DNA of 64,000 nucleotides, from positions 62,001 through 126,000 of the forward strand of contig JAPEUI010000016.1 of NCBI GenBank assembly GCA_026025075.1. The letters are read 5' to 3'. Source of the DNA: Vezdaea acicularis. Its lineage: Eukaryota. Below the pieces are notes generated by a model, which worked only from the letters and a program-made list of their open reading frames with translations, was not told the origin of the DNA and made no database searches. Of this stretch, positions 1 to 64,000 are shown in pieces. Numbering within the stretch: position 1 is the first letter of the stretch; the number at the start of each line of letters is the position of its first letter. Both the position numbers and the translations under genes were made by a program.

Positions 1-4
1 TTAG

Positions 5-106
5 GAACGAGATGATGCTTTTGACCGTGCCTTCAAGCGCGGCCATCTGATGTGCTCAGCCGGAGTGCAGAGCCGCGAGGCTGTCAATGAGGCTCAAGTG
101 GCATAG
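5..106 (+). CDS. Probable terminal exon of a gene entering from the left edge (ERDDAFDRAFKRGHLMCSAGVQSREAVNEAQVA*), product unknown
   Basis: A ttag acceptor-like site at 1-4 is followed by a protein-like open frame ending in TAG, then AT-rich 3'-UTR-like sequence. The rest of the gene lies outside the window. Confidence 0.4.
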   Translation, partial: ERDDAFDRAFKRGHLMCSAGVQSREAVNEAQVA

Positions 107-595
107 CCCCTTCCGGTGCTGACTGAGGTATGATGTTTCCACTCAGCCAGCAAAGCCCTACAAATCCCTAATCTTTGATACAGTAGCTTGGCACTATCAG
201 ATTTGTACAAATAAAAGGCTGATCAAGCTGTATGATGCACAACAGGTGATATTGAAATTCAGTCAGCCAGGCATTGCGCCTAAGAAAAGGGATGAGATAT
301 ATAAGACCATAAAGGAGTATGAATAAAATTGATTAAGTCATCAAGTTATGAGTATCCGTAAGGACTCGATTTAGTCACGTGATATTGGAAACGCAGGGAA
401 ACTCGTCATCGAAACCAAGCGAGATATGAATGCTCAACCTCTTTAACGACGAATACTTAGAGAAGCATGATGCCAATTTATCAAGAGATCGGTTGCCATA
501 AGCCCAAGTCCACTTTATCGACGCCAGATACGGCGTGTGGAAGGCTGCGGTAATCACATCAGAAAATCTCCACCAATTCCGCCGAGATAGATACG

Positions 596-2573
596 ATGAA
601 CGAAGATGGCACGAAGATGGCGTCGATCGTTGTAGCGCGCGTCATACCTATAGTCCTTGCAGCAATTGTAGTCTATTCAACATGGTCATTCACCTCACCG
701 TTATGTGGTAAAGATCCGAGCCTCGATCCAACATGATCGATGAAGCGTACTAATACCGTTCAGTTCATTATCTCCTGCGGCCCTCTCCAGCTTCAGGTCG
801 TGTTCCGAGGACCAGCATAGCAATAGGCCTTCTTGTGGGGCTCTACATCCTCCTGATAGTCATGGTTATTACTTACATCCGGCTATTTGTTGAAATTCTG
901 ATTAACCCGGGCTATATCCCCCGGTCCGCGCGATGGTACAAAAGAGCAGAGGATGAGCGGGAAAGTAGATCGCGTAAGAAGCACAGTAAAAGATTCAAAG
1001 GCAATCATCTCGTGCTCAGGGATAAGCAAAAAGACGCTGTACAGGAACCCGATTTGGAACTGGGCCATGGACATCAAATGCGAAGACACAGTCATGAGTC
1101 TAGAGAGCCCGTCTCACTTTGGCCGGATTTGAACGCTCCACCTCCAGGTATTGAACGGTTTTATGAGAAAGATGTGTTTGTCTGTGAGGCTACTGGTCGC
1201 CCTATTTGGTGCCATTATTGTCTTGAATGGAAATCCGACCGAGCACATCATAATAGCGAATCTGACCGGTGCGTCAGGAAGCTTGATCATTTCTGCCCAT
1301 GGTAATATACTTCTCTTTCCCTAAATCTCTGCGTACTTTTCAGTCCGCTCTTACGCCTGGAGGCCGTGAAAATTACTTTGCTTTTTCCTAGATACAGCTA
1401 CGTGACGTAAGCTTCATTCATTTGGCAGCGGCAAAGACTAACCACAGTCTGCAACAGGGTGGGAGGCGTCCTCAGTGAGACCTCATTCAAATACTTCATA
1501 CAATTCACGACGAGCGCAGCCTTGTTTTGCTTATACGTAATGGTTGTTTTCTCCACTTTTATCGCCGAACGTGCCCACCATGTAGGTTCCCTAGCTTTCT
1601 GATCAAACTCGTCTAAACCTCCCCTGTCCCATAAGGTGTGGGGGCCCAAAGCACTGCCGAAAATGGCGTTTGTCAGCGTTTTGGGTCTCGCCCTTCTGAG
1701 CCAGGCTGAGCGGAAGCCCTAGCACAATGTGAACGAGTTTATTCTAACGTCAGTTGATGGAATACTCTCAGTCTGATCTCTCAATTTCCCGATATCTTTG
1801 CCCCTTCTCCGCTTTCATCAACGCTTTGCTTGCTGCTTGATACAGCATATGTTGAATCGTTTTAAGATCATCAAATCCATCTTCGTTCATGACGAAGATG
1901 GCAAGCTTGGGCACTACTAACTAACAGGGTTTATAGGCATCCTTTCCTAGCGCTCACTGGATTGTAGCGCTTGTCTTGTAGGTTTGACGCTCCTTACTTT
2001 ACTATTTCGCTCATTCTTGCCAGCGCTGTCCTCTTTGGATTCCTAGCAGCTTCTATGAGCGGAAGCTCCATATACTTAGCATTACTGAATAGTACGACAA
2101 TCGAAAACCTCTCTCGTAAGACAAAGGTTTGGCAGCTTGCTATCCTTGTTCCCAATTCCTCTTCATCAGTTCGTGGCCAGGACCCAGGGCAGCCTTCTCC
2201 ACCTTATACAACAGTCACCTATCCTCTTCCATCCACTGATGGCGCTAAACTCGAGTCCCAGAATCCCCCTTTGCGCACTTTTGCTATATTGCGTTCCCGG
2301 CCAGGTGAGAATCCCTACGATCTTGGATATTACCGGAATTGGTGCAGCGTAATGGGGGATCGGCCAATGGACTGGTTTTCAACCAAACGGAGTCCTTGCT
2401 GCGATCATGAGCGCTGGGAGAGCGAATTTGAGCTTGGCCCTGTTGTGGATAGGATGCGACGAGAAGCTGGCCTCTTGCCGATCAACGGGCTCGATAGTTC
2501 GAGAAGAAAGCGAAGGAGGAGAAAGTCATCTACAGTGCGTGGAACTGGCCGGAAAGGGGAAAGCAGGACGTAG
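596..2573 (+). CDS. PFA5: DHHC-family palmitoyltransferase, Pfa5-like (5 exons)
   Basis: Approximate spliced model 596-707, 764-1301, 1458-1581, 1937-1977, 2024-2573. It contains TM helices, the Cys-rich region WCHYCLEWKSDRAHH...RCVRKLDHFCPW|VGG, the TTIE motif and NPYDLGYYRNW. Introns are GT-AG and join in frame. Confidence 0.85.
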
Positions 2574-3708
2574 GGAGCCGAAACAGCAGACGAATAGATG
2601 TTGAAGGCAGAGATTCGAGCAACCTAGGCCTAGTAGCATTCACTGATGTGCGGGAAAGGAATTTATGTTTCCATCATGAGAGGCCGGCAAATCTCCAATG
2701 CTTATCACTGGAGCATTGAAACATGCCTTGGGAACTTGTCCGCTACATCCCGAAAGGGTTACGAGGACGTAGCCCATCTTGGTTGTATACAGAAAGCGCA
2801 GGCCGTCTTATAACGGCGATTCAATCACTTGGCATGGCGCAGTGCTTTTGGGTGAACCAATTGGTTGATGGTAATGACGGTTGGAACATGGCGTTCTTCA
2901 CACATGAGCGACTATCGCATTAGAGCCAGCATTCATATGAATAGGAAGATTAGAGTTTGTTAGAGACTATCACATGGGCTAGTTTCGTGTAGCAGGGCAC
3001 AGTCGCTTGGCAAAACATCATGTGAGAGGTGCCATGCCATAAATCTTACCGGGGTTGAGAAAGCTCTCGACACCATGGTTGGTTGACTCTTGCGATCGTA
3101 CTTGGAGCAGTGATTCTCAGGCTGATTGGGGTGCACGGCTTGATTCTGGGCTCTACGATGTATACCTGGCATAGGTGATGATGCTGAGAAAAGTACCTTC
3201 CTAGAGGCTGTTTGGTTCCCCACCTCGAATCTCAATTAGTTGTTATGAGCTCACGGGGCAGGGAGGCCGAAAATATATAGGATTCAGTAGAGCTCTCTCA
3301 GTCGGCAGGTCTTAGCGGGGGTGTCCTGCAAGTGTCCGAAATAGTCCCACGTCCATCACGATACATATCTCATCGTATGAAACCAGAATCAACGACCTTA
3401 ATTGGATGAAAGCACTACCCTGAAGCCGATTCGAGCTAATTAACACGTCACTATGCTTTTATTAGACAAAATATTCTCCGTTTCCATCGAGAACTCGTCC
3501 GTATATCAACAGTCTTATGGACTAATAGTCTTTTCACATGTGGCCTCCGAGTTCTCATTAGGCATCTAGCCAAATGTACCTCTATCATACATCGAGCGTC
3601 TTCTGACGCTATCCGGCGCGAGCTTGCATCCTAGTGGTTTCGAGGCGGACACACCAAAGAGTTGATTAGTCGGAACGCGCTGAGCTTACCGGCCCCAATG
3701 GTCATTTC

Positions 3709-3728
3709 TGGCTGCCTTAAGGCAGCCA
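3709..3728. repeat. Perfect 20-bp palindrome tggctgccttaaggcagcca
   Basis: The sequence equals its own reverse complement and is centred on TTAA. Confidence 0.9.
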
Positions 3729-4627
3729 AGGCCAGCGCTCAGTGGAGAAGCCCCCACATCGTTCTTTGGCATGCCAACGCAATCATATGCCGGCCAATAG
3801 TTTCTAACGTTGCTCTGTTGATGCACATTCCGCTCTAAAGATGGTCTAAATACCGGTCAACAAAGGTATTAGAAGGAAAATCAGTCCTGCAAGCATAATC
3901 GTCCGCCATACTCCGTTGGTCTCAAGAGCGGCCTAGGAGATACCAATGGTTACAAGCCAGTTCACGCATACGCTATGCAAAAGAACGAGATGCGAAGGAG
4001 ATGCGAAACCCATGTTGTATTGAAAGAATGTGTGAACTGCAAAAGGGTGTGATAAGACAGATTGTGAAGGTAAGGAGATACAAGAAATCAGAAAATGTGA
4101 CAGTGAAAGTAACATGCATAGGGCCTTGAGCTTGGGAAGCTTCCAATCCTCGATGCGACGAGCCACAGTGCTCTCCGGTACCAATGAACATGAAAGGGAA
4201 TCAAAGTGAAATAGAATAAGGAAAAGCAAAAAAGCCAGTGTGGAGCGACAACAGACGTGAGAGGTTGACAAATATCCGCCATCAACTCTAAACATTATCA
4301 AGATTCTGTGGTCTCTTGTATGAGGACTTTTGACCTCATAAGAGCCCAAGATTTTTGAAAAGATGATTCCATGAAAGAAGCGTTCACGTGAAAATGCTGA
4401 AAAGATGGTTGTCCCTATCGAACCAATTCTTACCCCACAGTGTTGCTGCAGAAGGACAATAAATGAAGCAGAAAAAGAAAATTCGGAAAATTCGAAGACG
4501 ATGTATGAAAGCTCAACTATACCGAAGGCGATCAAAAGTGAGAACGAAGCTTGCCATGTTTGTTGTTTCGTCGCCCGTGGACTGATGCCGAGCTTGGGCC
4601 TTCCTTGATTAACGAGTTTTTGATAGT

Positions 4628-5072
4628 CTAAGGCCAGATGATGCAGCGATCGTGACAGTAATGATGCCCGCAGACTGGGCAATCGTACTCGAAGAGCTCG
4701 GGATCGTTCCAACAGACTTCGCCGTTGTCATAGCAATCGGAGCACCGCCACCAGCCACTCATATCGTCCTCCACAGGTTCTCCGAATGTTAGTGCGGATT
4801 GATTATTTTGACCCATCTCAGAGCAATTGCCGCACTTCACATGCCCACATTCAGGGCATGCAGGGGTTATCTCTATCACGTACGGACCTGCCCCGCAAGA
4901 GCAGCAACGGTACAAATCGTCGTCATCATATTGACGGTTGCCCCTGTTGCACAAGCAATGTCAACTGTTTGGGTGCTAGAAACCACCTCTGGGACACCAA
5001 GAAGACTTACTGTTGAAGGTCAGGTGAATATTTCGATTGTGCTCGAGACCGATGCCGGTGTTGAACTGGCAT
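4628..5072 (-). CDS. 125-aa Cys-rich protein with two CxxC...CxxCxHxxC zinc-ribbon-like modules (2 exons)
   Basis: ATG at 5072, exon 5011-5072, intron 4944-5010 (GTAAGT...GTTGAC...CAG), exon 4628-4943 in frame. Modules are YRCCSC..CPECGHVKCGNC and WRCSDC..CPVCGHHYCHDRC. Confidence 0.75.
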
Positions 5073-6994
5073 CTTCTCTTTGGGTGACCTTTAGGTCTCT
5101 TCGATCGTTTTTCTGTTTTGAGACTCAAGGTTGATTGGTTTGATTGATTTGATTTACTGGTCAGTATCTTGCTTGCTCAGATATGTTCTAAGATATCGAG
5201 ATGCTGGAGGCCCTCAAGGAGCTTTATACTACAATGCTGAGGTTCTGTTGAAGCCCAACCCTACCGACAAAGTGGAAGGAATCATGAGCGCTCTCCACCA
5301 AAGGACTCTTATAATTCTGTCTTCCGGCTGCATCTTCCCGGCGAGGGCAGGTCATTCCTATGGGCGGTGAGCATATATCGGATAGGAATCCATGCTAAGG
5401 GAGATCAATAGCGCTAGAAACCAGGCAAATACCTCCAGAGAAGTACCCATGGCGAGGCGTAGAAGGGGGACAACCTTAAGTTTCTACCTAACCTGTTAAA
5501 GGGCCGTCAATACAGCCCTAAGAAGAGGAGATGCATTGGTATCTGTTCCCTATGCCCTATACGGAACCGAGAAAGGTTCGATAGAAAGCCAATTACTTGC
5601 ATAAGGCTCCACAGCTTTGGGCAAGCTCGCCACATAGCATTATCTCCGTCTGGATTCCTAGCATACTCCCACATGATGTCAGGATTAGGTGAAAATATCG
5701 AATATCTTATCATGATATGCACCGGCTGGCCTGCTGTCCCACCGATGCCTCGAAGGTAGCTCTCATTTTGAATACGCGGTTGAAAATGAGCCAAGACTCC
5801 TGGTTTTGAGGCGAACATCGCTGAATGTCTTGTTTGACATACGGGGCAAACCGGTTCGCAAGCAAGCTAATCATGATAAAGTTGCCTAATTACACCTTTC
5901 AACGATGCCAAATGCCTACATCTCCTTCGGTATTCAGGAAACTAAGAAAGCACGCCATCGAAGCCTGACGCTATTGGTATACGATCGGGTAAAGGCTGTG
6001 TGGGCTGTGCAGAATCCGTTCAGGAGGAAGCCGGACGATCCATTGACTTCGAAGGATAAGTCCGGACAAGCCATGAGGATAATTCCGCGTTTCAGATCCT
6101 TCGAGAACAGATTCAAAGCGGCATAGAAGGGTTAAGGGCGGGGAGATTGATAAGAAGAGCGCCGGGGCGTTGTGGCCCTATATCGCTCTCGTGACACCTC
6201 ATGGCGTCGGTCCTCAGACGCCCGGTTCGGCTTCGGTGGGCAGCGGTGTAGAATCTAGTGTCACGCCGTTACATAGGACAAGGTCAGTACTCGGACTTCA
6301 CAATTAGAGGAAGGAAGGCGTCCTCTCTCATCATTCTCCGGGTGCTCTCCCTTGTTTTTGGGTCGCTATATCAGAGCAATCAAGAGAGCTCCCGTGCCCT
6401 TTGGGAGAGCTTTGAGTGGCTTAAAGGCAAAGGTATTCAAGATGACTATAGCAGTCAGGCTGGCCAATAGAGAACTTTAGGGCGTCGGGTATTTTCTGCC
6501 ATGCCCACTCGTAAGATTCTCAAATACTGGTGGCTCAGGGATATATATGTCATGATGCGATTTCATATTGCCAGAATAGAGGGGCCGAATTCTGATCTAA
6601 GAATGGCAACGAACTGATAATGCATGAACCTTGAAAACCCTACGGATGACATCACTTTCCTGAAGCAGCATAATAAGTGGGGTTCCCATATATCTTGTGG
6701 CATTGTCTCTGGCACTAACCGGATTCACGTACAACTAAATCGGAAGTTAACTTCAGCCTTGTCTGGGGACGCTAAACTTATTTGAGACATGAGGGGTCCG
6801 AGGACCGGACATCTCGAGCAGTCTAGCTAATATTGCACGCTGTACAAGCTCTCGTGCTACGCAAAGCGCTGAAACCATTTCTAACGGGTCAAACATTTAT
6901 GCTATACTTCGAGCGGTTACGCCGAGTAAACAGCTGAACAGACGGGAGGCCGAGACTATGGAATACAATGAGCATTAGCATTACTAGTGCTTTT

Positions 6995-8102
6995 CTAGAG
7001 CTTTGAGCTAGGACTGCCTTCAGTCCTGTGGATGCGAAAACCGTGTCGTGGTGTGTGTATCCGTATGGTTTCCTCTTCAGCCTTTGTTTTCGATTCTACC
7101 ACAATCTCCTTGAAGGACAAGGACACCAGGCGGCCGCGGTCTTTGTGCTTGGAGCCACTATCAATTGGCCATACCATCACCTCTTCGCCTACTTTGAGTC
7201 CGCTCGGGTCATTATTTACCAATCCATCATTATATTCCGAGAGCGTGTGAGACAGGATTTGCTTAATTGCATCAACACCTTTCAGTGTTTTCGGCTGTGG
7301 AGATGAGGCCTTCGCGGATGACACTGCGGATTGAAATCGGACAATCCAGGCGAATACTTTAGGGAAATATTGAGGAGAAATCAGGTTCGAAGGGAGGGCG
7401 CCTTTGAGACCAATCAGCCAGTGCAATGGCCAAACGGCTAGAAAATCATATGTCAGTGCGCCAGCTAGCTCCAATATCAAGGAGAGTACATACCCTCGAT
7501 ATCAGCTAAAGATGGTGCTTTTGTGTTCAAGATCCAGTCGCGCCCATCTGCGAGAAGAGTTGTCTCCAGGAGTTCAAATCCTTCTCTAATGTCAACCAAA
7601 GCTTCCGGTCTCACCCTTTTAACGTCTGCGCTCTTCCAGCTTCTTCCCGTATAGTCTTCTCGGTCCCTTTGAAACTTTGGATCCTTGAGCAAAGGCATGT
7701 CTGTCGGAATAAGCTGAGACGCGCGAACAAATATTCCCCCATCAATCGCCCATTTTTCGAGTAGCTTCTCTACCACTCTGTCGTCCCCTTGTGTGGCGCC
7801 CAGGCGACCCTCTGGAAACTTTTGTTCTAATGTCTCGAGAATGAGGCGTGTGTCACAGTAGATGTCGCGACCGATTGCGAGAACAGGAATTCGCCGATAG
7901 GATACTCCGAGAGCTGCGAGATCCTCTCGTGGCATTATAGGTGGTTGTAGCTACGCATGTTAGCACCTTGTCGCCAAGTAACGGCATTCTGGCTTACACA
8001 TTGTGAATACGGTATCCCGCGAAGAGCAAGATACCACGTAATGCGACGAGCATACGGCGAATATGAATAGTGGAATAAGATAATCTTGTCAATTGAAGAC
8101 AT
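6995..8102 (-). CDS. Glutathione S-transferase-like protein (fungal GST_N_3 type), 3 exons
   Basis: N-terminus MSSIDKIILFHYSYSPYARRITWYL, then YRRIPVLAIGRDIYCDTRLI and PSLADIEAVW. Introns 7951-7997 and 7438-7493 join the three ORF-track fragments in frame. Confidence 0.88.
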
Positions 8103-8288
8103 GTTCATCTCAAAAAGCATTGCATGCCGCCTAAGTCGTGGCATTGGCTTGCTATTTTAGTCTGATCTCAAGAAATGTAACCGAGGTTCGATCTGTGTCC
8201 CACCACTCCCCCCCCCGGGGCCGCACAAAATTCCCCGCGTTCCGATAAATGTTATCAAGTACCGTCCACACCTAAAGGCTGTCTTGGA

Positions 8289-8604
8289 TCATTTTTGCTT
8301 ATCGTCCCTTCCCCGTTTCCCGTAGTATTCGTCCCTACCAACATCTATTTAGCCGATGTGAAGGTATCGGGGATCAACCTTACATCTTTTTGCCGCGATC
8401 AGCTTCAGTCGCTTTGCCTTCCAGCCGGTCGAGAGCCTCTTCGATGATACCAATGTGACCTCGAAGAGTTCCCTCAATCTCATCCAGTCTAGCCTCGTGT
8501 TCTTCAAGATTATAGACATGGTGAGAGCGAAGTAGCATGGTTGCACCTGCTATAGCGGATAACTGGATGCCAAGACGAAGGGCTGCGTTTTGAAAGACCG
8601 ACAT
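8289..8604 (-). CDS. 88-aa small protein with a hydrophobic N-terminal segment and a coiled-coil-like stretch (2 exons)
   Basis: Exon 8384-8604 (MSVFQNAALRLGIQLSAIAGATMLLRSHHVYNLEEHEARLDEIEG...), intron 8335-8383 (GTAAGG...GCTAAA...TAG), exon 8289-8334 (MDEYYGKRGRDDKQK*). Confidence 0.6.
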
Positions 8605-9392
8605 TTCTGCGAAGATAGGTTGATAGAATGTCCGCTTTTGAGGGTTTTCCTTCAGGGATGTTTATTCTTTGATCGCTCATAGTTGTGAAATCAAAGCTCG
8701 TATGTGAATCCATGACATCAGTACTCTACCCTGGGGTACGCGAAATTTGTAAAGCTATGGAGCGGCGTTCAGGCTTCTCCGATATCCATGTCAGCAACAG
8801 CTGTTTCGAAGTGATCTTATCTGGCAATTTGAATGGGATCATCGTATTGTTGTAAATTTTTAAATCTAAATTCTTTGGTTGAAGTTGGATATTCATCCAC
8901 TGACCTTTTTCCGGGGGCGAAATAGCGTAGGTTTGCGGGCTAGTTTTGAATGGACGTGGGCGAGACTAATTGTTTCGACATAACTCAAATTTTATCAGCT
9001 GCAATATCATTGAGTAATCGTAGAGCAATTACGGAATGTCACAAACATGTTTCATATCAAAGTTACGAATTATGAAGCTCAATGGTTATCTGATCAATAT
9101 ATCCATCACGCTTAGTAGGCGCGTGCGAACGGCGGCGCGTCGTGAAGTGGTCCAGCTCTAGCGTCAAACACTTTGTCGTATAAATGACCGAGCTTCTGAG
9201 CTCGGAACATATGATAATATCAGCTGAAATGGTGAAATGCGATCACCAGGAGGTGTGCGTCTTGTTCAGGCTGTGCATACGTCGGGTTTCCTCAGATGCG
9301 ATTCCTCCAACGCCAGAGCTGTTGATACCGTAGGAGGCCTGCATACTCTTCTAGTATAGACTCCATCGTTCCCTCCGAAGAACTTACCGGAC

Positions 9393-11522
9393 ATGTCTTC
9401 TTCACAACCTTTCATTACTTCTTCGCCCCTCGCGGCAGCTCCAGGCTACAACGAGCGGCGCAAGTCTCGATTTACTTTCAAACACCTTGGCCAGCTCGGA
9501 CTTTCGTCTACAACGTGTCCGCTTCGGGTAGTAGCACTTATAGACCTGGATGCCTTCTATGCTCAATGTGAAGGTGTACGTCTCAACATTGCTGATGATC
9601 AGCCACTTGCAGTGCAACAGTGGCAAGGTCTCATCGCCATTAACTATCCGGCAAGAAAATTCGGACTTAGTCGGCATATCGACATTAACGAAGCCAAGAA
9701 GCTTTGTCCACAACTAATCGTGCAACATGTAGCGACGTGGCGCGAAGGAGATACGAAGTGGGCGTATCACGAAGATGCTTTCAAACATATTGCTACAGAT
9801 AAAGTCTCCTTGGATCCCTATCGGCTAGAGTCACGGAGAATTCTCGCCGCCATCAAGGAATTTTTGCCCGCACCCTTACAACGAGTTGAGAAAGCTAGCG
9901 TGGACGAGATGTTCCTCGATCTCTCAGCTCATGTTCATTCAATATTGCTTCAGCGGTATCCTGAGCTTCAAGGGCCAGCTCCCTACGATGACCTGTCTGA
10001 GAATCTCCCTTGCCCACCCACGACTGCCCTAGATTGGAATACAGACGCACTCGTTGACCTGGATGCAAACGAAACCGAGGATGATGATCCAGATTGGGAC
10101 GACATCGTAATGCTGATCGGATCCGAGATCGTACGGGATGTGAGGAAATTCATTTACACCCGGCTGAAGTATACATGCTCAGCGGGCGTTGCTCAGAACA
10201 AGATGCTCTCGAAACTCGCGTCAGCACATAGGAAGCCGAATCAACAGACCATCATCCGAAACCGTGCCATACAGCACTTCCTCGCAGACTTCAAGTTCAC
10301 GAAGATCCGCAACTTGGGTGGCAAGCTCGGTGATGAAATCGTGGCAAAGTTTGGTACCGACTCTGTCAAAGACATGCTCGAGGTGTCCCACAATCAACTG
10401 AAGCTGAGGTTAGGGGATGAGACGGGTAGTTGGGTCTATCAGATTATTCGTGGCATCGACTTCAGCGAGGTCAACTCCCGCACTCAGATCAAGTCGATGC
10501 TCTCAGCAAAGTCCTTTCGACCAACTATCAACACGTATGAGCAAGCAGTGAGATGGCTTCGGATCTTCGCGGCCGACATCTTTTCTCGTCTCGTCGAGGA
10601 GGGTGTTGTGGAGAATACGCGGCGCCCTAAGACCATCAATCTGCATCACCGCCAGGGAGGCAACACTAAATCTCGTCAGGCACCTATCCCTAAAGGCCGG
10701 GCCATTACTGAAGAAGTCCTTTTTGAATCAGCTCGGAATCTTCTCACTCAGATTATTGCAGAGGGAAAAGCCTGGCCATGCGGAAACCTTAGTCTGAGCG
10801 TAGGTGGCTTTGAGGACGCCATTAGCGGTAATCGAGGTATCGGATCATTCCTTATCAAAGGAGAAGAGGCAAAAGCAATGGAACCAACCATTAACACCTC
10901 TGCACCATCTCACAATACGTCGGACGTCTCACAAGCTCAATCAGGCAAGAGGAGGCGGCTCGACAATGGTGCGATCCAGCGATTTCTTGTCAAGACCGAA
11001 CAGAGCTTTGACGACCAAGAGAGGCACTCTTCCACACCAGATCTCTCCGTTGAAGAGGGTCCTCGACATAACACTGCCTCGCGATCTACAGAAGATTTTG
11101 AGCGAGACCGTATGTCCATTGGCAATAAAGGGTCTGAAGGACTAAGAGTGCCCCTGCCTGATGCGGGCGACCTCCCATCAGCTCTGCGTGATCCTTCGCG
11201 TCTGCATCAGCAAGCAATCACGACATTTATCTGTGGCCAATGTGGTAAGGCTATACCGGCGGATGGCCGAGAAGAACACGAGGATTGGCATTTCGCGACG
11301 GAGCTTCAAGCTCAAGAACATCACGGTGGCAATTCGATGAGCAAGCCCATTCCTGCGCGACCATCATCGACAGATAACGAAAAGCACAAGTCCAACGGAA
11401 AGCACCACGGCAGCAAGATTGGCGCAGCGAATGGTCCGAAGAAGCCAACAAGCTCTAGCTCTGCGGGGAAGATCCATGATGGAAAGGTCGAGAAGGGTCA
11501 GCGCCGGTTGGCATTCGGGTAA
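9393..11522 (+). CDS. RAD30: DNA polymerase eta (Y-family translesion polymerase)
   Basis: Y-family motifs IDLDAFYAQCE, IAINYPARKFG, KASVDE and TCSAGVAQNKMLSKLAS. C-terminal UBZ finger CGQC...EEHEDWH. Intronless, 709 aa. Confidence 0.95.
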   Translation: MSSSQPFITSSPLAAAPGYNERRKSRFTFKHLGQLGLSSTTCPLRVVALIDLDAFYAQCEGVRLNIADDQPLAVQQWQGLIAINYPARKFGLSRHIDINEAKKLCPQLIVQHVATWREGDTKWAYHEDAFKHIATDKVSLDPYRLESRRILAAIKEFLPAPLQRVEKASVDEMFLDLSAHVHSILLQRYPELQGPAPYDDLSENLPCPPTTALDWNTDALVDLDANETEDDDPDWDDIVMLIGSEIVRDVRKFIYTRLKYTCSAGVAQNKMLSKLASAHRKPNQQTIIRNRAIQHFLADFKFTKIRNLGGKLGDEIVAKFGTDSVKDMLEVSHNQLKLRLGDETGSWVYQIIRGIDFSEVNSRTQIKSMLSAKSFRPTINTYEQAVRWLRIFAADIFSRLVEEGVVENTRRPKTINLHHRQGGNTKSRQAPIPKGRAITEEVLFESARNLLTQIIAEGKAWPCGNLSLSVGGFEDAISGNRGIGSFLIKGEEAKAMEPTINTSAPSHNTSDVSQAQSGKRRRLDNGAIQRFLVKTEQSFDDQERHSSTPDLSVEEGPRHNTASRSTEDFERDRMSIGNKGSEGLRVPLPDAGDLPSALRDPSRLHQQAITTFICGQCGKAIPADGREEHEDWHFATELQAQEHHGGNSMSKPIPARPSSTDNEKHKSNGKHHGSKIGAANGPKKPTSSSSAGKIHDGKVEKGQRRLAFG

Positions 11523-13307
11523 CGACGAAATTTGAGAGGTCAGCTCGAGCTGCATGGTCACAAAAGTATAGCGCTGCATTTGCGGGAGTTTTGCGAACTG
11601 GACAGCATTTGGGATAGGGCTCATCAGGCGTAAGGGTGGTTATAGATGGGGTCCGGCAAAGCTTTCATTGCCAAACGTAAACGGCGTTTACCGATCTAAG
11701 AGGTTGTGATTAACTTTTTCGCATCCCGGAGGGCACAGATAGGGGCATTGCTCCCCATGCGTCCGGCGGAGAACACACCATCCTGTTCCACACTCGCGCT
11801 CGCCAGGCAAGAGGTAAGAAACGCGCCCTGGTTCACATATGGTTTGCGCTTCTGCCTTCCCGAGAAGGTTCCTTGCATGCTTCCAAACGTTCTCCCCTTT
11901 GTTCTCCGGATCGAATCCGAGTGGAGGAGCAGGGGTCTCGCGGGATGGCGGCATTGGGGCCATGTCAGTCCTTCTTCGAGAGATATGGGGTCTCTCTTTC
12001 TGGCAGGAACGGGTCGAAGCAGGCGGGTGGCGGTTTCTGGAAGCGGATGCCCGAGCTAAGGGAAGCACAGTAAGGAAATTGTCGCAGAGCCCGTGTTGGA
12101 TCCGCCAGAGCGGAACCTTTTTGCCCTCACCGTGGCCCAAGCACGTTTGACCGGTTTGTCGACGAATTCATTGTCGGCGATTTCGGGCCAGTGTCTCCGT
12201 CAGCGATCTTACCCCGTCTCGTGATGATAGACGCGGAGATAATGTGACGGTTCCATACTTTATAGAGTCGGGTCGACGATCAGGCATAGAGGGAATGGCG
12301 GCGACGGGTGCCGGAGCGCATCCATCCGGCCGAAGTTCGGCGACCTTGAGCGAAAATGGCCTTCGCGCACCTCTCCGCCCTTTGAGGTGGGGCAGCAATA
12401 CAACCCAACTGCAGTGATGCCCAAGTTTGTGTGGAGCGCGCACAGCGCCGCTTTTGTGGCGCATGACCGCCTGATTCGCCAACGGCAAGTGACACAGGCA
12501 AAGGGCGCAAGGGCGCGTGGTGGGGAACGGAAAATCACACGCTGCTTCCCACGCCCCCTTCACCCGCCGCTTCTCACGCCACTTCTCCAGGGGCCCCACG
12601 CGAGCAAAAGAATATGGGCTGGTTCGACTTTCCTCCCTTTGCAGAAAACCAATATTATCCAGTGCAAGAGCCGACGTCTCCCGATTGCACGCTCAACAAA
12701 AAAGTTTGTTGCGGTCAAGCGCGCAATCCCTCGATTGGGGAGCACTTAGTCGCACGCCGATCGGGTTGCGCGAAAGTCAATGTGACGCGCTACAGTCAGC
12801 CTGATGCGATATGGCTCGCAGCCTGATGTCTATGGGGGGGGGGGTGTCTGTCACCGTGCTCATGATTCCGGATCCACGGGATACGGAGCAATGGTAGGTG
12901 AGAGTGAAGTGAACAATTCGAAGGCAGGAAAGGGACAAAAGATCAGGGGAAAAGCATGGGCACTCCGGACATCACGTTATGACCGCATTCTCTGATCGAC
13001 GGGCTTTGCCCTGCGGGTGGCCATTCTGCCTCTCTCGCCTTCTCTTAATCTGAAAAAGCTGAGGTGACGACGGTAGGCGCGCCGCCACCACGCCGTGTGT
13101 CGTGTCCATATCGTTGTTGCTGGGACTCCCCTGCTGCGGGCCGCAGCAGCGTGGTACATGTAGCTGTGAAATTTACGGATCAATTGGGAGACATCATCGA
13201 ATATCAGCCTCCACATGGCCGCACATGCAGAGCGAGAGCCTGAATTCCTCTTTGTGTCTCTGCAGCCGAGGGTCGGGGGCAGTGGGCGTGGTACGCGAGG
13301 GCGGAAA

Positions 13308-13385
13308 GGCCGCCATTGGTTACCCACCTCTGCGCTGATATAGGCCACCATTGGTTACCCACTACTGCGCTAATATAGGCCACCA
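13308..13385. repeat. Tandem 35-bp direct repeat (2.2 copies), each full copy containing ATTGG (reverse CCAAT box)
   Basis: ggccgccattggttacccacctctgcgctgatata / ggccaccattggttacccactactgcgctaatata / ggccacca. Lies about 760 bp upstream of the 14143 start codon. Confidence 0.85.
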
Positions 13386-14142
13386 CCTCACGGGTCTGGC
13401 GAGGTCTGACTCGCCAGAGAACAACCCACCCATCTCCACTTTCACTTCCTCCCTTCTCAGCTCTCGCTTTCTTAACACCTAACTGTGGCCCGTTCGTCAT
13501 CATCCGCTTTAATTCTCACGTTGTCACTGTCAACCGCCCGACGACAAGAGCGAGCCGTCTCTTGATCAAAGCGATACCGATCCTGTACTTCCTATCTCCA
13601 TCGGACTGTCGTAGCTTTCTGGGGACCTGCTGCCTGTCGTATCCCGTCTTCGAAGAGAAGAAATCCCGCTTTTGGTCCAAGCTCAAGGTGCCTGACCTGA
13701 CCTTATTAGACCGCTCCCTTCCCCACTGGACAATTCTTGAACCTCGTTGCCCCCGTCCGCCGTCTTGCATGTAAAGTGGCCGTCGTGCAAGGTCTGCTGT
13801 CTGGATCCACGTTGCTGCTGCTTAGGCTGCCTGCTATCTCCTAGAACCAAGTACCTATCCCACCCATCCAGTGCTCCTTTTTGTATCAGGGAATCTATCG
13901 GTCCATCGATACTCAGAACCAGTCTCTGCTTGCCCGGCTCCAGGATCGCCTTTCATTGAGGACTCAGCCTTGTTTTGTCCGTGGTTGCTCCAGTGGTACT
14001 ACACGTGGCCTACATTGTCGAACTCAGCCTTGAGACTGATTGAATACACATCCCAATTCCTCGAGTTACAAAATTGTCTGCCTGCTTTCTCCGGAGTCCA
14101 CAGAATCTGACGTCCAGTCCGTCTCAAAGTGCATACTCCAGA

Positions 14143-15068
14143 ATGGCTAGCAGAGTTCCGATGAGTCAGTTCTTTCATAATGAAGAGGGTATCGACCGAG
14201 AGGTCATTACTACTGAGGTCCCTCGTTTTCTTGGGCGAGATGCAACTGTTCGGCCGGCCCAAATGGGAGTATGCAAACTACCGGATAGCTGCTACACATG
14301 CTGGAAGAGTTGTTAATATTGGCTTAGGGTCGAAGAGGATATCTCATTACAGCTTTCCGGGACTTGACAACCGTGTGTCTGACCCACCCTATCTCGTTTG
14401 AACCCCCCTTTCACTAACAATTCGGCCCAAGGCACAACTAGAGGACATAAAACAAGTTTCGGCCAGATACTTAAGGGAGGCTCATACGACACGTCTTCAA
14501 GGAAGAAGCTTAGGTAATTGCTGACCGAGACTCCTTACTTCTTTGCAAACCTAACATTGGCTCAGTACCTTACAATCAGTCGGATACCCTTCGTGGGCGT
14601 GGCGACCCCCAACCACCAGCACCAGGAGCCTATCCACCGAATGATTATTATGCGACTGGGGGTAGAACAGATGCCCAAGGTCGAGCATATACTGGTGCAG
14701 GCGCAGCTTACTCATATGAAAGTAGAGGACCAGCCCCGACATATGGATCAGACAACTATGTACCAACAGCTGCGCCGCAAGGCAACACCGGGTGGGCTCC
14801 ACCCTCAGGCGCGAACTATGATCAATACTCTGGTCAGGGCTATGATCCACGCGGAGCAGCTGGAATCCCTAGGAACTACGATGATGGATCAGAAGGGTAT
14901 AACCAGCGTGATAGACCCAACAATCCTCAAGGCCCGAATGGACAAGGAACTTACTCTATCGATCCCAGGCGTTACATTGATCCGCGTACCGGCCAGCCCT
15001 ACATTGATTCCCGAACTGGTTTGCCGTATATTGATCCCCGGACTGGCCAGCCTTTCAGAGCTGTGTGA
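14143..15068 (+). CDS. RfeG-like fungal protein: conserved N-terminal domain plus Tyr/Gly/Pro-rich tail (4 exons)
   Basis: Exons 14143-14268, 14328-14372, 14432-14513, 14566-15068. N-terminus FFHNEEGIDREVITTEVPRFLGRDATVRP..GYLITAFRDLTTAQLEDIKQVSARY resembles the RfeG-family consensus (GIDREVITADICRYLGNDALVRP..GY.ITAYR.LT). The ORF-track frame 14518-15072 is the wrong frame. Confidence 0.75.
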
Positions 15069-16783
15069 ATAAGCAAGTATCTGGGATCAAGGTACTTAGC
15101 TTTGCTCCCACGATCGCTACTAGATCGATCTGATACGGAAAGCGCCTTATGCAATCTGCTCCTTTATTCTGAGTATCGATGCCCCTTGGACTTGTTAACG
15201 ACTGCGATCTTTTAAACCCAATGGCTTCTTTTTACAACCTGTCTATATTTAAGAGATTTTCAATCATGGTTGATGATTTCCATCGAGAATTGATAATCGT
15301 TAAGGATTACCCGTGCCTGGATCCCTAGGATTCGCTGATCCGAATTTCACATTTCAATAACTGACGATGCCGGATTCGACACTGGTGATGGCTTCGGATT
15401 CCCTCAAGCTGGGTTCTACTCAGGGAGCACTGTCATGAGATTCGGTTGTGCTAAAAATAATCCCTCCGGCCTGGCTACTTTTTCTACGCGGTGTCCCTAA
15501 TCTTGTCCTCAGGTCTCCATAAGCACCATCTTGAGCAGATGGTGCTATGGGAAGCACATGATCCATAAAGTATGTTCTTATTGCTCAGCTTGGATGATCC
15601 TAAAGTTCGCGATTGCCGCAAATTCAAGCTCGAGCAGCGGTCGCGGATAAGATCACATGATTACCAAGTGTAGGGATGTCTGGGACAGGGATTTTTTTCT
15701 TCGACGTTCGCGCTTTTGTGTCTCTGTCATTCGTTTTTCTAGTACCTGCTGAATAGACGACGGAGCTTTCCAAGCATCGGGGACATCATCTTTCTGGGCA
15801 TGTATATACTGCAGGGTTCTTTTCTCGTGAGAAGGAATTGAGAGGAAGTCCAGTTGGGTCTTGTGGTTTGGTTCTTCGGAGGGGGCTTCTTCTTATCATA
15901 CTCGGCGCACTGTGTCTTTTAGTCGTAAATCAAATTCTTTGGTCTCATTTGTCTGCCGCTACTTCATCATCTCCCCCCCACAGACGCCGTATTGGTATAT
16001 AAATCTTTTTGGTCTACCCACACTACCGCTCCCTCGCCCTCCCGTGCTTGGCCCGAGCTCCTTCTTTTTCCGTCTGTGATGTACCCACGTCGGCTACCTC
16101 GCGTGGTGGATTGGTGGTGTAACCGCTTTGTAATCCCCTTACTATACTTCCCCCCCCCCTCTTATTTTCCCCTCCACAACCCCTCCCCCCCCCACCACAA
16201 TCCTCCACACCCCTCCCGCAGTCCATCCACCCCCCCCTAGCATCTCCCATCCCTCCTGAACCATATCCTAACCTAGCCTGGCAGATTGCCGCGCACGCGC
16301 CTTTCCCCCTTCTCCAGCCGGTTTTTTTTCTCTGCATACCGTTCGGCTTGTCGGATAGCTGGCTGGGGAGGGATGCCTTGTTAGGGAGTGGAGTGTTGGG
16401 GAGTGGAGTGTTGGGGAGAGGTAGTGGTGGTTCTGCGGGATTAGTGGGGAGGGGGTAGGGGTTTGTTAGTTTTTCCCTGGGTTGAGTCCGGGAAGGGGAA
16501 GGGGGGTTGTGTGGTAGAACAAGGGAGAGGAAGGATGGTATGGTAGTATTGCTGGGGTTATTCACGAATTAGAAATCTTTTCGCGAGATAGGGTCAGGGC
16601 GCGTGGATTGGATTGTTCTATAAGCTACGCTTGCTACCCAGGTAATCCGAACACATTCCACTTGTTCTTGAAAAGGGGCATGTATCGCAAGTTCCCCCTA
16701 CGCCCCGCCCCCCCTGCCCACGTTACCCACATTACGCCCCTGGCCCCCCCTTCTCCCTTATTATATCCCGGAAAGCAGCAGGC

Positions 16784-18292
16784 TTACGTCTCACCGGCAT
16801 CTACAACCCCCTCCGCCTCCTCAAACACCAGCGCTAACCCGTCGTCTCCAGCCGTGACGGCTCTCGTGACCCTCTCCCCTTTCAGGAGCACAAAGGCCAG
16901 GATGCCGCCTCCCTCGCCATCGCCCCTATGACCCCTATACGTCCTAACGAGGCCACTTTTCTCCAGCTCGCCGACGACCGCAGTGCCCACACCCCCCGCA
17001 GTCGCGGTCGCAGCCGTACTAGCAGCCGTGGGCGTACCGCCCCAGAGGTCCCAAACTCGTAGCACGCCATCCATACCCGCGCTGACGAGTTTCTCGGAGC
17101 CCTCGAACTTAAGCTGGACGACGGCCTCTTCTTCGTGGGCGCCCGTCACGCGGCGGCGGAGGGAGAAGTTCTGACTGGCGTCGAAGAGGCAGAGTGAGCC
17201 GTCTGCGCTGCCGGACGCGAGGAGCCTCCGCGCTGGCAAATTGGGGTGGGGGGGGGAGAAAGCGAGGGTTTCGATGCTGGAGAGGCCACCGGAGAGGGTA
17301 TGCAGGATCTGGCCTGCGGGCGGGGTCTTTTGTTTTGATTTCGATTTTGGCTTGGAGGGTCCGCCTGAAGCGGCGCTGGAAAGGCGTGGGATGGAGACGA
17401 GCTTGATGACGCCCCCGGCACCTCCGACGGCGACTATGTCCTGTGTTGGCGCGATGGCGACGCTGTATAGACCTCCGTCAACGGCGAACCGTGCGTCTGC
17501 GGCTGTGAGGGCGACGGCGGCTTGGCCGCCGCTGGAGACGAGGCCTTGGGCGGCGGCTTCGCTGAAGACGTCCCAGACGTACAAACTCCCTTCTTCGCAG
17601 ACGGTGGCGAGGAGGAGCCCGTCGGCGCTCCAGGCGCCGGCTGTGACGGGCGCGGTGTGTAGGTAGTAGGCTTGTTGTATGTCGAGGCTTGAGGGCGTGC
17701 AGCTGTATACCCAGACGCTTCCGTCCGAGGCGCCGAGGGCGAATGTGTCTGGGTGGGCGGGAGAGGGGGATGGGAGGAGGAAGTTGATTTCGGGGACTTC
17801 GGTGGTGGATGTTATGAGAGTATATTGCGGGGCGGTGGTGGTGGAAGAGGGGTCGAGGTGGTAGCTGCGGAGCTGGCCGTCGAGGCCGGCAGTGAGGAGG
17901 TAAGAACCGGAGGGGTAGGTGAACCCTAGGGCAGTGACAGAGTCTGTGTGGCCGGTGAACTTTTGGAGGGGTTCGAGGAGCTCGCTCCCCTGCGGAGTGC
18001 TCCCTTTAGGGAGGAGAAAGGTGTATGCCGTATGGTCGCCGCTGCCGGTCGCAATTAGAGGTATGGTGGGGTGCTGTGCTATAGAGTATATGCTGTCGTT
18101 GTGTGAATCAAAATGCGCAATAGGTTGTTTGGCCAGCGGGTCTGATATCAGGTCGTCGTTGCCGTCTTCGTCGGCGTCAGAGTCCATATCAACGTCCGAA
18201 TCGCCGGTGATCTCTTCGGCGGCTTCATCGGCGTCAAGCGCTTCGGGGACGTCTTCTTCTTCTGGATCTGCTGGGGGGTTGAGCGATGCCAT
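16784..18292 (-). CDS. SQT1: WD40 ribosome assembly chaperone Sqt1 (uL16/Rpl10 chaperone; AAMP homolog)
   Basis: Acidic N-terminus, then AHFDSHNDSIYSIAQHP, LLTAGLDGQLR, EVPEINFL, ALGASDGSVWVY, YLHTAPVTAGAWSADG, YRGHRGDGEGGGIL and VTAGDDG. Confidence 0.85.
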   Translation of the reverse strand: MASLNPPADPEEEDVPEALDADEAAEEITGDSDVDMDSDADEDGNDDLISDPLAKQPIAHFDSHNDSIYSIAQHPTIPLIATGSGDHTAYTFLLPKGSTPQGSELLEPLQKFTGHTDSVTALGFTYPSGSYLLTAGLDGQLRSYHLDPSSTTTAPQYTLITSTTEVPEINFLLPSPSPAHPDTFALGASDGSVWVYSCTPSSLDIQQAYYLHTAPVTAGAWSADGLLLATVCEEGSLYVWDVFSEAAAQGLVSSGGQAAVALTAADARFAVDGGLYSVAIAPTQDIVAVGGAGGVIKLVSIPRLSSAASGGPSKPKSKSKQKTPPAGQILHTLSGGLSSIETLAFSPPHPNLPARRLLASGSADGSLCLFDASQNFSLRRRVTGAHEEEAVVQLKFEGSEKLVSAGMDGVLRVWDLWGGTPTAASTAATATAGGVGTAVVGELEKSGLVRTYRGHRGDGEGGGILAFVLLKGERVTRAVTAGDDGLALVFEEAEGVVDAGET

Positions 18293-18803
18293 CTTGTAGA
18301 GTAGAATGAGGAAATTGGGGGTTCTGGTGAAATGACAAGGCGAGGGTCTGGAGGGGCAGTCCAGATTTATGAGGTCGGACTCGGCTTAGAAATACTGCAT
18401 GGAGGGGCATCGCGGTCTTTCGAAATTTTGGGAAGCCTTGGCGGTGACGCACCCCTGTTCCAAATGCGACGACTGTGCCAGATGTACTTGTGCATGAATA
18501 CAGTACTCGTACCACGATGAAATAAATTCATGGTCGTCTGAATATCAATCAAGATATAATTGTGGATGTCCCGATATCTGGCTGGTAGTAGTGACTTCGG
18601 CCTTTGCTGTAGACGGCAGCGAAATTCTTCGGCGGTCTGCCATATGTACGTTGAGATTACAAGCCATTAAGCCCTTGTTAGAGCATTGAAGAGGCAAAGA
18701 AGCTCCATGCGCCGAAGAGGGGCGCGTTAAGCCTGCAGATGCCTTGCTAATATGTACAGTATGATACAGATCACTGACATGATACAATCATGCTGCCACG
18801 GCG

Positions 18804-19246
18804 TCACCGAGCTTCCTCTACCACAGGATCTCCTCTCCCGACTGTTTCCTGATCTCCGACAGCTGGCTTCCCAGCGTAGAGCTGTCCGCTAGTCTTTCCC
18901 GCCTTGTCTGAGCCCCCTTCAAGCTCTGTGCTCACTGCAACAGGCGCGTTTCCCCGGAACCTTTTCCTCATATCGACCAATCCGCGCTTGCACTGGCCGT
19001 ACCCATGTTTCAGTTGCTGACACTGTGTAGGGAGTGTCTCGAGGAGTGGTGGTCGGAGGCAGTCGACGGGCTTGTTGCGGTGGACCATCACGCAGTCGGA
19101 GTTCTGAAGGCACGCGGCGAGCGCACTCCCTTTGAGATCTGGTTAGTGGCACGGAATAAAACGTCCAGGAAGATTCCTCCACGTTGGGGCAGTTGCTTCT
19201 TGGATTCGGAAAGAGGCTTACTTATGTCCTTGCAAGAGCTCGGCAT
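18804..19246 (-). CDS. PET191: Cytochrome c oxidase assembly factor Pet191/COA5 (2 exons)
   Basis: Exon 19222-19246 (MPSSCKDI), intron 19130-19221, exon 18804-19129 (RSALAACLQNSDCVMVHRNKPVDCLRPPL..CQQLKHGYGQCKRGLVDMRKRFRGN), giving the Cx9C pattern of this family. Confidence 0.92.
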
Positions 19247-19897
19247 GGTTTCCCAAGGTCAGACTCCCCACCCAGCAGTTTGCTGTAGCTATGTAACTCT
19301 TGGAGCCGCAACGTTTTCACCTTGAAGCGTCCATCTCAGTGGCTAGATTTTTGGCTGGGTTGACGGGTGAAATCATGTCGCTAATTGGCCTGCTTTCCCA
19401 AGCACGTTCAAAGCACGCGCTTTTGGCCTTGGGCCTGGGCCGAACAGTGCAGTAAGCCATTGAAACAACAATTCCCGGGACTCATATTCAAAGAGCTTTT
19501 CGAACGTCTTCAAAGACTACATATTTTGTTTTTGAGCGCTGACTATAGTGCATCTCCAATCACGAGTATTTTCCCCCAATGGAGCCTAGCTAATTCTTAC
19601 CGACCTTTCAAGTTCGCCTTCACATGCGATGACGTTTCACAAAATACCATGGTTGTGATGGCCGTTGAACTGCGCAAAGATGAAGAAAGACGAATCAGAA
19701 AATGAAGCAGAAGGCAATACAATAGTTACAGACCTTCCTTTTTTTATAGCTCAGTCATAGTACGAGTTCGACGCCGCCGCACGGGCTCCTGCAACCATAT
19801 TGAAGCTTTCAATAAAGCTTATCTTATATTTTCACTAGAGCTAGATCCCGGTAAAATGGTAGACAGGACATGAGCCCATAGCGCTTCAACAGGAAAT

Positions 19898-22386
19898 ATG
19901 CCCAGGGTGCCCTTCGTTGGCCGCTTGTTCCTGTAAGAACGCTCCTGCGGCTCACCGCTCTCTTTTGTGTCATGACCCGAGATGCTCTTGTTCTGTGTAT
20001 GGATCGTGTGAGAACATCAGTACAGGTGGAAAATATTATGACCTCTGGCTAACTCTATTATGTGAATCTAGTCGGGAGTACCTTGCGCTCATTTTCTCAT
20101 TCCTCCTCATTGGCCTCGAGGCGCTGGTCAGAGTCATAACGTTAGCCCTTCGTACGTATGCCATAAATTTCTACTTCCTATAGCTATGAATGCGATAACA
20201 TCTGCTCGATCCCTTCGCCGGCCCATTGATCTCTTGGAGCTAACAGTTCAAAGCCGCCCCAATCATACAATGGTTCTATAACCGCTCCCGAACTCTCTAC
20301 AATTCACTCTCTTCACCTCAGGGCAAGAGGAATCGCCACAAAAAGAAAAGTTGGTCCTCAACAATCTTTTCTACGCGTGCATAGCCATACTGACAGTTAA
20401 AAAGATGCTGTCGCTCGCATCCGTGAAGCATCCGACTTTGTCGACATTTGCGCGTTGTTTGGTTATGAGGCCGACGAGCATGTCGTGCAGACTGGCGATG
20501 GGTACCTCTTGGGTTTACACCGTCTAAGCCGAAAGAGGGGAGAAGAGGGGAGGAGGGTCAATAGTGGAGAGGGCTCTTTGTTAAAACCTGTTGTCTATTT
20601 GCATCATGGACTTCTGATGAATAGTGAAGTTTGGGTCTGCTTGACTGAAAAAGAAAGATCTCTTCCATTTGCGCTTCTTGAGAAAGGCTACGACGTCTGG
20701 GTGAGTGGTGATTCTCCTTATTTGAACTAGCACAACAACGGCTACAGCAAACGCACTTCTGTCCCCTCATTGTAGAACTAAAGAACTGACTCCTGCCAGC
20801 TCGGGAACAATCGGGGCAATAAGTACTCGAAGAAATCCACCATTCACTCCCCCACTACCACTGCCTTTTGGGATTTCTCTATGGACCAATTTGCCTTCCA
20901 TGACATTCCTGATAGCATTGGATATATCTTATCAACAACGCGCCAGGTCTCTCTTTCTTTTGTCGGATTTTCTCAGGGCACCGCACAGGCCTTTGCCGCA
21001 CTGGCGATACATCCAGATCTCAATGAAAGAGTGGATGTTTTCATTGCTCTAGCGCCTGCAATGGCCCCTTCAGGCCTTAGCAATGGCTTCGTAGACGCCC
21101 TCGTTAAAGCCTCCCCAGAGGTTATATTCTTAGCTTTCGGGCGCCGCAGCATCCTCAGCTCCGCCAATATGTGGCAGGCTATACTGTATCCTCCCATATT
21201 TGTCTGGATCATCGACTATTCCCTGAAGTTCCTCTTCAATTGGAGGGGCAATAACATTACAGACCACCAAAAGCACGCTGCGTATCCTCACTTGTATTCC
21301 TTCACATCAACAAAAAGTGTCGTACACTGGTTCCAAATCATACGCAACAAAAGCTTTCAGATGTACGACGACGACGTACAAACGCCTCTTAGTTTTGGCG
21401 GGAGTGGAAAGTACTACAAGGTCGCGCGATTTCCCACGAAGAATATTAAAACCCCCATAGTCCTTGTCTATGGCGGAAGCGATAGTCTGGTAGATATCGA
21501 TGTGATGTTGAAACAACTCCCACCTCATACCATTGCGAATAAGGTAACACAGCCCCCCTGGGCATAAGATATGTGCTTAAGCCTTGGCTTTACGCTATCG
21601 ATAATTCTACATGGTACGAACTCAAGCTGACATGTTAGATAGATCTCACATTTTGAACACCTTGATTTTCTTTGGGCCGATGAGGTCGATAAGTTGGTTT
21701 TCCCTCATGTTTTCGACGCCCTTGATTCGTTCGCAAACCCCAACAACGCTAAAGGTAGAGCTCTCGGCTTTAGACCGACTAGATTTGGCGTCTTAACTCC
21801 TGGACTCCCTACCTACTCTGAGGATGAACGTTTTGGCGGGATCGCAGCAACTGCTGCTGGCACCTCTGGAAGTGAAGGGCAGAGGGATTTGCCAGGTTTG
21901 CGGAAGAATTACAAGTCTCGGTTCACAGAAGAAAATCTTGGAAGAGACAATCCTATCTCAGCCCTCGAATCTGTACTCGACGGGTCTGCTTCGCCGACAC
22001 CGTCTAATCCTGCTGCTAGGAGGCGGGCGCGCCTTCAAGATCCCAAGTCAACTCTAGCCTCGGCCTCAGCCGAAGAAAATGACTCTACGAACGTAGCTTC
22101 CGGTGCCCCCCTTTCAGCCGGATCTTGGCTTTCATACAATACGGCGGACGCACCGTTATCGTCCGCTGAGGAAGAAAGAGATAGAAGAGGGAGCACGGCC
22201 GGTCAGCATAGCCTTGATAGACTGAGAAGTGGGAAGCCCGCTTTTGAAGGCGGAGGGATAAGCCTTGGTGCAGGAAAGGCGGTTGGGGGCGTCAGCAAAG
22301 TCGACGACATTGTCGCTGAACCTTTTGAGGACGGCAAAAAGGGTGATGGGAGGAAACGAATTATTAAAAGACGGAAAGTGACTTAG
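19898..22386 (+). CDS. Membrane-anchored acid-lipase-family sterol esterase/lipase (Tgl1/Yeh-like), 6 exons
   Basis: N-terminal TM helix, HVVQTGDGYLLGLHR, VYLHHGLLMNSEVW, GYDVW|LGNNRGNKYS, nucleophile GFSQG, acid GGSDSL and His FEHLDFLW. Approximate exons 19898-19932, 20072-20151, 20253-20349, 20405-20700, 20800-21543, 21643-22386. Confidence 0.9.
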
Positions 22387-23162
22387 AGCTGATGTGCTAA
22401 CACTGAAAGCCTCTCGGCGCTCAAATAACATCAGCCAATGTTGGGGTAGATAGTACGGGTAAGGTGGTGGCGCCCTCTTGGATAAGGTAGTCGACCAACC
22501 TTTCATCTCGCTCGATTTCTGGCTTTCAAGGCTGTTGTGACTTCAATGACCTTCAAATGTCCCTCCACGACTTGCTATTATAGGCTACAACATCCGGAGG
22601 ATATGCTAGGGCCAATTCACTCGGGAAGCCATTAAGCCTGAACGATAGTGTCTCGTCTCAACCTTGCGTTGGAAAATTTACTGCTTTGGTCGCACATATG
22701 TGGACCGAGCCAATCTTGAGACGGCATCCAGAGCGGCAATTGCGAGGTCTGTTCCTGTTTCGAATGGAGTAGATGCGTTCGTGGAGACGCATTCACACCG
22801 ACCATCCCTTCTTGGTATGAGGAATTGGTGACCAACGCGCCTCCTTCATGTTGGAGCTATGAGTCTGATTTCGTACGGAGAATTCTTGCCACTTAAGCCT
22901 GGCTTACCGAAAATTTTGAAGACAAAATAAACTGTTTTAGGGAGGAGCATCCCTTCAGGTGTTGGATTGGCGCTTCTACTCTATAATTGCTTACATTCTA
23001 AGCTTCCTGCATCATTTCGTTGCACTACAAGCTACCTCAACGAGGATTTTTGGATTCTTGGGTCATCATCAGTAGTATACCATTGACACGTTCTAGGTTC
23101 TTATCTTTAAGAGAACGGCCATAGAGTTTATCCCATTCATCTCCGACTCCACAGGCTCGACC

Positions 23163-26100
23163 ATGCTCTCGAGGGGTAACAGTACCTCTGCCTCTCGACT
23201 TCGGCGTGCTAAGTCTTCATCCTCTGTCAAAAACCTTCGGAGGTCACCTACAAGATCAGACTCAATAGATCCCGAGATCGCCCGCCTGCACGCCTTGGCT
23301 GCGGCTTCATGTGCTTTCGAGCGTGCGGAAGGAGGAAGAAGCTCTGTTTTCGAAACCAATCCTGTTAGGAACGACAGTACTAAAAGTCAGACTGCTGCGC
23401 GATCTTATGCGCTCTCTCGGCGATCGAGCGTTCGATTTGCAGAGGAGGCCGGATTAAGAAGACGCCAATCCATTGAAGAGAGGTGCCGAGCAGGCATGAG
23501 AAGCGTAGAAGACCCCTATATGGATGCGCCTACTAAGCATCAGCGGTCCCACCAAGGATCTCCAATAAGTCGGCTAGAGAGCTACATTACGGCATCCGCA
23601 GACCTAGATCGGCTGAATATACCTGAAGATGATGTATCATCCTCACCGTCATCTTATCGACGGATCCGCAAAGCAAGATCCATGTTTTATGATACGAAGC
23701 CGTCGTCTCTCGCTTACCCAGAAACTACATCGGAAGGTTAGTGTCGAAAGATTCCTCATAGTAAGCATCTCTAATGTGATGTAGGATATCAAGGCGTAAA
23801 GTCCTTAAGAACACCAAAATCATTGTCCTTTCTGAGGGGAGGTACTGACCATTTGACGCCCTCGATCCGAAGAAACAAGGACGAAGCGATTCGAATTGCA
23901 AGGCACAAGTATTTGGAGCATCTAGAGGAACAAAGACTTAAGGAACGATCCTTTTTCGCGCTCGCCTCGACTGCAAAGCGCCGGGAAACGAAAAATTTCC
24001 GCAAGACCGTTCGAACAAATAGCCAGACCCGCTATGGCAACGCAATTGCATCTCCCAATCAGGGCCTGGAAATTCAGAAGCATGATCTTGCGTTCAAAGC
24101 ACGGAAGATCTCATTGTCGATCAGGAATCGCGTCAAAAAGGTATTTGGGGCTGCCCACAAAGAGCAAGAGAACATTCCCATTCAGCAACTTGACGCAAGC
24201 CGCGAACACTTCCGAGATTACAGTCCCGAACCCCAAGAGGCTCACCAGAACTTTAGTGGGCTTACCCCACTAGGTGATGCGGAACTACTCTGCGTCAATT
24301 CTCGTGTCCCTTCTCTGCGGTCACCCCCATCCTATGCACAAGTGAGCTCAACAGCTGCTAGCCTTCGTAGCAAACTGAGCGACGATGATGCAAGTAACGG
24401 GAAATCGCGAGTTACAAGCTGGACGGACTCAACCTCGAATAACACTTTCGCTGTTCGCCAAGCCATCGAGAAGAAACGCCTTTCTATCATCCAAGAACAA
24501 AATTTACACCAACACTCTTCTCCATCTGCAGACCATCAGGGTTACGATGCATTTCGATATTCAAAAGGAACTCAAATGGGTGCGCAAAGTCCCGTGCACG
24601 TCGATAGCAGGACTGTATATGAGGCACTGAGGCAGCGGATAGATGGGGCTAGTCAGCAGGAGAGTTCCGAAACTCTCCAACATTCTTTCAACGATCAGAA
24701 TGGTGAACAAGGGTATGGCATGAACCATATGACGCATCCCCAAAGCAGGAATCTCAAGCAAAGCACGCCCATAACAGTCCGGCGAGTCATCAGTGACTCC
24801 CCTAATACAGTAACAAGAGCACATCCCGTGAGATTAACCAAGTCAATCATATTCCACCCGAAACCTCCCCTTTATGAAGACGACGTCTTCTTTCCCGAAA
24901 AAGATAACGACTTTCATACTTTTATCGAGCAGCAAGATCGTTCTTTGAGTGAGAGCACCAATGGAAGCGTTCTGAGGCCGACTTTGGACCGTGAATCTCA
25001 ATTTGTTTCCGCACCAACACGTCGGGCTTCTCACAGAACTCTGACTCCTCAGCACGTCTCGGATTATCTTGAAGAACAAGATACATCTCAGAAGCCAGGA
25101 ACTCTTCCGCGTGAGGCCCAGTCCTCATTCTTCCCTTACCCTGGCGGCGTAAAGGCTCCTACTCCGAGCCCGTATAGGCGAGCAATGAACTTGAGCAACA
25201 CCAAAGCCATCGAACTTGACGATACCGAGTCTCTGGAGAGCATTCGAATGGATGAAAGCGCAACACTTAGCCCTGGCACTCAACGGAGAATCACGACAGG
25301 CTCAAGCAGTGTGTACTCTCGAACTACGAGCGGGAATACTCCAAATCATGGGCATGACGGGGTTCCTCTGGACGATCTAGAGGGCACTCAGGGCACTGCA
25401 ACAATCATAGTTGATAACTTAGTCCAACGTAATGATAGGACTCAGGAGCTAAAGAGCCGGGGTCACTCTTCACGAGCTTCGAGTGGTGAATGGAGAAAGT
25501 GGATGTCAGCTCAAGTCGCCCATCTAGAAAGACAAGCGGAGAGCTTCCAGCTCATCAGCCGTCTCAAGCCTTTCCGACACAATCGAGAAAACGCTCAGAT
25601 CAGCGGCGATGACACGGAGATCGGCGATCTTCAGACAAACAAGCAACCACTTGCAGCCATGCACGTTAACGTTCCCCCAAGATCTTTCACAGAGAGCAAG
25701 GCTGCCCCTCAAACAAACCCTCAAGGAGACAAGCGCTCTGCTTCGGTACAGCCCCATCTGATGCAGCACCAGCTTTCATATGATGCCTTAGCACTTACGA
25801 AAGACAAGCCTAACACTTCTAATGCTACTTATCAATTCATGCCTATAATCAGACAGATAAAGTCTCATGGCTCATTCAGGTCTAGTTCAGGTGCCAGCTC
25901 AAACCAGCAGCTTAGAGGACAGGGCACTGCAAAAAGGAGCTCCGTCAATGGCTCAGCATCCTCAAAACCTGTGTCACGAACGCGATCGAACGCAACACTT
26001 CGCCTACACTTCAAGCCAAAGTATGAAGGAGCTGCAAAGGATAGCAATGACTATTCCCCACCTTACGACTTTGAGGATGGATTGGGTCCAATCGTCGATG

Positions 26101-26306
26101 GTCGCCTAGGGTCACTCAATTCTCAAGGAAACGTTGAGAACCAGGACCCGAGCTTGCGAAATGATCATGCCCCTGAGGGTTCTGGGCTGATGGGCCCTTA
26201 TATGGATGCCAGTCTGCGAGATAGACGCATGGTCGACCTATTCCTTAGTGGCCGCCGCAGCCAAATGAGGATTAGTGAAGAGAGCGGAACGACTGCTTTT
26301 GTATGA
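23163..26306 (+). CDS. Hypothetical Ser/Arg-rich, largely disordered protein (~1030 aa, 2 exons)
   Basis: ORFs 23163-23741 and 23823-26306 are joined by intron 23737-23784 in frame. Short conserved-looking islands: SSYRRIRKARSM, SRVTSWTDS, EWRKWMS, HNRENAQI and RRMVDLFLSGRR. Confidence 0.8.
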
Positions 26307-27005
26307 AATTGTTACCTTACAGCACATCTCACTAGATCTTGTATAGAAAGCTGCATGCAAGCAGCGCTAAGGAAGCAATAAGGGCCGCATGTAGCTGTGG
26401 AACTGCTTTTGCGATTACCTACCATTCATATCACCGCCAATCGCTAGTTCTCAACCTTCATAAAGGGTTCAATAAATCAGATAAATTATCGCTGAAGCAA
26501 TGAGCTCTCGGAGAATGATAGAGGGCTATTATATCATAGATTATGTTACCGGAAACGCTGTGGTCTTCATATGCTGGTCTCATGAACGATCACTTCGCGA
26601 TAAGCCCGCTAAGCTTGGGCTCGCGTCGGCAGCTCCCGTATGTAGTCATGGCACCAATATCCCGAAGATGACGCCAATTGAAAACCTTGGAAACAAGGTC
26701 GCCGGCGGGATTTCCTGCGCCCAAGTTGTTGGAGCGAGCAGACGTCTGCTCGCTCGACGTTGACTCACTGATGTAGTCGACTGAGGTTCGCAGGTGTTGA
26801 GCCTGCGATGCTCAGAACCCTGGCTGCTGCCTGACTCACTCACCAGCCCCCGCTTTTCAGCCTATCGACGCCTGGTTGACCATCGTGGTATTTACCCCGC
26901 TGTCCGCCACTACTTGCATGTCAGAGTCCCCCAATCTGATATCATTGATATCTTCTTGCAACCTCACGGTTGTCTTTCCAAAACCTACAATCTTCTGGTC
27001 AGCTC

Positions 27006-29472
27006 ATGGCTGCCTCCAAGCCCTTCTCGGAGCCTGAGCTCCTCCATCTACCAGGCACGACACTTGAAGGTGGAGGCCAACTTATTCGTATCGCTCTAGG
27101 TCTGTCTGCACTAACCCGCATTCCTCTCCGCATTTCCGCCATTCGAGGCAACCGACCTCGTGGCGGGGGGTTGAAAGCGCAACATCTCGCAAGCCTCAAT
27201 TGGCTTGCTCAGGCCTGTGGCGCGAAAGTCAAGGGCGATTTCCTAGCGAGTCGGGACGTTGAATTCTTTCCCGGCTGTATGAAAGGAGTATTGGGCAAAG
27301 AGAAAATCATTAATGGCAAACCGGTCGTTTGTATCGAAGTCAGCGCCGGCGGGATGGGGAGTGTGAGCTTGGTGCTGCAAGCCATTCTCCCATATATCCT
27401 CTTCGGAGCACCTCTTTCCAACACTAAGGCTTCCTCTGGCTCAGCTGCAAGTTCTCCGAAAGCGAAAAGACGCTCTGTGGAACGATCGGAGCAGATCGTG
27501 CTAATCATTACTGGTGGTACGAATGTCTCATTCTCGCCAAGCTATGAGTATGTCTCCCAGGTGCTTCTACCAACGCTTGAGCGCATCGGAATACCTCGCA
27601 TAACTTCCCATCTGCACCAACGCGGGTGGTCTATTGGGCCGCAGTCCCGTCATGGACAGTATCAGGAAGCCGAAGTGGGTAAGGTTTCCTTTACGATCCA
27701 GCCTTTGCCCTCAGGCACGCCCCTCGCCAATTTCAACCTTAACGGGGGCACTGGGAAGCTGCGGAAGCTCGAAGTATCAATGATAGCCGAGATACGACTT
27801 CGGTGCACGATCAAGGAGAAGTTGCGCGACGAGCTGAGGACGCGGTATCCGGCTCTCAAGTGGGAGGAAGATGTAAACTTCAAGATTGATGAAGATAGTG
27901 GCCACGGAAAGAGGATATATCTGCTTCTAGTTGCCATAACTGATGAAGGGCACAGGCTTGGATTCGATGCTCTAGGCTTTAAGAAGAGGCAATGGGTCCC
28001 TGAATTCGTTCAGGGTGTCATCTGGAAGATGACTAACGCTCTGAGGAATGGAGCTGCAGTCGATGAGCACATGAGCGATCAGCTGGTTGTGTATCAAGCG
28101 TTGGCCAATGGACGGAGCTTTGTTGATAGCAAGGTTGACGACGGTAAGGCTGACGAGGGAATCAAACCGACTCTACACACTCAAACAGCTAGATGGGTGG
28201 CAGAAAAGGTTCTTGGTGTTGAATTCAACCATCTAGGGGTATGCGAAGGTAGTGGGCTCCAGCGAGGGAAGCCTTTTCACAAAGAAGCCCAACCGCGAAT
28301 AGCAGCTACCAGCGAGAATCATGACGAGCTGCAACCACACGAAGAACCATGCATCAGAACCGAGCAGGCCGGGTTTATATCAGCTATAGGGGGGAGTCTT
28401 TACGAGTTGCAACGGCACGAGGAAGCATATACTGGAACTGCCCAAGCCGAGGAAGTGGAGAAGACTGAATATGTATGCATGCTAGATCAAAAGGATAGAA
28501 TGCGGCTTGAGGCGAAGTGGGAAAATATGGTAGCAGTCGCACCAAATGATTATGAGCACGATCCTGAATATTTCGTGTCACTTTTCGAAGAGCTGATGGC
28601 GCCGGGCTATATCACTTACGCTAGAGGTGAATGGCTTGTTGAGCGGATCAAGCAACATATCATTGGCAACCAGATGCCCCTTTCCAAAGGGACCTTGATG
28701 GAATCCGTTGAGGCCTATTGCGCCATTAAAGCGAGGTATACGGTGCTGAAACTCTACGATAGAGTTTGGGAAGGAGCGAATTATCATAGGAAGATCGTGC
28801 TTAACAACACCTACAGCACTTTCGGGGACGAGAAGCCAGGTCATGCAGGTAAGGATGTATACTATGAAAAGTAGAAGCGCCAGCTGACCGCAGGTGATAG
28901 AAGATCCTTGGTTCCCTGTCCGAAATACTGAGAGTATTACGGTCTCCGCCAGCTGGGCAGATGGGCACACCCACTGGATCGTCTTCGAACACGAGCAGAA
29001 CGGCGTCAAGCTGGCATACACCATCCGTTGCGACGTCGAAAAGATCGACCTCTCCGACCTCACCGAAGCGGTCAAAACGGAATGGTGCGCCTACCCATCG
29101 GCATACTGCGCGGAAAACGAATACCGCGGGAATCGTTTTGAGTACGAAAACGAGTGTAACAACGTAGGCTGGGCCCTCGCTCGCCTGAACCCTTGCCTAC
29201 GGGGGAAACGAGCACTTATACTGAAGGCCGTGGTTGCGTGGCAGAAGGCACAGGAGAATCTGCTACTTGAGAATGTGACTGCGGCTGGTGGTGACGCTCA
29301 GCAATCGTTGCTTCCCCAGCAGCAACGTGAGCTGGTGCCATCTGGCCAGGAGAACCAGGATCAGGCGAGTAGCAAGGCTGCCGAGGCCGACCCGGCTGAT
29401 GATGAGGTATTGGTGGACAATTCGGATGATGAATGGGAGGTCGTGGACGGTCTCAAGGATCTAAAGGTCTAA
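27006..29472 (+). CDS. RNA 3'-terminal phosphate cyclase (RtcA-type) with a long C-terminal extension and an appended conserved fungal domain (2 exons, ~804 aa)
   Basis: GTTLEGGGQLIR, IRGNRPRGGGLKAQHL, GSVSLVLQAILP, ITGGTNVSFSP, VDEHMSDQL and catalytic-His motif TLHTQT. Proposed intron 28849-28900 joins ORF 28894-29472 in frame. The cyclase call is firm; the fusion is less certain. Confidence 0.8.
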
Positions 29473-29830
29473 TTTGGATTTGGTCCAATTCGGGTTTCTG
29501 CTGGCTATGCGTAAGGTAATCAGCTTATTGGTGGCATAAATTTGGGTATCTCGTGCTTATCAGCTGGATTGGTGATAGGAGGAAAGCTGTCTGGGTGGGT
29601 ATATGGGGAACGCGATCTCAATCTACATGGCATTCTTGCGTAGGCGTTGTCGTCATCTGGAGCTTCCAGTATGGTTTATGATTACTCCTGCGCTGGTATA
29701 GGCTTCTTTACGACGTGGGATCCTCAGAATATAACGTTTCTTGAATTCAAAATTGTTTCGCCGGTCAATTTGCATTCAAGATTGAAGTGATTTAGGCGTT
29801 TTAAGTGCTTATAGCGCTCCTCGAGAACGC

Positions 29831-30030
29831 AACGCAAAAACCTTACTCACGTGCTCCCCTCTCTCTCTCACGTGATGTTTGACTTTCTGCAACACTCCTC
29901 TCAACGAACGATGCAGCTCCAGCTGCGGCTCCCCTGCCGGGGCCCTGCGATCCATAATGCCCTCATCTTGAAGGTCGCTAACGCAACACAAAAACCACAC
30001 CCTCACGTGCTCTTCCCATTCGATCACGTG
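29831..30030. promoter_or_regulatory. Four TCACGTG E-box (Cbf1-type bHLH) sites in two duplicated modules upstream of ESF2
   Basis: TCACGTG at 29847, 29868, 30003 and 30024. Each pair is spaced 21 bp and preceded by aacgcaa..caaaaacc. Confidence 0.65.
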
Positions 30031-30209
30031 TATAGACTTTTTGTGTTACGATTATCGGACGTTGCGGAAGTTGCTGCGGGACTCCTGCGGCACGCTTGCG
30101 AGCGCTTGAAGCGCCGATAGTTATCGCTTCATGAATTTTGGCTCAACCTTTTGACTTGAGTTGAGAATCCACTACATCTTCTGCCCCACAACAGGATTTG
30201 TGCTGCAAA

Positions 30210-31232
30210 ATGGCATCCGCGAAACGCAAGAACGACTTCCTTGATACTCACGACAGCGACTCTTCCGACGGCGAAGCCGGCTACGACTCTGAAGAGCTTG
30301 CAGAAAGCAGAGCGGCACAGGTATCCCGTACCTCAAAACGACGAAGAGTGTCCCGCTCCGCCTCCCCCGAATCCAATGCCGAAGACAGCCATGCTGAGGA
30401 AGAAGAAAAGGACGTGAATAGTGATACCTCAAAGCCAAATGATGATGGAAGGCTCTCCCCAACAGCGCCACCTAGCAAGAACCCCAGCTCTATCAAACCC
30501 AAGCCCCTCACCACCAAATCGCTCACCCGCACCAACACTGCCGCCAAAAGGACAGGCGTCATCTACCTCTCCCGCATTCCCCCCTTCATGAAACCCTCCA
30601 CCCTCCGCTCCCTCCTTAGCCACCACGGCGCGCTCGGCCGAATCTTCCTCGCGCCCGAAAGCCCCGCCTCGCACCACTCACGCGTGCGATCTGGAGGCAA
30701 CAAGAAGAAAGCATACACCGACGGCTGGGTAGAGTTTCTTTCAAAAGCCGATGCCAAGCGCGTGGCCGAGACGCTGAATGCGCAGATCATTGGCGGCCGT
30801 AAAGGGGGGTGGTATCATGATGATCTCTGGAATATCAAGTATTTAAAGGGCTTCAAGTGGGCGAATCTAACGGAGCAGATCGCGAATGAGAATGCGGAGA
30901 GGGAGGCTAGAATGAGGCTTGAGATTGGACGGCAGAGGAGGGAAGAGAAGGTGTTTGTGAGGGGCGTTCAGAGGGCGAAGGTTGAGCGGCGGAGGGAGGA
31001 GAAGAGGAAGAGGCGGGTGGAGAGGGGGAAGGTGGTTGTGGATGTTGGTGGAAACAAGGGAGATGGTGGGGCGAATGAAGTGCAGGAGTTGCCGGTGTTG
31101 GAGTCAAAGAGGAGTGGTGGGGGGAAGAAAAACATGGGGTTCCGGCAGACTAAGGTTCTGAGGAAGGGCCAGGATACATCAGGGGAAAGGGGGCGGGAGT
31201 CGGTCAGGGACGTTCTGGCGAAGATTTTTTGA
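30210..31232 (+). CDS. ESF2: Pre-rRNA-processing protein Esf2 (ABT1 family, RRM)
   Basis: TGVIYLSRIPPFMKP, GRIFLAPE, GGNKKKAYTDGWVEF and IIGGRKGGWYHDDLWNIKYLKGFKWANLTEQI. Confidence 0.95.
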   Translation: MASAKRKNDFLDTHDSDSSDGEAGYDSEELAESRAAQVSRTSKRRRVSRSASPESNAEDSHAEEEEKDVNSDTSKPNDDGRLSPTAPPSKNPSSIKPKPLTTKSLTRTNTAAKRTGVIYLSRIPPFMKPSTLRSLLSHHGALGRIFLAPESPASHHSRVRSGGNKKKAYTDGWVEFLSKADAKRVAETLNAQIIGGRKGGWYHDDLWNIKYLKGFKWANLTEQIANENAEREARMRLEIGRQRREEKVFVRGVQRAKVERRREEKRKRRVERGKVVVDVGGNKGDGGANEVQELPVLESKRSGGGKKNMGFRQTKVLRKGQDTSGERGRESVRDVLAKIF

Positions 31233-31402
31233 CAGGATATGTTTGCGTCGATCCATCTAGATTTAATATTTTTGTCACGCTATGGTAGCTGAACTCGAGG
31301 TACATGCTACGAACGCCAAGCAGTGCTTTGCAAATCCCACCTCATCCTATGCTGTAGTCCGTAAGATCTAAAACGCCACCTCCTGCATAGATGTCGAACA
31401 AC

Positions 31403-33076
31403 TCACACCTCGTCCTCCTCCTTTTCCTCTACGTTCAGATCTTCAAACTCATCCAGCAGCTCATCAATCTCAATCTTCGGAACCTCATCATCTTCCGTAC
31501 CGTCCTCACTCTCGACTTCCATGGCTGCTGCTCCCCCATCCACCACCTTCTTCTCGCCCTCCTGGATGACACCCTCCATCCTGCCCTCTCTGAACCCCTT
31601 GTTGCTGTTTTTGTACAACTGTAATACGTTCCTCAACTCAGCATCCTCCTCCACATCCCTCAAGAACATTTCATAATCCCTCTCCATCTTATCTTGATCC
31701 TGTTTCTTCGGCAGGAGCTCGCCCTCGTCCTTTGCCATCCGCTTGAGCCTCCAGGTGCGGCCCTTTGTGCCCTTCTTCTTGCGCGCGTAGAACTTCTTGA
31801 CGAGCACTACGTCCGGCAACGTGCTCGCCAGACTGCTGCTCTTCTCTAGCGCCTCGTAGGCCGGATTGTTGAAGTTCGTCCCTGCCAGATGATATCCTAG
31901 AACGCTGTCGCCAACCTTCAGAAGGTTGCCCAGATGCGTTCTGGTGAAGTAGGTCACATCGTTCCGTCCTAGATCGCTCGCGCGCGCCACCGTCGCCTCG
32001 GCCAGCGCCCACCGACCCTTCGTCACGCCCAACATCTCGATATCCATTACGACATACTCGACTAGCTCGCTAACCTCTGCAAGGCTTGTGAACGGTGCCC
32101 GCCAGTACTGTGGTGTTGCGACGTCGGCTGTATGCAGTGTGCGAGGGTCGAGAAGGTTGATTGCTGTTCCAATACGGTGGCAGAGCGCAAGAGGAGCGAT
32201 ATTGCCAATACTATGCGCGAGCTTGACGGGAAGAGCTACAAGATCATCTTTGCAGATGGGGATGAGCTCGACTGAATATGAGAATTTGTACGACTTTGTC
32301 GCCGAATGGATGTCCACGCTGATCAACTCCTGGCTCTTCTTTGTTCGTACTGGCGCCACACTGTTCAGAAAGTCTACAAACTTCTCAGCATGATTCCGTG
32401 CTGCAAAATAGAAGTCTAGCCCATCCTTTGCCTCCTTGATATTGATTGTGTCTCGATGAGCGCCGTGCTTGAGGATAAGCTGCTCGAGAAAGAGGAATGT
32501 CCGTTTATGCGTGACCTTCTGCCGGACTTGGACGCAGGCTCGCCAGGTATTGTGTGTGTAGGACTTGGCACATTCAGGGCATTGCTGCGTGGCAACTACG
32601 TATTCGACTTCGAAGCTTTGCTGGAGTATCGTGCTTTCGAACGCTTCTTGTTGCACGGTGAGCCGTACTTTTATTCGCCGTGAGTGGGGTTCTGTCCATA
32701 TAAAGCTTGCGTCTATGATCCGGACTTTTGTTAATCCTCGCAGCTTGCGGAGGCAGAGTGCGAGGAGCTCTCGTGATTCGGGCGCTGCGACCAACCAATG
32801 CTGTGGTGGCTGCAGCCATCGGTCGCAGTCGCGGCAGAAATGGAGGGTAGCTTCTCGTGGGATGCCGCTGGAGATGTCGATGGTGAGCTTTATACAGTCG
32901 TGGCAGAGGGCGCCTGCGGAGGTCGTGCCGTCTATGGGGGCGCCGCAGTTGTAGCAAAGAATTCTGGAACGGTTAGCGGGGTACGGACGAAGAATGGCAG
33001 CGACGAACGTTGCAGCTCCTGTCTTGCTAGCAGGTAGAGCCGGGACAGGAACCGGAGTATCAAGGTCCATGGACAT
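31403..33076 (-). CDS. NMD3: 60S ribosomal export adaptor Nmd3 (2 exons)
   Basis: ILCYNCG, CRDCDRWLQPP, ESRELLALCL, DASFIWTEPHSRRIK, QCPECAKSYT, VQVRQKVTHKRTF and an acidic NES-like tail. Start MSMDLD at 33076; 45-nt intron 32964-33008. Confidence 0.96.
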   Translation of the reverse strand: MSMDLDTPVPVPALPASKTGAATFVAAILRPYPANRSRILCYNCGAPIDGTTSAGALCHDCIKLTIDISSGIPREATLHFCRDCDRWLQPPQHWLVAAPESRELLALCLRKLRGLTKVRIIDASFIWTEPHSRRIKVRLTVQQEAFESTILQQSFEVEYVVATQQCPECAKSYTHNTWRACVQVRQKVTHKRTFLFLEQLILKHGAHRDTINIKEAKDGLDFYFAARNHAEKFVDFLNSVAPVRTKKSQELISVDIHSATKSYKFSYSVELIPICKDDLVALPVKLAHSIGNIAPLALCHRIGTAINLLDPRTLHTADVATPQYWRAPFTSLAEVSELVEYVVMDIEMLGVTKGRWALAEATVARASDLGRNDVTYFTRTHLGNLLKVGDSVLGYHLAGTNFNNPAYEALEKSSSLASTLPDVVLVKKFYARKKKGTKGRTWRLKRMAKDEGELLPKKQDQDKMERDYEMFLRDVEEDAELRNVLQLYKNSNKGFREGRMEGVIQEGEKKVVDGGAAAMEVESEDGTEDDEVPKIEIDELLDEFEDLNVEEKEEDEV

Positions 33077-33602
33077 GATCACGGTATGTTTGCGCTTTGA
33101 GATGGTAGTATGAACGGAAAGGAGAAACGCTGTAGATTGTTGTAATCGAGGCCAAAAATTTGGAGGGGGTTGTAAAGTTCGCCCCTCCGTCATTCGCGCG
33201 GTGGGAGATTGGTCAGCCCTATCGACAAGCTCCCAATGGAACCCAGAAACCACTAAACCCAAGCTCGGTTTCCTTAGACTTCCCTGTAAGCTTCAATTTA
33301 AGTAACAAACTAGGCGTTTTTTTCCGGAAGACTCATAGACTTGCGTATTGAGCAAACCATACCCAATCAACGTCATGCTGGTGACTCCAGTAGCAGATGC
33401 GGGAGATGACTGGCCGGATGGTTCGGTCGCTAAGGACGGATGTCGGCCCAATCCAGCACCGTCACCGCCGTCATGATGCCTTGGCCCCCATTGCTAAGCA
33501 CAAGCTCCGTCGACATGCCAACATCATGACCGACGGGGCGTGTGCTTACACCCCGCACCGCTGATTTTTATGTGAGACGGCCATGCCAATCGGTTCGTAA
33601 AG

Positions 33603-35402
33603 ATGGACTTGACCAAGACACTTTCGCGGACCTCCTCAAAAGGGGTGAAGCTCGAGCTAGATCCGTTCGCTGGCCATCTCGGACATCTCACGGCGCAACA
33701 GAAGGCTAGTCTGGAGGAGTTCAAGCAGCTATGTGCACAGGAGGGCTTTTTCAAGCCCCCAACGCCAGAGAATGGGGGGAAGGCGAGTCATGATGACCAG
33801 ACGATGCTGTATGATCTTGACCTGCACCACTCCGTCTTGATTGTGTCTCGGGGCGGATCTGATGTGACTTCAGGAGATACCTGCGCGCGCGGAAATTCGA
33901 TCAGAAAGGCGCATTTGATCAATTCAAGGATACGGAGCAATGGCGAGCCACGAACGGCATAGACAGTCTCTACTTGAACATTGATATCAATGAATTCGAG
34001 GAAACACGGCGACTCGTAAGGATGGAACGACTTGCCTTGTTATGCATCATGAAAGCTGACAGCGTGTTTAGTATCCCCAATGGACAGGCCGCCGAGACAA
34101 ACGCGGCGTCCCCGTCTACCTCTTTGAAGTGTCACACCTCAGCTCCAAGACCATGTCCGCCTACGACAAAGCTGTGGGCAAGGGCTCGAAAGCGGAGAAG
34201 AAAGTGTCGGCCAAGGGCGGAAACCCGCCCAAGATGCAACGCCTCTTCGCTCTGTACGAGAACCTCGTCCAGCTCATCCTCCCGATCTGCACCCGGCTAC
34301 CGCATGAGCGTAACCCGGAGGTGCCCATCACGCAGAGCAACAACATCGTCGACATACGCAACGTAGGCTTGAAGCAATTCTGGAACCTGCGCAGCCACAT
34401 GCAGGATGCGAGCGTACTCGCAACCGCTCATTATCCCGAGACGCTCGATCGCATATTCGTCAGTTGCCCCCTTTTTTTTTTTCCAAAACCCCCCCCCCCC
34501 CGCCCCCGCAACGGCGAAAACTGTACTGACATCCTATCCCCTCCTAGATCATCGGCGCGCCCTCCTTCTTCCCCACGGTCTGGGGCTGGATCAAGAACTG
34601 GTTCGACCCGATCACCGTCTCGAAGATCTTTATTCTTGGCACCCACGAAGTAAAGCCCACGCTCACGCGCTTCATCGATATTGCCAACATCCCCAAGAGA
34701 TATGGCGGCGAGCTCGACTATGAATTCGGCATGATGCCCCTGCTAGACCCCGAGCTGGCAAACGCATTAACGTGGACGAAACCCGCGCCGAGCGGCTCGA
34801 CGCAGACGTTTCCTATCGGACCGATTCAGATGGTGGAGATGGATGATGGCGAGGTGAAGCTACTCGCGGTGGGAAGTGTGGATGGGAAGGAACGGAGAGA
34901 GGAGATTGCTCGGCTGCATCTGAAGCCGTGGAGTCCACCTCCCGATGCGCCGGAGATGGAGACGGAAAAGCCGCCACCGCCACAGCAGCAGCCTGCCGCG
35001 TTTGAGGAAGTGGTAGCGCCGGTTGCGGGGCAAGAGGACGTCCAACCACCCGCCGTGCTCAACGACCCCACCCCTCCGGCCAAACATGAAACTGTGCCTG
35101 CCCCCCCCGCCCCGCTCGAACCTCAAGACCCCCTCACCACAGCCCCTCCTCCCCCATCTCCCTCAGCCACCCCCCACCATCCACCTCCTGAAACAACAAC
35201 CACATACCCCGTCCTCAAAGACCCATCCCCACCTCCTGAAACAACAACCCAAGAACCTCCCCACTCACCCCAGCCCTTACTCGATAAAGCAACAGAGGAT
35301 ATCGCGCTGCTGAACCTCAAGGCGGGGGAGAAGGCCGAGTTGGCGAATGGAGTGGTTTCGTTGGTTGGGAAGAGGGAGAGGGTGGAGAATGGTGGGGTGT
35401 GA
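33603..35402 (+). CDS. CRAL-TRIO/Sec14-like lipid-binding protein with Pro-rich tail (4 exons)
   Basis: GHLGHLTAQQ, DDQTML|RYLRARKF, YPQWTGRRDKRG, QSNNIVDI, ATAHYPETLDRIF|IIGAPSFFPTVWGWIKNWFDP and IPKRYGGEL. Three GT-AG introns near 33809-33873, 34016-34071 and 34459-34548. Confidence 0.9.
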
Positions 35403-36227
35403 TTATAAGGGGTTGGTGGACAGTGGGCAGGGGTAGAGGGTGAGGGGTTGGATGGGAGGGGAGGGACGGGAGGGATGGACAGGAGGGGTGGGATAGGAGG
35501 GATGGATATGAGATGTAGAAGCTAGATATACCCAACCACCCCAACCCACATAACCCCAACCCACATAACCCCAACCCTCTCCACAGACCTCTCCATCCAA
35601 TCCATCCCCCGCGTGCCGACCCCAAACCGAAGCCTTGACCGAACAGGTTCACTGGCAGCGGCGGCGGCGGCGGCAGCAGCAGCAGCAGCAGCACCAGCGC
35701 CTGCGTTGCTTTACTTTGCTTTACTTTACTTCACTTTACGTGATGAATAGTATACGATAGAATACTTTACGTTACAATAACATTAGAAACGCGTAAAAGT
35801 ATACCCTCCATCTACACTCCCCACTTCCCCCGCCGCCCATCGCCCCGCCCCTCCCCCTTCCCTGGCCACCCCACTACTCCCACGCCTTCCACAATCCCCC
35901 CTTACCCATTCCTTCCCTCTCCCTTCATCAGGTAGGTAAATGACACAACACGAAGCCATGAGCCAAGAGATACAAGCCACGATGCGAGCAAAAGAACAAA
36001 TGCCCCCATTCCATTCCATTCCATTCCACCCCATCACACCAAGTTTTACACACCACAAGCCCATGAGCCAGCCACAAAAAATGCGCGCAGCGAGCAAACA
36101 CAATCCCCCCTTTTCCCAAAGAAAAAAGAAAAAACGCCCAACCCCATTCTTTCCTCCCTTTCTCCTAAAATAATAGCGTCATAAAAGAAGGGGGCCCAAG
36201 AACTCATAAACGAATCAATCAATCAGA

Positions 36228-38710
36228 TTACGCAACAGTCTTGCCACCACAGTTCGGAATCTTGACGCCGGGCTTCAGATTGCGGTTCACGTCCATGAGG
36301 CCCCATTTATCCTCCCAATTCTTGCCGGGTGTGTCGAACTGCACTTTCCACGGCTCGTCAAACGCTTCGAACCTAAAACTCCCCACAAAAAGAACGTTAG
36401 TGGTGTTCGTTACACATCATAAAAGCCCCCTTCCCCCTCAAAAATAGAGGGAGGAAATGTAAATAAAAACCTCGGAAAAACCCACCAGAAGAATTCCGTC
36501 GAGTTGGCCAACGACTGGCAGATGAACGTGTCCATAAACTTGTTCATCTGATCGATCCCCGCCACGCTACCGGACGTCCCACCCGTGCACGTACCCCCTC
36601 CACAATCCGTCCCGCCGTCGCTCGGCCAGCCCGTCTCGCTGATGATGGCCTTGGGGGCATTCGTGAGCCCCTGGATCAGACTAACGTCATGCTGCTGGAA
36701 AAAGTTCCATGTCCACGACGCGGCTACGTCGGCGCTCACACCTGCGAAGAAAGGGTGGATGTTGGCCATGACTATGTCCACTTCGGACGCGAGCGCCGTC
36801 GTCCAGTTGTCGCCCAGGTCCGACGTCGCGACGGGCAGCGTGATCTTTTTGGCGGTGAGGTTGCTCTTGACGCCCGACAGGATCAGAGACATCTCCGCGT
36901 CAGTCTTATCTTTCCGATACAGCACTTCGTTGCCGATGATAATACCGACAAAGGGCGCGGCGCCGTTCTTGTCCAGGATGTCGTACATGGCCGTCAGCTG
37001 ACGCGTGTTCGTCGTGTCGTTGTTTCCTATCCACACCCCGAGCCAGACTTTCGTCTTCGTGAGACCTAGCTGGCTAATGGCGTGGAGCGTCATCTCCGTC
37101 TGGTTGCAATCGGTGCCGTACAGTCGTATCTGGTTCGTGAGCTGCGATAAGACCGCGACATCCCGAGTGACATTATTCTGACTGGGCGGGTTCGTCAAGC
37201 AATCCGGATACTGAGTGTTGATAGGGGTGTAGTCGATGCCTGGGAAGACCTTGAACAGGTTGGGATTGTTCATGAGCTTCTGGATCTCAGCAGAGTTCTT
37301 GTTCAAGTCGCCCTTTCCATCGTCTTGAGCGGCAGTTTGCCCATGATTGCCCATTGACGGACTGGCTTGGTTCGCCTTCCTTGCTCCGATGATACCTCCA
37401 GCGACACCGCCAGCAATCCCCCCGATCACGAGAAGCACAACGAGGATGCCCACAATCCACTTCAATTTCTTCCTCCCTGTGGTCTGCTTGTCGAGCCATT
37501 CGCTCTTCTCAATATTGTCGCCGCTGCCATCACCAGGCACAGGGCCGTACTGCTGGTTCACTGCGGTTGGCTGTGCCGTGCTAGCTTTTCTACCCACCAG
37601 ACTGCCCAGCGTGCCCATGATACCCCCTGCCGCAGCGCCAGTAGCCACTCCAGCCCCAGCAGCACCGGCGTTGCCAGGACCTCGGCCAATGTTGAGGACA
37701 GATCTTCGTTGCGGGTTCGCCGGGGCGAGATAATCGTCGCCATCATCCGCAATATCGTGTGGGTTGATACCACCAAGATCTGTTCGACTGACCCGAGGAT
37801 CCCACGCGGTCGAGTATCGATTGTAAGGGTTGTCGGTGAAATGCGTCCCACTTTCGAGCATGAACCTGTCCTGAGACGGATGTGACCCCACAGAGACACT
37901 GTTCTCTTCAGGGTAGAGGCCTGGCGTTGATTGACCCGGGGGGACTGCAGCGGCGCCTAGAGGTATGTTTGACGAATTCGACGACTGCTGGTACAGAGTA
38001 CTCCGGGGCCGAGTTGACCCGTACGGCGCGTCAGACATACTTCTCTCTCCTGGGCCATGGTATGTGTCTCCCGAAAAATCATTTTGTCGAACGGGATGCC
38101 TTACATCTTCTATACCTCTGAGAGCTTGCACTCCACTCTCACGCTCATTACTATTTGCAACGCCCAACGCAACGCCTGCAATGCCTCCGCCAGCAGCCGA
38201 CTCCCCGAAGTTGTCCATTCCAGGAGTGGGGGTCGACGCGGTTCTTTGGGAGTGCGAGTATCCCAAACCTTGGCCCCAAGCTTGACCTCCCTCTGTGGAG
38301 GTCAACAGAGGAGGACCAGCCCGTGGTACGGAGTGTGGTGGAGGAGGGGGCGGAGCAGCTTCAGATAGCTCAGGAGCGGGTTGGCCTGCACCGACCGGCT
38401 TCCTTGAAAGGCGTCGTTGTGCTTGAATTTCGCCAAAGGCCGAGGATGGGTGTGCGGATGGATTGAATCGAACGGGAGGGGCGGCTGGCACCGATGGGCC
38501 AAATTGAGAAGGGGGATTGTAGGACGGTGGAGGAATCGACTGTTGTTGTTGTTGTTGTTGTCTTACGGGACTTATTTCGTCCCTGTACGGTGATGCGTAC
38601 TGGTTCTCGTTGTCGTTGCCAGGTCTGTTTTGACCGCCTGCTCCGCGAGACGGTTGATTGTCGTCATGGTAGTCGAAGGAGAAGGTCCGACCTAGGGGTT
38701 GTTGCGACAT
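36228..38710 (-). CDS. btgC: Membrane-anchored GH17 endo-1,3-beta-glucanase (btgC-like), 2 exons
   Basis: Long disordered N-terminus, EKSEWL, TM helix, [47 protein letters not shown] and [10 protein letters not shown]...EDKWGL. Intron 36373-36485. Confidence 0.88.
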
Positions 38711-39851
38711 TATCTCGGAACGGTGCCTCCCCGAGACTCGTAATACTCAGCGGGAGAGGCCGCAAGAATGCACGGGAAATCGTCCGCTTACAACTGCGGC
38801 GAGTTCTCCTTTTGTCTGGGGTCAGGCATGTAAGGGCTGCGTACCACGAAGGCTCTGCGTTAAATAAGTCGGCGAGGCAGCGTCAACCGACGAACGAGCG
38901 AACGTTGCAATTGCAACTCCGAGACAAGAGGCTTGAGTGATTACAGTAGCCTCTCCTCGCGATGAAGGGGACGAAGTTCTTTTGGAGGGAAGAGAAAGGG
39001 AGGCTGAGGTGAGGAGGCTTGTCTGGGTAGTGTTTTCCCCCTCGTGACGCACCAGCTGGGAGCGGTTGGATGGTGAATCGGTGAATGCCGCGGTGGCTTT
39101 TCCAGCCTTGCACCGTCGGGAAGCGACCGACCGAAGGGGGCAGTCTCCAATATCTCCGAAGGGGAAGAGCGCAGACCTGAAGAAGGTGTGAGGCTAGAAA
39201 GCGATGTTTTTCGACGAGAAGATGGGAGAGCGCCGAGGGAGCGTACGGGACAAAGCAAGGACGATCACGATTGTCTACACGGCGATGTCTCCTGCCTTGA
39301 ATGGCGGTTGCTGGGAGCGTCACGACTTGGGAAGGAGCAGGATTGATGATGGTCGGCGGTCGGCAAGCGACCGAGTCGGGGCTAGTGCCAAGTTTCGAGT
39401 TGTCGAAGCAACGCCCCCCAGAAACCCCTAAAATAGCCGGGAGGGGGACTAAACAACCCCGCCATTACGCTTCGTCTCAATCATGTTGCGAGACGCCCAT
39501 TCGTCAGGCGCGCGTTCAGCCGTCCTCACACAAAGCCGAGTGGCAGCAGTACCAGCAGCAAGTAGTGGATCAGCTTTTGATTAAAAGGCTATATACGCCG
39601 AGAGACCGTGAACTCCTAAAATGCCTGCATGAAATTTCTCAGAGACCCAAACGCCCTGGCAACGCAACCCTCTATCGATAACTCTATCGATCGCAGAAGA
39701 TGACCTGTTCAAACCCGCCCGCTCAAGTGCATTCAGCAGCGCGAACCCCCGCCGTTGGACTGACCCTACGATGCCGTGGTAATCCGACCGATGCATTCAT
39801 GATTCCATAAGTCGTGACGATGCCCGTGCGTGAACATGAACCGATAACGAT

Positions 39852-41777
39852 TTAAGCAGCCTGTACCCTCGCTTCCTCATCTTGCAGATGAGATGATTTG
39901 CTGTCGCCATTTCGAGGCCCGATAAATGCTGCAGAAACACCGGCCGCAATGATGCACATGAAAGCTTGACAGGATTAAGTTAGCAGTGGCCTACGGCGGT
40001 AGTGGAAATGGCGGCGATGCGTTTGAGGAGAGGGTGCTTACCAAGTAGAAAGCTCAGATTCCCATAACCATAGTTATTGACCATATATCCAGCAAGTTCA
40101 GGGCCGACAAGGGTACCCGACGTGTATGTCATGCTGCTGAGTGAATATAGACGAGAATATCCCCCATTAGGACCGAATATGCCTGGTTGAGCCGCTTCGA
40201 GCTCGTCGACCACAAGAGTGGACTCGACTGTACCAGCTCCCGTGACTAGGTTGATGCTGCAGCCGATGGCAATCATGCATGCCACATACAAGGCTTTTCC
40301 GGTGTATTCGACTGCCCATGGAAAGCGAGGGTCGCCTGGTACCCCGCAAAGGAACATGAAGGGAGTCAAGATCAACCATCCGACGGTCGTTGGCCATCGC
40401 ACGCCGAGACGATCTCGCATCCAGCCCGCGATGGGGCTGAACATGATGCCAGGCGCCTGCAGGGCCAAGAACATCATGCCTGCAGGCAGCGAGTCCCAAC
40501 CAAATGCAGCTTTCACGTGTAAGGGTAGTGTTGCCTCGAACGAGGCGTAGAATATACTGTAGGTAAAAGTGCAGAAGGCCGATGCAAGATACCGACGCTG
40601 CGATAGGAGGAGGATGTAGTATTGATACCAGTTGACTGGTGTCACCGGTGGCTTCTTGGAGGCATGATCGTCGGACTTTCGTAGGAGCGAGGCGTATTCG
40701 AGGATTTCTTCATTAGGAGTGCTAGGAGCGGTAGAAACTGCAGAGTGGGTTGGAGATGATGTGGATGAGGTGGGTCTGGATTCATTGGAGGCGGCGGAGG
40801 CAGGGGAGGAAGGTCGAGGGTGTTCGGATAGGAGTGGAGCATGCTCGAGCTCTCCTTGAAGAATGGCGGCCTCGGCAAGGATATTTTCGGGAGGGCAATG
40901 TGAGATGGCGCCGTATGGCGACGAAGACTTTTCAGTCCTTGCCTTCCGTGGGTTTTCTACCATAAGGAAACGCAAGACGATGTCCACGACCAGCTACATC
41001 AATGTCAGGCCAAAGCTTTCGGATTTTCTGAAGGCCGGGACAGCTTACCACTGCAATTGCGGTCGACCACGTAGCCCAGTAGCCTACGGTCTGTAGGAGG
41101 ATCCCACTGACCATAGGACCAGCAAACGCCCCAGCGTTCATAAAAGGTGTGATGATCCCAAAGGTTGTACCCAGCTTCTCCGTTGGCACCGTATCGGCAA
41201 TGGTAGCGAACCCCACCACCCATATCAGTGTGGCAGACAGCCCTTGGACGATTCGGGCGAGATAGAGCAGGTATACTGTCTCTCATGTTAGTGAAAAAGG
41301 CTGAAAAATATTTTTTTCCCGTCATTTGCAATGCTCACGCTGTGTAGACCAAGCGAAGAGGACCGTGCTCGCCAACGCGGCCGCAAGCCCAACAATCAGA
41401 GGGCCCCTTCGAAGGGTCGAGCTGTCCGCTATGATGCCAATGAACGGACTGCTGATCACTTCAACAGCGGCATAGACGGCGAGCAGGTTGGACGTGCTGC
41501 TCTGGGTCGCTTTGTGTCGGATGCCCAGCCGCTCCTCGAGCATATAAGGTAGAATGGGAACGATGAAGCCATAGAGGAATAAATCTGAAGTCAGTCAGTC
41601 AGTAATTGTTTCTTGCCGAATGAGACCGGTTGAGGATTTTGGGTGGCGAGGCGGAAGCGGCCACAGTGAGGTGGACTCACCAGCAAATAAGGCGACGGTG
41701 ATGGTTGTCACGATGAATACTGTTGACGATCTCCATTTCCAGGCGGGTGAAGGCGAGCTCGATCGGTTGGAATTCAT
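39852..41777 (-). CDS. MFS transporter (SLC18/amine-transporter-like), 5 exons
   Basis: Exons 41681-41777, 41339-41584, 41049-41275, 40042-40993 and 39852-39964. WRSSTVFIVTTI, DLFLYGFIVPILPYML, GIIADS..RR, LARIVQG, GWMRDRLG and GIFGPNGGYSR. Confidence 0.88.
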
Positions 41778-42867
41778 TACTCTGTGCAGGCGGATGAATT
41801 CGAAGTGACGGGAGAGAGAGAGAGGTCGCTCGCGAGGGAATGGAGTGGGCGGGGCGGGCGGTTAAAAAGGACAAAGAGGAAATTGAGTGGTGAGGGCCGA
41901 AATTCGGCGCAGGTCACGATGGAGTTGTTGAAACGATTTGCAGCGGATAAGCTAAGCCGCCCAGCCAATGACACGGCGCCGTCGCGTGGGCCGGCTCAAC
42001 CCCCCACTACCTCTCGGATGGCCATGGAATGATGCAGCGGCCGCGCGAGCGCAACGGGCGGGGGCGGTGGGATACCTGCGGTCGAGCCTTCGGCGGCGTC
42101 GCGACGGTCGAGAGCGTCGAAAGCAGTCAAGTCACGATGCTCGCCATCGGTCTCCATCTGGACCCGCGGCGGCGCATATGCGAGTGGAGGGTGTCAGGGT
42201 GCCGGAGCCCGAACGGGGATCGGGTGGGCGAGGGGGCCAGGGTGGGCAGGCGAGTGTGGGTGCCGTGTGGGCGCAGGGTGGGCGTGGGTGGGCAGCTAGC
42301 ACCCCGTGCCGACCGATAAAGCGTAAGCGAGAGTGCCACCCATGCAGGCGGTCAACAGCGGGCAGGGATGCGTCGGCCCTCGCTGCAGCGTCGAGTTGGT
42401 GTGCGGCGGGACCGTGCTGACACAATCCAATAATCTCCGCCGCGTCTCCGTCGAGTGCATGCATTAAACGCCATGATAACCCCCTCCGCCTGCCAGCCTC
42501 GGGGTTGCTTTCCTCCTTCCTTTCCATCGACTCTTCGCCTGGCAGAGGCACTCTTGCAGCAACGTGCTCGACCAAAAACCCCTCTCGCGTGGAAGATCGT
42601 GAGATAGTGCCGTCTTCTGACTGTCGCCTTGTGATATTTCACTTCTTCCGCTTGCTCCGCTTGCCTTGTGGGTCATGAAGCCCTCTGGAGCAGTTTGTCG
42701 CCGCGAGAACATGAACACATGTTCCTCCCCGGAGTACTTTTTGGCGTGGAAGTACTCGTTCGCGGCTTGCTGCTCTTTTTGACGTGCTGCTGGTGGTGTC
42801 TAGAGTTATCTTGGCTGCAACGCTGTGGCCAGGAGCATCGTACAACTAATGCCGTGATAGGGGCGTG

Positions 42868-44068
42868 CTACCAGCCAAGGGTCTCCAGGGAACGCGAGGA
42901 TCTCGTCAAAAAACCCTCTGTGGCTGCTCTTGCTGCATCCAATGGCCGGTGTCTTCGATCGGGTTGAGTCCTCTGAGGTCAGCGTTACGATGTGGCCTTG
43001 AAGGGTGCCAGGCTCTTGCCAAGCGCCCCTCAGTCTCTGATACCTACGATGTACAGAGTGGGGACGACGATCCTGAGTCCGGCGAAGAGTTGCAGGTCTT
43101 TCATGCCGATCGTGGCACTCCGATACCTATTCAGTCAGCCCGTGGAACCCATTTCGTTCCAAATTCTTCTGTGTAGAAGGCAAGGCCGGGGCCTGGTAGC
43201 CAGCTCCAACTCTTTTCTCAGACCTCCTCAGCTTTATTGGTCTGTTCTTTTCGATTGCTGCCCGCATCGTTACATGGAAAGGTATGATGTAGTCAAGGTG
43301 GCATAGCGACGATGTAATCGGTCGACCACCCTTCAGCGGAAAAGGGTCTGTTCGCCGTCCAGTCTGCGCTCTCGGTGTAGAAGTTGGTCTGCAGGAAGTG
43401 CTGCAGCCCTTCGACCGGCTTCAACGGGTCATTATTCGCTGCAGGGCTTGAGAAATGCCATTTGTGGTATTTTGCGTGGATCCGGGAGACTGGCAAGCGC
43501 TTGGTGGGTGTTCGGCCCGCTTTCTCCAGGCGGAGGCGGAGGCGGGCTATCTGCGATGTCGGACGGGAGGGCGGGTGGCCCGCTGGATGGGCGGACTCAT
43601 CGTGACCACCCTCGTGACATGCCGGGTCTCGTCAAGGGCACATAACGAGGGAAATCCGAGTCCCCCGATAGCATGCCAGATAACGCATTTTGACGCTCGT
43701 ATACCCCGGCGCACGCGCCAGCACGACGGCGTCCATCAGCAGCTGTGCCGTATTGAAGCTGGCAAGATTCACGTGATTGAACTCGGACCGATCCCATCTA
43801 TGCGTCCGGCCAAACCCACGTCGGTCGAGAGCGCCGCCGTAGTATCGTGACCTGCATCTGCGAGCGGAGCAATCACCTTCCGTCAGGAGAACACCAGCTC
43901 GGAGAATTCATGAAGGAGTGTGAAAAGGGGTCGACACTTATCCGCCGCTTAGCCTGCTTCCAAGGTATCATAGAGAAGGCCGCCTTTTCCGCTGCTGAGT
44001 TGACTTTTGACGATGGAGGAGCCTGCCGTGAGTGATAATAGCTTCGGAGGTTGAATTTGCGCCTCCAT
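42868..44068 (-). pseudogene. Soluble epoxide hydrolase-like alpha/beta hydrolase pseudogene
   Basis: Collinear fragments across frames: LEAG*AADKCRPLFTLLHEFSELVFS*RKVIAPLADAG, LDRRGFGRT, LPDPRK/YHKWHFSS, FYTESADW, SWLP..LAFYTEEF, MKDLQLFAGLRIVVPTLYIVGIRD*G and TGHWMQQEQP. In-frame stops at 43949-51, 43883-85 and 43030-32, plus several frameshifts. Confidence 0.85.
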
Positions 44069-45524
44069 CTCCGATCCTTCCATCGACGTCGGAGCTTCGA
44101 AAGGGGGATGAAGCCTTTGAGAAAGCGCAGCCGGGGTAAGCTTCTATCTAAATAGCCGTCGGCCAACGCATCCGAGATGACGCAGAACCCTTTCCCCGCA
44201 TTGCAACCCTTTCTCCGTGGTTGAGACCTTGCAAACCTCGAGCCGCCAGACTGTTTCTGGGCGCAAGCTTCACTTTCTGGGAGTAGCTCCCTCTTCGTGC
44301 TATCAGTGCCACAACCTTATGTTGGGCACCGACCAAGTTAAAGGGTTGCATGGCAATGAACCCCGGATTCTAAGTCGTTGAATGCTACAGTATGGAGCAG
44401 TATCTTATGTGTCGAAGACTTGTTGCATAGCAAGTGGTCAACATAGCGACAGGGGGAGGGGCTTAGTCACGTAGACGCAGCATCAATTGATCATCCTTTA
44501 CTGCTCGACAGTTTCAACGGCGAGTGGCTCTGTTGCTTTCGTTTTAATGGAGGGATTCGACGGATGCTCCGCGGACCTACTCGGTCACCTGAAAACACAA
44601 ACCTTGCTGCTATGAACTCGCCGTACGGTGCATCACTTCCCTATCAAAAGAGGCCAGGGATTCTCTACATCCTAGGGAAGTCAGTTGCGCTCGAGCTGAT
44701 ATCGTTCATGAGGACGCCATGCTGTCAATGAGGGGCAGATCGGTGATTGCCCCGTTCCGACCGCCCAAATGCTGAACACGCTCGATAGTCAAAAGCTGTT
44801 GATCGTGGCCGGAAGCTTCGCCTTGACCCAAGGGCCGACCCTCCGACTGTAGCCCCCGCCCGCCAAATATGCAACGCCTCGTCGAGCTTGCATTCGATTT
44901 TCACGAGAGCGTCGGGCTGGCCCTGCTGTTTTTTCTCGCAACGTCTCGCGATGGAGGAAACCAAAGGTCTCCCAAGCTTTTCGAAGGGAGCGGATTAAGC
45001 GAGAGAACGAATGATGCGAGCGGCAGATTGGAGAAAAGCAGTGAGATCAGTGGCGGCGGACCCGAAAGCGAGCGGATATCAAACACCCCCAGCTCTTTTT
45101 CGCGACGGGTCGGCCAGCATCTAGAATTTCCGCGGCGTCCCGTCCATCGTCAACCAACTCTTCGTCTTCATCCTTCCCTACACCCCATCAGCGGACTTCC
45201 CCTCGACGTTAGCAACTACCACTCCCTCCATCTCTTCTTTCGTCTCTTGTAGTACCACCTGCTTTTTCCATTCACTTTTTATCTCCCACCCTTCAAATTA
45301 CACGGTGCTCGGTTAATAGCTCTGACGCGGTCATTGCGCTCTGGTGCCGTTCGTGCGCATCCCTTCCCAGTGGCCCTCCAGATGGCTTAATATCAATTCG
45401 TATCTTCTACGAACCTTCAGCGCTCCCTTAATAATATTCCATCAACTCTTTAATCAACGCGCGGTTCGGAGCCCTCTTCTCACAGCTGGAACTGTGCTGG
45501 TGGACACCCTGAGCTCGAGGCACA

Positions 45525-48500
45525 ATGTTCACCCGCAGGAGAGGACAACCGATTGTAAGTGAGACCTCAGTATGCGCGACTGGGTACAGTTCATAGTCTA
45601 GTAGATGACTGCGCTTACTCCAAGTTGCATTTGCTATGAAGTACGAGATGGAACGAAGTGTGTTCTGACCTTTTTTTGTTTTATAGAATCAAACCCCAAA
45701 TGCCTCCGCCGCGAGCGCAGCTGCACAGGCCTTTCTGTCGCACCGCACATCTACCACTTCATTATCAGCTGCCGCTGCCGCTGCAGCTTTAAGATCACAT
45801 ACGACTTCCCCGGTACCCGTGGGAGACATACAAACGAAGCGAACGGTCCGGCGGCAAGCGTCGACGTCATCGCAAGGAAGTGCTCATAGTGATGGTCGGA
45901 ACGCCAATGGAAGGACGCTGCAGAGGAGAGGAAGCTCCGGATCGCTGACGGAGAGAACCTTTAGGGGTCCTTCTCCGAATCGATCAGGTCCTCGTGCAAG
46001 CACCGAAGATGCGCCGCCTGTTCCTCCGTTGCCTTCTACCGATCCGGCCCCAGCACCTCCGATACCTCTCAAGTCTCGTAAAAGAGCATCGAGTGCCACA
46101 GCAAATACTCCTCGAGTAGCTTCACCACCTCCAAATGCGGCTCATGGGAGGGGCGTCAGCCTGGATAGAAGCCCTGCAGAAATGGCGAGCCGTATTGCTG
46201 CCAAGCGGGTCACAAGTCTTGCTAGTTTGCAAGAGCTGGAGCGGACGGGTAGTCGAGGGTCGGTCAATTTTTCGTATCCCATTCGAAACACGCCTCCCAC
46301 GTCGCCCAATGGCGAGCGTCGGCTAACGCAAACAAGTGGAGGCAAACCAGCAGAGTCTACGATGGATGCTCTGGGGCCGGCAGAAGTAGCCCGAATTCAG
46401 AGCTCGCTGCAAGACGTCGCGAATAAGCCGGCAAGGAAGAAGAAGAAGAGAATCATGGCTGTAGCACCTTCCGATGCTGCGCTTATCGCTGGTCAGCGCG
46501 CCAATGATGGACCAAGCCAACTTTCAGGCAAGGACGCAACGTTGTCAGGGTCTCCGAATGCGAAGGGCCTTGAAGTCCCGGTAGCGACGCCAAAGAAGAA
46601 GAAAAAGAAGAAAGTCGTGGCAGTCACGGACGACCCTGGAATCCCTCGTTCAAGTCCAAGTCCAAGACATAACAAGTCTCCATCAGCATCGTCTATGTCA
46701 GATCTCGGGTCGATTCCGGAAGCTGAGGACATCCCTGCTACACGAAGCAAAGCTGTGAAACTGCCTCCTCCAGTCTTCGAAGATAAAGAGGCCGAAGAGG
46801 AAGAAGGTCTGTCTCAAAGAGGTGTAGACAGGAAGGATGCGCTTCGCCAACTGGAAGCTGGCGACCGTGACGCGCTCACCGCTAATGGCACAAGTAAACC
46901 GTCCGGGAAGACATGGCGAGACTTTTCACAAAACTCAAGCACCTTGAAGATGGATGTGGGAGATGCGGTAGATAAAGGAGGCGAGGCTACCTCTAAGAAA
47001 CCCAACCGACCACCGTCCCTAAGCCCATCTCGGGCTGCCCACTTTTCTGCTGCACCTACTTTGGTTTCTTCAGAAATGGCAAAGCATCACCCTCCCTCAC
47101 GATCTCTGTCTCCTGGAAAATCGGCCATGAAAAACTCGCCATCCTCAAGAACTTCGTCACCAGCCACCCATGGCCATGGGGGAGCTGTGCGACATAGTTA
47201 TGCAGCAAGCGATGCATCTGAGCCTGGCTCCATGCCGTCGGAAGATGGGGGACTTAGTGCAACCGCCAAGAGGAAGAAGAATGCCCGGGTCAGCTTTGAG
47301 GAGGACGCTGTAGTCCTGGGAGAGGCTGCCGGCTCCGTCACGACCGACTCGCCTGTTCTGATGAGTCCGCAAAACAAGGACCCGTCGAAACGGACGTGGT
47401 TTGGGCTCGGACGTGGGAAGAAAAAGAGTGACTCTAGCTCAGCCGAAGTCGAAGAGGAGAACCTGGACGATATGATGAAGCCCCGACCGGCTCTTCCGTC
47501 ATTTGGCAGTGTGCGGGGTCGCAAAGAGAAGACCGACGCTGAAGACGCGCGAGAAAAGGCAACCCCGGCCGACCCCTCTACAGTCTCTACAGTCTCAACA
47601 AGCTCGGCTGCCGACGCAACGGGGATTTCCAGCGATCACGCTATTGGTGGCATCCTGAGTAAGGATCTTTCGTCCAGGAATTCCAAGGCCCTGAATTCGA
47701 CCGCAGTCCGGGACCCTAATGACCCGCTTCCTCCAGAGGTGTTGTCTGTCGAGCATGTCCTCGATGAGTCGAGCGCAAATGAAAGTGACTACAGTGGAGA
47801 GGACCATATCGCCGGTGGGTCAGACGTCGAAAGACCGAAGCAGGATGCGCCAAAGGTAGAGGACCACGCCGCTTCTTACCGCGAGTTGGCGGACCAACTT
47901 TCTGGAGACTCGCCGGGGCGCCCATCAATAGAAATGGAGGTGCCTTCTATCGCCGTCGTCCAAGCTACTCCCACCATTGAGCAGTCAGAAGCTAGGAAAA
48001 GTTGGATCGGCACGCCAGGACAATCTCCCCGAACTGAAAATGGCTCTGCTGAAGCGATCGAGAAAGTCTCGCACACGGCGGCACATCATGCGACAGAACC
48101 GACTCCTGCGACACTGGGAATATCAGAACCGGAACCAGCCGAGGCTGCAGCAAACCACGACCCCTCCACGCCTGTCGTAGGCCACGTGGCTGAGAGCCTT
48201 CGAAGCCACAGTGATTCTCACGATGAAGGCTCTACCGATAGTGATAGCGAAGTGGTGTACAGTGACGCTGCCGAGGACCTTTCGGATCTTGAGGGAGACG
48301 GGTTTGGCTCGATCAACGCGATTGTTGAGAGTCCTGTGGTCGACACTGCACCTGGTCTTGCCATCACAACTCCGCCAGAGAGTCCTTCTATTGCTGCTGT
48401 GCGTAGGCAACAGGTCATCGCACCAACTTTGCATGCAAAGGATGACCATCCTGAGCCTCCTGCTGATGAAGGATGGGACAGAGCTCAGCAGTATTGGAAG

Positions 48501-50744
48501 AGCCTTAGCACCGAGCGCAGGCAGGAGATGGAACAAGCTGCGCTCTCTGGTGCCGATGATGAAAGCCCGGATGTGCTAAAGTCGAAGCCGAAGAAGAAGA
48601 AAAAGAAGGTTGTGCCTAAGAAGGTGCTTACCGCAGCAGAACCTGAGGCGATTGCTAGGCCGTCTGAGGATCATGCTTCCGAACCACCACTTCCCCCATG
48701 GCCTGATGATAAATATAAGAAGGCTGTTCTCGCCAAGAGCACCGCGAAGAAGAGCAGTCCTCCTGCCAAGACAAGCCGCCCCGCTGCAGCGAAAGCGAGA
48801 GAACCGAAAACGATGCGCAAATCTATGAGGTCTGCGCCAGAGCCAGATCCGGAGCCGGAGCCCGTGAAGACTAACAAGCAAGGTTCCTTGCGGGGCGGGC
48901 CCATGCGGAAGACGATGCGAGGGGGTCCAGAGGCGGGGGAACGAGCACCTGTTCGAAAGAAGAATACGCCTAGGGTGCAGCTCCAACCCCTATCTGTTCC
49001 TGAGACCATGCCTTTGTCAGCAAACACCGCCAGGCATCTGCGTACCGTGTCCCAAAACAGGAGTACAAGGACGCAGAAGCCTAAAACGTCTGGGCTTGGA
49101 CGAACAGTGTCGAACGGCAGCGACTCGGATGCCTCGGCGTCTAGTTTCAAGAAGCAGAGGACGGAAGGGTCGAGTTCGGGCTTTGCAAGAAAGACCATGC
49201 GAGGGCCGCCGCCATCGACTCAGAATACTCGCGACCAGAGACCGGGCTCGCCTGACAGCACCACCTACAATCGATCCAGCCGATTTAGCATCCGCTCTCT
49301 GTCCCCGACTGGCACCGGCATGAGACGTCCTTTCTCGAGCTCTGGAGGCACGCCCCCCGTGTCGGAGCAGAAGGTCCTCCGCTCTTCGATGCGCAGCGCC
49401 TCTCTCGACTACAGCAGCGGCCCGACGATGCGCGGCGGTCCCAAAGAGCGGCCCAAATCTCCCAGCACCTTTTCCATGTTCAGCAAATCCTCCAAGACAA
49501 AGGCGACTCCAGCGTCGGCCAGCAAGAAGCCCTCGCGCCTCGGTAGTCGCTTCGCCGATTCGAGCGGGGAGGGCGAGCCAGACCAACCCGCCTTTCGCTC
49601 CGTGGTGAGTCGGTTTGCGGACTCGAGCGACGAAGACGATGAAGAAGCAGGACGAGGAGGCGGTACTGCAACCAGGAAATTCGCCCCGGTCCGCGGCATC
49701 CCGCGCCGCTCTGGCGCCGGCGATGGCGACTCGACCGACCTCCCCGACAGCGACTCCGACACCCCTAACGCCGCGCCCAGCACGCCCAAGCACACCCCTC
49801 CCAAGGCCAACAAGAATCACGAGGGCCAGACTTTAGCAAGCGGCTCGCTCCGCCGCTCCGGCTCCGGCCGCGACTTTACGCCCAGCAAGGAAAAGGGGCT
49901 CAGCGGACTCCAGGGCAAAAAGTCGGACGCGAAGAAGAAATCGAAAGGCTCCTTCTTCGGCGCGCTCGGCCGCCGCAAGGACCCCACTGCCAAAAGCAGC
50001 TTCAAGCCTGACATCGAGAGCGCCGCGCGCCGCGATACTCCACTCGAGCGCTCGAGATTTGAGATGCAGGCTGCCCGCCACTTTGGCGGCGTCGGCGAGG
50101 CGGAGGATGCCACGGCAACGCCCCCACCGCCGGGTACGCCGACAACGACGACGAATAAACCCCTTCTCTCGGCGACTGCGGAAACAGAGACAGCACCCGA
50201 CACAGCGGCAGACCCTCCCAGCAGCCCCCTAACCACCACCCCGAAATCTCTCCTCCTCGGCCTCGGCAGCCGCCCAGGGAGTCCTCGCCCGGGAAGCCCT
50301 CGGCCTAAGCTGCAGAAGCGAAATACGGGTTCGCAGGCAGTAACGCGCTTAGCCACAGGAGGCCAGGCCGAAGAGTGGCCACTCCCCCCACCGCCAAAGC
50401 TACGCGATTTCAACGACGAGGCGAGGAGGCCGAGTAGTGCGGATGGGGCGTTTGGTGGTGCTGCTGGGGGCGGATTGGGAAAAGTGGGAAGACCTGGAGT
50501 AGGGACAAGGCGCGCGACTACGCCTGTGCCGTTTAGGGAGGATGCGTTTGGGGGGACGTCTGGTGTTGGGGTTGGAGAGACTGCTGGAGGTGGTGCAGGT
50601 GAAGAAGATGGTGAAGGCGAAGGAGCTGATACGGCAATAGTCGATGGAGGACTGGCCGGGGAAACGGGGGAGCCCGTCCGTGGCAAGGGTGGCAGGAAGA
50701 AGCGGTTCCCGTTCTTGAGGAAGGTTTTTAGGTTGCATGATTGA
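45525..50744 (+). CDS. ~1695-aa Ser/Pro/Lys-rich disordered protein (possibly an eisosome Seg1-like scaffold), 2 exons
   Basis: Exon 45525-45554 (MFTRRRGQPI), intron 45555-45686, then ASAASAAAQAF..LSAAAAAAALRS..IQTKRTVRR in frame with the 1641-aa ORF. Islands include HHPPSRSLSPGKSAMK, MKPRPALPSFGSVR, YSDAAEDLSD, SRFADSSDE and KKRFPFLRKVFRL. The family name is tentative. Confidence 0.85.
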
Positions 50745-51765
50745 TTGATTTTTTGTTTGTGGGGGCGGGAGATTTGGGTGGAACGGGGGAGAGGGGAAGA
50801 GGGTTTTATGTGCTGGAGAGGATGTCTGGGAGAGGATGTGCGGGAGAGGATGTGATGTGATGAGGCCCGTGGGGGGGAGATATATATATAATCTGCATGC
50901 AACATACCTACGTAATACACATATCCATATACATATCCACAACATATCTCCTCCATACATATCGCCGACAAGCCCGCTCCCCAAAACCCATTCACTCATA
51001 CCTGTACCCCAAACTCACTCACTCACGCGGTGGAAACCAGAGATGAAGAGTACATGTGTCAGCAGGAATGATGGATAAGAGCGCAGCCCCAGCCCCAGCC
51101 CCAGACGCAAGAGGCGGGACGAACCTAACCCAACCCAAAGCAGAGGTGAGGTGAGCGAGGACAAAAAGTTGCACAAAAGCGTAGAGAGTAGAGAGTAGAG
51201 AAAGACGCAGCAGACAGATGGACAGACGCAGCCAGCAGACGGACAGACAGACAGACCAACCCTGGCTAGAAAAAGGGGGCAGGTCAGAGTTAGGTAAGAC
51301 AAGTTCGTTTCTAGCTTGTTGGATACTTCGTTTCTACTGTAGTGAGTTCATTGTGGGTGTTGTATGGCGTCTTTGGGTGAGAAGGGGAGTGGTGGGTAGA
51401 AATGGGGCGGAAGGTTAGTTCATGAGGAGAGGGGAAGAAGAAGAAGAGGGGAAGGAAGAAGAGGAAGAGGAAGAAGAGCAAGGAGTTACAGACGAAAGAA
51501 GGAGTGGGGGTGAGTAAGTGAGTGAGTGGGTTGATAATCTACGGTTCTCGTGTATATAATGACAGGGACGGACCGGAGGGGGGATATCAAGACCTAACCC
51601 GACTTAAACCAGTAAAGAAGGACTGGGTACACTCCCCAAGCCCCCTACTCGCCCTACTCGCCCTACTCCCCCCTAACCCCTTTACCCCCCACCAACTTCA
51701 CACCTCTCCCGCTTCACACCCCCCCCCTACTCCCTTCACACCTCTCCCACCTCCCCCTTTCCCCC

Positions 51766-54435
51766 TTACTCTCCCCCTTCCCCCTCCCTTTCCAACAACC
51801 GCGCCACCTCTCTCCTCTCGCCCTCCCACCACCCCCTGACCCTACACCTTTCAGCCACCCAGGCCCCCGCGCGATCCGCGCTGCTCAGCCGACGGGCCTC
51901 GGGGACATTATCATCATCATCATCGGTTGGTGGAGGAGGGTGGTGGTGGTGGTGGTTATTTTGGTTGTTGGGGTCGTTGGGGTCGTTGGGGTCGTCGCTG
52001 CCTCTCTGCACGTCTTTACTCCCGTTTTTGTGGTGGGTGTTGTGGCGGTTGGGACTTTCTTGCTTGTTTTCCTCTTCTTCGTCCTTCTCTTTGTCGTTGT
52101 CGAGACAAGCTTGCGCTCGATCGGACGACATCCGACGCAGCGACCCACCCAGCTGAGCCTTCCCACGCGCCCTACCCCTCATTCTCGTCCGGCCCCTCAC
52201 CATCACCTCCTCCTCCTGCTCCTCCACCTCCACCACCTCCGCAGCCACAACCCCTCCCCCCTCTTTCACACCCAAATAAGCCTCATACGCCTCCCTCAGA
52301 AAAATATCCACCCTCCTGGCCCCTTCTTCCCACTTCGCGCCATTCATGAGTTGATGCGCCGCCCCCGCCACCTTGACGATATGCAGCCCCGGCCGCGTCT
52401 CCGCGTCCGAGGCGGGAGTGAGGTCCGCGGAATGGCCGCCGGTGCGGACGCGGCGGATGTGCTTCGTCAGGAGGGGTTTGAGTTTCGGGAGGGAGGTGAG
52501 GGGTGTTGCGGCTTCGATGGCGGCGCGGAGGGAGGAAGGGGGGAGGATGGGTGGGGTTGTGATGGTGGCTGGGTTGGCGGGGGTAGAGGGAGGAGCGGGT
52601 GGAGGTGGGTAGAGGAGGCTCGGCGACGGAGTGAAGGGCGTGGTATGAATGATACCGCCGGTAGCGTGGGAGGCGTGGGGCATGAGAATAGGGGGTGATT
52701 TACTGATATGGTAGATCCCACTGGGCACACCAGGAATCGTCTGATCTGGATTGATCGGCTCCGTATTGAGCAAGATCTGCGGCCGAAGGGGATCCACGGG
52801 TGTGATGGCATCGTCCTGCGCTTCGGCAACAGGGAGCAAATCGCGGGTGCCAGGAACGAGCGCGCTCGAGCCCCGCCGGCGTTGGGGACAGACGGGGTCG
52901 CGGGTATCGATCAGCGCGGCTTCGAGATCTCCGACGCTCTTCGCACGACAGCTCTTCGTTGGGATAGCCTCGAGGTCGACTTCGGCGGGCGTGCGAAAGG
53001 GCTTTGTGGCGGCTATGACGTCAAGGGTTTCGGGAGGGGGTGAATTGTGGGCAGTGCCACGTTCTTTGCTCAGGCTCTTGTGGAGTCGAGGGGGTCGTGT
53101 GATGGGCTCGTCGCCTTCGCTCTTGTTTCCATTGATGCAGCCGTCGATTTTGGGAGGGGTCGCTTGCAGGCTAGAGTTGTCGTCTTCAATGTCTGGTTTC
53201 TTGCCGGTTGGGCGGCTGGGGGTGGCTGCGCGGATGAAGGTCGGGGTTGCTACTTTGACTGCTTCGTCCGGTTTATCCGCCCCGTGAGGGACAGGATCAT
53301 GCCCATTTGCGCCTTTAGGAGGGACGTTCTCCAGGTTCTGAACAGGTCGAGTATCGCTCGCCTCGAGAGGTGCTGCGGCGTCGGGACGGCCTTCGAGATT
53401 CTTCAGTGCCTCTTCGTCTGCCCCTGTAGGGTGCACCTTCTCCTCTTTCCTAAACGTTGCGAAGCTTTCGCCGAGCTTGCCAGCCAGGCCATCGATCATG
53501 TCCAAGTCGATGAGCTTATCCTCTTTGCCCGCTACGATGCAGATCCTCTCGCCGCCTCCAGCCCATCGGATGGATCTCATGACGTGCTGAAAGTCAACGA
53601 AGGGGCGCATCATCTCCAGCGACCAGCGGGTGCTTTCTGTTTTCGACATGCAGTCGAGGTTGAATTCACGGACTCTGTCGGCAGCTTCGTCCTCGGTGAA
53701 GAATGCTTGCGTGATGAGCTTGGCGCTGCTGAGGGGCGCGCGAGGGTGGAAGCAGTGGAGGCACGAACGAAGCAGAAAGTGGCGATCCAGCCTGAGCCAA
53801 TTCTGATATATGCCAAATCTGGTCGCCAGTCAGTGAGTCCCATATTTCTTTTGATAAAAGAGTACTTACGATCCGTTTCCCGGTACGGGAGCACACATGA
53901 CCAGCGCCCTGACGGCGATCAATCTCTTCGAGAGCATATACTGCAGCAGTCCAGCGCCCGAAGCGTGTCCGATAACGACCGGTAAATTAACATCATCGTC
54001 GTGGTCGGCGACGCTGCCAACAATATCCTTGCACTCGATACCCACGACATAGTCGTAGGCAGCCCGGACATCTTTACTAAACTTCTTCATCCCCGTCCGG
54101 TGCATCTTGAAGATCTGCGGCTTGAAGCTCTCTCCATGACCCCTCAGGGACACGGCATAGCAGCTATAGCCCCTCTCGGTGAAGTAACCCATATACTCGC
54201 GCCACACGGTAGCAGAGCCAAAGGCCCCATGAACGAACAGTATCGGCGGCCGTCGCCGCCCTTCGATCTTTTGAGCGAGAGAGAAGATGAGTTCGAGCTG
54301 CCGGCCTTCATCGCCGAGCATCTTGCGTTTGAAGTTGGCGCGGAGAGGGGCAGCCATGGGGGGAGGCACCTGGCGGCACCATAGGAGCTCATAGGCATCC
54401 GGGGGCGTGTAAACACTCGGCGAGCCTAACGCCAT
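51766..54435 (-). CDS. Alpha/beta-hydrolase-fold protein with a large low-complexity insertion (2 exons, ~872 aa)
   Basis: ILFVHGAFGSA, YAVSLRGHGES and VIGHASGAG; intron 53819-53869; then FHPRAPLSS, VAGKEDKLI and GAAHQLMNGAKWEEGA. Confidence 0.8.
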
Positions 54436-56164
54436 GTTGCGTTCTGCGCGCCGCTAAGGAACGTGAAATGATTAAGACGATGGGATAAAAGATGATGGCT
54501 TTTGATCAAAAAGCGCGTCCAAAATGTAGATATGAAGCAATGTTGTGATGTAGTGATGGACCAACGAGAGAGATGTTTTGATCCTAGAAAATCAGGATCA
54601 ACACGAACTTTTTAAACACAGCGGCGACCAGCGCCTGCCTGTGGGGTTACAGGCCCGGTTTCCTGGAATATTCATTCCACAAGGGCGCCCCGATGAAGGC
54701 CATTTCCAATCCGAGGTTTTGGAAGTGTTTTCGGAAGGCGCCATCGAAGACTTGAATGTGGAAGCAGAAGAAGTAGAATGCCCCTCGACTTTCCTTTCTT
54801 TCCACTTCTGATTTGACATGTTTACGCAAAACATCCGCACAAGCATGCTTTCCGTGATAAAAAAAGTCCTCCCTCTTCCTTTCCCCACGTGGTCGGGAAC
54901 GAAAGGCAACATCATCATCATCAATAGCATGTTTAAACCGGCCAGCAGAGAAGCTTGACATGCTTGAAGGTAAAAAAAAACTATGACAAAACAGAATGAA
55001 AAAAGTGCTTTCACGCATGCATAAAGCAGGAAGGTTGTGATATAGCGCAGTCTGACGACACAACATCTTCTATATCCTCTTACGCACCACTCGAGGAAAC
55101 GAAGTTTAAGGTCCAGAACAAAAATCGCCATGCAAATCAAGCCCTCCCCACCTCTCACCCAACGCACCCCCTCCCATCCCCAGCAAGCTTATATCCCCAG
55201 CAAAGACCCGCAACAAAAGAACCAGCCAGCCCAACCAACTCACCGTGGCGAAACGAGAGAGAAAAAGCATCTCCGTGGACAGTGTAGTACTGTAGCTTTC
55301 CTTGCAAGTAGGCAGGAAGGGGTGGTGGTGATGGTGGTGAGACAAAAGACCAACTCGATCCGCACGAATCACAGGCCATCAGTAGTCACGTCAGGAAAGG
55401 GGAAAGACCTGGGTGGTTAGGAGAGGAGTGGTTTGGGGGGGGTTTGCTGGGTTTGCGGAAAGGGGGGAAGGTATCTAGGGTTCGGCCGACTCGCCGGCCA
55501 ACTCGGGCCCGATTGTTGTTCAGGGGGTGTGGGATGCTTACCTCTGACCGAGCGCACCCAACTCATCCTCTCCTCGCCCCCCGTCCCCCAATTGTGCGTC
55601 CCAGAGCCTAGGTCCAGTTTCCCGCCGTCGATGGGGCTGAGCAAGTAGATCAGGTCAGATCAGACGTGATACGCGACCGAATGGCCAAGGCCGGTCGGGC
55701 CGAGAAATTCGCTGCGGGGGAGAGAGGGAGTGGTTTCATGTGAGTGGATGGGGGTGGTGTGAGGGTGGGAGGGGGTGGTTTGCTAAGAGAGGGGGGTGGA
55801 GGTATGGCATGGTATCTGGCGGGTTTGGGGGGGGGAGCTAGGGAGGTGAGAGTGCACCGTAGAGAACCTTATGAGGTTCGTAGGAGTGAAGTCTGGGATG
55901 GAGTAGAGTGGTAAGAGAGATGGAGAGGTACTGAGCAAGGCTCCAGCAAAGGCTTCAACAAGGCAGACCAGCGTCGCCTCTAGCTCTCACGCTCGCTCAA
56001 ATCCCACACTCCCAACTCCCCAACGCAACAGGGAAGCAGGAATGACAGGAACGAGAACACCCTTCGACCAAGCGAAGCAAGCGGCGCCCCGCGCACTCGT
56101 TTGAGGACGGCCTAGGATGCGCGCGCGGCTTGAAACGTCTTGGGAGCGGGGTTGTGGTTCTAGG

Positions 56165-56202
56165 ATGGAGTGAGGAGTGAGGAGTGAGGAGTGAGGAGTG
56201 AG
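56165..56202. repeat. (GGAGTGA)n heptamer microsatellite
   Basis: About five tandem copies visible. Confidence 0.85.
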
Positions 56203-59200
56203 AGGAGGCGTGCGTGTGCCACCGTTGCTGTTGCCATCACAAGACCAGGGGGTCCGCCACGCGAGCGAAACGCAGGTTCCGCAGCGCAGCATGGAGAAAG
56301 TAAGAAAGAAAGGAAAAAAAGTATGTGCCTTGAACGAATGCAAGGGCGCACCCACTACCAGCAGTAGCAAGCAGTAGCAAGTGATAGCAAGCAGTAGCAC
56401 ACGGGACGAGGAAAGAAGCGAGGGAATGCCATGCTGGTTATCCGCCGCAGCGCACGTAGCAGCGTATGCGGCCGTGAGGACCAATGGCCGAGCGGATAGA
56501 TGAGGAATGGATGGAACGGCTGGTGGTGGTGTGGGGGAGAGGGGGCGGGGCCGAGAGAGGTGCCGGATGGGGGAGAGAGTTGAGACGGTAGCGTGTCTCC
56601 GACTGTCCGTCTAGATGGGGATAACCTTCTTCTGGGCTGTCTCATGAGTCGTGAAGAGAGCGGGAAGGAGCTCGATCTGGGCCGATAGCGGCGGGTTCGG
56701 AGACAGGTACAGAAAGCAAGATTGATCGAGTTGGAGGTTTTCGTTCGTCGGTTCGTCGTTGAGAAAGCACATCGGGGGGATGTATGTTACGTCAGCGAGA
56801 TAGGCTGACGAATAAGAATTTCGGGAAAATTTTTAAACCGGCCCGCGCAATTGATGGCGCATTTTTTCCATCCCTGCTCGTCGCGTGGAAAGGCGACAGG
56901 GAAGATTGAGCAAGCGAGCGAGGATCTGGGCGGGGCTTAGCAAGACGCAATGGCACTGGACTCTTGTTTTTTTTTTCTTCTTCTTGCTGCAAGTTCGATT
57001 CGACTCGCCCGTTCGCGTGGGCTGATCCGATGGCGCATGCGGAGTCGCATGGCGCAACGCAACGGAGCGGCCGATGGGAGGAGAAGGGAAGGGAGAGCGG
57101 ATCGTCTGCTGCGACGCCCATGCTGCCGCGTGCACGGAGCGCAGGGCGGAGAATTGCACTCGCTAAGTGCGACGGCTGCGTTGAGTTTGTGTGTCGGGCG
57201 GCGCGGGGGGGAGAGGCGGGAAGGCCGTGGCGGGAGCACGATGCTCGCAACCCAGCTCGACATCGCCGTCTTCGCATTCGCATTCGCATTCGCGTGTGCG
57301 TCTGCATCGAGGCTGCTGCTGCAGCCACCGTCGAACGAGGGGCCTTCACATCAATGCCATTTCCTTTCCCCTCCATCGCAACGGGAAAGGAAACATGTTG
57401 AATGATCATGGTGGGCGTCTGAGACAGCGCGGAGCTCCAGTCTGCAAGTCGGCCGTCCCTCTGAGCCGTCGCTGGGTATGGATCGGGATCTAGCGACGTC
57501 TCGTAGGATCGACAAGCCTGCATCTCTTCCTCTCTCTCTCTCTCTCTCGCCCCGTCACCCGTCGCCCGTCGCCCGTTGTCTGTCGACCTTCATTTCCCAG
57601 CTGCGTTGGAACTGGCCATCGTCTGAACCAGAGTTGAGACGAGTGCGGGGACGTCCACACGGCTGCTGCAGCTATTTCCGGCCGACCGATTTGGACAGCT
57701 GGACGGGCAGCGCGACGGACAGGACCCGGCCGATGCGCGTCGACTCCGAGGATCCGAAAGACGCACGGTGCCTGGTCCTTTGACATAGTCTGACGGAAGC
57801 TGCGAGGACCGAGTCGGTGTCCCCGTATTCGTGATGGACGAGGCCAAATGAACGAATCCGTATATCGCATGGAGGACGTTGGCCGCTCGCTCGCGTACCG
57901 AGTCCTCCAGTATCGCGTCCCAAGTCACGGGGACAGCACGGGGGAAGCTGCTCCGGGCCCTCTTCCGCGTGGCTTCATGCCGGCGGTCGAGAACGCTGTC
58001 GAGACGGAGACCAGGGCCCCCGCTCGCCGCTAAGGAAAAGGGAAAGAAAGAAGAGAAAAAACGAAGAAGGAAAAAAACGATTTCCGGCGTTCCGCGTCAG
58101 GTGTCTGGTGCCAAAGGATCGACGGCCGTCCTGTCTAATCTTGGCGGGGCGGGGGGGGCGGAGGGGCGGAGGGGGAGCGGCGGCGTGTGAATGGTGCGCT
58201 TTCTTTTGGAACGAGCGCCCCCCGGCCCTTGGCGTTCCGCCGCCGAACCCCCGACCCCCCCACACGACGCCAGGACGAGAGATGTCACCGACGGGCGACG
58301 ACCGACGACAACTCCTCCCTCCATCAGGGCAACTGTACTCGGCGCTCTTCCCCCGCCCGTTGCGCCATCGCCACGAGGTCGACAGGCATGCGCGCGCAAT
58401 GGCGATTGGAGTCCGGGGCAGAAGGGCGGAGAGGTGCGAGGAGCTGACGCCATCCCCCGCCCGCCGCCGATGGCGATAGCGATTACGTGCAGACCCAAGT
58501 TGTCCGATCCGATCGTCCCTCGCGCGCTGTATATCGACCAGCTCCCGACTTCTGAGCTCTCCTCCGAGCTCGTCGTTGTTCCTGTTCCTGTTCCTTTTCC
58601 TCTGGCGGCGCTGCCAGACGCTGCTCCTCTTCCGGCCCAGTCGAATCGGCAAGTCAGCACGTCGCGACCAGCCGCAGGGTCTCCGCGCCGGCGCTACCTT
58701 CTGCACGTTCGCTCCTACGGGGCAAGGAACGGCCTGCCCTCCCCCTCGCCGCCCCCGCCCGCGAGGTACACGGACAAAGTCTGTCGAGAGAGCGAAAGAT
58801 GAAGCGATGGGATCGACAATCTCATGAGGGAGGAGGGGGGGGGGGGGGCTGGCGTGCGCCGTGTGCTGGGGGCCGCCGGCGCAAGTGCAACGCGTGCCAG
58901 CACCAGGCTCCGAGGAGAGGGATGTTCCCGCCTGCAAGCTAAACGTGCCAGGAGCCCACATGGCGAAACCACGGGCTTGAGGGCTTGCATGCGCAACCCT
59001 ACCGCCCTAACACCGACCGTGCGTTGACGATGCATGTCTTGTCTTGCCCGCGGCCACCCCCCGCCGTGCTCTGACGGACCGACGTCGAGTTGCCATCGCA
59101 TCGCTGTGGTGGCCGGCCAGCCTGAGGATGCAGGATACAGGACACACCCACCATCGAGTTCGCCCTTGATCGAGCCGCCTTCCCTCTCCGCCCACGCGAT

Positions 59201-59453
59201 GGGGCCCGTCGCGCCTCGGCCACGGCGGCGAGACAGAGATATACCTTGGCCATGTTCCCGCTGTCATCCCCATTCCTGTTCATGTCCTGTCTACGTTGCC
59301 TTTGTCACTCTTATGCTCGAGCATAGGATATGGAACCCCCCGTTGCCCTCCCATTGGTACTCCTCTGATGGTTGACGACGACCGCACGACCGACCTTCCT
59401 TAATTGCTATTCTCTATATTGCCTTCCTCTTCTGTTTACACGTCTCAATTCTT

Positions 59454-62215
59454 ATGCACGCAGCTTGGTCCACGAAAGGGCCGATGAACCCTACCGCCAT
59501 GATGTCGACCGCCGTGCACCACTTTGGTCCGCCGTTTGATAATTATCAATCTTCTTTTGGGATGCTCCCACAGAATGCCCACTTTGCACCGCAGCCTCTA
59601 CACGCCCCGGGGCCCGAGGCCTTCTCACATGCTCCCCAATATGCCGTCCAGCCGATACACCACTCGTCCATGAACTCCGATCTCAGCTCGAGGAAGCGGA
59701 GCATCAGCAGCCGCTATGGGCCGTATGGGAATGGAACCCTCGGATCGACCATGGGCAGCTCCCACCGGTCACTGTCCGAAGCTCATAACGTGGGTCCACT
59801 GGGTGGCTCGGCGCCCGTCAGGCGGAGAATCAGCAGAGCCTGCGATCAGTGCAATCAGTTGCGGACGAGGTGTGACGGGCAGTCACCGTGCGCCCACTGC
59901 GTTGGTGAGTACCACGAACTGATGACATGGAGAGAATCTTTGCAAGCAACATCAAAAGCTGATCTCGTGGCGTAGAGCTCGGCCTGACGTGTGAATACAA
60001 CCGCGAACGCAAGAAGCGGGGAAAGGCCTCACGAAAGGATATCCAGCAGCAGCAGCAAGCGGCCGCCGCGGCCGCCGCCTCAGCTAGTAATTCCCAGTCT
60101 CCTAACGGTGCCTCATCGCAGAGTCAGTCGCCCTCCGAATCGTTCCAGGCGTTCAGCAAGACACCCGAGATCCCACCCGTGCAAGGCTTACCGACTCCAG
60201 CTCTGAGCTCCACGCGGTCGATGAGCGTCGGAGGCCCCCACCGGATGCCCGAGAACGGCCTCTTCACGAACTTCCAGCGCGCGGGCAGCATGAGCGCCGT
60301 CGAGGGCCACTCGCTGAGCCCGTCCTTCAGCCAGCCGGGACAACACCACCAGATGTCAGGCGCCGAGCGCAGCCCGTTGTCCGCGGGCTCGCATCTGCAC
60401 ATGTCGCCCATGGAGCCGATGCCGCCCACGCTGCGTCTGAACGTCTTTGAGGATCACCAGTCGTATACGCCAAGCTTCCACGACGACGAAGGCATCCAGG
60501 TCATGTCGGCGACTTCGGATTCCGCGCAGATGAATGCGAGTCATGGTGTCCCGGTTCACTCGCAGGCGTACATGGACCAGTCGTACGCTATGATCAGCCC
60601 GCACACGCAGGAGGGGACGGGGTTCCAGCCCCAGCTCAATGGCTTTCTGGAGCCGGCACCGAGCGCGGAGCCGGGAGCGTGGATGTCGATGGCACCCGCT
60701 CCGCCCAGCATGGTCCAGCCCTCGATTCAGGAGCCATCGAAGCCGACGCTCCGCTATCCGGTTCTCGACCAGCTGTTGCCGTATATCGAGTCCTTTGTGC
60801 CAGGCGGACTCGCTTGTGATCTCCTCGATCTCTACTTTGCAAGTTCGTCGTCGGTCTACATGCAGCCCCTATCGCCCTTTGTGCTGGGCCATCTATTCCG
60901 CCAACAGTCCTTCCTGCACCCGCAGGCCCCCCGAGCGTCCAGCCCGGCCCTCGTGGCAAGCATGCTGTGGCTAGCCGCCCAAACGAGCGACGCACCAGCA
61001 CTGACATCTTCTGCTACAGCCAGATCGAGCATCTGCAAGCGTCTGCTCGAAACGACAATCAGCCTGCTCGGGCCGCTCGTCTACAACAGCTCGAATGCGG
61101 CCGATGCAGACGTGAGCGACTCGGCCGCCATCGTCCAGGGTCAGGGCTCCACCGCAGCGGGCTCCCTCGACGACGTGGTGACTTATATCCACCTCGCGAC
61201 GGTGACGTCTAGCAGCGGGATGAAACCCACTTCGCTGCGATGGTGGAGCGCGGCGTTCACGCTCGCCTGCGAGCTGGGGCTGAACAAAGAGACTGCCTCC
61301 TCTTCTCAGGGGCATGACGACAGCCGCGACGACGCGGACGACGAGCAAGACGAAGAAGAAGACGCAGAAGGCGAGCTCGACACCTCCCTCACACTGCAGT
61401 CTCACAGTCGCTTATCCGAAGAAACGAGAGAAGAACGCCGCCGCACCTGGTGGCTGCTCTACGCCCTCGACCGGCACCTCAGCCTAACCTTCTCGCGGCC
61501 CCTCGCCCTGCTCGACGCGGACTGCGCCGGCCTGCTCCAGCCGCTCGACGAGAATATCTGGCAATCCGCCTCGTTCCCGCAGCACTGTAGCTCTCGGCGC
61601 CACCGCCACCGCCAGCGAGGCCCCTCGACGGCGTTTGCTGGATGTGGCTTTTTTGGGGGTGTCCTCCCCCTGATGAGCATTTTAGGCCAAGTCATCAGTC
61701 TAGCCGAGCTGCAACTCCATCCCCGCCTCGGCGCTCTGGTCGACGCGCAGATGTCCGAGCGTCTGCGCGAGACTGTGCGCGCGCAGCTGGAAAGCTACGA
61801 CCGCGGCCGAGCTGAGTTTGAGCAGTTGGCCGCCGCGCAGGACCACGAGTCTGTGGTATGTGCGGCGTATATGGCGTTCATATCACATACTCTCCACGTC
61901 CTCCTCTTAACCCCGCCGCATCTCCTTACCGGCAGCACATCCAACCCCGAAAGCGATATCACGCAAGCGGCGCTCCAACACGCCATCCTCGCCGCCGACG
62001 CGCTTGGTCGTGTGCAGGATCGCGATGGGCGGTTGAGCTATTTGGGGTTCTTTACCGGGACGTATGTGCAGCGGTGTTTGCTTGTCTTGCTGGCTGCGGC
62101 TGAGGCTGAGGCACAGGGGAATACGCAACAGCAGCAGCAGCAGCCGGCGCGGTTGGCGGAGGGGGTACAGCGCTTGTTGATGGCGAGGGAGAAGGTTGGT
62201 GGGGTCTTAGTGTGA
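59454..62215 (+). CDS. xlnR: XlnR/Xyr1-family Zn2Cys6 transcription factor with divergent, shortened C-terminus (2 exons, ~896 aa)
   Basis: VRRRISRACDQCNQLRTRCDGQSPCAHCV|ELGLTCEYNRERKKRGKASRKD (intron 59905-59975), LRYPVL, LACDLLDLYF, SPALVASMLWLAAQTSDAP, SLDDVVTYIHLATV, SLRWWSAA and REERRRTWWLLY. Confidence 0.85.
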
Positions 62216-62240
62216 GTGAGTGAGTGAGTGAGTGAGTGAG
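62212..62240. repeat. (GTGA)n microsatellite overlapping the xlnR stop codon
   Basis: gtgagtgagtgagtgagtgagtgagtgag; the TGA at 62213-62215 is part of the first unit. Confidence 0.9.
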
Positions 62241-62462
62241 GAGTAGTGCAACTCCTCCTCCCGCCGCTGCAAACTCTCGACCCTGCTACTCCCGCCGGTG
62301 TACCACCAACAAAGCATTCACGGAGCGGCAGGAGCGAGAAGAGGGTTTGTTCCACCAGTCTACGACTACGGCCAGCGCGCTTGGCCTGCAGTTCCCTGGT
62401 TCTTCCCCTCCCGAGGCGGCCTTCAGATTGACGAAACGAGTTATGGAAAAGTGACGTGTGCT

Positions 62463-62548
62463 CGATAAAAGAGAGACGCATGATGGATAAAGATAGACGC
62501 CCGATCGATAAAAGAGAGACGCCTGATGGATAAGGAGACGCATGATGG
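62463..62548. repeat. Degenerate ~21-bp tandem repeat (gataa..gagacgcMtgatg) downstream of xlnR
   Basis: About four copies: gataaaagagagacgcatgatg / gataaagatagacgcccgatc / gataaaagagagacgcctgatg / gataaggagacgcatgatg. Confidence 0.75.
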
Positions 62549-63239
62549 AACAGAAAAGGCGCATGATGAGCTTTCTGTGCCGTTTTGGGGGATGTACGAA
62601 GGATATGGGATATGTGATGTGGTATTGGATACTGAATATCGGCGTACGGATCACGTCGTCCGAAGAGCTAACGAGTTCTCCTGGAAATACGACGAGCTTC
62701 ACGAAGCCTCAAGACGCAAGACGCAAAAACGCAAGACACGACGCCCTTCTCAAAACCTGACGAGCCACCTGCACAAAGAAGCGAAATGAAATCCACGCCC
62801 GCCGTCACCGGGACGAGCGGGTGCGGGAAGAGCGGAGTAATGGGACGGATGACTGATCGACGATGTATGTTACTACCCTAGCGAAAACGAGCTGGGTTGG
62901 TGAGACGCGTGATGCGCTAGGTTGGTTTTGCTTATGGTCGTATGGTATGTGGGGGGGAGGTGTATTATTATCTGACTTCTGAGTCATCTTGTTGTTGTTG
63001 TTTTGCCTATTCTTTTTATGCATTTTTCCGTCGCAATCTTTCCGCCTGCATCTTCCTTTCCTGTTTCGCGCTTTCGCGCTTTCTCGCCTGTGCGAATTTT
63101 CTCTGATTCCTTTTCTCCTGTTTTTCTTGTCTCTACTTACCCCCCCCTTTTTTGGGGGGGGGGAGGGAGAGTTGTTGTATGTGGTTGGTTTCGCTCTTGT
63201 TGGGGTCGTTGGTTTCGTGGTGTTGAGTTGTTATTGTCA

Positions 63240-63287
63240 TCTTCTGCTTCGTCAGCTTCTGCTTCTGCTTCTTCTGCTTCTGCTTCT
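63240..63287. repeat. (CTTCTG)n-like microsatellite
   Basis: Tandem tctgct/tct units. Confidence 0.75.
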
Positions 63288-64000
63288 TTGATATGTCGAG
63301 TTTTGTCATAATAATGTGGTACTCATGTGGTACTCATGGGAGAGGAGAGTGGATGGAGCTCATCGTCGTGGGGGGTTGGGCGGGGCTCATTTGTACTAGT
63401 ACTAGTCATATTCTTAATAATTCCCACACCATCCATACTACTTGCATTCGATCTACTTGAGTCTACCTCCTACCACGTCCTAGGCTTTAGATGAGTGTGT
63501 GCGTGTCATTCTTCCGTTTGTGTGTTCATCTCTACGCAGCACGCAGCCCGCAGCACGTATATCTCGCAAGAACCCCCCGTTTGTACATATGCATACATAC
63601 GCATATATCTTCCCTTCTCACCCTTTCCCCCTTCCCTCGCCCTTATTCCGCCTTTCCCTTTCCTTTCCCCTCCCCCTCACTCCCTTTCTCCCGCCCTTCT
63701 CCTTCTCCTCCTCCGATATATCCACACTCACTCCCCCTTCTCCCCCCTCTCACCCCCTTCTCCTCCCTCTTCCCCTCCCACTCTTACCCCCCCCCCCCGT
63801 CGATCCAATTCACGAATCAAGAATCATACCCCTCCCCCACCAGACAGCCGTCCCAACCCCTTCCCAGGCGGCAATGGCTGCGGTTGGATCGGCTCTGGGA
63901 TAGGCTCCGGCGCTGCTTCTCTCCTCTCAACGTCTGAGACAGAAGGGGCGTGGCGCCCAGGCGGAAGTGGTTGTGGGTTCAATGGTTCCGCTTCTGCAGC

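Follow-up and report, generated by a model that had tools for sequence, protein, structure and literature searches.

The window, a 64-kb stretch of DNA from the lichen-type fungus Vezdaea acicularis, contains two consecutive open reading frames on its forward strand (Table 1). ORF1 (27006–28874, 622 codons) starts with the ATG at 27006–27008 and is closed by the TAG at 28872–28874. ORF2 (28888–29472, 194 codons) begins 14 nt 3′ of this stop and has no Met codon; the sequence-only reading of the locus had rightly noted the missing ATG but had put the distance at about 20 nt. The frame of ORF2 is closed upstream by a stop at 28885–28887, which lies inside the putative branch site of a candidate intron, 13 nt 5′ of its acceptor. 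Since ORF2 has no start of its own, its translation would require exon 1.

Table 1. Features of the locus (positions are those of the window)
Feature	Position	Strand	Description
Exon 1	27006..28848	+	ATG to the last base 5′ of the donor; 614 codons plus 1 base
RtcA-type RNA 3′-phosphate cyclase domain	27063..28229	+	Protein residues 20–408; Pfam RTC (PF01137)
Codon of His391	28176..28178	+	Presumed AMP-accepting nucleophile; invariant (10/10) in alignment A1
Lineage-specific extension	28242..28847	+	Protein residues 413–614; orphan sequence of ~200 open codons
Candidate intron	28849..28900	+	52 nt, phase 1; GTAAGG donor (28849–28854), TAG acceptor (28898–28900)
Exon 2	28901..29472	+	190 codons plus stop TAA (29470–29472); frame without Met
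Divergent DUF8032 domain (PF26087)	28966..29262	+	ORF2 residues 27–125, protein residues 638–734
Acidic C-terminal tail	29395..29469	+	Last 25 residues, with a Trp-x-x-Val motif; identical in the window and P0032

The candidate intron encloses the in-frame TAG that ends ORF1, a branch site GCTGAC (28883–28888, with the branch A at 28887) and a nearer CAG (28891–28893). At its 3′ end, the sequence TAGAAG (28898–28903) provides a second in-frame AG at 28903. The intron is of phase 1, since the codon that it interrupts has 28848 as its first base, and translation across the junction of 28848 and 28901 keeps the reading frame, giving a product of 804 codons. The earlier coordinates of ORF1, the donor, the branch and the acceptors were all borne out, as was the in-frame connection of the two ORFs by an intron, which is well formed. 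The window has other plausible introns, 46–99 nt long, with a CTGAC or CTAAC branch 10–22 nt from the end and, in some cases, a TAG acceptor. When we scanned the window for introns that would connect two open frames, each with 80 codons or more, about eight loci with a short read-through were found, this junction being one of them. By rough arithmetic, the chance of a loose in-frame set of GTRNGN, CTRAY and AG lying at most 60 nt from such an ORF junction is about 0.06, and it is lower for the strong motifs present here. The G+C contents at the three codon positions are of the coding type both in exon 2 (0.658/0.389/0.647) and in the extension (0.585/0.38/0.52).

The spliced translation is identical, at 804/804 residues, to the GenBank entry KAI9862198.1 (P0300; hypothetical protein, Vezdaea acicularis MAG), which was found in the 90% cluster of P0031, a protein of a related strain. 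This gene model is thus in the public record, and the earlier claim of a new chimeric enzyme is overstated. The public model is not necessarily independent of ours, as the same splice signals may underlie it. The sequencing runs listed for the locus are all of DNA type (8/8), and the contigs of the four that were compared had no joints, a result that is silent on expression.

The region encoding residues 20–408 matched the RTC profile with an E-value of 2.4e-46 and a score of 158.1 bits, where the cut-off is 27, covering profile positions 2–220 of 221. A profile of fungal homologues, A1, matched the solved RtcA structures of Pyrococcus (4o89; E = 6e-47) and E. coli (E = 1e-36), and it matched Rcl1 (7mq8_SH) with an E-value of 4e-10 over positions 150–338 only. 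Residues E21, G22–24, Q25, R28, R47, R50, Q59 and H60 (motifs EGGGQ, R, IRxxR and QH) are invariant in A1, and the N-terminal motifs align to their counterparts in 4o89 and 3kgd; we take them, from the RtcA literature, to have phosphate- and metal-binding roles. While the superfamily fold is common to Rcl1 of the small-subunit processome, the window protein retains the RtcA-type N-terminal motifs and histidine, and by these comparisons it is a member of the RtcA subfamily, not of Rcl1. The profile column of His391 aligns with His309 of E. coli chain 1qmh_A, and PMC3854526 describes His309-AMP as the covalent intermediate of E. coli RtcA. The proposed RtcA-type assignment thus held, and the nucleophile is conserved. 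All residues invariant in the fungal cyclase family are kept within the N-terminal 412 residues of this protein. The RTC_insert profile (PF05189) scored 15.8 bits, below its cut-off of 23, and this region aligns with the homologues. From its residues, the cyclase half is predicted, and looks, to be active.

The full RTC domain is common to this protein and the stand-alone RtcA homologues (E. coli 1qmh/3kgd, Pyrococcus 4o89 and the fungal P0181–P0187). The 119 other homologues listed are 373–500 aa long, in agreement with the statement that such cyclases normally stand alone, whereas the present protein has 622 to 804 aa and carries the orphan extension and the DUF8032 exon. It has diverged slightly more than the rest: its identity to the other homologues is 42–48%, as compared with 46–56% among the others, save three closer pairs at 61–93%.

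Cyclase homologues stop 20–40 aa beyond a CEG motif near residue 415. Here the frame remains open to 28872, so that the ~200-aa continuation after the cyclase fold had been described correctly. A word-based search for relatives of the extension matched only P0031, and no match was found among the other 298 proteins compared. A scan of JGI metagenomes gave 43 pattern matches, none of which was confirmed, and the Atlas contained no relative (best score 0.86, low recognition). Single-sequence AF2 modeling of the extension gave a mean pLDDT of 39, with four helices predicted at extension residues 81–159 (pLDDT 50–65) and the first ~80 residues looking disordered, at low confidence. P0031 is identical to our protein at 612/612 residues before position 613, the extension being wholly identical at the protein level, and three of the four nucleotide changes listed in it against the related strain are synonymous. 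Judged from these comparisons, the extension is coding.

The fungal domain that the sequence-only reading had put forward, as one normally found in separate Q/P-rich proteins, proved to be DUF8032: all 30 matches listed for ORF2 carry the PF26087 label (E = 3.7e-35 to 3.2e-26). ORF2 matched 422 representatives at E ≤ 1e-3, a purpose-built HMM of the domain gave an E-value of 6.6e-44, and its two nearest Atlas clusters, to be taken as leads only, are also DUF8032 (scores 0.81 and 0.78). Its identity to any other family member is at most 62%, the median across the domain being 47.5%, and it aligns without a frame break across residues 27–125. The invariant columns of the family are all kept (12/12: C67, P70, R83, Y86, E87, C90, N91, L97, N101, R108, L110 and V115). 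The combination of at most 62% identity, an unbroken frame and intact invariant residues points to coding constraint through most of the history of ORF2. At the same time, 20 of the 60 columns with at least 80% consensus have changed (e.g. R37Q, R39G, N66W, R71S, Q112L, D116V, R119Q and N120K), N66W falling in a 100% conserved column, and this copy is the most divergent among the 40 compared. By sequence, then, it is a strongly degenerate DUF8032 copy.

Canonical DUF8032 proteins of Pezizomycotina (P0001, 353 aa; P0002, from Westerdykella ornata) have in common with the window protein the ~100-aa domain and, in predicted models, its core of a beta-hairpin and helices. They are stand-alone and callable as a single ORF, with a Q/P-rich N-terminus, an RLRSRRVRR-type basic tail and a conserved motif at the C-terminal end, whereas the window copy lacks both its own start and a Q/P-rich region. 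The basic tail is absent from it in the family alignment, as had been proposed, and neutral and acidic sequence stands in its place. The Trp-x-x-Val tail may resemble Atg8-interaction motifs. DUF8032 is also found together with C2H2, PHD, Zn2Cys6 and homeobox domains; we know of no function for DUF8032 and found no literature under this name. AF2 with the family alignment modeled residues 31–120 at pLDDT 92–98. The predicted DUF8032 model had no Foldseek match in the PDB at E ≤ 0.001 and no VIA-align match at Z ≥ 5 among 48,161 chains (best Z 4.2, ZapA; rmsd 5.9, 68 aligned), and a search of the PDB with the ORF2 sequence returned nothing below an E-value of 1.4; these null results, obtained in part with a predicted model, do not demonstrate a new fold. 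A combined alignment (A3) for folding the whole 804-aa protein was dropped, as it placed the C-terminal ends of RTC homologues onto exon 2.

To evaluate constraint on exon 2, we used contigs of related strains. The contig X4, from a relative that is ~92% identical, is colinear over 26500–29790, and its 8 gap letters (three events) all lie outside 27006–29472; the probability of finding no indel is 1e-4 across the gene as a whole and 0.12 when only exon 2 is considered. No indel was found in the candidate intron in any of the contigs of four relatives. In the second strain, the counterpart of ORF2 (P0032) is open to the same stop, and its eight changes in the domain affect only 1 of the 29 retained conserved positions (P = 0.049). 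Among the substitutions listed in exon 2, 6/11 are at the third codon position (P = 0.12) and 7/11 are non-synonymous, against a random expectation of 78%. The absence of a stop after ~24 substitutions is uninformative, as it is expected in about one-third of neutral trials (P ~0.3). Conserved-site avoidance, third-position bias, the absence of indels in exon 2 and the absence of a stop, combined by Fisher's method, gave P = 0.034. This combination excludes the last 25 residues, which are unchanged in P0032 while the 44 residues before them have nine differences (P = 0.003 at that rate, with the boundary picked after the data had been seen). Each single test is weak, and so are the signs of coding constraint that they provide for exon 2.

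The core of exon 2 diverges at 20/265 nucleotides (X3 record 15), as compared with 6/179 in the 3′ flank; the tail of exon 2 and the 3′ flank taken together differ at 14/371 (X3 record 16), where the share of exon 2 is not separable. Divergence of exon 2 is thus no lower than that of the 3′ flank. Residue differences amount to 17/133 for exon 2 in P0032 and 2/622 in ORF1. Relaxed selection as the reading of this contrast was rejected, since synonymous sites on the left and the 5′ flank are also nearly identical; this near-identity indicates that the strain is a mosaic, with variants of the 92% relative also present in its right half. The contrast between exon 2 and ORF1 is therefore in part one of haplotypes, not of selection. 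RIP was rejected as an explanation for the divergence of this right half, only 5/16 of the listed changes being C>T or G>A.

Taken together, these features probably represent a lineage-specific fusion of RTC and DUF8032, with predicted expression and splicing inferred from the DNA. The combination was found in no other protein among the 300 compared (121 with RTC, 180 with DUF8032). The architecture appears rare and was seen in one lineage, so that wider conservation does not confirm it. No description of an RtcA–DUF8032 fusion was found in the literature at the level of titles and the starts of abstracts. In the same material, the match for Vezdaea acicularis was a lichen inventory. There is no second copy of RTC or DUF8032 within the 64-kb window.

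Were the intron not removed, the gene would end at the TAG of ORF1 and encode a 622-aa cyclase with the orphan extension, and ORF2 would lie in the 3′ UTR or flank as the untranslated, decaying relic of a duplicated DUF8032 that has not yet acquired a stop or an indel. Prokaryote-style gene calling on the contig of the relative yields precisely these parts (P0031, 622 aa; P0032, 134 aa), but Prodigal-like callers are blind to introns and these two proteins are therefore silent on splicing. The divergence of exon 2 at or above the rate of the 3′ flank, with mostly non-synonymous changes among those listed, speaks for the absence of splicing. The loss of one-third of the consensus residues and of the basic tail, in the most divergent of the domains compared, would suit a relic, as would an open frame that neutral change leaves intact in about one of three trials. 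However, a relic does not readily account for the signs of long coding constraint in the domain, for changes that avoid the conserved core sites and spare the last 25 residues, for the coding-type G+C content or for the lack of indels against the 92% relative, and it would make the strong in-frame intron a coincidence. We consider this reading unlikely.

Alternative 3′ splice sites or intron retention, which are compatible with a fusion, would give a mixture of full fusions and cyclase-only forms in which the DUF8032 module is optional. The nearer CAG, upstream of the TAG acceptor, leads to a stop after 12 codons, and translation yields the cyclase-only product, here of 626 aa, that had been foreseen; use of the AAG ending at 28903 would give one residue fewer, and a retained intron 622 aa. 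Only 6 nt separate the CAG from the branch A, and an acceptor at this distance is usually too close for use. Such a mixture seems to us improbable as the account of the locus. Still less credible is the production of two proteins, in which an internal promoter and an internal Met (e.g. around residues 487–503) would give a protein of ~300 aa with the helical region and DUF8032, the fused ORF being a by-product. This size is near that of canonical DUF8032 proteins (350–380 aa), which have the domain 150–200 residues from their start, and the first ~80 residues of the extension look disordered in the low-confidence model, like a translated former spacer. Against it, any transcript of the cyclase would read through the extension, ORF1 being open to 28872, the extension is wholly identical in the relative at the protein level with synonymous changes, and it is unlike the N-terminus of any DUF8032 protein.

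In the fusion that we favor, one gene of two exons would produce an 804-aa chimeric protein, removal of the 52-nt intron (28849–28900) allowing translation to continue into DUF8032 and the acidic tail. The cyclase half would work like RtcA: ATP would adenylylate the histidine, and AMP would then move to an RNA 3′-phosphate, so that attack by the 2′-OH leaves a 2′,3′-cyclic phosphate end, the type of end healed by the fungal tRNA ligase Trl1. To our knowledge, no cellular role has been assigned to the RtcA enzymes of fungi. The C-terminal half may be a tether or interaction module that brings the cyclase to a partner, the same one that would be contacted by canonical DUF8032 proteins, which are probably nuclear and in many cases linked to DNA-binding domains. 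As most of the conserved basic residues and the basic tail are lost while the structural core is kept, protein–protein docking is likelier than direct binding of nucleic acid. The fusion probably goes back to a fragment of an intronless DUF8032 gene, comprising the domain only, that was inserted 3′ of the cyclase gene and captured as an exon. A Rosetta-stone reading, which we offer as a long shot, would have DUF8032 act on RNA 3′-phosphate or 2′,3′-cyclic-phosphate ends, with its partner-docking core wired to RtcA in this lineage and the invariant acidic Trp-x-x-Val tail serving as a second docking or turnover signal; tRNA or HAC1-type splicing and nuclear RNA repair are example settings.

If the chimera is not expressed, the locus would be an ordinary cyclase gene whose tail is odd, followed 3′ by a decaying fragment of a domain. 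If it is expressed, it would represent a clean case in which part of a domain has become a new 3′ exon by capture, and it would provide a first testable hint that RtcA and DUF8032 act in one pathway.

The cyclase locus comprises two open frames on the forward strand. The first (ORF1) starts at ATG 27006 and is free of stops until TAG 28872–28874, giving 622 codons. The second (ORF2), in the +1 frame, runs from 28888 to TAA 29470–29472; its 194 open codons include no Met, and a gap of 14 bases separates its start from the ORF1 stop. A candidate intron lies between the frames (see table). As its donor follows the first base of a codon (28848), the intron is in phase 1 and its removal keeps the frame, joining exon 1 (27006–28848) to exon 2 (28901–29472) into a coding sequence of 804 codons. 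The coordinates that the sequence-only reading had assigned to these elements were all correct on re-checking, as was its remark that the downstream frame has no ATG of its own. Other plausible introns in the window are 46–99 nt long and have a CTGAC or CTAAC branch 10–22 nt before the end, some with a TAG acceptor. Use of the CAG ending at 28893 instead would bring in a stop 12 codons on, and the computed translation is a 626-aa, cyclase-only product, as had been anticipated; this CAG follows the branch A by 6 nt only, a distance usually too short to be favoured. The distal acceptor is part of a tandem, TAGAAG (28898–28903), with both AGs in frame, and a form shorter by one residue (Glu) is possible.

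Features of the candidate intron and of the C-terminal tail
Feature	Position	Strand	Remark
Candidate intron	28849–28900	+	52 nt; between the two open frames
Donor GTAAGG	28849	+	start of candidate intron
In-frame TAG	28872–28874	+	inside candidate intron
Branch GCTGAC	28883–28888	+	candidate intron
Near acceptor CAG	28891–28893	+	candidate intron
Acceptor TAG	28898–28900	+	end of candidate intron
Acidic C-terminal tail, Trp-x-x-Val core	29395–29469	+	last 25 residues, identical in the window and P0032 (the relative strain's protein matching ORF2)

The upstream Ser-rich ORF (23775–26303, 843 codons) matched no Pfam family. The N-terminus of a 355-aa ORF downstream (30165–31229, +) is basic/acidic, and the ORF matches RRM_1 weakly, narrowly missing the threshold (19.7 bits against 20.7; E 7.8e-4); it may encode a nucleolar RRM protein.

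Pfam RTC (PF01137) covers residues 20–408 (158 bits; cut-off, 27); the score of the RTC_insert model was under its own Pfam cut-off. Alignment with nine fungal homologues revealed the N-terminal EGGGQ, R, IRxxR and QH elements, DE..DQ and His391 to be invariant. A profile of this alignment matched solved RtcA structures with E values of 6e-47 and 1e-36, as against 4e-10 for the Rcl1 paralogue, which upholds the RtcA-type assignment. The His391 column aligns with His309 of E. coli 1qmh_A, described in PMC3854526 as bearing the covalent AMP of the RtcA mechanism. Identity to the nine homologues is 42–48%, and these share 46–56% among themselves, except for three closer pairs (61–93%). Judged by its sequence, the window cyclase is an intact, somewhat fast-evolving RtcA.

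Such cyclases are normally stand-alone: the 119 other RTC proteins compared (among the best 120 of 1881 hits) are all 373–500 aa long, in contrast to 622 or 804 aa here. While the homologues stop 20–40 residues past the CEG motif, the window frame continues for about 200 residues. The sole sequence match of this extension (residues 413–614) is P0031, the 622-aa ORF1 counterpart of a relative strain; we found no match in the JGI metagenome loci or among the other 298 proteins collected, and no relative in Atlas. The extension still has features of a coding region: its GC content by codon position (0.585/0.38/0.52) resembles that of the cyclase part and differs from the flanks, residues 1–612 are identical in P0031, and three of the four nucleotide changes listed for it against the relative strain are synonymous. 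In a poor single-sequence AlphaFold model (mean pLDDT 39), four helices come after some 80 residues that appear disordered.

All 30 of the longer hits to ORF2 come with a precomputed PF26087 (DUF8032) label; the best E is 3.7e-35, and identity reaches at most 62%; membership was assigned from these labels and from our own DUF8032 HMM, which matched the window copy at E 6.6e-44. When 1.84 billion representatives were searched exhaustively with HMMER, 422 proteins matched at E <= 1e-3, and residues ~27–125 of ORF2 are the matched segment in all matches listed. The domain is the one described in the sequence-only reading: the canonical protein stands alone, and its domain follows a Q/P-rich N-terminus and is itself followed by a basic tail and a conserved end motif. 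Among the 180 DUF8032 proteins compared (including P0033–P0180, with P0109, P0111 and P0123, and one member of alignment A2), 54 have two copies and one has three; some also carry C2H2, PHD, Zn2Cys6 or homeobox-KN domains, which hints that the family is one of nuclear transcription regulators. With the family alignment, AlphaFold predicted a beta-hairpin followed by helices (pLDDT 92–98 over residues 31–120); a search for solved structures resembling this model gave no Foldseek hit at E <= 0.001 and a best VIA-align Z of 4.2.

The window copy keeps all 12 invariant family columns and has changed 20 of the 60 with >=80% consensus, including N66W, at a column of 100% consensus, and several positions that are basic or polar. 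Aligned to canonical members, it also lacks the basic tail, as had been noticed. Identity to 39 family members has a median of 47.5% for this copy; the family median is 68.3%, and none of the 39 is equally divergent. This degeneracy fits a new role taken on after fusion; it also fits slow decay. GC3 is 0.65–0.72 in exon 2 (28900–29469) and 0.52–0.54 in exon 1 (27006–28847), with 0.47 and 0.67 in the neighbouring genes; the gap is consistent with different origins of the two exons.

No RNA run was among the sequencing runs in which the locus was found; contigs of four DNA-type runs (X1–X4) were aligned to 26500–29800. One X4 contig spans the whole stretch at ~92% identity (261 differences), and its 8 gap letters, in 3 events, all fall in the flanks. 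At the X4 flank rate, the probability of no indel is 1e-4 for 27006–29472, 0.0012 for exon 1 and 0.12 for exon 2 alone. Since X4 is colinear, with gaps confined to the flanks, the order cyclase, extension, intron, DUF8032 is common to a second lineage. Runs X1–X3 represent another strain, whose P0031 and P0032 lie on one 6958-bp contig. It differs from the window at 4 of 1365 nt left of ~28200 and at 59 of 1575 nt to the right (99.7% and 96.3% identity; 20 of 265 nt in the domain core). The X1 and X2 contigs both break at 28191–28226, where the cyclase domain ends, and the right half shares X4 variants, suggesting a recombinant or mosaic haplotype. The contrast in residue differences (2 of 622 in ORF1, 17 of 133 in ORF2) is therefore largely a haplotype boundary, and we rejected it as a measure of selection.

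To the right of that boundary, in the divergent block, exon 2 diverges no more slowly than the 3′ flank, and 7 of its 11 listed substitutions are non-synonymous (random expectation, 78%); constraint on exon 2, if any, is relaxed. Four signs point to some constraint: of the domain's 8 residue changes, only one falls on any of the 29 conserved positions that this copy retains (P 0.049); third positions account for 6 of the 11 substitutions (P 0.12); exon 2 has no indels (P 0.12); and the last 25 residues show no change, as against 9 differences in the preceding 44 (P 0.003, for a boundary set once the data were known). The absence of stops is uninformative (P ~0.3). Fisher's combination of these tests, with the no-stop test in and the last-25-residue test out, gives P 0.034.

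From these sequences, the fused protein is probably made. An untranslated relic would be an unlikely reading of ORF2, because the frame is at most 62% identical to any relative without being broken, keeps its whole invariant core, and is preceded by a strong in-frame intron exactly at the required junction. The same divergence with an unbroken frame implies that ORF2 was translated for most of its existence; having no Met, and with a frame that closes 13 nt upstream of the acceptor, it would be translatable only as an exon that follows the cyclase exon in one gene. This historical argument is, on sequence grounds, the strongest one for fusion. Readings with an internal start take up the little likelihood that remains; isoform switching may occur and is compatible with fusion. 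Canonical DUF8032 genes (e.g. P0001) are full single ORFs to prokaryote-type callers, so the intron was not inherited from them; the cyclase gene probably took up a fragment bearing the domain as a new exon.

The fusion had been thought new. In the 90%-identity cluster of P0031, the closest database protein, the second member is KAI9862198.1 (P0300; 'MAG: hypothetical protein M1824_001579 [Vezdaea acicularis]', 804 aa), to which our spliced translation is identical at 804 of 804 residues. A eukaryotic gene predictor thus chose the same intron, which is weak independent support, as that model was possibly built on the same splice signals. A literature search found no paper on this fusion. Both families are known, and the fused model is deposited yet undescribed. 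As the sequence-only reading had proposed, we searched for the architecture, and RTC and DUF8032 occur together in this protein alone among 300 compared (121 with RTC, 180 with DUF8032, drawn from the 120 top-scoring of 1881 hits and the 150 top-scoring of 422, respectively). By these comparisons, the fused architecture is seen in a single lineage, as a predicted protein with a degenerate domain copy; Vezdaea acicularis belongs to the Vezdaeales, an order of ascomycetes, and is lichen-forming.

Of the chimeric RNA-repair enzyme suggested earlier, the intact RtcA cyclase and the DUF8032 domain, joined in frame by the candidate intron, stand, and the enzymatic role is a prediction from sequence. 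With its core kept and its basic surface and tail lost, the DUF8032 half would more likely serve for docking than for nucleic-acid binding. The Trp-x-x-Val tail presumably resembles an Atg8-interaction (LIR/AIM) motif. The cyclase half should turn RNA 3′-phosphate ends into 2′,3′-cyclic phosphates via His391-AMP. According to PMC5029449 and PMC6379707, fungal Trl1 heals 2′,3′-cyclic ends, and the ends made by the cyclase could therefore feed the Trl1 pathway.
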